Shown here: one piece after another, positions 1-64,000 of the stretch
How positions within the stretch are numbered: the first letter of the stretch is position 1
Layout of the letters: each line of letters opens with the position of its first letter
Assembly (NCBI GenBank): GCA_964252035.1
Contig: OZ176207.1
Reading direction: 5' to 3' (one strand)
DNA: 64,000 bases
Source: Podarcis erhardii
Lineage: Eukaryota
Program-made: the position numbers and the translations under genes
Notes under the pieces: generated by a model
Database searches by the model: none
What the model was told of the DNA's origin: nothing
What the model saw: only the letters and a program-made list of their open reading frames with translations

Positions 1-1556
1 CCCCTTTCAAAACTGTTTCAGATCTGGGATATATTTTGTTTGTACTCTTCTGTCTCAGTGTGCCATTTTAAGATTACTACCCAAATATATCCCAGATTGG
101 AAACAGTGTTGACTGGGTACATGCTTACTCAGCATGGCTTAGAAAAAAAGAAAAAGGTTCCTGACCTAAAGAGTAATGTCTTTTTATAGCACGGTACCTA
201 ATTCATTAGCATTGCAGTAAGAAAGGAAAATCCCCTGTAAATTCTATATTTAACAGCACTCTTGGTCACACTATCAGTGTTGTGTACCCTCCAGTCCACA
301 AGGGGGAGTGAGCATGCTAGAAATGCCACGCATTGTCACCAAAGTGAAAAGGCCTTGCCTCATTCCTTAGAAGGGCTGTGTCAAGGACAGGCCAAAGACA
401 TTTTGGTACCTGAGGCGAACCAAGGAATAAGGGATGAGTGAAAATCTACATCAGGAATGGGGAGGGGAGGGAATAAAGATCTACATCAGGATTGCTGCCC
501 CTGTGGATCTTGCCGCCCGAGGCAGTTGCCTCACCTTGCCTCATGAGTGGGCCGGCCCTGGCGCAGTCTTTGCCTGAGGAAATCCAGGTTGCAATGGGGA
601 AGAGCACTCATCCTACCCTTATAGTCCACATTCTTTTCCTCCATAGCAAATGGAACAAATTGTTAATTTTTGCATCGTAATCTGATGGAAAATCTACCTC
701 TCTTTCACACCATTGGCCAAGAGCATGGTTGCCCACTTACCTCCATTAATTGGCAGAACATAGGCTCCACTCTCTTGTGGTATTGCTTCCAGCAGTTGGG
801 AGGGCTATGAATACCACCCATCAAGTTGACCACATTTGTGCTAGAACTTTGGTGACTTCATTGTATGGCTTCCTTAAATCACCTCATTATGAAAGTATCT
901 GCTTTGCACATTAATATCAAACTTTGGTAACACAACTGCATTATGGAGAGTTTGACAGTAGGTCAGTATATCCCTGAAAACCCTGCCTAATAGCAGTTAT
1001 GCTTCCTGACTAACTTCATTGGTGCTTGGCAGCAATTGCTTGGGGTTAGGGGCGAGCTTCCTAACTGCTAAGCCTAGGGAGCTAAAATGATCCTGGCTTG
1101 AGAGGAGCAGATTTGTCTTCGTAGATGGACCCTTACAAAACTCTTACATTCAAATTAGGAATTCTGACTTTGGCATTTTAAGCAGTGTAAACTTGCAAGA
1201 CCCTTGGAATTATGTTAACACAGGAGTAAGGCTGTGGTCCCAAGTATTGCTTACTAAGTCAATTGCAACTTTCTGTTGTGGAATTATGTGGGATATTGGT
1301 GTGGGACCCTATCTGGGAATAATTTTACTACTTATGTTTTTTGTACATGTTAAGAACAGATCTGACAGCAACTTTGCTTTGGTTTATAGTCTGTGTTAAG
1401 AATAAAACATCGCCCGCCCGCCCCCCCCCCAAAAAAAAGTATTGGGGGAGATGGACAAAAAGAAATGGCTGAGGTGGTTATGAGTTACAGAAAGCTGATA
1501 GATTATGTAACCAATGGTATGATGTTAATTCTAAACTGTTCCATAAATCACATTAG

Positions 1557-1683
1557 ATGCTCCCTGGTGTGGAGTGAAAAATACCCACGCTGGTTCAAAA
1601 TATGTAAAAACCACATTCCCTACCAAAAAAAAGTGGGAAGAAGGACACTGCCTGAAGGACAGAAATGAACCTTGTCATATAAT
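1557..1683 (+). CDS. TATDN1: TATDN1 penultimate coding exon (TatD DNase domain-containing 1)
   Basis: AG acceptor at 1555-56 and GTAAGT donor at 1684. Translates (D)[41 protein letters not shown], matching the vertebrate TATDN1 C-terminal region. Not the frame shown in the ORF track. Confidence 0.95.
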
Positions 1684-3634
1684 GTAAGTATATAATTTAA
1701 TATATTTCAAGGCTCCAATTCAGCTTAATTTAGTTATGACGAAGTCTGGCTGAAACCAGTGGAATTAGTCATGAGAAACTTAAGTCCCATGGCTTTCAGA
1801 GGGGCTTGATCATGACTGACCTTTAGCTGGGCTGGAGCCCAAGGGGTTTAATTCCATATAAAGAGTGACACCTAACAGGCAGAGCAATTGTAACCACCAC
1901 CACCAACCAGCTGGTTAGGAGGGATGTAGCAGAGATTTCCCTCTGCCAATTCATGCTGCATCCATCAACAACACCGGCTGTTAAAAGGCTGTTAGCAGTA
2001 ATTGATTTAAGGCCCTGGAGTGAGGATGGGACAAGACTAACTACAGAGCCACTGGATTCTAAACTTGTCCAGCAGCTGGAGGAGTTTGAGCCTGCAGCTG
2101 GGGCAGCAATAATTAGGTATAATAAAATATAATAGTAATAATAAACAACTCTGCCCATCTGGCTGGGTTGCCCCAAACCATTCTGTCTAGATGTACTCTC
2201 TGAGCTTCCCACACAGGTCAAAACTCCTGGTTTTCCAGTAATTAGCAAGGTAAGATTTGCTTTGCTGGGTTACAACTGAGAGCCAGTCTTGTCTGCATTC
2301 TGTTTTCTGCAATAGCTAGTCATGTGCCTTTGGGAAGGTTACTAGAAAGGCATGAGGGCAATAGTCCTCTCCCCTGTTGATTGTCATCAGCTGGTACGCT
2401 TGAGGTTCTGCAGTCCAGAGAGGATATACATACCAAAGTACATCCTATGTGCCTATTGAAGGAAAAGCAGCTCTGTGAGGAATACTTGTGAGATAATACC
2501 ACAGGGAGCAAGAATGCAACCTCATCCTCTGTACCACTTTGAGAACGGGCGTTCTCACTCCTGACTTGCTCTGCAAGGCTCAAAGGGGAGAGAATACAGT
2601 GGGGGGGGGGTGGGAAATACATATTATATTTCAGTTGTCTAAATCAATGCCCTTTTGCCCTCATGAATTACTATAGCAATGTGTTTGCCTACAACTTATT
2701 AGATGCCACTGATGGTTTTTAGCTAGCGGTAGCAACAGTACTGAACACTACACAAATTAAAAATAAGCCCCGTTTGAAAGGTCAATGCCAAACAGAAGAA
2801 AATGGCCTCAAATGCCAAAATACGCAGATTTCAGAACTTGTGTTTGTCATGAAATCTAAAACCACCAATTTACCGATAAAGCATGATAGGGACTATAGTT
2901 TTCTGGTAGAACATACACTTGGCACAAGTAAATGTCAAAAGCTCAATCCCTGGCACCTCCAGTTAAAAAGGATCACATAGCAGGTGAAAGAAAGGCCAGT
3001 GCCCCAAAACATTGAAGAGCTACTGCCAGTCAACAGAGACAACACTGATCTAGGTGGACGAAGTCTGACCAGATTAAAGACAGCTTTTTATGTTCTGAGA
3101 TGTGAGTTACCTGTCCACAATATTGCATACAGTTCAGCATTTAGATTGCAGCATTTCCTTCATTGCTTTTAGAATAAAATAAACTCAACACTGCAGACTT
3201 GTGCACATTTGCTACGGAGCAAGTCTTACTGAATTCATTAAAATTTCCTTCTATGCAGTGTTATCCATAGACCTATTGAAAGGCATAGTCATGACTTAGT
3301 CATGAACCAATGTGCCTGGTATTCCAACACACGACTGGTGTAGACATAGGAAGCAGATGTTGCTGCTTGTGTAACCTGCTTCACCATTGCTTTGGAGATG
3401 GAAATCTGCCTTCCCCTATAAATTTCAAGATAGATGAATAAGTGCATCACACTTTCCTTTATCTGAAACCTGTATATGATGTTATTTGGGTGTTTTTGTC
3501 TGACATAAAAAAAAATGGAATTCTAAATGCTATTTATGTAAACTTTAACCACCCTTGAACAAGTAATGTTCACAGTGAACATAACCACAGCGATGTGATT
3601 TTGCCTAAGGTGCTTCCCTTTTGCTTTGTTTTAG

Positions 3635-3737
3635 TCAAATACTGGAAATACTAGCAGCAGTACGTGAAGAAGATCCACTAGAACTGGCCAACACTACATA
3701 TAACAACAGCATTAAAATCTTCTTTCCAGATATGTAA
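3635..3737 (+). CDS. TATDN1: TATDN1 final coding exon
   Basis: Polypyrimidine tract plus AG at 3633-34; phase 2 matches the previous exon. Translates (I)[33 protein letters not shown]-stop (TAA 3735-37), like the human C-terminus [30 protein letters not shown]. Confidence 0.95.
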
Positions 3738-3781
3738 AGCATTTTATGTGTTATGATAAAAACTGGTAATCCTGTCCATGT

Positions 3782-3787
3782 AATAAA
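3782..3787 (+). terminator. Candidate TATDN1 polyadenylation signal AATAAA
   Basis: First AATAAA after the TATDN1 stop codon; usage not verifiable. Confidence 0.4.
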
Positions 3788-4407
3788 GATTTGACTCTTC
3801 TCTGCATCAAATCTGAAACCATTATTTAGAAACAGGCATGCTGTAAAGGTTTGATTAAACATCTAAGTAGAAAGCTTTCACCCCCACCCCGTGAAATATT
3901 TTCCTCGTGGTTCTTTTTTTGCCAAGCATTTATTTCAATTTATTTTACTATCCAGTTGACTCTGTTATATGGAATATAATGTCTTACTATTCTTATAGAA
4001 CTGAAAATGGCACAAGGGCCTCTGACCATCTATCTTCCAAGAGAAATGCAACCCTTAGCAAAAACAACAGTTTCTTCATCCCCAACATGTCTCTTTCTCA
4101 TAAACATAAACACAGTAGCAAGAATGGTAACAGTTATGCAAACCTAAAATTTTAATTTTTGCTGTCAAGTTGGAAACGATGCTTTGATAGGATTTTTAAA
4201 TAACTGACATCTGTTAACCCTTATCCAATATTTTAATTGGTTTAAAGGGTGACTCCTTGAGACACTGGCTTGTTTTCAATATATCCAAAAACCATGGGCT
4301 TAAGTTTACCAAAGTGCGGGAACTTTTTGACACAACTTGCACACTATAATTTTTTGATCAATTAAGAAGTGTTTTGTTCAACTGTTTTAAAAAATATGCG
4401 AAAACAC

Positions 4408-4413
4408 TTTATT
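4408..4413 (-). terminator. Candidate RNF139 polyadenylation signal (AATAAA on minus strand)
   Basis: TTTATT on plus, about 240 nt past the RNF139 stop. A more proximal one lies at 4582-4587. Confidence 0.4.
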
Positions 4414-4651
4414 CCATGTACAATAATGTACATAAAGTTTAAGGTGGTCGCAAAAGAGACCAGCAGTAATTAAGAGGTATATTTACAATCGCACATCACA
4501 GTAAATTGACAACCCCATTCACAGATTCAACATTTTGAGATACTGTTCTTGTGCTTAGTTACACACTGATGAAGTGAAGCTTTTATTCCATAGTTGAACT
4601 CCACTATTAACACCCACCCACAGTGTTCAGTACATGACTTTTTAAACCAAG

Positions 4652-6474
4652 TCATGTTCCCTGTTCTGAGTGTTCTTCGGGCAATGTGACAGACTGACTT
4701 GAATTCTCAGTCTCTGCTTCCTCCTCACTCTCAGAACTGTCATTATCTTCATTTAGTTCATTTTCCATATCAGCAGCTGCATCTTCTCCTTGCAAAGGAT
4801 TTTCATCAGGTTCATTTTCATCGAGTGCAACAAAGCCATTGTTATTTGAGATATTGAGATTCTCCTTCTCCTCAGTATAAACTTTTTGATGGCACATTGG
4901 ACAAGTGTCTTGAATGTAGAGCCATTTCCGAAGGCAAAGTGCATGGAAGTAATGGTTACATGGAGTAATACGAGCAGATGTAGTAAACTCGTGGTAGCAG
5001 ATTGCACACACGTCATCGATTTCACGTAATCGCTCTCCTTTGACTTCAGGAAGTGAGTTGATTTTCTCAACAGCTGTCCTGCGGTTGATAAAGGTTTTCC
5101 AGCCATTCTTTGCCTGCAGGTAGATGTTGAAGTAGGCATGCAGACACATCATACAAGCCCGGATTTTGCTTCCTGATTCAAACACCATGGTGTAAGCACC
5201 ATTCCCAAACATTATCACTCCAAATATAAACTCAATTATATTGCCCGTCGATCGAACATAGTAGACATAATCATCAAGCTTTTCCCATAGGACATTATAG
5301 TAGCCATCAATCATAAAGAGTACATACACAGTGATAGAAACAATAACCTTCAGGCAGAGTTCCACGCAGAATGCCGTAACAGCAAACAGCCATGTATTTA
5401 GTGCATAGTGGTGCCAAAGCATGTAACTGAGCAAAATTGGAAGAACAAAGAGGCAAGCTGAGACGAAGAGCACAGGAAAGTGTCTGCGAAATGAGGACAC
5501 ATGGGAGGCACTCAGAGACATTAGGACAGGGTCTGTCATTCCGTGGATAAAATGCAGGACTGCGGTCAGCAAAAGGCACATGTTTCGACTCAAGCGAACT
5601 AGTCTCTCTTCTGGCTTAAGCCCACTTAAACCAGTCTGCAGGGCCAAAATAAAAAATAAAACTGGTGCCACAAAACCAAGCCTTTTGTCGTCTTCATCAG
5701 TAGATCCAATAAAGGCCAGGATACCAAGCCCCAGGTAGTGAGCTATAGATGAAATTACAGCACTCATGCCTAATACAGTTAAAGTGGAATCACACCCGCT
5801 GACAATAAGGCTGCAAAATAACTCCCAAAAACTGTCCCAAGAAATCATGTAAAATTTAATGCCTGGATCAGTTTCTGCCATTTTGATGAAGAATGTTAAT
5901 ACAACAGCTTGAGCTGCCAGCCTCGTTAGCCAAAAGACCCGCAAAACTGATGGAAAACGAATCCTTTTCCATGTATCTTCCAGCAACAGTTGTAATCCAT
6001 AAATGCGATACATGTGCCTTATAAGAAGATAGACATACCGTGAAGAGTAGTAGAACCGTTTAATTTTATAAACTAAAACGACCAGGGTGTATACTGTCAA
6101 AATGAAGCCTGAGGTAAAGACTAAAATCTGCCTGATGTGTAACGGCAATTCAATGATCAAGCCTACAAGAGGAATCAATAAATCCAGTATGATTAGCTGA
6201 GAATATATGGACTGGATATTTAACAGTGCAACGTAGCCAATTCCAAAGGCAAGCTGAAGGACAGAGAGTGCCATCCCTAAGGAAGGTCCTTTATGAGGAA
6301 GGAGCTGAACTCCAAAAGGTGTTGTATAAGAGGCACTGTGGAAGTTTATGTGCAAAAAAGCGTAATAGTTCACCATCACTGATGTTGCGGCTAGCAGAAG
6401 AGCGGAGCTGATCGTATAAAACTTGAAAAGTGATCTTTGTGACAGAATCAGAACAACACTGGATACAAAGACAC
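4652..6474 (-). CDS. RNF139: RNF139 (TRC8) exon 2: sterol-sensing multi-pass membrane domain, RING-H2 E3 ligase, acidic tail
   Basis: Minus-strand acceptor ...ctccttttag at 6476-75. Reads (G)VFVSSVVLILSQRSLFKFY... through RING-H2 CAICYHEFTTSARITPCNHYFHALCLRKWLYIQDTCPMC to TGA at 4654-52. 1823 nt, phase 1. Confidence 0.98.
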
Positions 6475-7375
6475 CTAAAAGGAGGAGGAAAGGAGAGTTA
6501 GTTGCACACTCTAAAATGACAATTGCTCAATGACTCTAAAGCACATGCGCTTTGAACAAGTGTGACTGTTAAGTTTTCAGCCCTCTCTGTAAATTCAATC
6601 TACAGTTCAATTTTATAGAAGCTGTACTCCAATTAATCCAATCCTAGTAAATACTAATTTCCACGCAGCCCAGAATATCAACTCTTGAACAGGCATACCA
6701 GGGGGTCTGGCTTAATAGACTACAGTATAGTGTAAATGTCACTTTTATATGTACTGGGAAGCAAAAAAACGTGTATAACTCGCTTTACTGCAATATTCGC
6801 TTACTGCGGTGGTCTGGAATCTAACTCGCAATAATCTCTGAGGTATGCCTGTATATTCACTTGCTCCAAACTACTGAGGACAAATAAGCACAATTGAAAT
6901 GAGGGCAAACTAATCACTTGTTTGATAGCATCAATTAGGCCACCATCTCTACATACGTTGCTGTTCCTCCGTTGCTGTTCCTCCGTAGCAGCTCAGACCT
7001 CCTACCAGCAAGTTGGAGATCATCAACACAGAGCAATATATACCAAAGTCATTCTTGATTGGGGCCAGAGGGGGCCTTCTTAGTGATCACACCCAGACTG
7101 TGGGATTTGGTGCTCAGAGAGTTTCTTCACCCCTTCCCTGAGGGTCTTTTGCAGTAATTAAGAAGGCCTTGGTTGCTAGATGGGCGTTTAGTTTTTTTAT
7201 GGCTTTGATACTTAGAAAAAACAGCAGTAAAAACTAGATAATAGCATTTAGTATTTGTTTGTACCTTGATTTCATTCATTCTATTTCCCCTCTGCATATA
7301 GGTTGTGTTGTGTTGTTTGCTTGTGTTTTTGGTAGGCATCCTGAACTTTTTCTAAATACAGACTGTATTCACATA

Positions 7376-7656
7376 CAGTGGTGCCTCGCAAGACGAAATT
7401 AATCTGTTCCGCGAGTCTCTTCGTCTAGCGGTTTTTTCGTCTTGCATTTTCGTCAAGCCCATTGATGGCTTAGCGGCTTAGCGGCTTAGCGGCTTAGCGG
7501 TTTAGAAAAAGGGGGGGGAGGAAAAAAACCCCGCAGGAACTCGCAAGACATTTTCGTCTTGCGAAGCAAGCCCATAGGGAAATTCGTTTTGCGAAGCGCC
7601 TCCAAAATGGAAAACCCTTTCGTCTAGCGGGTTTTCCGTCTTGCGAGGCACCACTG
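7376..7656. mobile_element. Tc1/mariner (Tigger-like) MITE
   Basis: TIR CAGTGGTGCCTCGCAAGACG, TA TSD, internal (GCGGCTTA)n tandem. Confidence 0.88.
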
Positions 7657-8488
7657 TATATCATATAAACAACAGGAATATAACGGGGGCCGCCAGCCTT
7701 TGTGGGCCCATGAGCAACTTGGAGAACTGGAACTATTATGGGCATCATGCACACAATGTGATCCCAACACACCACAACCTTTTTTACTGGCTACAATGAA
7801 ATGCTCTTTTAAGCCTAATTTCAGTAGGGGAACTGAACCCTCTGGGTGCAAGGAAAGGCCTCTGGAGGTGCATCTTTGTCTGAAGGTGCCACATTGGTGA
7901 TCAGCATTTTAAAATTACATTGTATGAAGGTAAGAAATGGTCTAGGGAAATAAAACAACCATTTATGGATGAGTGAACAGCACTGTAACTGTACTTAACA
8001 TCACAGCCTGTTGCTGCCTATTATACCAATCACTGATTTACATAGTGGTTACGCTTACACAAACACTGAAAACACTTGTTTTTCCAACCCCACAGCAGTA
8101 TGTTCTTATACAATAAGAGTGCAAACCAGGCATTTCTTATGGTGTTTTAATACAAAACCTGCAGGTGTGTCAATGACAGGGTTAACAAGCAATATAGCCA
8201 ACAGCCGAGCCCCATTATCATGCAGTTTCACTCTACCATCTGGGTTTTTTGCCAAAATGGGGAAAGAAAGAACCATGTACACCACCTGGAGCTCCTTGGA
8301 GGAAAAGGTGGTATATAAATTTAATAAATAAAATAAAACCCATCAATATTTGCAGGCTGGGGCTCCTAATAGATTTTTGTGCCCTACCAATTAAGAATTT
8401 GAGGTTTTCTGATAAATACTGCTTGCCTAATCTGACGACAAGAAGGCTCATGACTGGAAGAGATCAGTGATTAATTAAATGATTAGAG

Positions 8489-8676
8489 CAGGCATATCCA
8501 AAGTCCATTTCGGGGGCCTAATCCGACCCCTGTGGCAGTTTATTTCCTAGGTTAAAATCCTTTAAAAACCCTCAACCACTTCAACCCTAAAAAAATGGTC
8601 AACAACTTTAGCTGGCCCTTGCAGCCCTTCACTTCATCAAATCTGGCCCTCTTTGAAAAAAGTTTGGACACTACTG
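8489..8676. mobile_element. hAT-type MITE
   Basis: CAG...CTG termini with perfect 8-bp TSD GATTAGAG (8481-88, 8677-84). Confidence 0.82.
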
Positions 8677-8981
8677 GATTAGAGACTGAGCATATTACAC
8701 AGATCCTGGTCTGACTGCACTGGTTACCAATTCATTTCCAGGCCCAATTCAAAGTGCCTATAAAGCCTGTCGGGTATGTTTTATTTTATGCTTTGCATGC
8801 CTGCTGTTTATTCGTTAGTAAAACTGTTTTGGCTCCCCTTCCACCTACTCATTCCTTTTGTCCTGATATCCTTGGATAGAACTGCTGTATTTGGCAGACA
8901 AGGGTGATATATAAATTCAGAAAATAAAAAATAAATAAAATGTAAGTATCGGACAGACAGCACAAGATGGATTTTAACTTA

Positions 8982-9223
8982 CAGTGGTACCTCGGTTTAC
9001 GAACTTAATCTGTTCTAGAAGTCCGTTCTTAAAGCAAAACTGTTCTTAAACCGAGGTGTGCGCTTTCCTTAATGAAGCCTCCCGCCGCTGGTGCCCTTCC
9101 ACCGTTCGGCTCCATTCTTAGACCGAGGTAAAGTTCGCAAACTGGGACACTATTTCTGGTTTTGCGGAGTTCTTAAACCGAATATTTCGTAAACAAGGCT
9201 GTTCTTAAACCGAGGTACCACTG
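8982..9223. mobile_element. Tc1/mariner (Tigger-like) MITE
   Basis: TIR CAGTGGTACCTCGGTTTA, TA TSD. Confidence 0.88.
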
Positions 9224-9496
9224 TACTTGCTTTTACCTATGAATGAAATGGTTCATGAAGACCTCAAATTGGGCCAATGGCCTATGTATTATTGAGAGTA
9301 GACAACTTTCTACTGGATTTCGGGAAAAGGCATATCTAAGATGACAATTATTTGTATCATTCAAAACACTAGTCAATATCATCTGAAACACTGCATTTAG
9401 CATTGGTATTTCAAGCTAAAACTGATTTGCTTTTATTTAACCACTCGCCTAGTCATCACTGGCAACCAGGAATTCCATGCAGGCAAGTGTGTGAGA

Positions 9497-9710
9497 AATT
9501 CCAACTAAACATCAGTAAGAACTTTCTGACAGTAAGAGCTGTTCAACAGTAGAATGGACTCCCTTGGGAGGTGGCAGACTTTCCTTCCTTGGAGGTTTCT
9601 AAGCAGAGGTTGGATTGCCATCTGTCATGGATGCTTTAGGTGAGATTCCTGCCTTGTAGGGGGTTGGACTAGATGACCCTCGGGACCCTTCCAACTCTAC
9701 AATTCTATGA
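9497..9710 (+). mobile_element. CR1 LINE 3' end
   Basis: Typical CR1 3' UTR ending CCCTTCCAACTCTACAATTCTATGA. Confidence 0.85.
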
Positions 9711-12158
9711 AATTATCTCCAGGTCAGTGAGCAGGCTGGAGAAGAAGGGGCAGAATGCTATTTCTACTACAGCAGCTCACTCTGTTTTTGTACTGGCCAC
9801 AAAGAAAAGGGTTTTACTGTCTCCACAGCCCCTGTTGGAGCCCGCAATCCCCCATCCCGTCTTTTTACTCATAAGCGTGGGTGTGGTGGGCAGCATTGCC
9901 TCACTTCACTATTATTATTATTATTAATTATGATTAAACTTGTATACTGCTCTTCATCTGAAGATCACAGGGCAGTTCACAACATTAAAATAAAAAATGA
10001 AAACACATAAAACAAAAATGAAAGCAAACAAAACAACACCCCCCCCCTTACAGGCAGAATTAAAAGGCCACAGAATATTAATCAATACAATAAATTCCAC
10101 AAAGCCAGGAAAGGTAATCTTGCCACCTCAACAGTAGGGTGGGGCTGTCAACGCACCAGAATTCCCCACCTCTCCTGCAAGACAGTAAGCTTCCCCCAGC
10201 TTGTATATTGGGAACATGCTGGGAACAACATAGTCTGCGTCTCTAAGAATGCGTCTCTAAGAACCTGAGTGAACTGTAGGTTTTCAGAGAGTCAAGGTGG
10301 AGGAAGGTCAGAACTGCAACCCCCTTTGTGAGTAAACAGCACACAAGTAAAAATGCTTCCAGGCTGGTAACTTTGGGGGGGCTTACTAACAGGATTGCCG
10401 TGAGCCCTGTGGGACTATATTTGGCTGGATGGGTCACAAGTTATTCAGGCCTCACTTAAAGGACCATTACAATCAATCTGGAAAACAAGCAGCAGCAACC
10501 AGAATGATCAGAAGCTGCTGAATGCAGATTAAGAGCTTGGTCATGCCTTACAATAATTATTATTGGAGAAGCACATGAGTTATTAGTGCACTGAACTGAA
10601 GATAACTCATAAGGAAAATTAACAAATCTGTTTATAATCTAATAGTGATTGTTATTTCTCAAATCGTCTTTAGCTGAGACGCAATATGATTGTACTCCAG
10701 AAAATATTGGTGGTGGCACTGGCGAGGGGAATAGCGCTATTAGTTTAAAAACCCCCAAAGTATATACTTTTTCCATTATGGGGTTTTTTTAAAAAAGGAT
10801 TTAGAGCCACTAGTTAGTCATAAGAGCAAAGAACCTGGTTTCAAAACAACAAGATAACTTCAGATAGAGTATTCATTGGGTTTCAACTATTGCCCAATGG
10901 GCCAGAAAGAGTTCCCTATCACGTGATGTGGGATGAAGCAGTGGACCTACTAAGATTCTTTGGTGCATTCAAGGCAAATGGGTAAGAAGTGCTCGAGTGG
11001 TATAGTAGTTAGTGTCTCCTCTTCTGGCTTAAAATAACTTGTTTATAACAGTGACCTTTCACTCATACTGGACAGCAAACCTATATTCCTCCCAGGGGAA
11101 AGTAGTGAGACGCTACTTCTATTCTTTCCAAATTGGAATGAGGGAATAAACTTATTTGGACGGATTTACTAGGACAACATTTATTCAACGTTCCTGTAAG
11201 GCTTGGCGGGAACAAGGATTTTGGATCAAAATATAGTCCCTAGAAAACAAAGGAAACGTCAAGTGAAGCTTGTCTTTTTTTAACTGTTTTACTGAGGTGA
11301 GAGTAACCAGAGTATGCAAAGGTGTTGTAAATGTTAACATTCTTTATGCCAGTGTTTGAAACTACCATTGTTCTAGGTGCATTTTGTGACAAGGAATTTT
11401 ATTAGAGTGAGCAGTTTCTGAGCTCTGGGCACAGTTCTGAACGTAAGATATCAGATTAAAACTGCAGAGTGGAAATAAAGGAAGACCTTCTTCTGCCTCT
11501 CCACTTCCAGCCACTCTCTGAAGACTGGAGAAGAGACCTTCTTAAGAATATTAAGGGGTGGGCAGGGGAAGGACTAGACCATGTGGAAAATGAACGTAAT
11601 GTTTTAGCTGCAGTTCATTCATTTTCAGCTTTGTATTCTTGTTATTAAAAAAGTGCACCTAGACATTCCGTTGTTGCGCCCATAACCTAGGTTTAAGGTG
11701 CCATTTAGCTCCTAGCTTTCCTATCTCAGTTTCTAACATGGCTTTACACACTGTATATTTGTATTTGGACATTAAATTACTGCAAAGTGTTCTAAATAAT
11801 GTGTAATTGGACATGCAATTCTGACTTCCCAATAAAAGGGGGAAAGCTGATGTTGGCTTCTAAATCAAAAGTGTCTCAATGAAAAATACAAGAACTACTA
11901 TCCTAGTAATTAAAGCAAGGGGAAATAACCTTTTAGATGTATATCAACTGCATGATTATTCAATGTGTTTTCTAAGGGGAAAGGTTATAGGACTGCCAAA
12001 TGATCTCTGGCTGAGAGATTAACTGCTAAATATTACCGTATATCTCTCAGGAAATTGTCTTTTCTATCTGTAATCTCATTATACTAGCTACAGTGCCCAC
12101 ATGGGCCGGCAAATAAGGAGCTCTCTTATCTATAGCCATATGTTTGAGTAAGGGAATA

Positions 12159-12760
12159 AAGGTAAAGGGACCCCTGACCATTAGGTCCAGTCGTGACCGA
12201 CTCTGGGGTTGCGGTGCTCATCTTGCTTTATTGGCCGACGGAGCCGGCGTACAGCTTCTGGGTCATGTGGCCAGCATGACTAAGCCGCTTCTGGCGAACC
12301 AGAGCAGCACACAGAAACGCTGTTTACCTTCCCGCCGGAGTGCTACCTATTTATCTACTTGCATTTTCATGTGCTTTCGAACTGCTAGGTGGGCAGGAGC
12401 TGGGACCGAGCAACGGGAGCTCACCCCGTCACAGGGATTCGAACCGCCGACCTTCTGATCAGCAAGAAGAAGAAGAAGAAGAGTTTGGATTTGATATCCC
12501 GCCTTTCACTCCCCTTCAGGAGTCTCAAAGCAGCTAACAATCTCCTTTCCCTTCCTCCCCCACAACAAACACTCTGTGAGGTGAGTGGGGCTGAGCGACT
12601 TCAAAGAAGTGTGACTGGCCCAAGGTCACCCAGCAGCTGCATGTGGAGGTGCGGAGACGCGAACCTGGTTCCCCAGATTACGAGACTACCGCTCTTAACC
12701 ACTACACCACACTGGCTCTCCTAGGCTCTGTGGTTTAACCCACAGCGCCACCCATGTCCC
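12159..12760 (-). mobile_element. Sauria SINE (Squam1-type), interrupted by a second SINE
   Basis: Diagnostic body (GGGACCCCTGACCATTAGGTCC...CACAGCGCCACCC); TSD AGTAAGGGAATA at 12147-58 and 12762-73; split at 12466/12719. Confidence 0.9.
12467..12720 (-). mobile_element. tRNA-derived SINE (Squam3-like) nested in Sauria SINE
   Basis: Minus-strand head GAGAGCCAGTGTGGTGTAGTGGTTAAGAGC, (CTT)n tail; close match to the copy at 55103-55352. Confidence 0.85.
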
Positions 12761-13621
12761 AAGTAAGGGAATATGCCAGTATAAATTTAAACCATTCAAG
12801 ATATATCCAGAGTAGGACTGGGCAATATTATCAATATGTGGACGCAGACCACAATTACAGCTTCACTCGGCCAGCGGTATATCGCTGGTGAAACTGCTGC
12901 CGCTTGAATCCCTCTCCTCCAGGGTACTACGGGAAAAACAAACTAGCTGGGAGCTGGAGGCAGAGTGGCAGTTTCATCAGCAATATACCACAGGTGAAAC
13001 CACAATCACACTCTGCCCCGGCAGAGAGAGAATCAAGCTGAATCAGCGAGGAGCGTGCTGCTGCCCTCGCCTCAGACAAGCAGTTTTAAGGAGCCCCCGA
13101 CCCGCAGAAGCCAACGGCGCGATGGGGGCTCAGTTAAAATGCTCCCCCTTTCCAGCTGAGAGAGCCTAATTCCGCTCCTGCTTGCACAGGAGTAGGAGTG
13201 GGAGCAGGGCTGCTCAGTTGAGGAGCGTGAAGCTGACTGGATATGGAGAGAACTGTACATTTTAGGAAATTCATAAATTAATACGTGAGTGCAGATTATG
13301 TAAAACCATTTGTATCTCCAACATTCAACTGCTCTATATAATTACAAAAAATATTCTCAGTATCTCAACAAACCCAACAAAAATCTAAATCCTTGAACAT
13401 AATCTACCATAGCATTCTGAAAATCAAACTCTCTACCATTCTCTCTCCAAAATTATATAAACAGGTGTCATTTTGTTTGAGGAGTATCTGAAGTAATTCT
13501 GGTCTCTTGATAATCTTCTCCGTAATTGCAATAACACATACTCTAAGTAATCAGGTTTTCATTTCTGGGATTTTATCATCGTTCCAAAGTCTAACCAAAG
13601 CATTTTAGCTAGAACTGGATA

Positions 13622-13851
13622 CAGTCATACCTCATGTTATGTTCTTTCAGGTTACATCCTGCGGCAAGCCGGAAGTACCAGAAAGGGTTACTTTCGGGTT
13701 TCGCCGCTTGCGCAGAAATGCTAAACTGTGCTTCGTGCATGCGCACAAGTGCCACATCGCCCTGCGCAGATACGGCGCTTCAGGTTGCACTCTTTTCATG
13801 TTGCAAACGGGCCTCCGAAACAGATCCCATTCGCAACCAGAGGTACCACTG
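13622..13851. mobile_element. Tc1/mariner MITE with asymmetric TIRs
   Basis: Left CAGTCATACCTC, right (rc) CAGTGGTACCTC; TA TSD. Confidence 0.82.
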
Positions 13852-16577
13852 TATTGGATATGAGGCATCGTCAAAAATATGCAATAGAAATGAATTCTAA
13901 GAATTCTAAGAATTCTCTGCAAATGAATAAATGCTATGACCTATCATAATACATCAATTCCTTAAAATTTCTGTCAAGTAAATCACTCACATATATTTCC
14001 ACTATCCTTTGACTAGAGTTATGGCCCTGAACCAAAATTGCAACTAGATATGAGGAAAACATATCAGACAACCCAGGGCTTATCTAGACATGACCCATGA
14101 ATCACAGTATCTGAACACCCTATTGATTCCTAGAAGAAGCAAGCACATCCAAATGTTTAAGTTCAAGTTTAAGACTTATTATGAAAACTCAATGATACAC
14201 AACCTTCTCCCTGACTATGAAATACCCAGAAGTCAAACTGTAATGTACTAGGGACAATCAGCTTCTATCTCTTACCACAAGCAAAGCCTCCCACAATTAG
14301 CTTAGCTAATGGTCCCAATCCAGAGAAGTTACATTCCAAAAGTCCCCCTGAAATTAACAGGAAATGCTTAATGCAGGTAAATAGTACTAGTTTCCGCAGA
14401 ATTAAGCACAACTAACAGTCTCAATTGGTGCCCCAAATTAATTCATAGTTCAACACTTTCCAATAAATTATGCTGCAATGTTATGCACACCTGCTATTAA
14501 GTCCCATGGAAAAGAATACATCTGCATAAGATTGTCTCAACTTCCTTAAAAATCTTTTAAAAAGTGTTAGTTTAATTTTTTCTGAAACACAAGGTCCCAC
14601 GATAGTTATAGGAGGAAGAACGGGGAACAATACAAATCTCTAAAACAGCAAGGGCTTTTATAATATGGCTACTCTTTTTTAAATCAAGGCTTTTAAATTG
14701 AAGAAAAAAAGAGCCCCTATACAAGCTGCATCCATTTTCTAGACACTGATCCAGATTTTTATTTTTTATTTATGCAATTTGTATACCACCCTTTATCTGA
14801 AAATCCCAGGGTGAGCCAGATGAACAAGATGAATGTGGCTTATGTAAAATTTGAGATAAAGAAGGAATACAATTCTAAATACAAGGGCTTCCATTCTAGA
14901 CTCTCCTCATCCCCTAATGCTTTCAAGAAAGGATAGTTATCAAATGGCCCTAATCACTTAATCTTATCATTTTACCCTTAGCAGAGATCATCCAGTAACT
15001 GACCTGATAGATCTCATTTATAAGATTAGCTTCAAAGCACTCAATTTTGATGCATCTTCACAATGGAATGATAATAGACATGTTTAATTACATGTTTACA
15101 ACTTTACCACCCCCTCATCGTCATTATCACACAAACTATGACCATGGAAACTGAAGCACACAGCACTTAAACGCCTCACCCTGCTATGGGGGGAGGGAAT
15201 TCCACCTCTTTTATTATTAGTGTTTCTATAGTAAGTGATGAGTCACCAGTTGAAGTTACACCCCCTGAGCATTATGCTCTGCAACACCCTTTCAGCTGTT
15301 ATTCCAATGTACTACAATGTACCTATTATTCTGGCTTAATGCCTATCAGGCCACGTTCCGGACACAAATATCAAGCTTGCAGAACAGAACTAGGGTTTAC
15401 CCAGTAACACTATCACAACTGTCATAGTTTAATCTCCAAACCAAAGCACTGTATATGGCAATGGGGAGGAAGGCAGGGGCAAAAACCAATTCCACACTTG
15501 CATACTGCATTGATGTCTAGTTCAGAGATCAGATATCACAGACTGCTCAGAACTTGTTTATACAGATCAACAATTTATATAATTATTACATTATTTATTT
15601 ATCTTCTAAAACTCTTTCTGCTTTGTAAGATTATAAAACTCTCATGAATGGGAATAACATCTCAGAAGGTATGGAGAAATCCAATAATGATTTGAAGCAC
15701 CAAGGGTTGTAATATGCAATATAGGTTTCTATACACCCTGTATGGTATGCTCTCCCAGTGTCAGTAAAGCATACTTCTGGTCATGTGATGGAACTTCACT
15801 TTCCCCCTAGTAGTTCTCCATATGCCCTTTAAATCTTCTCTGCAGAGTTGGTGGATCCTCTGGAGCAGATTTTTAACAGAGAAAGGTGAAATCCCACTGC
15901 ACAAACAGAAGTCTGCTAAGGCAATGCCACTTAGGAAATGTGACGTTGAGTTTCATAAAAGAAAAGTCCATCCGTCCCCATCCCCCCCAGTATAAATGTG
16001 CTCTAAGCAAATCAGCGGATCTCGTCAGGCTAATAGTTATGGTAAAACTCAATTATGTAAAAGCTTTTACAGAGCTCTGCACTAAATTAAATTGGAGCTG
16101 ACAGGTAAATTCATTAGAATGTAATTTGGAATGCAACATAAAGATGAAAGAATGAGGAAGATAGGAAGAGCTGTTAACAGGCAATATCCTCTACCAGATA
16201 ATAGTTCAGAAATACATGTGCCATTTTTATTATTATCAGCTGCTTTTCTTCACAAAGTTACCCAAAGCACATGTTACTTGTGGCATATAAAAACCACTTG
16301 AAAGTGGGGGAAAGAGAAGCAAACTTTGTTCTACAGTATTTACATTTATCTGATCCTTTGGAGATTTTTATCACATGCAAGCAGATAAATGCCTGTTTTC
16401 AAGTCTGGTTTCCACACCATTTCATGTGACATTTCTTGCACGAATAGCACTTCTGTGCAGGAAAAAGCAAGCAAACTGTTTTATCATATACAAAAACCAT
16501 GCATATCTATTTTGTTGTCTGTATGTGACTAGTTATCTGAATAATATTGTTCTAAACAGACAATTGCTATCTAGGTA

Positions 16578-16714
16578 AGAATCATAGAATTGTAGAGTTG
16601 GAAGGGACAAAGGGTCATTTAGTCCTCCTGCAATGAAGGAATCTTTTACCCAACGTGGGGCTTCAACCCATGACCCTGTGATTAAGAGTCTCATGTTCTA
16701 CTCACTGAGCTACC
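16578..16714 (-). mobile_element. tRNA-Lys-derived SINE with CR1 tail
   Basis: Minus-strand head TAGCTCAGTGAGTAGAACATGAGACTCTTAATC...CCCCACGTTGGG resembles tRNA-Lys(CTT), followed by a CR1-type 3' end. Confidence 0.8.
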
Positions 16715-17452
16715 CCAGCACAAATTGGAAACTGGTTCTGCTTGAACCAAGCTATGATGACCAAATTACCAGCAGGCCTATTGCAAAAAAGCAGAAGGCA
16801 TTGAAACACTAGAGGTTATAGTTAACAGTTGGGCAACCTTAGCCCAACACAAGATCATAAAAGGTCATTTTACAGTCAACAAGCTGTCCCTGGCAAATGT
16901 TTAGCAAACTAGGCTCTTATAAAACTTCCAGTGCTTGGGACTAGCTTTCACTACTCTTAATTTTAGGGGGGGGGACCTATACTGTAGTTATTTTGACTGA
17001 AATTTAAAGGATTGTAGCTTAGCTAACAATCCAAGGGTAGCAGGAAGTCTGACCCAGGTGTCAGCATTAAATAAACTAGGGGTTTCCCAAACTGTAGTCT
17101 GTGTGCCAACAGTTATCCACAAATTTAATATTGATCCTTAAGTGAATTTTTATTGTGTTTATGTGTGAATACAATCTGAATCATACCATGCAATGCAAAC
17201 TGTGATATAATAAAAGTTAGAAAAGAAGGAATTAAAAAACAATTAAAAATAGACAGCATCTAGCACAGTGTGTCATAACTGTGACAACAGGTAGAAAAAT
17301 TATTAAGTGATCCACCAAGACCAAGTGGTCTGCGGGAGCAAAAGGTTTGGGAAGCCATGAAAAAAAGAAAGTGGACACATTTCACTGGAAATCTGGGTGT
17401 GAGGAAAGCAGAGCTAGGAAAAAGAGATGCATTCACTGTGCAAAAAACTACA

Positions 17453-17676
17453 AAACAAATTCCTTCCAGTAGCACCTTAAAGACCAACTAAGTCAGTTCT
17501 TGGTATGAGCTTTCGTGTGCATGCACACTTCTTCAGATACCACTTCTTCAGATTCTTCAGTGTGCATGCACACGAAAGCTCATACCAAGAACTGACTTAG
17601 TTGGTCTTTAAGGTGCTACTGGAAGGAATTTGTTTTGTTTTGACTATGGCAGACCAACACGGCTACCTATCTGTAA
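17453..17676 (+). mobile_element. Mini PLE terminal-repeat hairpin insertion in RNF139 intron
   Basis: 80-bp inverted arms (17450-17529 / 17559-17638), 29-nt spacer, 38-nt extension ending CTGTAAC, TSD CAAAAAACTACA at 17441-52 and 17677-88. Confidence 0.9.
17503..17540 (-). ncRNA. Minimal hammerhead ribozyme motif in mini PLE
   Basis: Minus strand reads GTATCTGAAGAAGTGTGCATGCACACGAAAGCTCATAC, identical to the large element's motif. Same strand as RNF139 pre-mRNA. Confidence 0.78.
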
Positions 17677-18180
17677 CAAAAAACTACAGTAAACGTTTAG
17701 CCTATTCCAGCCAGATCAATCAACGTACATTTTCACCCTTTCGCATCCTTCAAAAGTGCCCTTCACACCCCTAACTCTAAATGGCTGAAGATGTGTTGCT
17801 GTTTCAACACTTACTTCTGGGTCAACCGGGGATTAGCAAACATCCTTTTGACAAGGACAACCACCACAACCACCAACCCGGTGCAGTTTTGATGCTCTCC
17901 AGGGGAAAGGAGGAGGTGGTTTAGGGAGGATTCACGCCCGAGAAAAACAGGTAGGCGATCGCCCTCTTCTCTCCCCAACGCCAATGAAAAGTAAGAGTGC
18001 AGGAAAGTTGCCGCACAAGGAAGCGCGGAGAAGGCACGGCGACCGTTGACCACAGAAGAAGCTTCTTCCGGGGTGGCGGAGAAAAGGAGATGTATCCCCC
18101 ACCCCCCCACACACAAAAAAATAATCCTTTCTCTCCACCTCCTGAGTAGCCTATAGGAAGGGAAGGAAGGGAAGGAAGGG

Positions 18181-18315
18181 GATGACAGAACTGTAGAGTG
18201 GGAAGGGATACCCGGGGGTCATCTAGTCCAACCCCCTGCAATGCAGGAACCGTTTGCCCCACGTGGGGCTCGAACCCGCGACCCTGAGGTCTCGTGATCT
18301 ATACCTACTGAGGTA
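18181..18315 (-). mobile_element. tRNA-Lys-derived SINE with CR1 tail (diverged)
   Basis: Same organisation as 16578-16714. Confidence 0.65.
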
Positions 18316-18329
18316 AAATTGGGAGGGAG

Positions 18330-19320
18330 GTGAGGTGTGGAAGGCCCGCCCACCCACCCCTTTCTCTCTCCCCCCCCCAGCGATAGGCATATAAAGGGGG
18401 CGCTCGTGAGGGGTGCGGGGGGGGGGGAAGGGTCTCTCACCCATCAGCCGCAGCAGCCCCCCCAGGAGGCCGGCCCACAGGGAGTCTCCGGGGAAGACCG
18501 GGGACGAGTTGAAGATGGCGTCGATGAGGAAAAGGCTGGGCACCCGCAGCGCCACCTCGGCGCCGGCCCGCAGCCACGGGCCCAGCCGCTGAGGCGGCGG
18601 TTGAAGGGGGCCCGGGGCCGCCATCCCCGAGACCCCGCCGCCTCCTGTCCGTCTCTGGGCGGGCGGCGGGGGGAAGGCCGAGAAAGGGCACGGCGATGAC
18701 GGCGGCCGCCAGTTACCGCCGGGCTCTCGCCGCCCGGGACCCCGGACGCAGGGACGTTGCCGACGCCGCCGACACCAGCGCTCGCGAGGAGGCCGCCGCC
18801 ATCATGTCCGCGATGCCTGCCTGCCTCTTCCTCCCTCCTCCTCCTCCTCATCCGCCGCCCGCCCGCCAGCCAGCCAGCCGGCGCGCGCCGCCGCCTCCTC
18901 CTGCAGCAGCTACGTAGCTGCCGCGGCCCTCTCAGAAACAACGCGATGGGCGGGGGGAGGAGGAGGAGGGGAGGGGGCGGGGCCACGGCGTCCTCCCCGT
19001 CACAATGCCCCGCCCCGCCAATAGGCAGCCGGTGCTGGCGGCGGGGCTGGTGGGTGGAGTTTAGGACTAAAAAAAAAACACCTCACCCATCACCACCACG
19101 ACCAAGGGTAACTGTCGAATGAGCGGCGCGAGCGCACCTCGTACCCGCCAATCCGGAGCCGCCAGCGCCGTCGCCGCGCACGCGCTCGGAGGTTTGTTTT
19201 TTTTTCGCCCCCCTCAGGCGAGTTGTTGGTCGCCGTCGTGGTCGTCGTGGGTCTGACCTCAGTGCCTCCTAGCTGAGGAGAGGGAGCGTGTGAGGGGATT
19301 CTTCCTCAGCAGCGTTTCGA
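18330..19320. promoter_or_regulatory. CpG island / RNF139 promoter
   Basis: Very GC- and CpG-rich; GC boxes near 18975-19015; CCAAT boxes near 19018 and 19148. Boundaries approximate. Confidence 0.85.
18441..18624 (-). CDS. RNF139: RNF139 exon 1 coding part
   Basis: ATG 18624-22, MAAPGPLQPPPQRLGPWLRAGAEVALRVPSLFLIDAIFNS...GLLRLM, then GTGAG donor at 18440. 184 nt, phase 1 joins exon 2 to give 668 aa. Confidence 0.96.
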
Positions 19321-19566
19321 ATTATTTATCTGATAAAATTTGTACACTTGATGGTAAAACAAGCCACACAGACAGACCTCAAAGGACTTTGCAAAAAGAT
19401 GAGGCAATAAAATCGTAGGGAAATTCACAGCCCTACTTTGAGGCATACTAAAGTTTAACATACTAAAGCAGTTACAGATAGGTAGCCGTGTTGGTCTGTC
19501 ATGGTCAAAACAAAATAAAAAAATTCCTTCCAGTAGCACCTTAAAGACCAACTGAGTTAGTTCTAG

Positions 19567-19604
19567 GTATGAGCTTTCGTGTGCATGCACACTTCTTCAG
19601 ATAC
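19567..19604 (-). ncRNA. Minimal hammerhead ribozyme motif (mirror copy)
   Basis: Exact reverse complement of 21770-21807. Confidence 0.8.
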
Positions 19605-21769
19605 ACTGAAACAGAAGTCACCGGACCTTTCTATATAGTGAGAAGGTGGGGAGGGGTATTACTCAGAAGGGTGGTGGGAATGGGTGATTGGCAGATAGCT
19701 GCGATGAGCCTGTTGACGACTCTTAACGACTGCAATAGGTCTAACAGGAAAAAGCAAGGGGTGAGAAGGTGAAAAATGGCTTTGTCATGTATAATGAGAT
19801 AAGAATCCAATGTCTTTATTCAAACCAGGTCTCTCCATAGTTTTAAGTTTGGTGATAAGTTGCAATTCAGCAGCTTCTCTTTCCAGTCTATTTCTGAAAT
19901 TCCTTTGTAATAGAACAGCTACTTTGAGATCTTGTATAGAATGTCCTGGGAGATTGAAGTGTTCTCCTACTGGTTTTTCTGTCTTGTGGTTCCTGATGTC
20001 GGATTTATGTCCATTTATTCTTTGGCGTAAGGTCTGGCCTGTTTGTCCAATATAGAGAGCTGAAGGACACTGTTGGCATTTTATGGCATACACAATGTTA
20101 GACGATGAGCAATTAAATAGTCCCGAGATGGTATGTGTGATGTTGTTGGGGCCAGTAATGGTGTTGTCCGGGTGTATGTGGCAGCAAAGTTGGCATCTGG
20201 GTTTATTGCAGGCTCTGGTGCCAGTGTCCGTGTTAAGTCTGGTTATAGTATTATTGTGGGTTAGGAGTTGTTTAAGATTGGGGGGCTGTCTGGAGGCAAT
20301 GAAAGGTCTTCCTCCCAGAGCTTGAGAAAGAGAACTGTCATTGTCCAGGAGAGGTTGTAGATCTCTGATGATGCGTTGTACTGTTTTAACTTGGGAGCTG
20401 TATGTGATGACTAGAGGTGTTCTGTTATTTTCTTTTTTGGGTCTGTCTTGCAGCAAGTTCTCTCTGGGTATCAGTCTGGCTCTGTTGATCTGTTGTCTAA
20501 CTTCATCTGCTGGGTATTTTAGTTCTAAAAAGGTTTGCTGTAGATCTCTTAGGTGAGAGTCTCTGTCTGTAGAATTGGAGCAGATGCGGCTGTAACGTAG
20601 TGCCTGGCTATATACAATGGACTGTTTGGTATGTTTGGGATGGTAGCTAGAGGCATGTAGATATGTTTGTCGGTCAGTTGGTTTACTGTAAACCAACTGA
20701 CCGACAAACATATCTACATGCCTCTAGCTACCATCCCAAACATACCAAACAGTCCATTGTATATAGCCAGGCACTACGTTACAGCCGCATCTGCTCCAAT
20801 TCTACAGACAGAGACTCTCACCTAAGAGATCTACAGCAAACCTTTTTAGAACTAAAATACCCAGCAGATGAAGTTAGACAACAGATCAACAGAGCCAGAC
20901 TGATACCCAGAGAGAACTTGCTGCAAGACAGACCCAAAAAAGAAAATAACAGAACACCTCTAGTCATCACATACAGCTCCCAAGTTAAAACAGTACAACG
21001 CATCATCAGAGATCTACAACCTCTCCTGGACAATGACAGTTCTCTTTCTCAAGCTCTGGGAGGAAGACCTTTCATTGCCTCCAGACAGCCCCCCAATCTT
21101 AAACAACTCCTAACCCACAATAATACTATAACCAGACTTAACACGGACACTGGCACCAGAGCCTGCAATAAACCCAGATGCCAACTTTGCTGCCACATAC
21201 ACCCGGACAACACCATTACTGGCCCCAACAACATCACACATACCATCTCGGGACTATTTAATTGCTCATCGTCTAACATTGTGTATGCCATAAAATGCCA
21301 ACAGTGTCCTTCAGCTCTCTATATTGGACAAACAGGCCAGACCTTACGCCAAAGAATAAATGGACATAAATCCGACATCAGGAACCACAAGACAGAAAAA
21401 CCAGTAGGAGAACACTTCAATCTCCCAGGACATTCTATACAAGATCTCAAAGTAGCTGTTCTATTACAAAGGAATTTCAGAAATAGACTGGAAAGAGAAG
21501 CTGCTGAATTGCAACTTATCACCAAACTTAAAACTATGGAGAGACCTGGTTTGAATAAAGACATTGGATTCTTATCTCATTATACATGACAAAGCCATTT
21601 TTCACCTTCTCACCCCTTGCTTTTTCCTGTTAGACCTATTGCAGTCGTTAAGAGTCGTCAACAGGCTCATCGCAGCTATCTGCCAATCACCCATTCCCAC
21701 CACCCTTCTGAGTAATACCCCTCCCCACCTTCTCACTATATAGAAAGGTCCGGTGACTTCTGTTTCAGT

Positions 21770-21807
21770 GTATCTGAAGAAGTGTGCATGCACACGAAAG
21801 CTCATAC
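21770..21807 (+). ncRNA. Minimal type I hammerhead ribozyme motif in PLE terminal repeat
   Basis: GTAT-CTGAAGA-A-GTGTGCATGCACAC-GAAA-GC-TC-ATAC: stem I GTAT/ATAC, CUGANGA core, stem II, GAAA, palindromic AGCT in place of stem III. Predicted cleavage after C21803. Confidence 0.8.
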
Positions 21808-21986
21808 CTAGAACTAACTCAGTTGGTCTTTAAGGTGCTACTGGAAGGAATTTTTTTATACTAAAGCAGGTTAAAGTTCAGCTCAACTTTAAGCTTCCTC
21901 TGAGTAGGCTTGTCTAAAACAGGACGTTTTTTAGCAGGCGCTGAAAAGAATAAAAGGCACCTACTTTTAAATACCATATTTATACG

Positions 21987-22518
21987 CAGTGCCAGATTTA
22001 CGTATAAGCTAAACAAGCTATAGCTTAGGGCCGCACTCTCTTGGAGGGCCCCCAAAAAATTTAAACGAAAAAAACCTGGGATGTACGTTTCCAAAATAGA
22101 AGATAAAAAACAAAATAAAATCTACAATTATTTCATGTTATAGCAAGTTTCTAGAGACTAGATTATGAGTCTTTGTAAATTGTGTTTCTAAAGGAACTTT
22201 TGTTATTGCCAAATGCCAATGTCTTTGCATTATTAAGTTTGTTATGAATAAAAATTCATTTTAAGTTAGAGCTTAATAATTATTTCACTATTAATATACT
22301 TCTTAATTGTATTTCAGTTCAACAATTACTTTGATAAAATACATATTTTGTTATGTACAAATAGCTTTAGATACCTATTAGGTCCTAAATTACCATTTGG
22401 CATATATTCAGCACACACAAAAAGCGACAATTTGTTGTTGACAAAGGAAAGCTGGACATATCAAGGGCCCCATTTCGTTCAGTAGCTTAGGGCCTCATCA
22501 AACCTAAATCCAGCCCTG
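21987..22518. mobile_element. hAT-type non-autonomous element
   Basis: CAGTGCCAGATTTA / TAAATCCAGCCCTG termini; 8-bp TSD TTTATACG / TTTATACC (7 of 8). Confidence 0.75.
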
Positions 22519-23308
22519 TTTATACCCCGCCTTTTTCCCTGTCAGGGACTCAAGGCAGCTTACAGATGAATATAAGAACAGCCAAAAATATAAGGTGTTT
22601 GTGGGTTTTAGAAGCACCTTGCTGGAATATTGCTGAAAAGGATGCCGCGTCTGGTGGCTGGCCTGATCCAAAAAGGGTTCTGTGATTGCTTTCATGGCAT
22701 GTAATTGCTGGCACACCCAAGTAAATAATTTTAGACATTTTAGTTTTGAAATGGAGTATACATTTTCCCTCCCCCATCAAAGAAAAACAGCCATGTTGTT
22801 TCCCTTCTCAAATCCCAAATTTAGATCCCAAACAATATGTTGTTGTTTTTCAGAATTTCACAACAAAATATATAGGAGCAAAACGGTGGGATGTGGTCCC
22901 AAAGCAGGCGAGTGTATTCAAGGCCAAATGAAGCCTGTTTAGTCAGAAGTACATTCCATTGATTCCGTGGGGCTTACTTCCAATATAAGATTACAAGATT
23001 ACAGCCTAAGGTAGCAGTCGTATACAGAAAAAGCTGGCATAAACCAAATTGGCTTAAATTAAGACAGCATTAAGTTGCACCAGATCCAAACTCCGTTCAG
23101 CCACAGAGCGACTGATGTCTGAGCCAGCCTAAGCCTATTAGAGGAAGCACAAGGCTTTAGGATAGTGTTTGAGTTACGGTATGCCACTATTTTTGCCATC
23201 TTCACTTATTCTGACTTGCAAGGTCAAGTGACTAAACTGAACAGGCTTTGGATCCATCCTAACTGCCCATTTGGTCCCATCCCCGGAAAGCCCATTTTTT
23301 GCATAGTT

Positions 23309-23771
23309 TTGTTGTTGTTTAGTCGTTTAGTCGTGTCCGACTTTTCCTGACCCCATGGACCAGAGCATGCCAGGCACTCCTGTTTTCCACTGCCTCCCAC
23401 AATTTGTTCAAACTCATGCTGGTAGCTTCGAGAACACTGTCCAACCATCTCGTCCTCTGTCATCCCCTTCTCCTTGTGCCCTCAATCTTTCCCAACATCA
23501 GGGTCTTTTCCAGGGAATCTTCTCTTCTCATGAGGTGGCCAAAGTATTGGAGCCTCAGCTTCATGATCTGCCCTTCCAGGGAGCACTCAGGGCTGATTTC
23601 CTTAAGAATGGATGGGTTTGATCTTCTTGCAGTCCATGGGACTCTCAAGAGTCTCCTCCAGCACCATAATTCAAAAGCATCAATTCTTTGGCGACCAGCC
23701 TTCTTTATGGTCCAGCTCTCACGTCCATACATCACTACCGGGAAAGCCATAGCTTTAACTATACGGACCTT
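23309..23771 (-). mobile_element. Bov-B (RTE) LINE 3' fragment
   Basis: MAFPVVMYGRESWTIKKAGRQRIDAFELWCWRRLLRVPWTARRSN; (CAA)n tail. Confidence 0.92.
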
Positions 23772-24000
23772 AACTTGATTAAGATACTCTGGGCTCTGCC
23801 CAGGTTGCTGGGTTGCTGCTGAGCTGGGGTGGTTAGATAAGCCCCCTTAGTCCCGAATCATTTGATACAATAAAGACATGCTCTCATATGAATCTGCCTG
23901 GGCTTTGTGATTGGCCTCTGGAGCTTAATCCTCCGGCCTGCTGTCAAGAACCATCAGACTGGCAGGTACTTGGGCAAAATTTTTCAGCGGAGGATCCACA
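23772..24000 (+). mobile_element. LTR 3' fragment abutting Bov-B
   Basis: AATAAA near 23870 and CA terminus; 5' part not found. Confidence 0.4.
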
Positions 24001-25016
24001 GCTTTGAAACTTCATCCTACAGGAAGTATGTATGGCTGTCCCATTGGTTTTAAGTGAATGTCAGAAAAAGTTTTTATTCCACTTAGTTTTTTATAGCTCA
24101 ATGTAAGCTTCATCTTTTAACTGTTGCTCTTTTGACGGTTTTAAATCTGGTTTGTTTTAAAATTTGCTATATTGTATTCTTAATTGTTTTGTAAGGCACC
24201 CTATGAGAGCTTGTACCTTAAAAGGAAGAATATAAAGAATTTCAAAAGAAAAAATCTTTGAATACTACTGGCAGAGGATGATAAGCAGACATAACTTTTG
24301 CATTGGGGCCAGGCAAATCTTTAGAGCTGAGTTATCATGTATGTACACGTAGAACCATGAAGTCCTAGTACCAAGCCCTCTCATTCGATATCCTCCCCCA
24401 AACAACTCGGTGAACGGCTGTGTACAGTATTATATAACTTGCACAATTATATAACTTACTAGTAAATGAAGCTTGCATTCCACAAGCAGAAATACACATT
24501 CCTGGTTGATACTGAAAGTGCGTATAGCCCCAAACTTGAGCTAGTAGAAGCAACAAAACTCCTACACCCTGACATTCTGTCTAGTATGCGGTTTTGGCTC
24601 ACTTTCTGTTGGAGTGCTCCTGGCCTGTTTTATAAGAAAACTTTTTTGCTTCTGGGATTTACTAGAAGCAAAATACCACATTTTCAATAGCCCTATGCAT
24701 GTTTAACTCATCTACTTAAGGCGTACCTAAGTACAGACAAGAGTGGGGCCATAATTTTGGCCCCGGCCCCAACATTGGGTGATTTTTTAAATATAGCAAC
24801 CCTGTGTTATGCACAACTGCCTGTATAGAAAGCATGAGATTTTGTGTGTGTTTAGCAGCTGCCTATAGTTGGGATGCCTGGCCAACCTGATGTTACACTA
24901 CACAAGTTATTATTTAAATTACATATTTTAGACAAACCCTTAACTAATAACCAAGCAAGTTTTTCCAGCAATGGTATTTTTTTTATAATGCATCGGAACA
25001 ATAAACATCAACGTTA

Positions 25017-25368
25017 GTAAAGGTAAAAGGACCCCTGATCATTAGGTCCAGTCGTGACTGACTCTGGGGTTACGGCGTTCATCTCGCTTTATTGGCCGAG
25101 GGAGCCAGTGTACAGCTTCCGGGTCATGGGGCCAGCATGACTAAGCTGCTTCTGGCAAACTAGAGCAGCAAACGGAAACGCCGTTTACCTTCCCGCCAGA
25201 GTGGTACCTATTTATCTACTTGCACTGGCATGCTTTCGAACTGCTAGGTTGGCAGGAGCAGGGACCGAGCAACGGGAGCTCACCCCGTTGCAGGGATTTG
25301 AACCGCCAACCTTCTGATCGGCAAGTCCTAGGCTCTGCGGTTTAACCCACAACACCACCCGCGTCCCC
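25017..25368 (-). mobile_element. Sauria SINE, full length
   Basis: TSD AACATCAACGTTA at 25004-16 and 25369-81. Confidence 0.9.
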
Positions 25369-26870
25369 CAACATCAACGTTACAACCTTACAAATTCTTT
25401 TTCTGTATTTCAATTGTATTATTATTTCACTTGGATGAACCAAAAGAAACACAAGGGGTGACGAAGGATTGTTTTGAAACCTGTGGACCATCTTTTGATC
25501 TCAGCAAAGTCAATCTCAGTTCCTCTTGCTTCTGGGCATGAAGTCTCATAAAAGAGCTATGCAATCTTAGGCAATCTATTTCATAATATGGGTGTGCAAT
25601 ACTGTTGCCTAGTCAGACAGATTCAGCAAACAGTGGTTTATTATAAAACAGAAGTGGAGCCAAAAAGAAAAAAAGTATGCAAATTGCAAAATATAGATTT
25701 TTCTTAGGCAGATACTTTCTTTGCTGCATGACTAAGAAAATAATTACTAAGCAGGACCCCCAAAAAGAGATATTTATAGGTGCACTTCATTTTTAAAACC
25801 TTGCCCCTTCATGATTGGATAATGGGCATCAGTCCACTGCTGATAGTACAAACCAATATCTTAAAAGTCAGAGAGTAATCCAGATAGGAGTTGGAAAAAA
25901 TACAGCAGGGCAGAGCATGGAAGACATCACATACCCAACTTGTAATTACTGTAGTCTCCCTGGAAACATGAATAATTACCATGGAGACAGGCAGGCAAAT
26001 AATACCCACCAAAATATTTTTTTTTTGGGGGGGGGAACCTCCTGAAAAGAAATGGTCAGGAAAAAAGAATGACAGATGCCTCCTTGTTTGTGACAGGTGA
26101 GATTAAGTGGAGGGAATTTAATTTTGCTGGTTTCCCAAAATGGGAGTGTGGGGCATTGTAAAATGCCATTTACCATGTCAAGGAAATTCAGTACAATAAC
26201 ACACCTGTTATCTATTTTTAAGGAACGAATGTGATATATGTGCCTTTATTTTAGAAGTTAGTGTGTTGCAGATTATGTACATGTTAAATTTCAGCTTACT
26301 GTGTGGCCAGAAAGAACTTGAACCATTCTCTTTCTCCCCACCACCATTTTTTTGCCTTGAGAGGCTGGACAGATCCGGAATACTGCAATTGGCAGCAGTA
26401 TTTGCTCCAAAACAGCTTTTTTGTCCGATTTTGCCCAAAAAGCTCAATAACTTTTGGCCAAGACTAAAGAAAAAGGGGGGGAAAAGGGAAGAAGCCCAAC
26501 AACTTTGCCAAAAAAAATCAACAACTTTTCTGTCTGGATTTTCACTGTTTGAAACATGGCACATTTTTAGTCTCTAATTTTGAATGAGTTCTAAACAGAT
26601 CCAGATTTTAGTTTTTAGGTTTGGGGGTGGGGATCTTGGATATTTGTGGCAAATTTCTGGTGTGAAACCCTAATACCTCTGCTGTAATTCTGTAAATCAG
26701 TCTGAGAATCAGTAAGGCTCAACTGTGTATACATACTGTAATTATAGGTTTCTGTGTTGCTTCTGCTGCAAAAGCAAAGCTGCTAAGTCATGCTGACACT
26801 AGGAAGAATCATTTTTGAATGACAAATCCACATGAATTTTCAGGACAGATCTGTTATTTATTCATTTACA

Positions 26871-26871
<1 letters not shown>

Positions 26872-26913
<42 letters not shown>
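26872..26913. repeat. (TA)n microsatellite, about 21 units
   Basis: Direct read. Confidence 0.95.
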
Positions 26914-26918
<5 letters not shown>

Positions 26919-28158
26919 GCTGTATCTTAAAAATATATCACAGTGTATTGCAACAATATAAACCAGACAATAAAATAATAAAAAAGCTAAAAGCAAGTTA
27001 AAAGCGAATGATCCTCAGGGTCGCTTCCTACTCTAGAATTTTATGAGTCTATGAGATTATTGTGGAGGATGTACTCTTAAATGCCTGCATAGGACTGGCA
27101 GAATAGAAAAGTTTTCAGCAAGTGTTTAAAAGATGGCACAGAAGGCAGCCACTGAATCTCTTGGCAAGGTGTTCCACAGGACTTGGCCTATGACACTCAA
27201 TGCTTGATTTCTCATAGCTGCCAAATGAGCTTCACCAACTCAGGGAACGACCAGAGATGTTCTTGCAGATGATCTCAGTAATCAACCTGGAATATAAAGG
27301 TTCAGGTCAGTGGCAGACTTGGGTACAATGGTGCCCTGTGCGAGGCCAAAATCGTGCGATCAGCCCCTCCACTGCCTTCCCAAAGATGGGCAAGGAGGCA
27401 CCTACTGTAGCTTTGGAAAGGAAAGGCTTGAGGACTTTGCCAAAGTCCTAGAGCCCTCCCACCTCCTTCTCAAAGCTGGGAAAGTGCTAACTAGGCTTTG
27501 GGAAAGAAGTTGAAGACTCTAGGACCTTGCCAGAGTCTCACACCTCCTTCCCAAAGCCCAGCTCCACACATACAGGTCTTTGAGACAGCGCCCTCTTGAC
27601 TCAGCACCCAAGATTTGCACAGCCCTAAATTCTCCCCTGTTCAGGTGGAGGTATCCTGAACCCAAGTTGTAAAGGGATTTGAAAATCAATACAAGGACCT
27701 TGAAGCTGGTTCGGTAGCAGATGAGCACCCAGTGCAGATGCTTTATCAAGTGTCCCATTGGCAATCAGGCCACAGCATTCTGCACCAGCTAGAGTTTCCG
27801 AACCAGACCCAAGGGCAACCCCACATACAGCGCATTCCAGTAATCTAGACCCAAGGTTACCAATGCATAGACTGCAGTGGTCAGGCTATTCCTGTTCAGA
27901 AATGGTGGTAGTTGATGAACCAAATCAAGCTGGTTAAAGGCACTCGTAGCCACAGAGGACACTTGGGCTCCTAGGGGCAAATTGGTATCCACGAATAACC
28001 CCAAACTACATACTTGCTCCTTCAGAGGGTGTGCAACCCCATCCAGTGCAGGTAACTTGACAATTTCCTGAACACGGCAACCACCCACCCAAAGAGCCTC
28101 CATATGCCCATGATTCAAACACAGTTTATGGGCCCTCATCCAGTCCACCACTTCATTC

Positions 28159-28972
28159 TGTAGCAGGAACCCCCACCCCCACCCCAATCATTCTGTTTGT
28201 ACAAACTTCACACACACTCACACTCACACACTACATACGCCACACTTCTGTTATAAATTCATAAGAAAATCAACCATACATCGGATTTGCACTGTTCCAT
28301 TTTTATTTTACTCCATGAAGGAAGGACTACAAAATGGGGGTTTGATACAGGGCAGCCATAATCCCTTCACTATCCCAGCACATCTACAGGAGCCCTGCCC
28401 AGTTATGGCTATGCCAACCCTGATGATCCCAGACAGAAGACAATCAAGATCACAAAGAACTTGCATATGGGAGTGGCTATGCCAACCCTGATGATCCGAG
28501 ACAGTAGACAATCAAGATCACAAAGAACTTGCATATGGGAGTGGATTCAGCATGGACTGAAACAAAGGACACTGATCAGATCTTTCCTCAGGGGGCAGGA
28601 AACTGCAAACTCCCCTTTGTCTCCTGGAAGTGACTCATGGGGAGGGGGAGAGAAGGGAACCAGCCAGGTGACAGGACACTCAGGTTACCACCACAACTCC
28701 TCCCTCAACCCCTCCTTTTCTGTAATGTATGCATTCTGTAATGTTTCTGGGGGTGGGCTTGACCTAGAGGAGGGGAATTTCAAAAGTTTTTATAAGGTCT
28801 TGCACACCATTTTTCTGGGTCTTTCCTCTCACCTACAAGTGAGGGGAGCACCCTGTCGTGACAGTCTTTCTTCAATAAAGACCAAGCCTACAGGCTGCTG
28901 ATTTGCTCCAATTTACTCTGGTTGGTGTCTTTACTTTTTGTCCAAAGGAGCCCTCGGATTTTTACGGTAACA
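28159..28972 (+). mobile_element. Solo LTR (814 bp)
   Basis: TGT...ACA ends, 4-bp TSD ATTC (28155-58, 28973-76), AATAAA near 28874, internal ~70-bp tandem duplication at about 28405-28545. Removal restores the L2 reading frame. Confidence 0.8.
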
Positions 28973-29155
28973 ATTCAGACACCTATCCAAAGCTTTCACA
29001 GCCTCTCTGGATTCAGATGTTATGGAGAAGTAGAGCTGCGTGTCATCAGCATTCTGGTGACACCAAGCTCCAAAACATCTAATGATTGCATCCAATGGCT
29101 TTGTACAGATATTAAACAGCACTGGGGAGAGAATAGTACCCTGTGGAAGCCCATA

Positions 29156-29293
29156 CAGTGGTTCTCAACCTATGGGTCCCAAGATGTTGTTGGACTACAA
29201 CTCCCATCATCTCTGAGCTCTGACCTTGCTAGCTAAGGGTGATGGGAGTTGTAGTTCAACAACATCTGGGGACCCACAGGTTGAGAAAGGCTG
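29156..29293. mobile_element. Palindromic hAT-type MITE (ACTACAACTCCCA family)
   Basis: Near-complete internal palindrome; diverged relatives near 33090-33215, 37300-37475 and 44030-44105. No TSD seen. Confidence 0.7.
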
Positions 29294-30708
29294 CCACAAA
29301 TGTTTCCAAGTGTGGAATTGGGGTGGAGGGTGCCTGTCACAAGCTATCCACTCAAGGGCTGAAACAAAGTAGCCCAAACATTTAAACTTTACTGATAAAG
29401 CCGGCAATACTAACCTGTATAGCCAATGTTGCTTTAATGGTATCATCATCATCAATGTAATAAGTGCTTGTTCAGCAAAAAAATGTGTGTGTTGGATTTT
29501 GATATGATCGCTGCATGCATCTTATGTGAGAGTGATTAATCATGCAAGCAAAGCATTCATCAAAAGTTGAGAAATGGACTAAAACTGAAAAATAGGGTGT
29601 TTACAAAAGTGGAACAAATGGCAAAGAAGAACACTGGTGAGATGCATCTCACCTGACGCATCAGTTGGTCCAGGATTGGCAGTAGCTGGAACACTGCAGT
29701 CGGAAGCAGTGTCTGGGTGGAAAACGCAGGAATGTCTGGGAAAATCTGGACGTATGGCAACTTTGGGCATCAAAAGCTTTTGTGCTCAGATTGTCACTTT
29801 TTGAAATATGGCACATCTACTCAATAGCAACCCACAAGAAACGTCCAAGGATCACACCCAGCAACCAAGATATCAGCATTGAAACTTTTGTGCAAAAGTG
29901 TATAGCATTCTATTAACTCAGTGGCCTCGCATTTTATACCTCTGTTTTGCCACAAGGTGGTAGGCTTGTTTCACATGAAGAAAAATGGTTCTAGAAACTG
30001 AAGTGCAATTTAACATGGGCAGTCTCTCAAAAGCAAACATAAAAATGCAAGAAAGAAAAATACATAATAAAAACAGGAACAAAGCAAAAAAACAAACAAA
30101 CAAACAAACAAAAGAAACAAAACAAAAACCCCAACAACCCACAAACCAAAGAAAATCACTCTTCTCAATGGTCAAAGCCAGAGCTTGGAGCAGCGTTTTG
30201 CAGTGTGAGATAGAAGGTAGCAAGAAAGAGATTTACAGCAACGTCTGAAAGCAGTGTTTGATTTCTCTTTGAATCCAAGGCTGTAGCTATGGGAGAAACA
30301 AGATCCTTTTGTGGTGTTAATGCTGTGAACCCCTTCAACGAATCATATATCATGGAGAAACCGCAGTCTCCGCTGTGCCTCTTTCCCAAAAGAAACACAT
30401 ACCTTAGATAAGTGCCTGGAACCCCTGGAATCTCTCACCACTCAGAGAATCAGGTGATATGCAACAATATTTAGGAAATGAACATTAACTGCTAATCAGC
30501 AGTGTTCCTTGAGACGTCACAGTGATTCTACATTGAGAGTAAATACCATGGGTGATTGGGTACAATGCATTTGCATTCTAAATAGATGGAGTTTGTGAAG
30601 CCATTTGATCAGGAGAGGCAAAATGCACTGTCTGAGCTCATAATTGCTATGGAGAAGCGTAGAATTACTATCAGGAGAAGAAATGAGCTTCAGGCTCATT
30701 CAGCGCAA

Positions 30709-31080
30709 GGAGCAGGTGGCGCTGTGATCTAAACCACTGAGCTTCTTGGGTTTGCTAATTTGATTTGATCAGCTGTTCAAATCCACATGATGGGATGAGC
30801 CCCCGTTGCTCTGTCCCAGCTTCTGCCAACCTAGCAGTTTGAAAGCACATCAGTGCAAGTAGATAAATAGGTACCACTGCGGTGGGAAGGTAAACAGCAT
30901 TTCCGTGCACTCTGGTTTCTGTCACAGTGTTCCAGAAGCAGTTTAGTCATGCCAGCCACATGACCCAGAAAGCTGTCTGTAGACAAATGCCAGCTCCCTT
31001 GGCCTGAAAGTGAGATGAGCACCACACTCCATAGACGCCTTTGACTGGACTTCACCATCCAGGGGTCCTTTACCTTACCC
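30709..31080 (+). mobile_element. Sauria SINE, older long subfamily
   Basis: Diverged body with extra internal segment (TGTCTGTAGACAAATGCC); tail GGGGTCCTTTACC. Confidence 0.8.
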
Positions 31081-31623
31081 CAGGAAAAGCAGGAAAAGGT
31101 TGCCAACTCCTTCGGTATTGGAAGTTAGGAACAGACTAGATCAGTCCCCTGTAGATCTTGTGTCCATATTTTTGTGCTTCTGTTAAGATTGCATATTTTT
31201 AGACTGGGGGAAGAGGAGAGTGTTGCTTTATAGCACTGCTGATTTTCCACGAGGTGTTAAAGAACAACCAGGTTACATCCATATGGTGCTTCCGACCTAC
31301 GCTTCCCATATGGCTATGCAAAAGTTTGTTTGGGTAAATGCCCTGCCGCTAAATGATTATCACCACAGGATGAAATTAATCTCCACAGAAGGGTGTGACT
31401 ACTGTTGCTACTTCAGAAGCTGTTCAAGAAGCAGAGTGTGAAACCACTTCTCTAGAGTTTATGTGGGGCTCTTAAGCCTTGGCAGTTCTTATGGTGGCTG
31501 GAAAAGACACTTATATGAAGATGAGGGGATTTTTGTGACATGAGAATGGCTGTGCCAATTTTAAACCAAGAACCAGGAAGTAGAAACAGGGATTGATTTC
31601 CCCAACTGCATCTTGAGACAAAC

Positions 31624-31977
31624 GGGATGCGGGTGGTGCTGTGGGTTAAACCACAGAGCCTAGGACTTGCCGATCAGAAGGTCGGTGGTTTGAATCCCCT
31701 TGACAGGGTGAGCTCCCGTTGCGCGGTCCCTGCTCCTGCCAACCTAGCAGTTCAAAAGCACATCAAAGTGCAAGTAGATAAATAGGTACTGCTCCAGCGG
31801 GAAGGTAAACGGCATTTCTGTGTGCTGCTCTGGTTCGCTAGAAGTGGCTTAGTCATGCTGGCCACATGACCTGGAAGCTGTACGCTGGCTCCCTCGGTCA
31901 ATAAAGCAAGATGAGCGCCACAACCCCAGAGTCGGTCACGACTGGACCTAATGGTCAGGGGTCCCTTTACCTTTACC
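31624..31977 (+). mobile_element. Sauria SINE, full length
   Basis: TSD ATCTTGAGACA at 31610-20 and 31979-89. Confidence 0.9.
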
Positions 31978-34182
31978 TATCTTGAGACAGAATAAATATA
32001 CTGGTGTACCCTATGTTCCTATGTTAAAACATAATAGATGCATGGAGTTTTCTGTATAAAAACAAGCCATGAGGACCAGACCTTATAAAACTGTCACACT
32101 GTGGTTCATTTCTGCCTGAAGGAAGGCAAGACATAAATGTAACACATTAAAAAGAAAACACTCTGTGAGGAAGACAGATATTACTTTTTGGTTTATTGGC
32201 TGCTGTATAGAATGACCTCCATATGAAATCAGTAGAGAAGTTCATAGATACTTTATGACTTACCCAAAGGCAGTGTTCTCAGTTGGAATTCTTTCTTTTC
32301 ATCTTTGCTTGCAAATAAAGCCCTCTAGGTGAAGGGAAGAATGGAAACAGCACCAGCTTTCTCAAATTAAGTCATGCCAGGAATGTGGGGGTGGGCAATA
32401 GAATTTTTTTTAAAATTGCCTCTTAATATCACAACTTTTAAAAGCACATCCAGCTCCAAACCATATTCTGCACTTTCTAGGACACTTTGGGTCACAGTTT
32501 TTAAGGAGGGAAAAAGCTACCCTACATTTCATCTTTCCCCGTGCTCCTCCAATATACCAGCCAAAGAGAAAGCTCTCATATAAAAACATTTGTCTATTTA
32601 ATTAATATATATTCCGCTTAATATTTCAACCAATATCTAACCAAAAGGAAACAATAAGAAAATTACAATGCAAATTCTGCATTCAGAGTCAAACAAGAAT
32701 GATGCTGCTAACTCGCAATAGTTCCACATTTTAAACAAGATAATTAAACAGGGACCCAAGGCAGCTTACAGATAAAAATAAGAACAATTAAAAACACTGG
32801 GGAAGACAATCATAGTTAAAACTACACCCACGCACACCCACACACCCCATTAAAAGCATACTAATAATTACAATAAAAACAGCATGGTACAAGCCATTTC
32901 ATTAAAAGCAGTCAGTTCCCAAAAGTGCGCTGGAACAAGATGTCTTCCTTCACCTGCTGGCAGAAGGACAAGGAGGGAGCCAGCCTAACTTCTCTAGGGA
33001 GGGAGTTGCAGTGTCCGGGGGGCAGCCACCAAAAAGGCCCTCTTGGTGTTGCTTCTTGCCATTCACTTGCACAGGAATGAGGAACCTATTGCCCTCCAGA
33101 AGCTGTTAAGACTACAACTCCCATAATCCCTGACCACTGGCCACGCTGGATGGGGCTAATGGGAACTGGAGGCCAACTGTATCTGGAAAGCCACACATTC
33201 CCAACGCTGCACTAGCATATCCATCATCCTGTGGCATTTTCTGTGTTGACAGTATTTCCTTGCACTCCCCAACCCTATGGCAGTTGAGATGCTTTTAAAG
33301 ATTTCTTAGAGATCTTTGCAATTCAAGCAAATCATTTCTTCTAGATGCTATCTGAATGACTGGCTGATTTAAGGTCTCCCTTCTCCAGCATCTCCCTGTG
33401 TCCTGGCTCACATTGTTCAGAAAGGTCCCTGGAGAGGTTTTGTGGGTCACAGATGGCTGCTGTGGAGGGGCGGGGAGAGGGAGGAAAACAAAACTTTCCT
33501 TCTATCAACTTCTTTAAGTTAACTTTTTAAAGGAACAAGCCCCTACTTATCTTCTATGCAACCTCACAAAATGTTTGAAAACCAGCCAGGTTACCTCCTT
33601 CCACGCCAATCACATTGCTTCATCATTTCAAGATCTCTTATTTGCATCTACAGTATGTAATTTGCTAGTGATGATAGGGAAAATTGCCTTGGTGGAATTT
33701 TTGCCTGTCGAAATGAATATGTCAGTGGGATGCCAATCTAAAGTGAGCTTGGAAAAGTGCTTGCTACTTTACCTACACAGAAGCTAACAGAAGCTATGTG
33801 TGGCAGGCAGAAATTCAACAGATGCAACCTTCCCAATCACTGTGTCTCCATGCCAGGAACAGGGTAATGGAATTTTGAATTCTGCACATTAATATCAATG
33901 TAATCATCTTGTGCACCTCCTTCTGGCAAACCCTGCAGCCAAGCTGGTGAAAATATATTGCTCTGCTTTCCTTTGGACCACACCAAAGAGGCTGGGGCTG
34001 TGTGTGTCTTGTCATCTGGGCAGTCCAGGACCTCCATACACACTGTCCAGGCTTGTGTCCCAGAGAGGTCAGTGCTGCTAATGAAGCAAAAACAAAGCAA
34101 GAGGCAGCAGTTATGACTTACTGGTCTCTCCAGCCACAGCAGCCGCTGTGATTCTCCAGTAGTACATAATCAATGTACTGTA

Positions 34183-34408
34183 CAGTGGTACCCCGGGTTA
34201 AGTACTTAATTCGTTCCGGAGGTTCGTTCTTAACCTGAAACTGTTCTTAACCTGAAGCACCACTTTAGCTAATGGGGCCTCCCGCTGCTGCCGCACCGCC
34301 GGAGCACGATTTCTGTTCTCATCCTGAAGCAAAGTTCTTAACCCGAGGTACTATTTCTGGGTTAGCGGAGTCTGTAATCTGAAGCGTATGTAACCCGAGG
34401 TACCACTG
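34183..34408. mobile_element. Tc1/mariner MITE
   Basis: TIR CAGTGGTACC(C/T)CGGGTTA, TA TSD. Confidence 0.88.
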
Positions 34409-34647
34409 TACTATAAAATAAATAAGACAGTATTGTAGATGGAAAAAAAATAACATTTTTTTTTCCTTACGTGCACTGAGGGTGGGTGGGCTTACCTGGC
34501 TTCAAGCTGGGGGTGGGGTCAGTAAAGAGCTGATTCACTTTGGCCAGGGTCACTTTTCCCCCCTTCCAGGCCAGGTTCTTCTCTGGACTTCCTCAGGTTC
34601 GTTCCTCAGCAGGGTTTGGGGCTGCAGTGTGCCCTGCTGTGCCTCTT

Positions 34648-35276
34648 AGAATAGAATCATAGAATCATAGAGTTGGAAGAGACCACAAGGGCCATCGAGT
34701 CCAACCCCCTGCCAAGCAGGAAACACCATCAGAGCACTCCTGACATATGGTTGTCAAGCCTCTGCTTAAAGACCTCCAAAGAAGGAGACTCCACCACACT
34801 CCTTGGCAGCAAATTCCACTGTCAAACAGCTCTTACTGTCAGGAAGTTCTTCCTAATGTTTAAGTGGAATCTTCTTTCTTGTAGTTTGGAACCATTGCTC
34901 CGTGTCCGCTTCTCTGGAGCAGCAGAAAACAACCTTTCTCCCTCCTCTATGTGACATCCTTTTATATATTTGAACATGGCTATCATATCACCCCTTAACC
35001 TCCTCTTCTCCAGACTAAACATGCCCAGTTCCCTTAGCCGTTCCTCATAAGGCATCGTTTCCAGGCCTTTGACCATTTTGGTTGCCCTCCTCTGGACACG
35101 TTCCAGTTTGTCAGTGTCCTTCTTGAACTGTGGTGCCCAGAACTGGACACAGTACTCCAGGTGAGGTCTGACCAGAGCAGAATACAGTGGCACTATTACT
35201 TCCCTTGATCTAGATGCTATACTCCTATTGATGCAGCCCAGAATTGCATTGGCTTTTTTAGCTGCCGCGTCACACA
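34648..35276 (-). mobile_element. CR1 LINE 3' fragment
   Basis: [43 protein letters not shown]; (ATTCTATG)n tail. Confidence 0.92.
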
Positions 35277-35485
35277 AACCTCGGGTTAAGAACTTTGCTT
35301 CAGGATGAGAACAGAAATCGTGCTCCGGCGGTGAGGCAGCAGCGGGACGCCCCATGTCATTTTGAGCGTCTGTGCATGCGCAAGCGGCGAAACCTGGAAG
35401 TAATGCATTCCGTTACTTCCGGGTCATAATGGAGTGCAACCCGAAAATGCTCGACCTGAAGCAACTTTAACCTGAGGTATGACTG
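35277..35485. mobile_element. Truncated or chimeric Tc1/mariner MITE
   Basis: Right end GAGGTATGACTG+TA; left part is the reverse complement of the 34275-34348 interior; left TIR absent at the CR1 junction. Confidence 0.7.
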
Positions 35486-36610
35486 TATAGCAAAACAGAC
35501 TGGTGTCGTCTGAGGCAATGTACGCATTGGCAGCTTGAAATTCAGCAAGGCTGCTTCCCCCTGCTGTGTTGCAAATCACATTTGAACATTGCTCTGCACA
35601 TCAGAGAAGGGGGGGGGGGAATGTCTTCATCCAATGTACATTACCTGGCTTGGTTGCCTCGCCCCTGCAACCTCCCCAACCTTCCATCGCGAAACCGTCA
35701 CCTGCAGATGTGTCATCATTTGCGCATGCGCAAAGGCTGCCTCAAATGTGCACACCTCAGCTTAACTGCGAATTCTTTTTCAAATTGAATGGAAGTTTGG
35801 TCTGAGGAAAGACACATCAAACGGCAGAATTTCTCAAGAAACTGCAGGATCGGATGGAGTTACTGCTAACATCATGTGTACACGGCTTGCAATACCAGCA
35901 GAGGGAGTGCCCTGGAACCAGAGTTCTGAGAAGAAGAGCACACTGGAAAGCTGAAAGGCATCTATATCATCAAAACCTTCAATGCCATGGACTTAGAATC
36001 AGAGTAGAAAGAATGGATTAAAGAGGCGTATGATAAAATGTCGTTTTAAAACCCCATTCAAGTACCTGACCTAAACTTGTTTGAACTCAAAATACCAGAG
36101 GGCCAGATCAACGCCCACTTTCCCTTTTTTTCATTCTTTTCCTTTCTCCCCTGAAGGCTGAACAAATTACAAAGCATTCACTTTAAAATAAAGAGCGCTT
36201 GTGACATCTGTAACTGAGAACTCAGCATTAATTCACTGCGGCTGTTGTACTTGAAAGGAAAAAATATGTGCCTTTGCAGCATCGAAAGCCAGTGCTTCTC
36301 ATCTGATGGCTGAGCCAAATGAATGATGTAACACCACGTATGGTCACCAGAAAAGCAGCAGGAAGATGCCATCTGGATGGTCTGAGTTCTCCCAAGACAC
36401 TTCCTTTCCAGGAAAAAGAGCTCCAGAATAAAATAAAATAAAATTTGGCGATGTATAAAAATAGGTTGTCCAGATGCTTAGAGAATGGCACACAGCTGAC
36501 TCACACAACTGGATTCCAGCACATTTATGGATGCCCTGTGCAAGCTGTCTGACAATTAGAGGGAAATTAACACATCCCACCTCTCTGATAGGGCAGCTTT
36601 ACCCCTTTTA

Positions 36611-37270
36611 CATCACCTCCCATCACCTCCTGGCAAATAGAAGGGGAAGAAATGGAGGCAGTGAGAGATTTTACTTTCTTGGGCTCCATGATCACTGCAG
36701 ATGGTGACAGCAGCCACGAAATTAAAAGACGCCTGCTTCTTGGGAGAAAAGCAATGACAAACCTAGACAGCATCTTGAAAAGTAGAGACATCACCTTGCC
36801 AACAAAGGTCCGTATAGTAAAAGCTATGGTTTTCCCAGTAGTGATGTATGGAAGTGAGAGCTGGACCATAGAGAAGGCTGATCATTGAAGAATTGATGCT
36901 TTTGAATTATGGTGCTGGAGGAGACTCTTGAGAGTCCCGTGGACTGCAAGAAGATCAAACCTATCCATTTTTAAGGAAATCAGCCCTGAGTGCTCACTAG
37001 AAGGACAGATCATGAAGCTGAGGCTCCAGTACTTTGGCTGCCTCATGAGAATAGAGGACTACCTGGAAAAGACCCTGATGTTGGGAAAGATGGAGGGCAC
37101 AAGGAGAAGGGGACGACAGAGGACAAGATGGTTGGACAGTGTTCTCGAAGCTACCAGCATGAGTTTGGCCAAACTGCGGGAGGCAGTGGAAGACAGAAGT
37201 GCCTGGCATGCTCTGGTCCTGGGGGTCATGAAGAGTCGAACATCACTAAACGACTAAACAACAACAAAAC
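36611..37270 (+). mobile_element. Bov-B (RTE) LINE 3' fragment
   Basis: MEAVRDFTFLGSMITADGDSSHEIKRRLLLGRKAM...; (CAA)n tail; possible TSD CCCTTTTA at 36603-10 and 37274-81. Confidence 0.92.
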
Positions 37271-37619
37271 AAACCCTTTTAACTGTGTAGGCAGACAGCT
37301 TCTAGAGCAGGGACATGGCCCTTCAGAGGTTGTCGAACTCCAGCTCCCATTCAGCATGACCAGTGTTCATGACTGCTGGGAGCTGTAGTCCAGCAATGTC
37401 TGACAGGCCACAAGTTCCCCACCCTTGCTCTGGTGTAGCCTTCCCCAACCTGGTGCCCTCTAGATGTTTTGGACTGCCCCTGATTAATGGTATCTGATTT
37501 ATTTATTTTAAAAAAGCAAGCTGCTGTTCACTACCCTTAGCTCCAAAGCAGGGTACGATGTCACTAAAAGAGGAGTAAAATGCATAGTAATATAGCAGCA
37601 AAACACACCATTGTAAACA

Positions 37620-37960
37620 GACTTTGTTGGCATCAGTTTGTCTCGGGAGACAATGGAGGAGCGAGCCTTTGCGGGCGAAGTCAAACTGTTGGAAGATTAC
37701 AGCACCTGCTGTGGCCGTAGAGACCGATGTTGGAGACACATGTTCGTTGCAGCTGGAGCAGATGAAGGCATCCAGATGTGCTGCTGCAGATGCACCAAGG
37801 GGTTTCTTCTCTCTGCACTCCTCCCAGTGGACATCCCTCTTCTGATCACTGCTGTGGACGCATGACCTGTCTCCAGGCACTGCGGTCATCTGCAAGGGAT
37901 TCCCATATGGCACGGTTGATGTTGCCAGCCTTCGCGTCATGTCTGCAGACATTTATTGGC
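37620..37960 (-). mobile_element. Old RTE-clade LINE C-terminal remnant
   Basis: FICSSCNEH zinc-finger remnant and a DVCxRDM-like segment. Confidence 0.55.
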
Positions 37961-38703
37961 AAAACCTATTGGTGTTTCACAACTTTCTTTTTTTTCCCCC
38001 ATGAGTCCAGCATTTATTAAAGATTCCATCCAAAATAAAGATTTGTCATCAAAATGTTATATTCTTGCATCACAGTTATCTGTGAATTTTCACAACTGTG
38101 CAGCTCAAACACACAAATGTGGGTAGCATCCATTTAAGATCAGTCTCTAATTTAAGTGAGTCCAGGAAAGGAATCAACACTTCCTATCTGAAAGGAAATA
38201 TGAGCAGCAAAAATAAGGGAAAAACATGAAAGAAAAAAGTGTAATGTATTATTACATTGCTGAAACTACCCACAGAACTAGCAGAAACCCACTTCAATAA
38301 ATTTGCCAAAAGGCTTTTAAACATCAGATTTATGTATACAAAAATCTTACAATGCATCTTTAAAGAGTTGTTTCTATCCTGAATTTGTAGTAGGAAAAAA
38401 CCACACACATCCAAATAGTGTTTCTATTTTATGTAAACTTACAGTTATGTTGCATCAAAAAAGTTGCAAACCCTCTGCAACATTTTACTCAACTTGCAGA
38501 TGTTTAGGTTGACAAATAAACTTTCCCAAAAAATTAAATGTATCTGACCAGGTTTCTCTTTCAATATTTCCATGAATAGGCAGAATAGACATTTCCCACT
38601 ACATTGAACGATACATACATATATGTATGTATATGTATATTCAATATTAAAAGCTTAACATATATTTAATATAAAGCATAAATATTCATAAAAAACTTAA
38701 CAG

Positions 38704-39052
38704 TGTTCAAATGTTCAGCCTAAATCTGCCGAGTATTTGACTAGTTGCAGGACCTTAGCCAGACCTAGCAGAGTAAATGCAGAGTTCACAAAAGTGATTG
38801 GCAATTTGGCTGCAGGCAGGATGGACGAAGCAGGAACCAGGAACTTGTAGTGAGGTGTTTATTATATACAGTGGACTATTTACAGGAACAGAACAGAACA
38901 TGGATCTTTAGCTAGTTCTCTCATACACGACTCACAACTCTCAACCTCCAACTCCTACACTGACACTCGTACTAGTTAGTAGGCCATTAATCATTATTCC
39001 CTTGAGGGAGCTTGACCAATCATGGAGCTGTCTCCATGCCTCTGTATCACCA
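38704..39052 (-). mobile_element. Probable solo LTR
   Basis: TG...CA ends, minus-strand AATAAA near 38860, LTR-like composition; no TSD, boundaries uncertain. Confidence 0.4.
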
Positions 39053-39054
39053 GG

Positions 39055-39290
39055 CAGACTTACTCCTTCACATTGCCTTTTGGCTGTCTGCCAAACCTTA
39101 ATTGACTCTGTGTGAGTAGCTGCACATATTCAGATTCCCAACAACATCTTTGTAACACAGCTGGTCTCCCAACAAGCCTGGTGCCTGAAGCTAGCTCTCC
39201 ATAGAGCACATCCTTGGGGATCTTGCCATCTTTCATTCTGTGGAGGTGACCAAGCCAGTGTACACGTTGCTGAGAAAGGAGTGACATACC
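39055..39290 (-). mobile_element. Old RTE-clade LINE remnant
   Basis: HWLGHLHRMKDGKIPKDVLYGEL, the conserved RTE WLGHxxRM motif. Confidence 0.65.
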
Positions 39291-39482
39291 TATTTAACCA
39301 TATGGTTAACAGAATTAACTTATCTATTTAGCCACAACGCAACCCAAGATTGGGTGAACAAGTGAGTCTTTAGTTTGTGCTGAAACCCTGGCACCAAGCG
39401 CAACTGAGTTGTGAGTTATGTTGATCATTAAATGATGATTGTCACGGGAGGATTACACAATGAACAGCGGGCTACAAGTTGT

Positions 39483-39530
39483 AATCAATCAATCAATCAA
39501 TCAATCAAAATAAAGAAATGAAATGAAATG
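39483..39530. repeat. Compound (AATC)n / (AAATG)n microsatellite
   Basis: Direct read. Confidence 0.85.
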
Positions 39531-40372
39531 AGTAGGACACCCTTACCTTCCAAGCTCATATATTTAAGAGCTTCCAAGAATGGGATCCAAAAGCAGAAAC
39601 AATAATTATAGGTAACAGGCAATTCATTGTTAAAAATTGCCTAATAGCCCTTTTAACAAAGGGAAGAAGTACTTGATGAATCATATTTGCCGTGTACCAT
39701 CAGTTTGGGAAGCGTACATATTTAAGTCTAACCTCACCACACCTTTCTTTTATCTTTCATCTTTATAAAACAGGTTAGTCTTCTACAGGGCAGAATATCA
39801 GGGCTCTGTTAGAAGAGGAGACTTATTTCTTTCCTTTTGTGTACGTAACCACATAAATTTGCTTTTGCGTATACATCTGCATAATTGCCTAAAATTATAA
39901 CAGAAAGTAATTTGCATGATTGCCCACACATCCTGACAATGTGCATGGTATCAAGTTGCCAGCTTTCGAATGGCATTCTGTAGTTGTCTATTTATTAGCC
40001 GTTTGATCTACAGCAATGAGGACGGCCTCCACTAGCATGGTGTCAGCCAGATGTTTTGTACTATAATTCCCATCAGCCCCTGCTGATACAAGGCCGTAGC
40101 CTTGTAAACATAATCTTCTGCAAATCCTTGGCCATATGCTAGGGCCCTATTAGCCTGTTGGATAATCTACCCCTGGTCAAAAACAGCTTTGATTTCACGT
40201 GTCAGTAAAATCCATCAAGAGGAGGGACTTTTACAGATGTTCTGACTGTTCTGAACTTATTTACAGATGACCTGAATGAAGCTTGTGGACCAACGGATCA
40301 CAGCTTGAGGACTCCACTATACATAGTGCTATGGGGTTTTTTTTAGGCTGAATGTCTTTCCCCTGCCTTCTA

Positions 40373-41654
40373 CCGTATTTTTCGCCCCATAGGGCGACCA
40401 GCCCATAGGGCGCACCTAGTTTTTTTTAGGGGGGGGGAAATAAAGAAAAAAAATTATTTCCCCCCCAGGCGCGGGGGCTAGAGCTTCCCCCGACCCCAGG
40501 CCCCAGAACAGGCTGCTCTCCGCTAGCCGTGGGAGGCCTTCCACGGCTTGCGGAGAGCTACCTGAAGCCCGGGCGTGACTGCTCAGCATGCCCGGGCTTC
40601 GGGATAAGAGGCAGCTCTGTGCAAGCTGGTGGAGGGCTCCTGCGGCTTGCGCAGAGCTACCCGAAGCCCAGCGTAACTGCTCTTTTTATTATTATTAATT
40701 TTTTTAAATAATATTTTTTACAAGTTACAAAAAGAAAAGAACAACAATGTCAAATACAAAAGCAAAAAAAATACAACAACGGCAACAGAGAAACAAATAA
40801 AAATACATTCTCTTAAAAAGAAAAAAAAGAGAAAAAAAGGAACCGATTAAACCTTTATATAACTTTTTTCCTTTACTTCTTTCCTTGACCTCCTCACACC
40901 TCCCAATTTTGTATTCTAGTTCAAATCGTTGTTTCAGCAAATCCTTCCAACCTAATTTTCATTTAAGTAATGTAATTTAATATGTTAAATTTTAACGTCC
41001 TCTCTTTCGTCAATTTCCTCAACTCATTTTTACTTAATCCTTTATATCATTTCTACCAAAACCACCTAACTTTCTTTTTCCAACATCTTTCTAACATTCC
41101 TTAATTTTACAATATTTTTGAAGATATGCTTTGAATTTTTTCCAATCTTCTTCCACCGACTCTTCCCCTTGGTCCCGGATTCTGCCGGTCATCTCAGCCA
41201 ATTCCATATAGTCCATCACTTTCGTCTGCCATTCTTCTCGGGTGGGTAATTCTTGTGTCTTCCAATACTTTGCGATGAGTATTCTTGCTGCTGCTGGCAT
41301 GACTGCTCAGCATGCCCGGGCTTCGGGATAAGAGGCAGCTCTGTGCAAGCTGGGGGAAGGCTCTCGCGGCTTGCGCAGGGCTACCTAAAGCCTGGGCGCG
41401 ACTGCTCAGCACGCCCAGGCTTCGGGGTGCAGGCAGCTCTCCGCAAGCTGTGGGAGCCCGGCGGGAACTCCCACGGGCTCCCAAGGCTTGCGGATAGCTT
41501 CCTGAAGCCTGGAGAGTGTGAGGGGTCGGTGCGCACCAACCTCTCTCGCTCTCCGGGCTTCAGTGAAAGCCTGCATTCGCCCCATAGGACACACACACAT
41601 TTCCCCTTCATTTTTGGAGGGGGGAAAGTGTGTCCTATAGGGCGAAAAATACGG
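40373..41654. mobile_element. Tc2/pogo-like MITE containing an L1 insertion
   Basis: TIR CCGTATTTTTCGCCC(C/T)ATAGG, TA TSD, internal GC-rich repeats. Confidence 0.82.
40683..41296 (-). mobile_element. 5'-truncated L1-type LINE (same family), inside a MITE
   Basis: AARILIAKYWKTQELPTREEWQ...KEC-stop; T-rich tail at 40683; imperfect TSD GCGTAACTGCTC / GCATGACTGCTC at 40671-82 and 41297-308. Confidence 0.85.
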
Positions 41655-41699
41655 TAATTCTTTGAACAGCCAGGCAAGCTTCCTGGTAAGGTTATGGGC

Positions 41700-42060
41700 T
41701 GTTAAGGGAACAAAGGAAAAGGCTCTGTGTGAGATGGCAAATCCCATCCCCCAACCTCAACTCAAGGGTAGTTAGAAAGACAAAGCCAGAACTGAGAGCA
41801 GAGTTGGAGCGATGTGAGCTAGAAGCAAAGTAGCAAGCAAGGAAGAGAGATAAAGAGCAATGTTTGATTTCTGTTGGAATCCAAGGCTTCAGCTATGGGG
41901 GAAGCAATGCCCTGAGAACCTCTTAATGAGGTGGCCTGTAAATATTGTAATTAAACAAATAAATATAAGTCCGCCAATGTGAAATCACGGTGTTATCTGT
42001 TGGCATCAGTGGTGGGAAGCTGAAAAAAACAGAGGGGAGGGGGAATGCAAGGAAGAAGGG
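41700..42060 (+). mobile_element. LTR-like fragment related to 30160-30475
   Basis: Shared motif GTTTGATTTCT...GAATCCAAGGCT..AGCTATGGG in both places. Confidence 0.4.
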
Positions 42061-42773
42061 CTGGCTGATGGGGACACTGACCCACAGCACTGCATAATGC
42101 AACATTTTGTGATTTGCTGCTTCTCCTGAAAAGGTTATTAAGACTTGCATTGACTTTATACATAGCAATTAAGAAGCAAAACAGTGACTAACAAACTGTA
42201 GGCAAAACAACTCCCCGAAGGATGTTGAATTGGCTGCTGAAGTTACATAGGCCTTCCTGCTCTTGCTTTCTCCGATAACCTTGGTGAAAGCTAACAGCTA
42301 CAACAGCTGACGAAGATAATTCTGCTGGGCGAAGGGCCTGATAAGAGAGCTGCTGTTCCCTGAGGCTTGCCGCAAGGGAGGTTTCAGTCAGAGAATGGGG
42401 TGGGTTGAGTGAGGCAGGAGCACTGGAGGGTTCTGGGAGACTGGTGTTTTGCATATGAGGTTGAATTTGTGTGAGGGCTGCATTTAGTATCTGGGAACTC
42501 AGCCAGGGATCCTCTTTGCAATTGTCATGGCGCCGGTGAATGGTTGATGACGTTTGCAAGAATGCCTCTGAGCATTTTCAAAGTGCCTGTCATTCCTCAC
42601 ACTGTTGAGCAGCTACAGTACCCTATGCAGAAAGTACTGCTGCCAGTAAGCTTGAGCTTCAGCACTAAGCAGGGTTGAGCTTTTTAGAATTGATAGGCTG
42701 ATTCTATGAACAGCCAATGCATCTTGTTGCACCGGTGCAACTGCACCCCTTAGATATTGCCTAACCTTTATAA

Positions 42774-43121
42774 GAGTGACGCGGGTGGCGCTGTGGGTTA
42801 AACCACAGAGCCTAGGACTTGCCAATCAGAAGGTCGGCGGTTCGAATCCCTGCGATGGGGTGAGCTCCCGTTGCGCAGTCCCAGCTCCTGCCAACCTAGC
42901 AGTTTGAAAGCTCGTCAGAGTGCAAGTAGATAAATAGGTACCGCTCCGGTGGGAAGGTAAATGGCATTTCCGTGCTCCGCTCTGGTTCGCTTGAAGCAGC
43001 TTAGTTATGCTAGCAACATGACCCAGCAGCTGTACGCCAGCTCCCTCAGCCAATAAAGCGAGATGAGCGCCGTAACCCCAGAGTCGGTCACAACTGAACC
43101 TAATGGTCAGGGGTCCCTTTA
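42774..43121 (+). mobile_element. Sauria SINE, full length
   Basis: TSD CCTAACCTTTATAA at 42760-73 and 43122-35. Confidence 0.9.
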
Positions 43122-43202
43122 CCTAACCTTTATAAAGGCCAAAGTCATTTGAGGCAACACTTACTTTCCCTGGAATCTTTGTCCCTTAATCCTAGAGGGG
43201 TT

Positions 43203-43800
43203 TGAAATATACTCGGAGTCGAGAGTGGATTTCATGCTCTTTATTCAGATCATAGTGGTGAGGAGAAATGGAAGTTCCCCCACAGTCAAAACAAAACAAA
43301 TTCCTTCCAGTAGCACCTTAAAGACCAACTAAGTCAGTTCTTGGTATGAGCTTCCGTGTGCATGCACTTCTTCTTCAGATACACTTCTTCAGATACAGTG
43401 TGCATGCACACGAAAGCTCATACCAAGAACTGACTTAGTTGGTCTTTAAGGTGCTACTGGAAGGAATTTGTTTTGTTTTGACTATGGCAGACCAACACGG
43501 CTACCTATCTGTAACTTCCCCCACAGTATCTGCTTTATATACATTATTTACACAATGGGCTGCACATGATTGGCTAATTCCGGGATTCTTTTGTAGGCCA
43601 ATCAGGTTGTGGATTCACTTCCTCCTGGAGTTGGATTGGGTGGCTCCTGCGGACCAATCATGCTGCTGCATTGTTCTAGGACTGCTGCATTCTGAATCCT
43701 ATTGTTCTAGGACCAATCAGACTGCTGCATTTTGGATCCTATTGTTCTAGGACCAATCAGACTGCTGCATTTTGGATCCTATTCAACTCAGTACATAACA
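43203..43800 (-). mobile_element. Solo LTR with CCAAT-rich 40-bp repeats
   Basis: Minus strand starts TGTTATGTAC and ends ...TATATTTCA, with AATAAA near its 3' end. Exact 40-mer duplication at 43701-40 / 43741-80. No clean TSD found. Confidence 0.65.
43287..43515 (+). mobile_element. Mini PLE terminal-repeat hairpin insertion, nested in a solo LTR
   Basis: Inverted arms about 43284-43367 / 43400-43483, 32-nt extension ending CTGTAAC, TSD TTCCCCCACAGT at 43275-86 and 43516-27. Left-arm hammerhead is degenerate (GAAA to GGAA). Confidence 0.9.
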
Positions 43801-44149
43801 GATGTGACCTACTTTTGAAAATCGTTATTTCTTTAGGCAGGATTCCACTCTGGACATGCTCAGGGGCAATCCCCTCTTCTTCCTTTTGCATGATGCAGAA
43901 GGCTGACCCTCAGCAGCCATAATTCATCCTACTGATTCTGGGATCGAGCCCTTGCTTTATAAAAAAAAAAAACAGCAGTCTGTGAAACACTCATCCAAAA
44001 AGAGGCACGAGAAAGAGAAGTGGGGAATTTGACTCCAACTCCCATCAGCCCCGGCCACTGTGGTCGAAAGCCCGGGGCTGATGGGAGCTGTAGTCCATCC
44101 ACATCTTGCACGAAGGGCAGGAGGGTGGTCTGTTGAGGGTGGGGAGAGG

Positions 44150-45650
44150 CGGAGCCCCTGCCAGACCCTGTCCCTTTGATTGGTTACCAAGACCAGTTTT
44201 AGCCGCCGTATTGGTGGAGAGGGAGCGGCCGGGGTCTGTCAAGGGGCACGGCGCGGCACGCCAGTCTTGTCACTCAGACTCCCCAACGTTCGTTAATCGG
44301 CGGGCGGGAGGGAGCGAGCGGGGGGGGGGGGGAACGCCTCCTCGCTCTTCCCATAGGCTGGACGGAGGTGTGGGCGGGGACGGAGAGAGAGAAAAAACAT
44401 GGAGAGGGCCGCCTCCTCGCTCTTCCCACAGGACGGACCGAGCCGTCCGGCGCCTGCGCAGAACCGCCCTGCCTCATTCTCTCCTCACGCACAGACGCGC
44501 GCACACAGCCTACTTTGCCGCGCTGCGCTTCTTTGCCCCCCCCCCCGACCCCTTTTACCTCAGCGCCGCCTGACCAGTCTCTGAGGCGAGCCGTGGAAGC
44601 CCGCCCCGCTCTGGGAGGAGGAGGAGGGAAAGATGCCCGGAGCCTCCTCGAGGCGGCGCAGGGAGCTGCCGCCGCCGCCGCCGCCGCCGCCGCTGTGACT
44701 CGAACCCCTTCCCAAGCCAGCGAAGGGAGCGGCCGCGAGAAAGAGCGAAAGCGTCTCCCATGAGCAGCGCCTCCCCCTCGCCAGGGCAGCGCCGCCCTTC
44801 GCCTCCCCAGCGCCGGTAGCGAGAGAGAGCGGGCGGGCGGGCGGGCCCCGCTCCGAAGGGGCCGGCGAGGCATGCCGTCGACGTGGCTGAGCTGCCGCCT
44901 GGCGCTGCGCTTGGGCTCCGGGTGGCCCGGCGGCTCCTCGCCCTCCGCGCTGCTTTCCCGCCTCAGCCTCCGGGCTCCGCAGCCCAGGGGCCTCCGCTGC
45001 TGCTGCTGCCGCCGCCGGTGCCTCCTGCCTCTGCCGAGCCAGCGCCGCTGCCTCAGCACCTTCCGAGGAAGGACGGTGGCTCCGGCGGCCTCGGCGGGCT
45101 CCCCGCGGTCTCTGGGCACGCACCCGAAGAAGGAGCCCATCGAGGCTCTGAACACGGCGCAAGGGGCGCGGGACTTCATCTACAGCCTCCACTCCACCGA
45201 GAGGAGCTGCCTGCTGAGGGAGCTGCACCGATTCGAGTCCATCGCCATCGCGCAAGGTAAGCAAAAGGGGCCGCCGGGGAAAGAAAGGGCTTCTGCCCGA
45301 CGCGGGATTCGAACCCACGACCCTGGTAGGTCCCGGGGGCTTTGCTTCTTGGCGCCGCTTCCCCGCCCCGGGCAAGTATTCGGAATTGAGAGAGAGAGAA
45401 GAGGAGCCAGGAAGAAGAAGAAGAAGAAGAAGAAGCGAAACTTTCCTACTTGGCGCATCGTTTCTCCCCTTCCGTATCTATAACGCGCTTACCCGGAGTT
45501 CAGCGAGGCTTAACTCCCAAGTAAAGCCTTGCGCGCCGCTTAAAGATTGCAGCCGGCGCTGGGCGTGAACTTGGGCAGCGGCCGCCGTTCTCCACCCGCC
45601 TTCGCCGTGCGATAATATCGCCCTGGAATGCACAAGATACAAGGATAATG
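44150..45650. promoter_or_regulatory. CpG island / TMEM65 promoter and exon 1
   Basis: GC/CpG-rich; NRF1-type motif GCGCCTGCGC at 44450-44459; (GCC)n run near 44667-44692. Boundaries approximate. Confidence 0.85.
44872..45256 (+). CDS. TMEM65: TMEM65 exon 1 coding part (mitochondrial presequence-like N-terminus)
   Basis: ATG 44872; ends ...LGTHPKKEPIEALNTAQGARDFIYSLHSTERSCLLRELHRFESIAIAQ, then G|GTAAGC donor at 45257. Confidence 0.95.
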
Positions 45651-47160
45651 TCCCCGAGCACATCCAGAGTGGCTTTCCTGGGATGCTGTGTAACCATAAC
45701 CAGCCACTGTAACTGGGGGGTTAAGGGGGAGGGTGTGGCTGTCAAGCAGGTTTGAGGCCTGGGTCTGGTACTGCTTTTGTCTGGAACGGGACAGGGATTC
45801 AGATGCTTTAGAAATAAACTGTTGAGGCTACGGCTGTGTGCTTGAAATGAATTCTGACTTGTATGGGGAAAGTGCCTGTCTTTAGTTCATGGACCCACCC
45901 ATCTGACTTCAGGAGGCAGAGCTTCCAAGTTAACAAACATGTTGTTTAGGGAGGCTTGATTGAGCCTCCAGGCCTAGGCATGGAAACACTGAAGGCATGC
46001 ACTAACCTGATATAGGGGGAAAAGTATTCACCCTATGTTGGTTTCCTAGCCCATGGCTAGCTGTGTGCAGGTGTGGCTTTTTTAGCTTGTCATTACAAAT
46101 GTTGCTTTTCCAGCATTTGGCAAGGTGTGCAGAAAGCTGAATTGCACACTTGATAGCAGTTGTACAGGGGCGACTTCTTACATACTGGGTGATCACATGC
46201 AGGATCTCTCCTGCCACATTTAGGGTTGTGCAAGTGATTTTTTGATTCTTTAATCTGTTCCATTCCAGTGTTTTGAATCGGTTGCGTCCAATACTTTGGG
46301 TCCCATTTGTGGATTGTTGCCAAGAAGATAGTCATGGTGTATTCTTGACATTGGTGTTCCCGTGGGTATACATGTACTGTAATCCAAATTCTGCTATCCC
46401 ATTTTCCTGCACTGTGTGCCTGATACTTTCCAGACTGAAGCAGGAAACAGAGCATGGTAACTTGGATACCTGGGAGTACTATTATGGTAAATTTAAGATG
46501 TGAATATTTTATAAATGGGGCAATTAAAAAAAAAAAGCTCTTATATGAAAAGGGAATCAATGAGAGCATAGTCTACTGTCTACAGCAGTAGAGAATAAAG
46601 CACAAACATTGATTTGATTGGAGGGCACATGACCAACTAAACTGTTCCATAGTTCTGAAACTGCATGTAGATGGCAGCTTGTTTCACAACACTGAAATGG
46701 AAGTACTAAAATTGGAGATATATCTGACCTAAGTGGTACTAACGAGCACTGGGATGGTTTGGAGCTAAAATTGCAGATTTGGAGACCATACCTCTTTTGC
46801 TAGCCTTAGTTTCTCTGTGCTAATTGCTTCTAGTGACAGTCTCTGTGAGGGTTTCAGGTGACAACTGCACTGATTCAGCACATCTTGTCAATGTAAAACT
46901 TTTCTAACTGCTTTGACTGTTGATGTATGGAGACTAAAATATGGCTATTGAACAACCCATTGATTTTGTATATTAATAAAAGATACAGAAGCCGTGGAAT
47001 AGGAATAACAGAATATACTTGATTGGGGATCCATCTTCTTTTAGTTAAGATTTTGGAAAAACTAGAGATTTTGCTAAAAGGAGAAGATACTGTACTTCTC
47101 AACTTCAGCCTGCACCACAGTATATGTTAAGAGTATTTTATTTGCTTATCTAGCATAATA

Positions 47161-47324
47161 CCGTATTTTTCTGTCTATAAGATGCCCCCATGTATAGGAC
47201 ACCCCCTATTTTGGGGACTCAGATTTAAGAAAATGGGGGGAGATGGCCCAGAGTATAAGATGCCCCCTAATTTTTGACATTATTTTTAGGGGGAAAACCT
47301 AGTCTTATACACTGAAAAATATGG
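47161..47324. mobile_element. Short diverged Tc2/pogo-like MITE
   Basis: CCGTATTTTTC ... GAAAAATATGG termini. Confidence 0.65.
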
Positions 47325-48556
47325 TGTTTTATTTGTCTATATCATCAATGTATGCAAGTACAGAGGTTGAGATGTGAAGCCGTGGGAAAAGCTAGATTTT
47401 TCCTTGTTTATTTTTTCATTTAAATTTCCCAGCTTTTTTCACAGGACTTCGCATCTCTGCAGATGACAGGTTCTTATCTAGGGGGCTTACAATCTATAAT
47501 TCAACACTGAAATGAAATAGAAGGTGATAGAAGTGGAACGAGGGTTGAACAGGATTTGTTTAGCCAAACTGAAGAGCCATAGAATAGTAGAAGTTAAAGA
47601 TATCCTGCAGTTTACTGGGCAGGTTTGCATAAAAAATAAATCATGGTTCAATTGTAACTGTGGTGTGTTCTTTTACGTTTACTGTAGTATTGTGTTATGG
47701 TAGCATTTTAGACCTCCAGCATATTGGATGGCATGTTTTCTTTGAAATCATGAATATTCCAGCATGTATTCTGTCACATTGAGCTGGCACATCAAATAGC
47801 TTGTTTTGGAACATTGCTTAATATAAAAGGCTTGTATCATAGTGTGAATAATGTCCATTCAGCTTTTTCCATAGTGAATAAGAGCAGCTGTTATGAGTTC
47901 CAAAGTGCATGCATGTGACAGCATCAGGTTGAAATGGCTTTAAAGATCATGTAAGGTTATCTTTCACATTGATTTTTTCACCTATTTTTCAGTTATATAG
48001 CAGGTTCCCAGCTGATAGTCTCCTAGATGAAAGGCTGAAGTGACTGGAGAACTGCAACCTTTAAAGTAGAAAAATGAGCAAATGCTAAATTTAAAGTTCA
48101 AGTGTTATAGGTTACTAGCAGCAAGCTTTCTTGGATAAGGTTTGAGGTTACAATACACATTTAGAAACTAGCTTGCATTTGACTCTGGGCCATGACTTTG
48201 GTAAATATGCCCTTGAAAAGGACACTTGGATGGCCCATAGTTAGGTACTCACAATCTGTTGCATTGGTATTGTTTAGCCTCAGATATGTGTTTACTCTTA
48301 ACCTTATATATAAAAATATAAATCAAAGCTTTAATATTGAGTCTTATAACTCTCAAATAGTTACTTCCTATATTTGTAACTTCAGTTCTGAAACAATCAG
48401 AATTTTCCTATCTTTTTCAAAATTCTAATTTCAAAATTCTTTCCTGCTTAAATCTTCCAAAAAATAAAAATAATTCTGATTTGGGTGTTGCAATGCAGGC
48501 TTATGTGATGCCTACACCACCTCACTCCAGCCTTTGTTTTGCAGAGCTGTAATTAA

Positions 48557-49922
48557 GGGATGCGGGTGGTGCTGTGGGTTAAACCACAGAGCCTAGGATT
48601 TGCCGATCAGAAGGTCGGTGGTTCGAATCCCCGCAACAGGGTGAGCTCCCGTTGCTCCATCCCTGCTCCTGCCAACCTAGCAGTTCAAAAGCACATCAAA
48701 GTGCGACCAAGGTACTTTCGAGAATGTATAACTTGCTGCTTAAATGGAATACTCAGGATGAGACAGTCAAATCAGCCATGATAAAATGGGCTCAGGATAT
48801 TGGGTATAACATTATGTTTGAAGACTGGGAAAGGTTATGGACCACTGGAATGAGATTTACGGCATGTAATGCCTTGAAAGAGAATATTATGAAAATGATA
48901 TATAGGTGGTACATGACCCCAGTCAAACTTGCAAAAATTTACCATCGATCCGATAATAAATGTTGGAAATGTAAGGAGGCTGAAGGGACATTTTTTCACC
49001 TTTGGTGGACTTGTCCAAAAGTGAAGGCCTTCTGGGAAATGATCTATAATGAACTAAAAAAGGTGTTTAGGTACACCTTTCCCAAGAAACCAGAGGCCTT
49101 CCTCCTGGGCATTGTGGACCAAAGGGTGATAAAGAAGGATAAGACATTTTTTATGTATGCATCTACAGCAGCAAGAATACTTATAGCAAAATATTGGAAG
49201 ACACAAGATCTTCCCACGCTGGAAGAGTGGCAGACGCAGTTGATGGACTATATGGAATTGGCCGAAATGACTGGCAGAATCCGGGATTTGGATGAAGAGA
49301 CAATGGAAGAAGATTGGAAAAAATTTAAGGACTATTTGCAAAAACAATACAAGCTATATGAATGTTAAGAATCTGCATGTTTTGGAACCTAGCTCCTGCA
49401 ACTAGATCGAGAAAATGGGAAGATAAGTTACACTTAAGAAAAAGTTGAAATTTAAGGTTATTATATTTTTTATTTTAAGGCATAAATATTAGATAGAAGG
49501 CACCTTAAAATTAGAAGTAAAATATTTTGAAAGGTATAGATAAGATACGAAACAAGGTAATAATTTGCTGATATGTTTTATTGTAAAGAATGCAGGGTGA
49601 GGGAGGTGTGGGGAAGTCCAGCTAACAATCTAAAAATGTATTTTGAAAGTTGGAGTATTATTTATTTTTCTTCTTTTTTCTTCTGTAAACTGAAAATGCA
49701 ATAAAAACGTGTGTTTTTTTAAAAAAAGCACATCAAAGTGCAAGTAGATAAATAGGTACCGCTCCAGCGGGAAGGTAAACAGCGTTTCTGTGCGCTGCTC
49801 TGATTCACCAGAAGCGGCTTAGTCATGCTGGCTCCCTCGGCCAATAAAACGAGATGAGCGCCACAACCCCAGAGTCGGTCATGACTGGACCTAACGGTCA
49901 GGGGTCCCTTTACCTTTACCTT
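48557..49922 (+). mobile_element. Sauria SINE split by an L1 insertion
   Basis: 5' half 48557-48704 and 3' half 49742-49922 are contiguous in the SINE consensus. Confidence 0.88.
48705..49723 (+). mobile_element. 5'-truncated L1-type LINE (ORF2 C-terminal zinc knuckle plus 3' UTR)
   Basis: CWKCKEAEGTFFHLWWTC motif, stop at 49368, AATAAA at 49700, A-run, 18-bp TSD AAAAGCACATCAAAGTGC at 48687-704 and 49724-41. Confidence 0.9.
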
Positions 49923-50576
49923 TTAACCTGCTAATTGTCTGTGTACAGTGCTTTTTCTCTTGACAGTAGCTTTTAACTTCCTCCCCACCCCCCTCCTCTG
50001 GGGCCTTCCTCAGGCTTTTCTTGCTGGATCCTGTTGAGAGTCCCAGTGTCGTTTTCTTCTAAAGGAAGCTCCTATTTGTCATATTCAGCATTAGTTCTGC
50101 ACCTCAGAATCTCTGTCGTGTTTCAAGGGGACATGCTTAGAATTCTCAGTCATTTGTTTGGGATCCATAAATATTGGCTTGAATTACAAGTCAGCCAGTA
50201 TTTGTAGTCTCCACTAATCCCCTCTCCTGCATCCACTGGTATGGACAGTGCATGTAAGAGAAATGGTGACCTATCTCATTTATGTTGGTATGTAAGGAGA
50301 AGGTACTAAATGTCAAGAGTCTTAGGAGCTTAAATCATAGTGGAAATGAGGCCTCTGAGATAGCAGTTTTGTTGTGCCAATTAGCTTACCCACATGAAGT
50401 CTGAGGGCACACAGTCCTGAGGATGTGGCAATTCATTCAGTTGAATTAAGTGAAGCCAAAGTACTGACAGCAGTACCTGCACAAGTTTTAGAATTTCCCC
50501 CGGGTGGAGATCTCTGGATGCCAGGTTGGCAACTGAAATCCCCATCTGGTTGGACCCTCCAGCTTTCGTAAGCAGA

Positions 50577-50757
50577 AGAGCTTATTTATTGCAATTATAT
50601 CTCACCTTTTTCTCCAAAGAGTATATGGTTCACCCCCCAGTAAGTTAGGTTGAGACGTTGTGACTAGCCCAAGGACACCCACCGAGCTTCATGACGGAGT
50701 GGGGATTCAAACCCTTATCTCCTAGGTTCTTGTCTGACACTCTAACCACTACACACG
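50577..50757 (-). mobile_element. Degenerate tRNA-derived SINE
   Basis: Diverged resemblance to the Squam3-like copies (ACTCTAACCACTACAC, GTGACTAGCCCAAGG). Confidence 0.5.
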
Positions 50758-51050
50758 TTGACTTCCTAGAGTACTTCTGCTATGTGGCAGGTATAGAAAT
50801 TAAGTGGGAAAGCAAAATGTCAGAGAAGGATCTGAAATATTTTCCTTGAAGCTTGAATTTGTTTTATTCTGCATTGTTTTATTTGCTGTTTTAATGTGTT
50901 GTAAACCACTGAGATTTTTATTTAAAATATAAAGTGATATTGATATTATTATTATTTTGCAAAAAGGGCCACCTAGATATTCCATTGTGGCGACTGTAAC
51001 CTAGGTTTAAGCTGCCATTTGGTAATTAGCTTATATTTGAGTTTCTAATA

Positions 51051-51279
51051 CAGTCATACCTCGTGTTGCTTCCGCTTCATGTTGCGTCTTTTCACGTTAC
51101 ATCCCATGGCAACCTGGAAGTACCGGAATGGGTTACTTCCTGGTTTCGCCGCTCACGCATGTGCAGAAGCGCCAGATCGCACTGTGCGCCTGTGCAGATG
51201 CAGCACTTCAAGTTCCAGGCATTTCATGTTACGGACGGGCCTCCGGAACGGATCCTGTCCGTAACAAGAGGTACCACTG
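51051..51279. mobile_element. Tc1/mariner MITE with asymmetric TIRs
   Basis: Same family as 13622-13851; TA TSD. Confidence 0.82.
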
Positions 51280-54200
51280 TACTGCTGCAGTCTTCTGTGG
51301 CATCATAGTAGCCTATCTAACTTCAGGGAGTGGGGGCTGGAAGGTATCAACATGCATTTGCCTTAGGAGTTGTGTTTCCCTTTTAAAAGTTACTGTGACT
51401 CTCTGGTAGATGGTTCTTATGAGCTAAATGTTCTTTGCTCTTATTTAGTGCTGCATTCATATCTCTCTGACCATATTTGCATGGTGAGATCAAAGTAGAA
51501 TTTTTAATTACTGCTAGCCAGCATCTGTAAAGCTATACAACTGTTTCTATACAAACATTTTTATCTCAAAATGGCTAAAGGGTAGCGAAACAGCATTGGT
51601 TAAAAGGTCACATGAACTAAAGATTTCTAATTTAGATTAGCTCAGATAACTTAAGTAACACTTGTTCTGGCATGAAAAATTGGAACAGTTACACAGCTTT
51701 CATAAAGTTGTGCTATTTTGGGGAATGACATGATGACAATGACTCAGAACTAGATTGGATCACAGAACTAACAAACCTGTTTTTTTGTAATAGTGCATTG
51801 TCTTCTGTTTTGGCAATAGTATCTCTTTCAAGACTGTGTATAATTATTTGTTATTAAAGAGTTACAGAAGTTGCCTTTTTATTGTGAGATCGGTCATGCA
51901 GGATTAACAGGAGGTGCTTACATGCTAAATACAATGCCACTATATACCTGATACTATGACTTTTAATATTTAATTTGAGAGACTATTGTTCACACTCTTT
52001 ATTCAGATTCATAAAATTCAACACACTCTGCACAGACTCCACAATGATGCAAGGTGAAACATTTCCAGGGCTTTATTTTTCTATGGAAAATATTATATTT
52101 CATAAATTCATTAGAAACAATGAATGGATGTCAGATGCAAAGAAATATTAGGCTAGTGTGACAGTTTCAAAGTTTTAGCTTTGTTTTTCTAAATACTAAG
52201 GATGCTAAATTAGATCACTCCCTAGGGTATCAGAAAATAGTCTGCTACAACACCCTAATTTCCAGTAAATATTCCCATTTAAAATATTCTGGAAAACCAG
52301 TATCCCTGAGTATCCCATGCATAGATCTTCAAAGTATAGAGCTACCAAGAATTTACCTCCCTTGGTAGCCAGTCATTATCTGTGATGGCCTTAGACCCTT
52401 TCCATCTCTGGTAGTTTGTTTATTTTCCTGTTGTATCAGTCATGCACAACTTGCTGTGCAAATGATTGTGAGTAGAAAGGAGGAAAGGGGCAAAGAAATG
52501 CTAAAAATAGGTTTATAAATAGCAGCTGTTTTGCTCACCTGTGGTAAAAATGACCTCTAGGTTGTCTGAAACCCAAGTATCTAATGAATAAAATTTAAAG
52601 ATGCTCGCCAAGTAACTTGTAGATTTGGGCAGGAGCAGTTAATTGATGTGCATGGAGGAAAATAGACAATTCTTCCCTCAAAGGAGCAGTAAGAAGGCAA
52701 GCACATAGCTGTGGTCTTGCAAGAGTAGTTCTGCAAGCATCTGTACCAGTATGAGAAGCAGTAGTTCAGCTATCGATACGTCTGTCATATTTTCTTGATT
52801 TATCCTGACTCAAATTATTTTTTTTCTGGTTGCACTTGCCCAAATTTATAAATAATCTCATAAGGATTTGACAAGTCTATGTAAACCTAGCAGAGTTTAT
52901 TTTTTATGTGCAAGATTGGGAAAGAGGAAAATATGCCATATTACTTCAATTTCTTCAGGAATAAGGTAAACCTATCCATTTCACACAAGTGTATGTGATA
53001 GACCTTGATGGTTTGAAATTCAAAGCAACAGGTTGGTGTGCCTAATTGTTTCCTTCCTCCAACTGTTATACACCACAAGCTGTTCTCCCACCCCGGTGGT
53101 GTTCCGTGTGTGTGTGCAAATACTCTTATAAGTAGTATAAAGCACACCACATAATGCTGGATCAGATTATACCACAATATAGGCATGTGTTGAATCTGCT
53201 GTGGAGCAACAAAAAAGGAAAACCAGAATAAACTGGACAGAATGTTGTTGGTGCCCAATTAAACTGAATGTTTCACCTTGCACATTGGGTTACACTTGGA
53301 GTAGATGCACTGAAATCAGTGGGCTTTAAGTCCATTGTTTTCAGTGGGCAAGTATGACTAAAATTAGATCTCGACCATTAAATATACCAGTGGCATAGCA
53401 GAAAAATATTAGACTTGCTTCTGAGCAAGCATACATAGGATTATGCTGCACAGTTTGTAGTTGGAGTAAGTTCTGAAAACACGGATTCATGAATATTAAA
53501 GGCTTTTAACATTGAAATGTAACTTTATTTCTTACGTTTGAAAAACTTTAGCTTCCAGATTTCCTAAACCACTGGTACCACTTGAGATGCCATTGAAGCA
53601 AATAGTACCACCCGAACCAACTAGTACTTGGGGTACAGTAAACTTCTCTACTTGCTACATAAACGTGCATGGTCTAAATAGGTGCTAGGTGAACCATGGT
53701 TTTGATATGATGCAAAATAGATGCTGCTGTTTCATTAAATCTACTTACATAAACATGCTATTCTGTTTGTTTTGTGTAACCTGGAATGTTTAACAGAAAT
53801 GGCCATGGTTGTTTCCATTTGCATTAGCATATGACTATAATTAGTTTCAGGGGTTGCCATTTTTGGGGGGACCATTGGACATATTTCTATTTTTGAGAGA
53901 GCATTGTGGGTGTCAGTCACAAAATGATGGTTGTGGCATAACACACCATAGTTGGGTGAACTTAAATAGAGTCCTGCTGAATCAAACCAAATATAGATCC
54001 TGTGTTCTATTTCTCATAGTGGCCAATTAGTTATCTCAATCAGAGAGCAGCTATTCTATGGCTTGTTCCTTGAACTCACTCATTCTGTCTCTGAATTCAG
54101 AGATTCCATTTAGCCATCATGAATCATAGCCATGAAAGACAAATTCATGGTGAGAGGTTTTGAAGTCTTTTACCTTATACCTATAAGCACATCTTGTGGC

Positions 54201-55102
54201 AGTGTGTTCCATAGTTTAGTGATGAATTCTATGAAAAGTACTTTTAACTGTCCGAAATCTTCTGCCAACTAATTTCTTTGATTAGCTCAAATTCTAATAT
54301 GCTTGAAGGAGAAAAGCCTTTCTGTTATGAGGATGAGGGAGTATCTTGGATATACAGCAATCAGAATTTTAAACCATATTCCAAGTGTGGTTGTGCTATA
54401 AAGAATTAGCGCAGTGTAGTTTAATCATGGTGCTTTGAATAAATCTCTGACTTCCTCATTCTCATACGTGTTCTGCTTAGTTAGGTACTTCATCGTTTGC
54501 TATTGGATCCAAACCAGCAAGCTATGGCTATGCAAAAATCCAAGCCATAATTGCCACAGACACAGGACGAGGAATGTGCAAGGCCAAGACTAGGCCATAG
54601 TTCAGTATTTTACTTCTGAACAGTGGCTAAATGTCATTTTTTTAAAAAGCATTTTTCCTTGTCATGGTATATGAGTCATGAGGAGCATGTGATTCATTTC
54701 CCTATTTTTAGGGGGTAAAATGGTCAAAAATTTTCATGTCTTATAAATACTTTTACAGTACTACTTCTACTACCACCTATGTGCAGACTGAATAAGTGAC
54801 ATCTAGAATTGGAAAGATGGTCTTAGTTTCAAAATCATTAATGCAGGCAGTATTGTTTCATACATAAATTTTTAATAGGGTTTATATAGACAAATACAAA
54901 GACTATTATTAAAAAAAAATTGTCTAGACAAACATTAATCTAGAGGCAAAAAAGAGAAAAAAGAGGGAGGGAGGGAGGGATAGAGAAAAAGGAATAGAAA
55001 AAAATGAGAGAAAAGAAGGAATAGAAAAAGAATTGAAAGAGACAAGGGAAAAAGATAGGCAATATTGTTTGGTGAATCTCTGAGAAAATACACAATTTTA
55101 GC

Positions 55103-55352
55103 AGAGCCAGTGTGGTGTAGTGGTTAAGAGCGATAGACTCGTAATCTGGTGAACCGGGTTCGCGTCTCCGCTCCTCCACATGCAGCTGCTGGGTGACCTT
55201 GGGCCAGTCACACGTCTTTGAAGTCTCTCAGCCCCACTCACCTCACAGAGTGTTTGTTGTGGGGGAGGAAGGGAAAGGAGAAAGTTAGTCGCTTTGAGAC
55301 TCCTGAAGGGGAGTGAAAGGCAGGATATCAAATCCGAACTCTTCTTCTTCTT
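55103..55352 (+). mobile_element. tRNA-derived SINE (Squam3-like)
   Basis: A-box TGGTGTAGTGG, B-box-like GGTTCGCGTCTC, (CTT)n tail. Confidence 0.85.
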
Positions 55353-58300
55353 CTCCTCAGAGGTGTGTCCTAAGGATTGTGTTCTAATTATTTTGTTTGT
55401 CAAGTTAAACTTTGTATTTAATTCTCTTCTTGACATTTGACTTTTAAAAAAATAACTTTCCATAAAGGAAAACAATAAGGAACAATACATTCTATAGCAT
55501 AGTAGCATGACACTACAAAATCAAACTTCGTTACAAGAGCAGAGTAAAATTGTGAAACCATGATTTGAAGTGGATCTGTGCAACAAGAGATATGCATGTG
55601 ATATAAGCACATACCCCTTTATATGTAGGATTTGGAAATCAAACAAGCAGCCACAAATGCTTTAGTAAAGCATTGGACCATAGCAGATGGTGTGAGACTG
55701 GAGGGATGGAAGAACCCTTTGTTGGGTTAATGGGAACCAGGATAACATTTGGTTTTAATTCCTCTTACATCTCTGTTGCATTCCATAACTTGCTCAAGCA
55801 CAGCTAAGTTTTAGACTCTATTCCACCAACTTTTTAAGGTAAAATGGGAGTGAAAGTGTCAATGCTGTGCTAGTTCTAACTGGGCTATTGCTAGTAACTC
55901 TGTGATCCTATCTGTATACATTGCATTCTCCAGTGTGCCAGGGAGGATGGAGAGCAACACTAGATCCAGAGAAATTATTTGCTGTGATATTTGAATAATT
56001 TAACAGACGTTCAGAGCAAATATCTGTTGTATCTGATTTGTTTTGTCAGACCTTAGTTTTAATACAGAGCTCTCTCTTGTGTGTGGGCTTTTAGCTGTCT
56101 AAATACTGCTGAGATGCTTGACAAATATGTTGTAATCTCTGTAGGATCCTGCTATGCAAGTTGTATACTCTTGGCATCTAAGTCTATCAATTATGTTGGC
56201 AGACATGGCTTTTCTTTTAATCGGGTTCATTTATACTTTCATCAGTTTTTTAGTTGTTTGTAAATCAATGTGTTGCTTAATCTGACACTGCCCTCCCCTC
56301 CCCGCCCCCGTTTTAAGTTCAGACAAGTATTTCCAGTTTCATATTGTGAATAGCACTCTTAGAATATTTGTAATTAAGTCTGGTTTTTTAAGTTCAGACT
56401 AAATACGATTCTTGAAAGGATAGTTCTGAACTCTGAAATGAAAGAACCAACACTGGTTATTGGCTTCTCATTAGTAGAGAAGAACTGTATTTGTAGCTAC
56501 AATTCTATGATCCTATGCACCAGGTGATTGTTAGTAATCTAGTGTCAAAAACAGTCCAGTCTGTACCAGTTTAATCATGCAGTGGAAACATTGACTGTGA
56601 TTGAGGAGAACAAAGAGCAGTTTAAGGACCAGGGCTCTTGAAGGACTGTACATAAAAATCTTGAGTGGAATGCATGTACCATCTGAGGTGAAGTGAGTGG
56701 CAGTCAAAGAGGGAGCTGCCTTGATTGTGGCACCCCAATTGCAGAATGCTTATTGTCCTTTTAATGACCTTTCCCAAAACTTTCCTGATCCTGCTGACTG
56801 TTTTATGCCACTTTTATGATTTTGCGTCTTTTAGCTTTCTGTTTGTATTTATATCTTATTTATTATTTTTGTAAATCACCCTGGGAATGTGATTTAAAGG
56901 GTCGTATAAAAATACTTAGAAATAATTTTTAAACTGGCAAGCTAGTTGGTGTAGATGAAGTATAACCTGAATTTGTGATCTCAATTTTAAGTTAGATAAA
57001 ACTGGTATGAACTTGGTAAATTCATAATGCACTACAAAATGCTCACAAAATTTCATTGGAAAAGAAACAACTGGTTTTTGCAGTACCAGAGCAACCTATT
57101 GTAGTCTGTTTATAACCTGGTAAAAGCCCAGCAGAAATTTCGAGAGCTCCTTTTTGAACTGTTCAGATCAGTTTATTTCCCACCTGAACATTCAACATCC
57201 TTAGGTAAGATGATGGGGACAGGTTGCTATCTTTTTCTCCAGTTTAAAAGATGAAAGGGGAAGCAGTCTTTCAGATTCTGATGTACAGTTCTCGCATGAA
57301 TGGGATATGTGGCCTTTCATATTGGTGTGGTGGTAGAACACTAAGAAGATACAATGCTAACAGTTGGTAGAGGTAGACATCAAAGGATCCAAATTCTGTT
57401 TTATAGGCCTCCCAAGTGTGTGTATGTAGACTAGGAGCTATCCTTTGCTCACAGATTTGAAGTGAATCTTAAGCCTTTTTTCAAAGCTTTTTCTTCCTTT
57501 CGGAAAATAGAGCAGTTTGTTCCAAAATGGAACAAAATATGATTTGAATTGACACTAAATATGATTTGATTTGACAGGCTGAAAAGCAGCTGTTCAACAG
57601 TCTTGACTGGTATTCTGTGCCATAAATGGTCTGATAGTTTTTTTCTTCTTGATTAAGCCATTTCTCCCCCGTTTTCAACTTGAAGTACCTCTTAGTACTG
57701 TCATGTGCCTATCTGAAACAATGGCATCTCTAAGCTTTTATGGTGAACTCTTGCAGAAGTTTTCAGAACTGCAAGTGGAAGAATTTCATCCTGTGATTAC
57801 CAAATTATTCTGTATACTCCTGCTGTCACTGTGGGTTGTCAAAATTATTGAGAAAAATGAAATCTATCTAGATTTATCACTGCAAGATCAGTGTGAGTGA
57901 ATTATTGGGACCTTTTGTTGGGGAAGCAGGGGTGAAGAAAATTAGGGTTACAGCATCTTTGGATTGCTGATATGTGATACAGTGTGGTTGTGTTGGCACG
58001 GAGAGAAGTGGGAGTAGTCTTCAGAGCCAGTCCGCTCCTGTCTGGTCCCTGGGGAGGTGAGGCCAATGAGTAGTTTCTATTGGGCAGGATTCATAGTACA
58101 AAATGGGGCACCAGAGACAGAGGTAATTGCCTACTTTGCCCTATGAGTTATATACTGGGATGAACTGCTTTTGAGTTTCTACAGACCATCAGGGTTCCTA
58201 ACAGCCTAATTTTAAATTAGAAAGGAAGAACCCTGTTGCTATTGTAGGGTTAGAAATTAGAAACTTTCTGATTTTACTGCAAATCATTCAGTGAACGTTT

Positions 58301-58791
58301 GGTAAACCCCACTATGCCTTCTGCTTACCATGTTCTAGGGTGCACGTCTATGCCCTGAATAAATTGAGCATGCTCCCAACATAGCCAACTGTCCTGTAGC
58401 AAAAAGGAATTCTTGGAAAAGTCATTGGTATTGGGCAAGTTGTTATTAGGGAAGCTTGTCTGCTGTTACCAATCTTCTTATTGAAGATCCTCTAGTAAGT
58501 GTGTAGGTAACCATCCCCTTAAAACAATTTGAAAACCATTGTACTATGTGATGCTGTGTACATCTTAGAGGATACCAAAAGGATGACATTGCTAGACTAT
58601 ATATTTACCATTCTTGAGGAATTAATTTCATGAAAATATATTTTCCCTCATACAGCCATTATTTATTTTATTTTTATTGAGAAAACAACTATGAACTGTC
58701 TAATTAAAAAAAAAATCTAAGCAGTGTCCATAAAGTAATATGAAATAATAGTACATGGATAGTCAGCAACATCTTGAAAACAAAGCAAGTA

Positions 58792-59251
58792 CCGTATTTT
58801 TCGCCCTATAGGACGCACTTTTCCCCCTCCAAAAAGAAGGGGAAATCTGTGTGCGTCCTATGGGGCGAATACAGGCTTTCGCTGAAGCTTGGAGAGCGAG
58901 AGGGGTCGGTACGCACCGTCCCCTCTCGCTCTCCAGGCTTCAGGAAGCTATCAGCAAGCCTGGGGAGCATGCGGGAGTTCCCGCAGGGCTCCCTAGGCTG
59001 CGGAAAGCAGCCTGTCACCCAGCGCGAGGGGCGCTCTGAAGCAGAGCGCCCCTCGCGCTGGGCAGACACCCGCAGCGTGGGGAGCCTTGTGGGAGTTCCT
59101 GCAGGGCTCCCCACGCTGCGGATAGCAGCCTGCCGCCTGCCGCGAGGGGCGCCCTTAAGCAGAGCGCCCCTCGCGCCGGGCAGAGATCCGCAGCCCCAAA
59201 AAACTAGGTGCGTCCTATGGGACGGAGCGTCCTATGGGACGAAAGATACGG
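58792..59251. mobile_element. Tc2/pogo-like MITE, CpG-rich
   Basis: TIR CCGTAT(T/C)TTTCG, TA TSD; same family as 40373-41654 in opposite orientation. Confidence 0.82.
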
Positions 59252-60720
59252 TATATATGACTAACTTACATGTCTTTGTAGGCATGCTAGAAAAAGTTTT
59301 ATTATAGTGTGCCTGCAGTTTGGGGGTTACTTTTGGCAGGAAAAAATGGTACCTGGTAAGGAGTTAAATCGATACATTTGTATGAAGTGCAATACTAAGA
59401 AAAGAGGCAGATGTTTCTTGTTTCTAAAAATATCAGTGGGGAAAAGCATGTGTTTGAGAATCAATAGATGTTTACTCGATATAGACTGTTTATGTTAACT
59501 GCTATAGTGAAACCTAGAAATGAGACTTTCCCATTGGGCAAACCTTTAAGTAGTTCTCATGCTGTATTTGTAATATTTCAGTTGCTTAAATAAAGTTAAA
59601 ATTAACTTGATCTGGTTTCTGTGCATCTTATCCACCAGTCCAGATGTCTTCTACCACATAGTGCCATTTGCTTTTATGGGCTCTTGAATAAAGCTCCTTT
59701 TTGACAGACACAGGGATATATTTTGTTCAGTATGGGGTAATTAAATCTCTCACTGTCCTGATAGTATCTTGGCAAGTGATTTGCTGGCTTTGCCTTGACA
59801 GGCAGGTGGAGAAAAACTACGTACTGTATATTCTGTGTTCTGAACTGATGGATCTGAGGCACAGAAACTAACTTCAGGTAAGATGATCCTTCAGTCTGTA
59901 TATGTAGGATACACTTGCTTAGAGCCAGTTGTCTTTCCAGTGTCTTTGTTTATAAAATAAGGCATACACCCTCATAGTTTATTCTTTTGGACTATAAAAC
60001 AGTTGCATCCCTCTCTTCCTCCATGGAGCTCAGAGGCTCAAGGGGTCCTCACAGCAACCCTGCTACTTTAGGCTGAGACACAGTGACTGGTCCCATGGCA
60101 TCTGGTAAATGTCCCCCCACTAAACATCAACACACTTTATTAACTACACTACACTGAATGTACTCTGTACAGCTATGCACACAATGTGATTTAACCTACT
60201 TGTACCATTAATCATGTGGTTGTTTTCATAATTTTTTGCAAAACACTAACTGTTGCTGCTATAAGAACTGTTAACCCAATTCCTGCTTTTGGATTACCAG
60301 TAGATGCTTTGTGTTTTGTTAGGCTGCAATTTTCTTCCTTACTGAAGGCTTAATATTGTTTTGTTTACTAACACCCCAGCAGTAGGATATCATTTAAATG
60401 ACCCCCTCAGTCTCCTATCACTTTAATCCAATGTATTTTGAGTTGCAGAGTGTTGCTTAAAAATGCGTAAATGTTAGTGTAACGTTCTTCTTGTGGCAGG
60501 AAATTGGGTTTATACCACTAACCAGTGTTGGAGATTTCTTCTTGTAAGCAATCTAACATCTTTTTGTGGTATTGGGTAGTGTTCAAATCTTCTGATAACT
60601 GAGTTTATCAAGAGCACTTAAGGGTAGTAAGTGGTCTCTATGAAAGTATACATTTTAGCCACTCCTTGTTTATGGTAGGGTGCTTGAGAGTTAAAGGCCA
60701 TGGGGTAACTTAAATTGTGA

Positions 60721-61440
60721 TATTTATTTAAAAAGTATTTATCATTTCCATTTTTACAATTGAAACAATAACAACAATCCAGATGTAAAACACACAATTA
60801 TTTTCATTTTACCTTCTCCCTTTCATGGTTCATTTTATTATTATTATTTTCTGCTACATATTCTATTTCCCCCCAATATTTAAATATACTTACATCTATT
60901 ATACCTAAAAGAAAAGCTTCTGGGATTTTAACAAATGTCTTTTTCAACATTTTTTTTCAGTTTATTATATTTCATCTCCCAGTAAGTCTTAACCGTTTTG
61001 CATGTCTACCACATATGATAAAAAGTACCTTCTTTTTCTTTACATTTCCAACACATATCTGATTCAGATTTATGCATCTTAGCTAGTTTACTCAGTGTCA
61101 GGTACCACCTGTAAATCATTTCCCTCAATAAATAAAATTCTCCCTCAATATGTTAAAATTTAAATCTTTTTTCCATAGTTTCTCCCATGCACTCATCTTT
61201 ATATTATGACCTGTATCTCTTGCCCAGTGAATTATAGCTGATTTTACCAATTCATCTTTTGTTTCCCATTCTAATAGTGACTTGTACATTTTGGAAATCA
61301 TTTTTCCCAACTCTCAGTGATCTCTTTCAAATTGTGAGCTTTGGGTCATAAAACCCCTCCATTTATCCTGTCTAAACAAATCATTTATTTGATGATACTG
61401 CAACCAGTCTGTCACAGCCTCTCCAATGTGTCATGTTTTT
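60721..61440 (-). mobile_element. Degenerate L1-type ORF2 3' fragment
   Basis: KMYKSLLEWETKDELVKSAIIHWARDTG aligns by eye with the 48.7-kb L1 peptide. Boundaries approximate. Confidence 0.7.
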
Positions 61441-62013
61441 AAAGTTTTATTTCTTCTTTTGAAAAGTCTAAAAGGTCTCTGTATGTTGCCTAATATCCTT
61501 CCATATTCCTAAATTGTGGGATTTTAATAAAGGGGCAACAGCTTAATCATGTACCCTATCATATGCTGAGACTAAAGGTTGGATTTTTCAAGATCAATTA
61601 CGGTACATACAAGCAGGGAGAATTCAATTAGTCAGCAGTTGGGCACCCCTGCACTAGTGACAATGTAATTTGAGTATTTTAGCCAATATTATTCAGTGTT
61701 TCAGATGATCAAGCAAATGAATATACAGTCAATTATTTTGTGAAATGGTGCTTCATTAGCGTGCATAAGTGTATAGTTCTGTTAGCATGCTTTTGTTTAA
61801 TCAAAGGAGAGCATGGATCTGAAACTCACAGAAGACTGCAGTGAGCTACCGAGCTGCAGTTTTCTGCGCAGTAGCTTGCGAACGCGCCATATATGAAGAA
61901 AGCTAAATTTTCTATGAAATGAGGATTTCACACTATGCTGTTCAAAGAGAACAGATGTTCAAATATGTGTGATTATAATGCTTTTCTTTAATCACATTTT
62001 TCTACTTATCTAG

Positions 62014-62058
62014 AGAAGTTGGAAGTTGCGCCACCATCCACTGGACAGCTGAAACATG
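62014..62058 (+). CDS. TMEM65: TMEM65 exon 2
   Basis: AG at 62012-13, GT at 62059; 45 nt; (E)KLEVAPPSTGQLKH. Confidence 0.93.
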
Positions 62059-62717
62059 GTAAATTATGTCTATTTTTTTAGAAGCTTAACTGTGGAGAAA
62101 GCCTCTCTAATACTTGGAACATTTCTCTCGAGGCCAATGCAAGGCATACAGTTGAATACATGAGAGTACATTGGGCTGCTTGAGTCAGAACATTATAGAA
62201 TTCTAAATCTTGCTTCCCCAAATTATGAGTAACATCATAAATCTGACTATCTTTACAAAAATAATTTTTACTAGTAAGTTTTACCTTTAGCTGTGATGAG
62301 AGGAGAGTGTGGTTAGAAGGGACAGAAACGAAATATGACAGAGAGGATGAAGATGTTTCACCCAGATCTTTGCAAATTGTTGATTAATGTTTATTATCAG
62401 ATTTCCCTACCCAACACAACCCTTCCCATATATGACAATTTTCGTGGGGGGGGGGAGGGATGACAACTCCAGATTAACTGGGCCTATAGCAGCTGCATCG
62501 ATTTTTGTAGTGCACTGTGTACAATGTGCTGGTAGTTGCTGTGTGGTGAGTTATACATGGAAAGAGGCTTCCATATCCCTTTTCTGTGATCTCAAACAAC
62601 ACAGTTCATATGGGAGTTTTTTCAAATTGTAGAAAATGGAGAATTGAACAGTAGTCTGCATGTATGAATTTGCAAGCATTTGAAAGCACTCCTCACACAT
62701 GTGTCTCTTTCTTCTAG

Positions 62718-62785
62718 TGTTCTTCCACAATGCAATACCTTTTGTAGGGTTTGGATTTTTTGATAATGCAATTATGATTGCTGCG
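62718..62785 (+). CDS. TMEM65: TMEM65 exon 3
   Basis: AG at 62716-17, GTAAGT at 62786; 68 nt; (V)FFHNAIPFVGFGFFDNAIMIAA. Confidence 0.95.
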
Positions 62786-63098
62786 GTAAGTCATGTTGCT
62801 CCTTGGTCTCAAGCTTGTTTTGTGCTGGGTTATATTTGATATCCAGTTACCTTGATATGATAACATATGTAACACTAGCTTCAGAAAGACATTATTTTCA
62901 GCAATGTTTTAGCATACTGTATTGCTATGATAGATGTAATCTTATGCATGTTGTCTTTTAAAGTTTCCAGGAGAAATGGGTGGCAGAGAGCCTGCTATTC
63001 CTAATGTCTTAATTTGGTAAATAAACAACTTCTGTAACCTTGCCTTTGTTAATGAATGTGTAGATTTTAATAAAAGTTTATATTCTCTTTATTTTTAG

Positions 63099-63153
63099 GG
63101 CACACAAATAGAACTGTCCATAGGAATTGTCCTTGGAATTTCTACTATGGCAG
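63099..63153 (+). CDS. TMEM65: TMEM65 exon 4 (gene continues beyond the window)
   Basis: AG at 63097-98, GTAAGT at 63154; 55 nt; GTQIELSIGIVLGISTMA. Confidence 0.95.
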
Positions 63154-63575
63154 GTAAGTAATCTATGCTTGACTGACTGTCCATGGCAATTTTGCTATAG
63201 CTGTCTATTAATCTATGAATATGTCTGTGCACACTAGGTAATTTTTTAAAAACTGCTGATTGATGATTGAACTTTATAGTGCCAGATGGAAATTTGGTTA
63301 CCAGATAATCTTACAGAAACCCAGTTCTTATGCAGAAACTGCACATTAAAGTTCCATGACTCTTTCTGCCATGATTTTAAAATCCTAAGCAGGCTGTGTA
63401 TAACCACAAGGAAAGGCAGCTGGGGAGAGGCTGCTTCTCTCCTCCTGTTTGTACTTCTAAATCACATTCCCTGAGCTCCATTTTCACCTGGGATGGTTAG
63501 GGGTCCTTATGGGTGAAAAAGCTGTTTGGGAAGGTGATTAGGGCTGGAAAAGATTTGGGGACAAAAGAGTTAAGG

Positions 63576-63840
63576 CATGGGTAGGCAAACTAAGGCCTGG
63601 GGCCGGATTCGGCCCAATCGCCTTCTAAATCCGGCCTACGGATCGTCCAGGAATCAGCGTGTTTTTACATGAGTAGAATGTGTCCTTTTATTTAAAATGC
63701 ACCTCTGGGTTATTTGTGGGGCCTGCCTGGTGTTTTTACATAGGAATTCGTTCACCCCCCCCCCCCAATATAGTCCGGCCCCCCACAAGGTCTGAGGGAC
63801 AGTGGACCGGCCCACCGCTGAAAAACTTTGCTGACCCCTG
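63576..63840. mobile_element. hAT-type MITE
   Basis: CATGGGTAGGCAAAC / GTTGCTGACCCCTG-like termini; 8-bp TSD AGTTAAGG / AGTTAAGC (7 of 8). Confidence 0.78.
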
Positions 63841-64000
63841 AGTTAAGCATTTCCTACATGCTTAAACAGCTCAAGAGGTTGAATCCACGCAGGAAACAGA
63901 TCTCACATTTGCCTCTTGCATTCCTAGTTTTCTCTTCTTAAATAGTTTTAACTGACACCACGACCATCATCATTACTATTATTATTAGTTTAAAGCCACT

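What the first reader, a model, noticed from the sequence alone, without database searches (positions are those of the whole stretch)
19460..21869. 2,345-bp perfect palindrome with a 1-nt spacer, made of a GIY-YIG Penelope-like element
Seen: 1,172-bp arms mirrored about T20687. All ORF-track translations and the spot-checked DNA are identical between arms, giving the same RT-thumb/GIY-YIG peptide on both strands. It has a 12-bp TSD and a 43-nt unpaired extension. Established: long spacerless palindromes extrude cruciforms, are fragile and tend to be lost or gain central deletions. Inference: a very young, possibly polymorphic insertion from a still-active Neptune-type family (C-x4-C-x2-C linker), retaining the primary integration product.
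Basis: partly seen in the sequence, partly recalled or inferred. Interest (0 to 1): 0.8.

Follow-up and report, generated by a model that had tools for sequence, protein, structure and literature searches.

The report
Young palindromic Penelope-like retroelement insertion
A lizard genome carries a very recent insertion of a Penelope-like jumping gene that was laid down as two mirror-image halves, forming a perfect 2.3-kb DNA palindrome; this layout is a known signature of the element class, so it is an unusually clean example and not a new kind of thing.

Summary
Arms 19515-20686 and 20688-21859 are 1,172 nt each and 100% complementary about T20687. There is a 12-bp target-site duplication (ATACTAAAGCAG) and a 43-nt extension on the left arm only. 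Each arm encodes the last 300 codons (RT thumb, CX4CX2C linker, GIY-YIG endonuclease) of a Penelope-like element (PLE). Full-length relatives carry a reverse transcriptase upstream of this module. Contigs from two other organisms join 19459 directly to 21858 with one copy of the 12-mer, which is an exact empty site. The insertion is therefore real and lineage-specific, not a fold-back assembly artefact. One contig from the probable source species also looks like the empty allele, so polymorphism is likely but unproven. Head-to-head 5'-truncated copies with a 30-40-bp one-sided tail are a published PLE hallmark. Two short insertions in this window (17453-17676, 43287-43514) have the same layout. 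New details: the central T belongs to a TACTGTA heptamer already present in the parent; the tail-less arm joins the target through 2-3 nt of microhomology in all three insertions; and each arm carries a minimal hammerhead motif. The best mechanism is target-primed reverse transcription followed by cDNA turn-around. Verdict: new member of a known kind, of moderate interest.

The parts
19460..19471 (.). Left copy of the target-site duplication, ATACTAAAGCAG
   Evidence: Contigs of two other organisms hold a single copy of this 12-mer at the uninterrupted site (records 18 and 24).
19472..19514 (-). 43-nt 'tail': the extreme 3' end of the element (...GACCAACACGGCTACCTATCTGTAA on the minus strand), present on this arm only
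   Evidence: The same terminal sequence ends the long arm of copies A and B. It corresponds to the published 30-40-bp PLE tail (31 bp).
19515..20686 (-). Left arm: 5'-truncated PLE copy in reverse orientation (RT thumb, linker, GIY-YIG EN, 3' UTR)
20684..20690 (.). Turn-around point: heptamer TACTGTA, already present in the parental element, centred on T20687
   Evidence: Loose ends in X4 and X7 and record 9 in X15 show that longer copies match from 20684 and continue upstream as ...GACACCACCTTA, in frame with the conserved LY-KPTD motif of relatives.
20688..21859 (+). Right arm: the same 5'-truncated PLE copy in forward orientation, lacking the last 43 nt
21858..21869 (.). Right copy of the target-site duplication. 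Its first 2 nt (AT) are shared with the element's continuation, which is microhomology.
20663..21589 (+). 308-aa ORF: 8 codons borrowed from the opposite arm (including the ATG), then 300 codons of PLE thumb, CX4CX2C linker and GIY-YIG. Its mirror ORF lies at 19785-20711 on the minus strand.
21770..21807 (+). Minimal hammerhead ribozyme motif (GUAU-CUGAAGA-A-GUGUGCAUGCACAC-GAAA-GC-UC|AUAC). Its mirror lies at 19567-19604 on the minus strand.
   Evidence: The descriptor search gives 3 matches, all in PLE arms, against 0.02 expected. The same motif occurs in the 3' region of the distant PLE L001 with a compensatory pair change. The minimum-free-energy fold is hammerhead-shaped, but its z-score of -0.95 is not significant. 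Rfam models do not detect it. Its features match those published for PLE min-HHRs.
21737..21771 (+). TATA-like box (TATATAG, 21737-21743) and TCAGT (A at 21767) 30 nt downstream: the inferred internal promoter and transcript start. Its mirror lies at 19603-19637 on the minus strand.
   Evidence: Sequence. Head-to-head joints in many other copies start at 21766-21771 (table 5). This is an inference and was not tested. Earlier scan notes say the same.
17441..17688 (+). Copy A: a short insertion of the same family with the same layout. TSD CAAAAAACTACA at 17441-17452 and 17677-17688; tail-less inverted arm from 17453; forward arm with a full tail ending at 17676.
43275..43527 (+). Copy B: a second short insertion with the same layout. 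TSD TTCCCCCACAGT at 43275-43286 and 43516-43527; inverted arm from 43287 lacking 34 nt; forward arm with a full tail ending at 43514.

Best explanation
This is one recent retrotransposition event of an abundant, currently active Penelope-like element (PLE) of a lizard. The element has a C-terminal GIY-YIG endonuclease (EN) with a Neptune-type linker. The event left its primary product in the genome: two head-to-head copies of the last 1.2 kb of the element.

Proposed steps. Step 1 follows the published model of target-primed reverse transcription for this class. Steps 2-5 are inferred from the junction anatomy seen here.
1. The EN makes staggered nicks 10-12 bp apart.
2. One 3'-OH primes reverse transcription exactly at the RNA 3' end, which gives the arm with the tail.
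3. After about 1.2 kb the enzyme leaves the RNA at a short palindrome (TACTGTA). The cDNA 3' end pairs with itself, or with a second cDNA, and is extended back along the cDNA. This creates the mirror arm without adding any nucleotides.
4. Back-copying stops 34-43 nt short of the start.
5. That end is joined to the other side of the target break through 2-3 nt of microhomology.

The result is a perfect palindrome with a one-sided tail and a target-site duplication. The copy lacks the RT core and its own start codon, so it cannot move by itself.
For: Shown:
- The arms are perfect and the tail and TSD are as described.
- Two other organisms have an exact empty site joining 19459 to 21858, with flanks about 2% diverged (records 18 and 24).
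- The copy's diagnostic letters are frequent in X1 and nearly absent in X4 and X7, and family depth exceeds single-copy depth by about three to four orders of magnitude and rises towards the 3' end.
- The protein module is homologous to the C-terminus of 700-880-aa proteins that carry RVT_1. The CX4CX2C motif and the GIY-YIG residues are invariant among them.
- Two further insertions in the window share the layout, with 12-bp TSDs and 41- and 34-nt tails.
- The parental heptamer palindrome sits at the centre. The chance of three matching bases beyond the centre is 1/64.
- Microhomology of 2, 3 and 3 nt is present at all three tail-less junctions.

From the literature:
- An inverted 5'-truncated copy, a one-sided 30-40-bp tail, and assembly difficulty are described for PLEs (PMC8557442).
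- Palindromes at inverted junctions have been read as self-priming, and microhomology 5' junctions are reported (PMC3846280).
Against: No read or contig crossing the centre or either element-flank junction was visible in the rows returned. The structure of this particular copy therefore rests on the assembly plus the TSD and empty-site logic. Self-priming and mutual priming of two cDNAs cannot be told apart from sequence. Why back-copying stops 34-43 nt short is unexplained; the literature instead proposes EN-mediated resolution of an intermediate. The commonest short-copy joint (19604|21770) shows no microhomology, so the turn-around does not always need a palindrome.
Confidence: 0.8

Rival explanations
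1. The palindrome is older, and its arms are kept identical by gene conversion between them, as in sex-chromosome and other large palindromes.
For: Arm-to-arm conversion is well established for large palindromes (general knowledge). An earlier scan note describes a homogenised gene palindrome in this genome (s1-238292).
Against: The site is empty in two organisms only about 2% diverged. The copy carries letters of a subfamily found almost only in the probable source species. The ORF, TSD and tail are all pristine. Conversion is not needed to explain 0/1,172 differences in so young an insertion.
Confidence: 0.07
2. It is an assembly or sequencing artefact: a fold-back chimeric long read, or a mis-join, turned a simple 5'-truncated insertion (or no insertion at all) into a palindrome.
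For: Inverted PLE structures are known to trouble assemblies. No centre-spanning contig was seen. One X1 contig appears to carry the empty allele (records 2 and 5).
Against: A fold-back artefact would mirror the flank as well. Here both outer ends are element 3' ends that abut different unique flanks. The duplicated 12-mer is single in the empty site of two other organisms. Assemblers do not create target-site duplications. Copies A and B show the same layout, with a diverged, non-palindromic centre in both and about three arm differences in B, so they cannot be fold-back artefacts.
Confidence: 0.06
3. A pre-existing palindromic master element is transcribed through both arms and retrotransposed as one unit, so the mirror structure was inherited and not made at integration.
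For: Short copies A and B share an odd duplicated centre and are 96.5% identical to each other. Identical short joints recur in many contigs of several organisms (table 5). For the short class, copying as a unit is therefore possible.
Against: For the 2.3-kb copy the template would be a perfect 1.17-kb RNA hairpin, which is a poor RT template and a Dicer substrate. The recurrent short joints are equally well explained by run-off at a fixed transcript start. No second locus with the 20686|20688 centre was seen.
Confidence: 0.05

Closest known systems
Canonical EN+ Penelope-like element insertions (Penelope/Poseidon, Neptune, Nematis, Naiad) as described by Arkhipova and colleagues (PMC8557442, PMC3846280)
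   Same: The following are shared: an RT plus a C-terminal GIY-YIG EN; frequent 5' truncation; an inverted 5'-truncated copy joined head-to-head; a 30-40-bp tail at one end only; short TSDs; palindromes at the inverted junction; and a minimal hammerhead in the terminal repeat.
   Different: There is no full-length unit or direct pseudo-LTR tandem here. Both arms stop at the same base, so the whole insertion is one perfect 2,345-bp palindrome. The TSD is 12 bp, against 8-10 bp in the rotifer examples. The tail is 43 nt, slightly above the quoted range.
L1/LINE twin priming and microhomology-mediated 5' junctions (my own knowledge; the LINE microhomology junction is also cited in PMC3846280)
   Same: The insertion is a 5'-truncated, target-primed reverse transcription product with a TSD. 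Part of it is inverted, and the end made last is joined to the target by microhomology.
   Different: Twin priming inverts a different, non-overlapping segment of the element. Here the two arms are copies of the same segment, which points to copying of cDNA and not to two primings on one RNA. The endonuclease type also differs.
Hairpin (snap-back) self-primed second-strand cDNA synthesis by reverse transcriptases in vitro (my own knowledge)
   Same: The cDNA 3' end folds back on a few complementary bases and is extended along itself, giving a perfect inverted duplicate joined at the RNA-5'-proximal end.
   Different: That is an in vitro property of retroviral RTs. It has not been shown for a PLE RT, and the chromosomal product needs further steps (opening of the hairpin and joining to the target).
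Mu killer of maize and other inverted-duplicate TE loci that produce hairpin RNA (my own knowledge)
   Same: An inverted duplication of part of an active element could give a long perfect double-stranded RNA against that element if transcribed.
   Different: There is no evidence of transcription or small RNAs here. The origin is retrotransposition and not DNA rearrangement.

Membership tests
Penelope-like elements (EN+) | C-terminal GIY-YIG endonuclease with its conserved Cys/His motif | tested here: met
   Pfam GIY-YIG, E = 1.1e-5, above the curated cutoff. GIY/YIG tyrosines, R221, E274, N290, C204/C207 and His residues are invariant in the alignment with relatives.
Penelope-like elements (EN+) | PLE-type reverse transcriptase N-terminal to the EN in one ORF | tested here: inconclusive
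   This copy is 5'-truncated and holds only the thumb onward. Full-length relatives (P0014, P0016, P0023, P0029, P0043, P0051; 34-51% identity) carry RVT_1 upstream of the homologous module.
Penelope-like elements (EN+) | Insertion architecture: 5' truncation, adjacent inverted copy, one-sided 30-40-bp tail, TSD | tested here: met
   Seen in all three insertions in the window.
Penelope-like elements (EN+) | Minimal hammerhead ribozyme motif in the terminal repeat | tested here: met
   The descriptor is met at 21774-21803 and its mirror: 3 matches against 0.02 expected. It is also met in distant PLE L001, with a compensatory helix II change. Rfam models are negative. Cleavage activity cannot be tested here.
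Neptune clade of PLEs | [quoted passage not shown] | tested here: met
   C160-x4-C165-x2-C168 is invariant across the 8 aligned sequences. It is shared with Nematis and Naiad, so it does not decide the clade alone.
Neptune clade of PLEs | Placement within Neptune in an RT-based phylogeny | not tested
   The RT core is absent from this copy, and no named reference sequences were available.
Long perfect DNA palindrome (cruciform-prone) | Arms of several hundred bp or more, identical, with a spacer of a few nt or less | tested here: met
   The arms are 1,172 nt, 100% complementary, with a 1-nt centre. Instability in vivo was not tested.

The most novel reading that the evidence does not exclude
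The palindrome lies about 0.15 kb from a CpG-island-like block and about 0.8 kb from a candidate first exon. If read-through transcripts cross it, they would fold into a perfect 1.17-kb double-stranded RNA matching the thumb/EN region of a currently active PLE family. A polymorphic insertion of this kind could then act as a spontaneous hairpin-RNA silencer of its own family, like Mu killer, and also as a fragile site segregating in the population. Nothing here tests transcription or small RNAs.
Probability: 0.08. Interest if true: 0.65.

Novelty: new member of a known kind. Interest (0 to 1): 0.33.

Why it matters
How PLEs integrate, and why they leave inverted copies and a one-sided tail, is still unresolved; the literature calls for mechanistic work (PMC8557442). 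A pristine product gives base-level junction data:
- it has zero arm divergence;
- its pre-insertion site is preserved in related organisms;
- its parental sequence is known across the turn-around point.

These data show no untemplated nucleotides at the centre, a pre-existing heptamer palindrome there, and microhomology at the tail-less end. They favour cDNA turn-around followed by end-joining. Kb-scale perfect palindromes are also expected to be unstable, so such insertions may be a recurring source of structural variation and assembly error in lizard genomes. This instance is one of many similar ones noted in this genome, so its value is as a clean data point and not as a discovery.

Tried and rejected
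- **Rfam search of the locus.** The only hits are sub-threshold microRNA models centred on the palindrome, symmetric on both strands. I rejected them as generic matches to a perfect hairpin.
- **Rfam search of the 3' region at E up to 10.** No hammerhead family matched. The motif was found only with a descriptor based on the published min-HHR features.
- **Thermodynamic support for the hammerhead fold.** The z-score of -0.95 is not significant, so I did not use it as evidence.
- **Exact-sequence look-ups of the two centre-crossing 308-aa ORFs in public assemblies.** The aim was independent evidence for the centre junction. Neither is on record, which is uninformative.
- **Look-ups of the close relatives P0005 and P0001 to fetch a longer parental copy.** Neither is on record. 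Only a distant relative from a marine metagenome (L001, 51% identity) could be fetched. Its AT-rich upstream region gave no clear TATA/start layout to compare.
- **tblastn and blastn of the element against the window.** No other fragments turned up beyond copies A and B.
- **The apparent 88% arm identity of copies A and B in the self-BLAST.** This was an alignment effect of their rearranged centres. In A the arms are identical over the shared part, and in B they differ at about three positions.
- **Copy-number estimates from summed contig depth.** I give these only as orders of magnitude, because the tool warns that depth is not copy number.

Full report
**Observation**

The repeat finder and an independent script agree. 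Positions 19515-20686 and 20688-21859 are reverse complements of each other over 1,172 nt without a single mismatch, with T20687 between them. Symmetry ends abruptly at offset 1,173. ATACTAAAGCAG occurs at 19460-19471 and again at 21858-21869. The 43 nt at 19472-19514 have no counterpart on the right. Both strands carry a 308-aa ORF that differs only at the codon spanning the centre.

**What the arms are**

The ORF contains a GIY-YIG domain above Pfam's cutoff. An exhaustive HMMER search found more than 10,000 relatives. In the long ones (700-880 aa) the query always aligns to the C-terminal 300 or so residues. Those proteins carry an RVT_1 reverse transcriptase domain upstream. In an alignment with seven relatives, the KPT motif of the thumb, the C-x4-C-x2-C linker, the GIY and YIG tyrosines, and the Arg, Glu and Asn of the nuclease core are all invariant. 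This is the domain order and linker motif published for EN+ Penelope-like elements of the Neptune/Nematis type (PMC8557442). The language-model atlas points to the same chordate HTH_animal/GIY-YIG clusters. The copy lacks the RT core, so clade assignment by RT phylogeny could not be done.

**Is it real, and how old?**

All available runs were Logan contigs with coded organisms.

- *Empty site in two other organisms.* In organisms B and C, single contigs run from the left flank to 19456/19459 and continue at 21858 into the right flank (records 18 and 24). That is the uninterrupted site with one copy of the 12-mer. Those flanks differ from the window by about 2% (15 of 730 and 14 of 715 aligned bases).
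- *Not a fold-back artefact.* A fold-back artefact cannot produce two element 3' ends abutting two different unique flanks with a duplicated 12-mer that is single in the empty site.
- *Age bound.* With 0/1,172 differences, the 95% upper bound on arm divergence is 0.26%. This is roughly an eighth of the divergence from B and C, if conversion between the arms is ignored.
- *A lineage-specific subfamily.* The copy's diagnostic letters (for example 19623 G, 19628 T, 20082 T, 21292 A) account for about a third to a half of family depth in X1, the probable source species, whose flanks show no differences. They account for essentially none in B and C (table 3). The subfamily therefore expanded after those lineages separated.
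- *Abundance.* Family depth exceeds single-copy depth by about three to four orders of magnitude and rises towards the 3' end, as expected from 5' truncation. The tool warns that depth is not copy number.

**Polymorphism**

In X1, a 253-nt contig aligns perfectly to 19247-19459 and stops at exactly the empty-site breakpoint, with 40 nt unlisted. Another contig starts at 21868. If the 40 nt are 21858-21897, the two contigs overlap by 30 nt, which is k-1 for these graphs (records 2 and 5). I read this as an empty allele in that sample, with about 75% confidence. This would make the insertion heterozygous or polymorphic. The rows returned do not show the 40 letters, and no contig crossing the centre or a filled junction was listed, so this remains an inference.

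**Comparison with what is known**

The layout is not unusual for the class.
- Craig et al. describe PLE insertions as highly 5'-truncated, often with an inverted 5'-truncated copy adjacent, and with a 30-40-bp tail often present at only one end. They note that such structures trouble assemblies.
- Arkhipova et al. describe a 31-bp tail, 8-10-bp TSDs, palindromes at inverted junctions read as self-priming, and microhomology 5' junctions.
- The same window holds two short insertions of the family with the same plan. Copy A (17453-17676) has a 12-bp TSD and a tail of 41 nt. Copy B (43287-43514) has a 12-bp TSD and a tail of 34 nt.
- Earlier notes of this scan, which are unchecked leads, list several other kb-scale PLE palindromes and many short ones in this lizard genome.

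**New detail from the junctions**

1. *The centre.* Longer copies in other runs match the window from 20684 and continue upstream as ...GACACCACCTTA. This keeps the frame and the conserved LY-KPTD motif. The parent therefore already reads TACTGTA at 20684-20690. The arms overlap by this heptamer, and the "spacer" T is templated. The chance of three matching bases beyond a random turn-around point is 1/64.
2. *The tail-less end.* In all three insertions, the tail-less arm meets the target at bases shared by the target and the element's continuation: AT, ACA and AGT. The naive joint probability is about 1.5e-5. The tailed end always stops at ...CTATCTGTAA.
3. *The hammerhead.* A descriptor for the published min-HHR matches three times in the window, always inside PLE arms, against 0.02 expected. 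It consists of CUGANGA, one extra base, a G...C-closed helix II, GAAA, a palindromic dinucleotide and UH. It also matches the 3' region of a PLE only 51% identical in protein, with an A-U to G-C exchange in helix II. Rfam models miss it, and the fold energy is not significant.
4. *A probable transcript start.* A TATATAG box lies 30 nt upstream of a TCAGT at 21765-21769. Head-to-head joints in many other copies from four organisms begin at 21766-21771, most often the exact mirror pair 19604|21770 (table 5). This fits run-off at a fixed transcript 5' end just in front of the hammerhead. Earlier scan notes reached the same idea. It is an inference.

**Mechanism**

The best-supported account has five steps.
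1. The EN makes staggered nicks.
2. Reverse transcription is primed at the precise RNA 3' end.
3. The enzyme leaves the RNA at an internal mini-palindrome, or at the RNA 5' end in the short copies.
4. The cDNA is extended back along cDNA, either its own strand or a second one.
5. Extension ends 34-43 nt short of the start, and that end is joined to the other target end by microhomology.

Self-priming and mutual priming of two cDNAs cannot be separated by sequence. The cause of the constant tail length (a protein footprint or an EN cut) is open.

Rivals are ranked lower, for the reasons given in their entries:
- homogenisation of the arms by gene conversion;
- an assembly artefact;
- copying of a palindromic master as a unit.

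**Verdict**

This is a real, very young and probably polymorphic PLE insertion that preserves the primary mirror-image product. It is a clean new member of a known kind, in a genome where the kind is common.

Noticed in passing
window:18400-19300 and 18440-18624 (minus strand): A CpG-island-like GC-rich block (GC 0.58 in the 18-20 kb bin) with CCAAT motifs and GGA/GCC repeats. On the minus strand it holds a candidate first coding exon (MAAPGPLQPPPQRLGPW...RLMG, followed by a GT donor). The PLE palindrome sits about 0.15 kb from the block's edge. The gene was not identified.
   Followed up: partly
window:44000-46000: A second strongly GC-rich block (GC 0.64), about 0.5-2.5 kb to the right of PLE copy B. 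It was not examined.
   Followed up: no
window:17453-17676 and 43287-43514: The two short PLE hairpin insertions are 96.5% identical to each other. They share an odd centre in which about 13 nt (ACTTCTTCAGAT) are repeated before the strand switch. Either they descend from a hairpin master copied as a unit, or the enzyme stutters reproducibly at the RNA 5' end.
   Followed up: partly
window:20631-20743: Rfam microRNA models (mir-4536, mir-2237, mir-190 and others) score 30-47 bits on both strands at the palindrome centre, all below their gathering scores. This is a generic perfect-hairpin effect and not a microRNA gene.
   Followed up: yes
window:21987-22500: A very high-copy repeat begins at 21987, about 117 bp to the right of the insertion. 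Hundreds of contigs from all the runs diverge there.
   Followed up: no
window:12157-12466, 25017-25367, 31624-31976, 42778-43124, 48557-48704, 49724-49921: A roughly 350-bp interspersed repeat family (SINE-like) with copies 75-95% identical. A separate 466-bp inverted pair lies at 23306-23771 and 36805-37270 (92% identical).
   Followed up: no
window:18190-18300: A tRNA-like segment (…GGCTCGAACCCGCGACC…) inside the region upstream of the CpG block. It is probably a SINE fragment.
   Followed up: no
L001:2557-2588: A marine-metagenome PLE (707-aa RT-EN ORF, 51% identical in the EN module) carries the same minimal hammerhead descriptor about 400 nt after its stop codon, at the very end of the contig.
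   Followed up: partly
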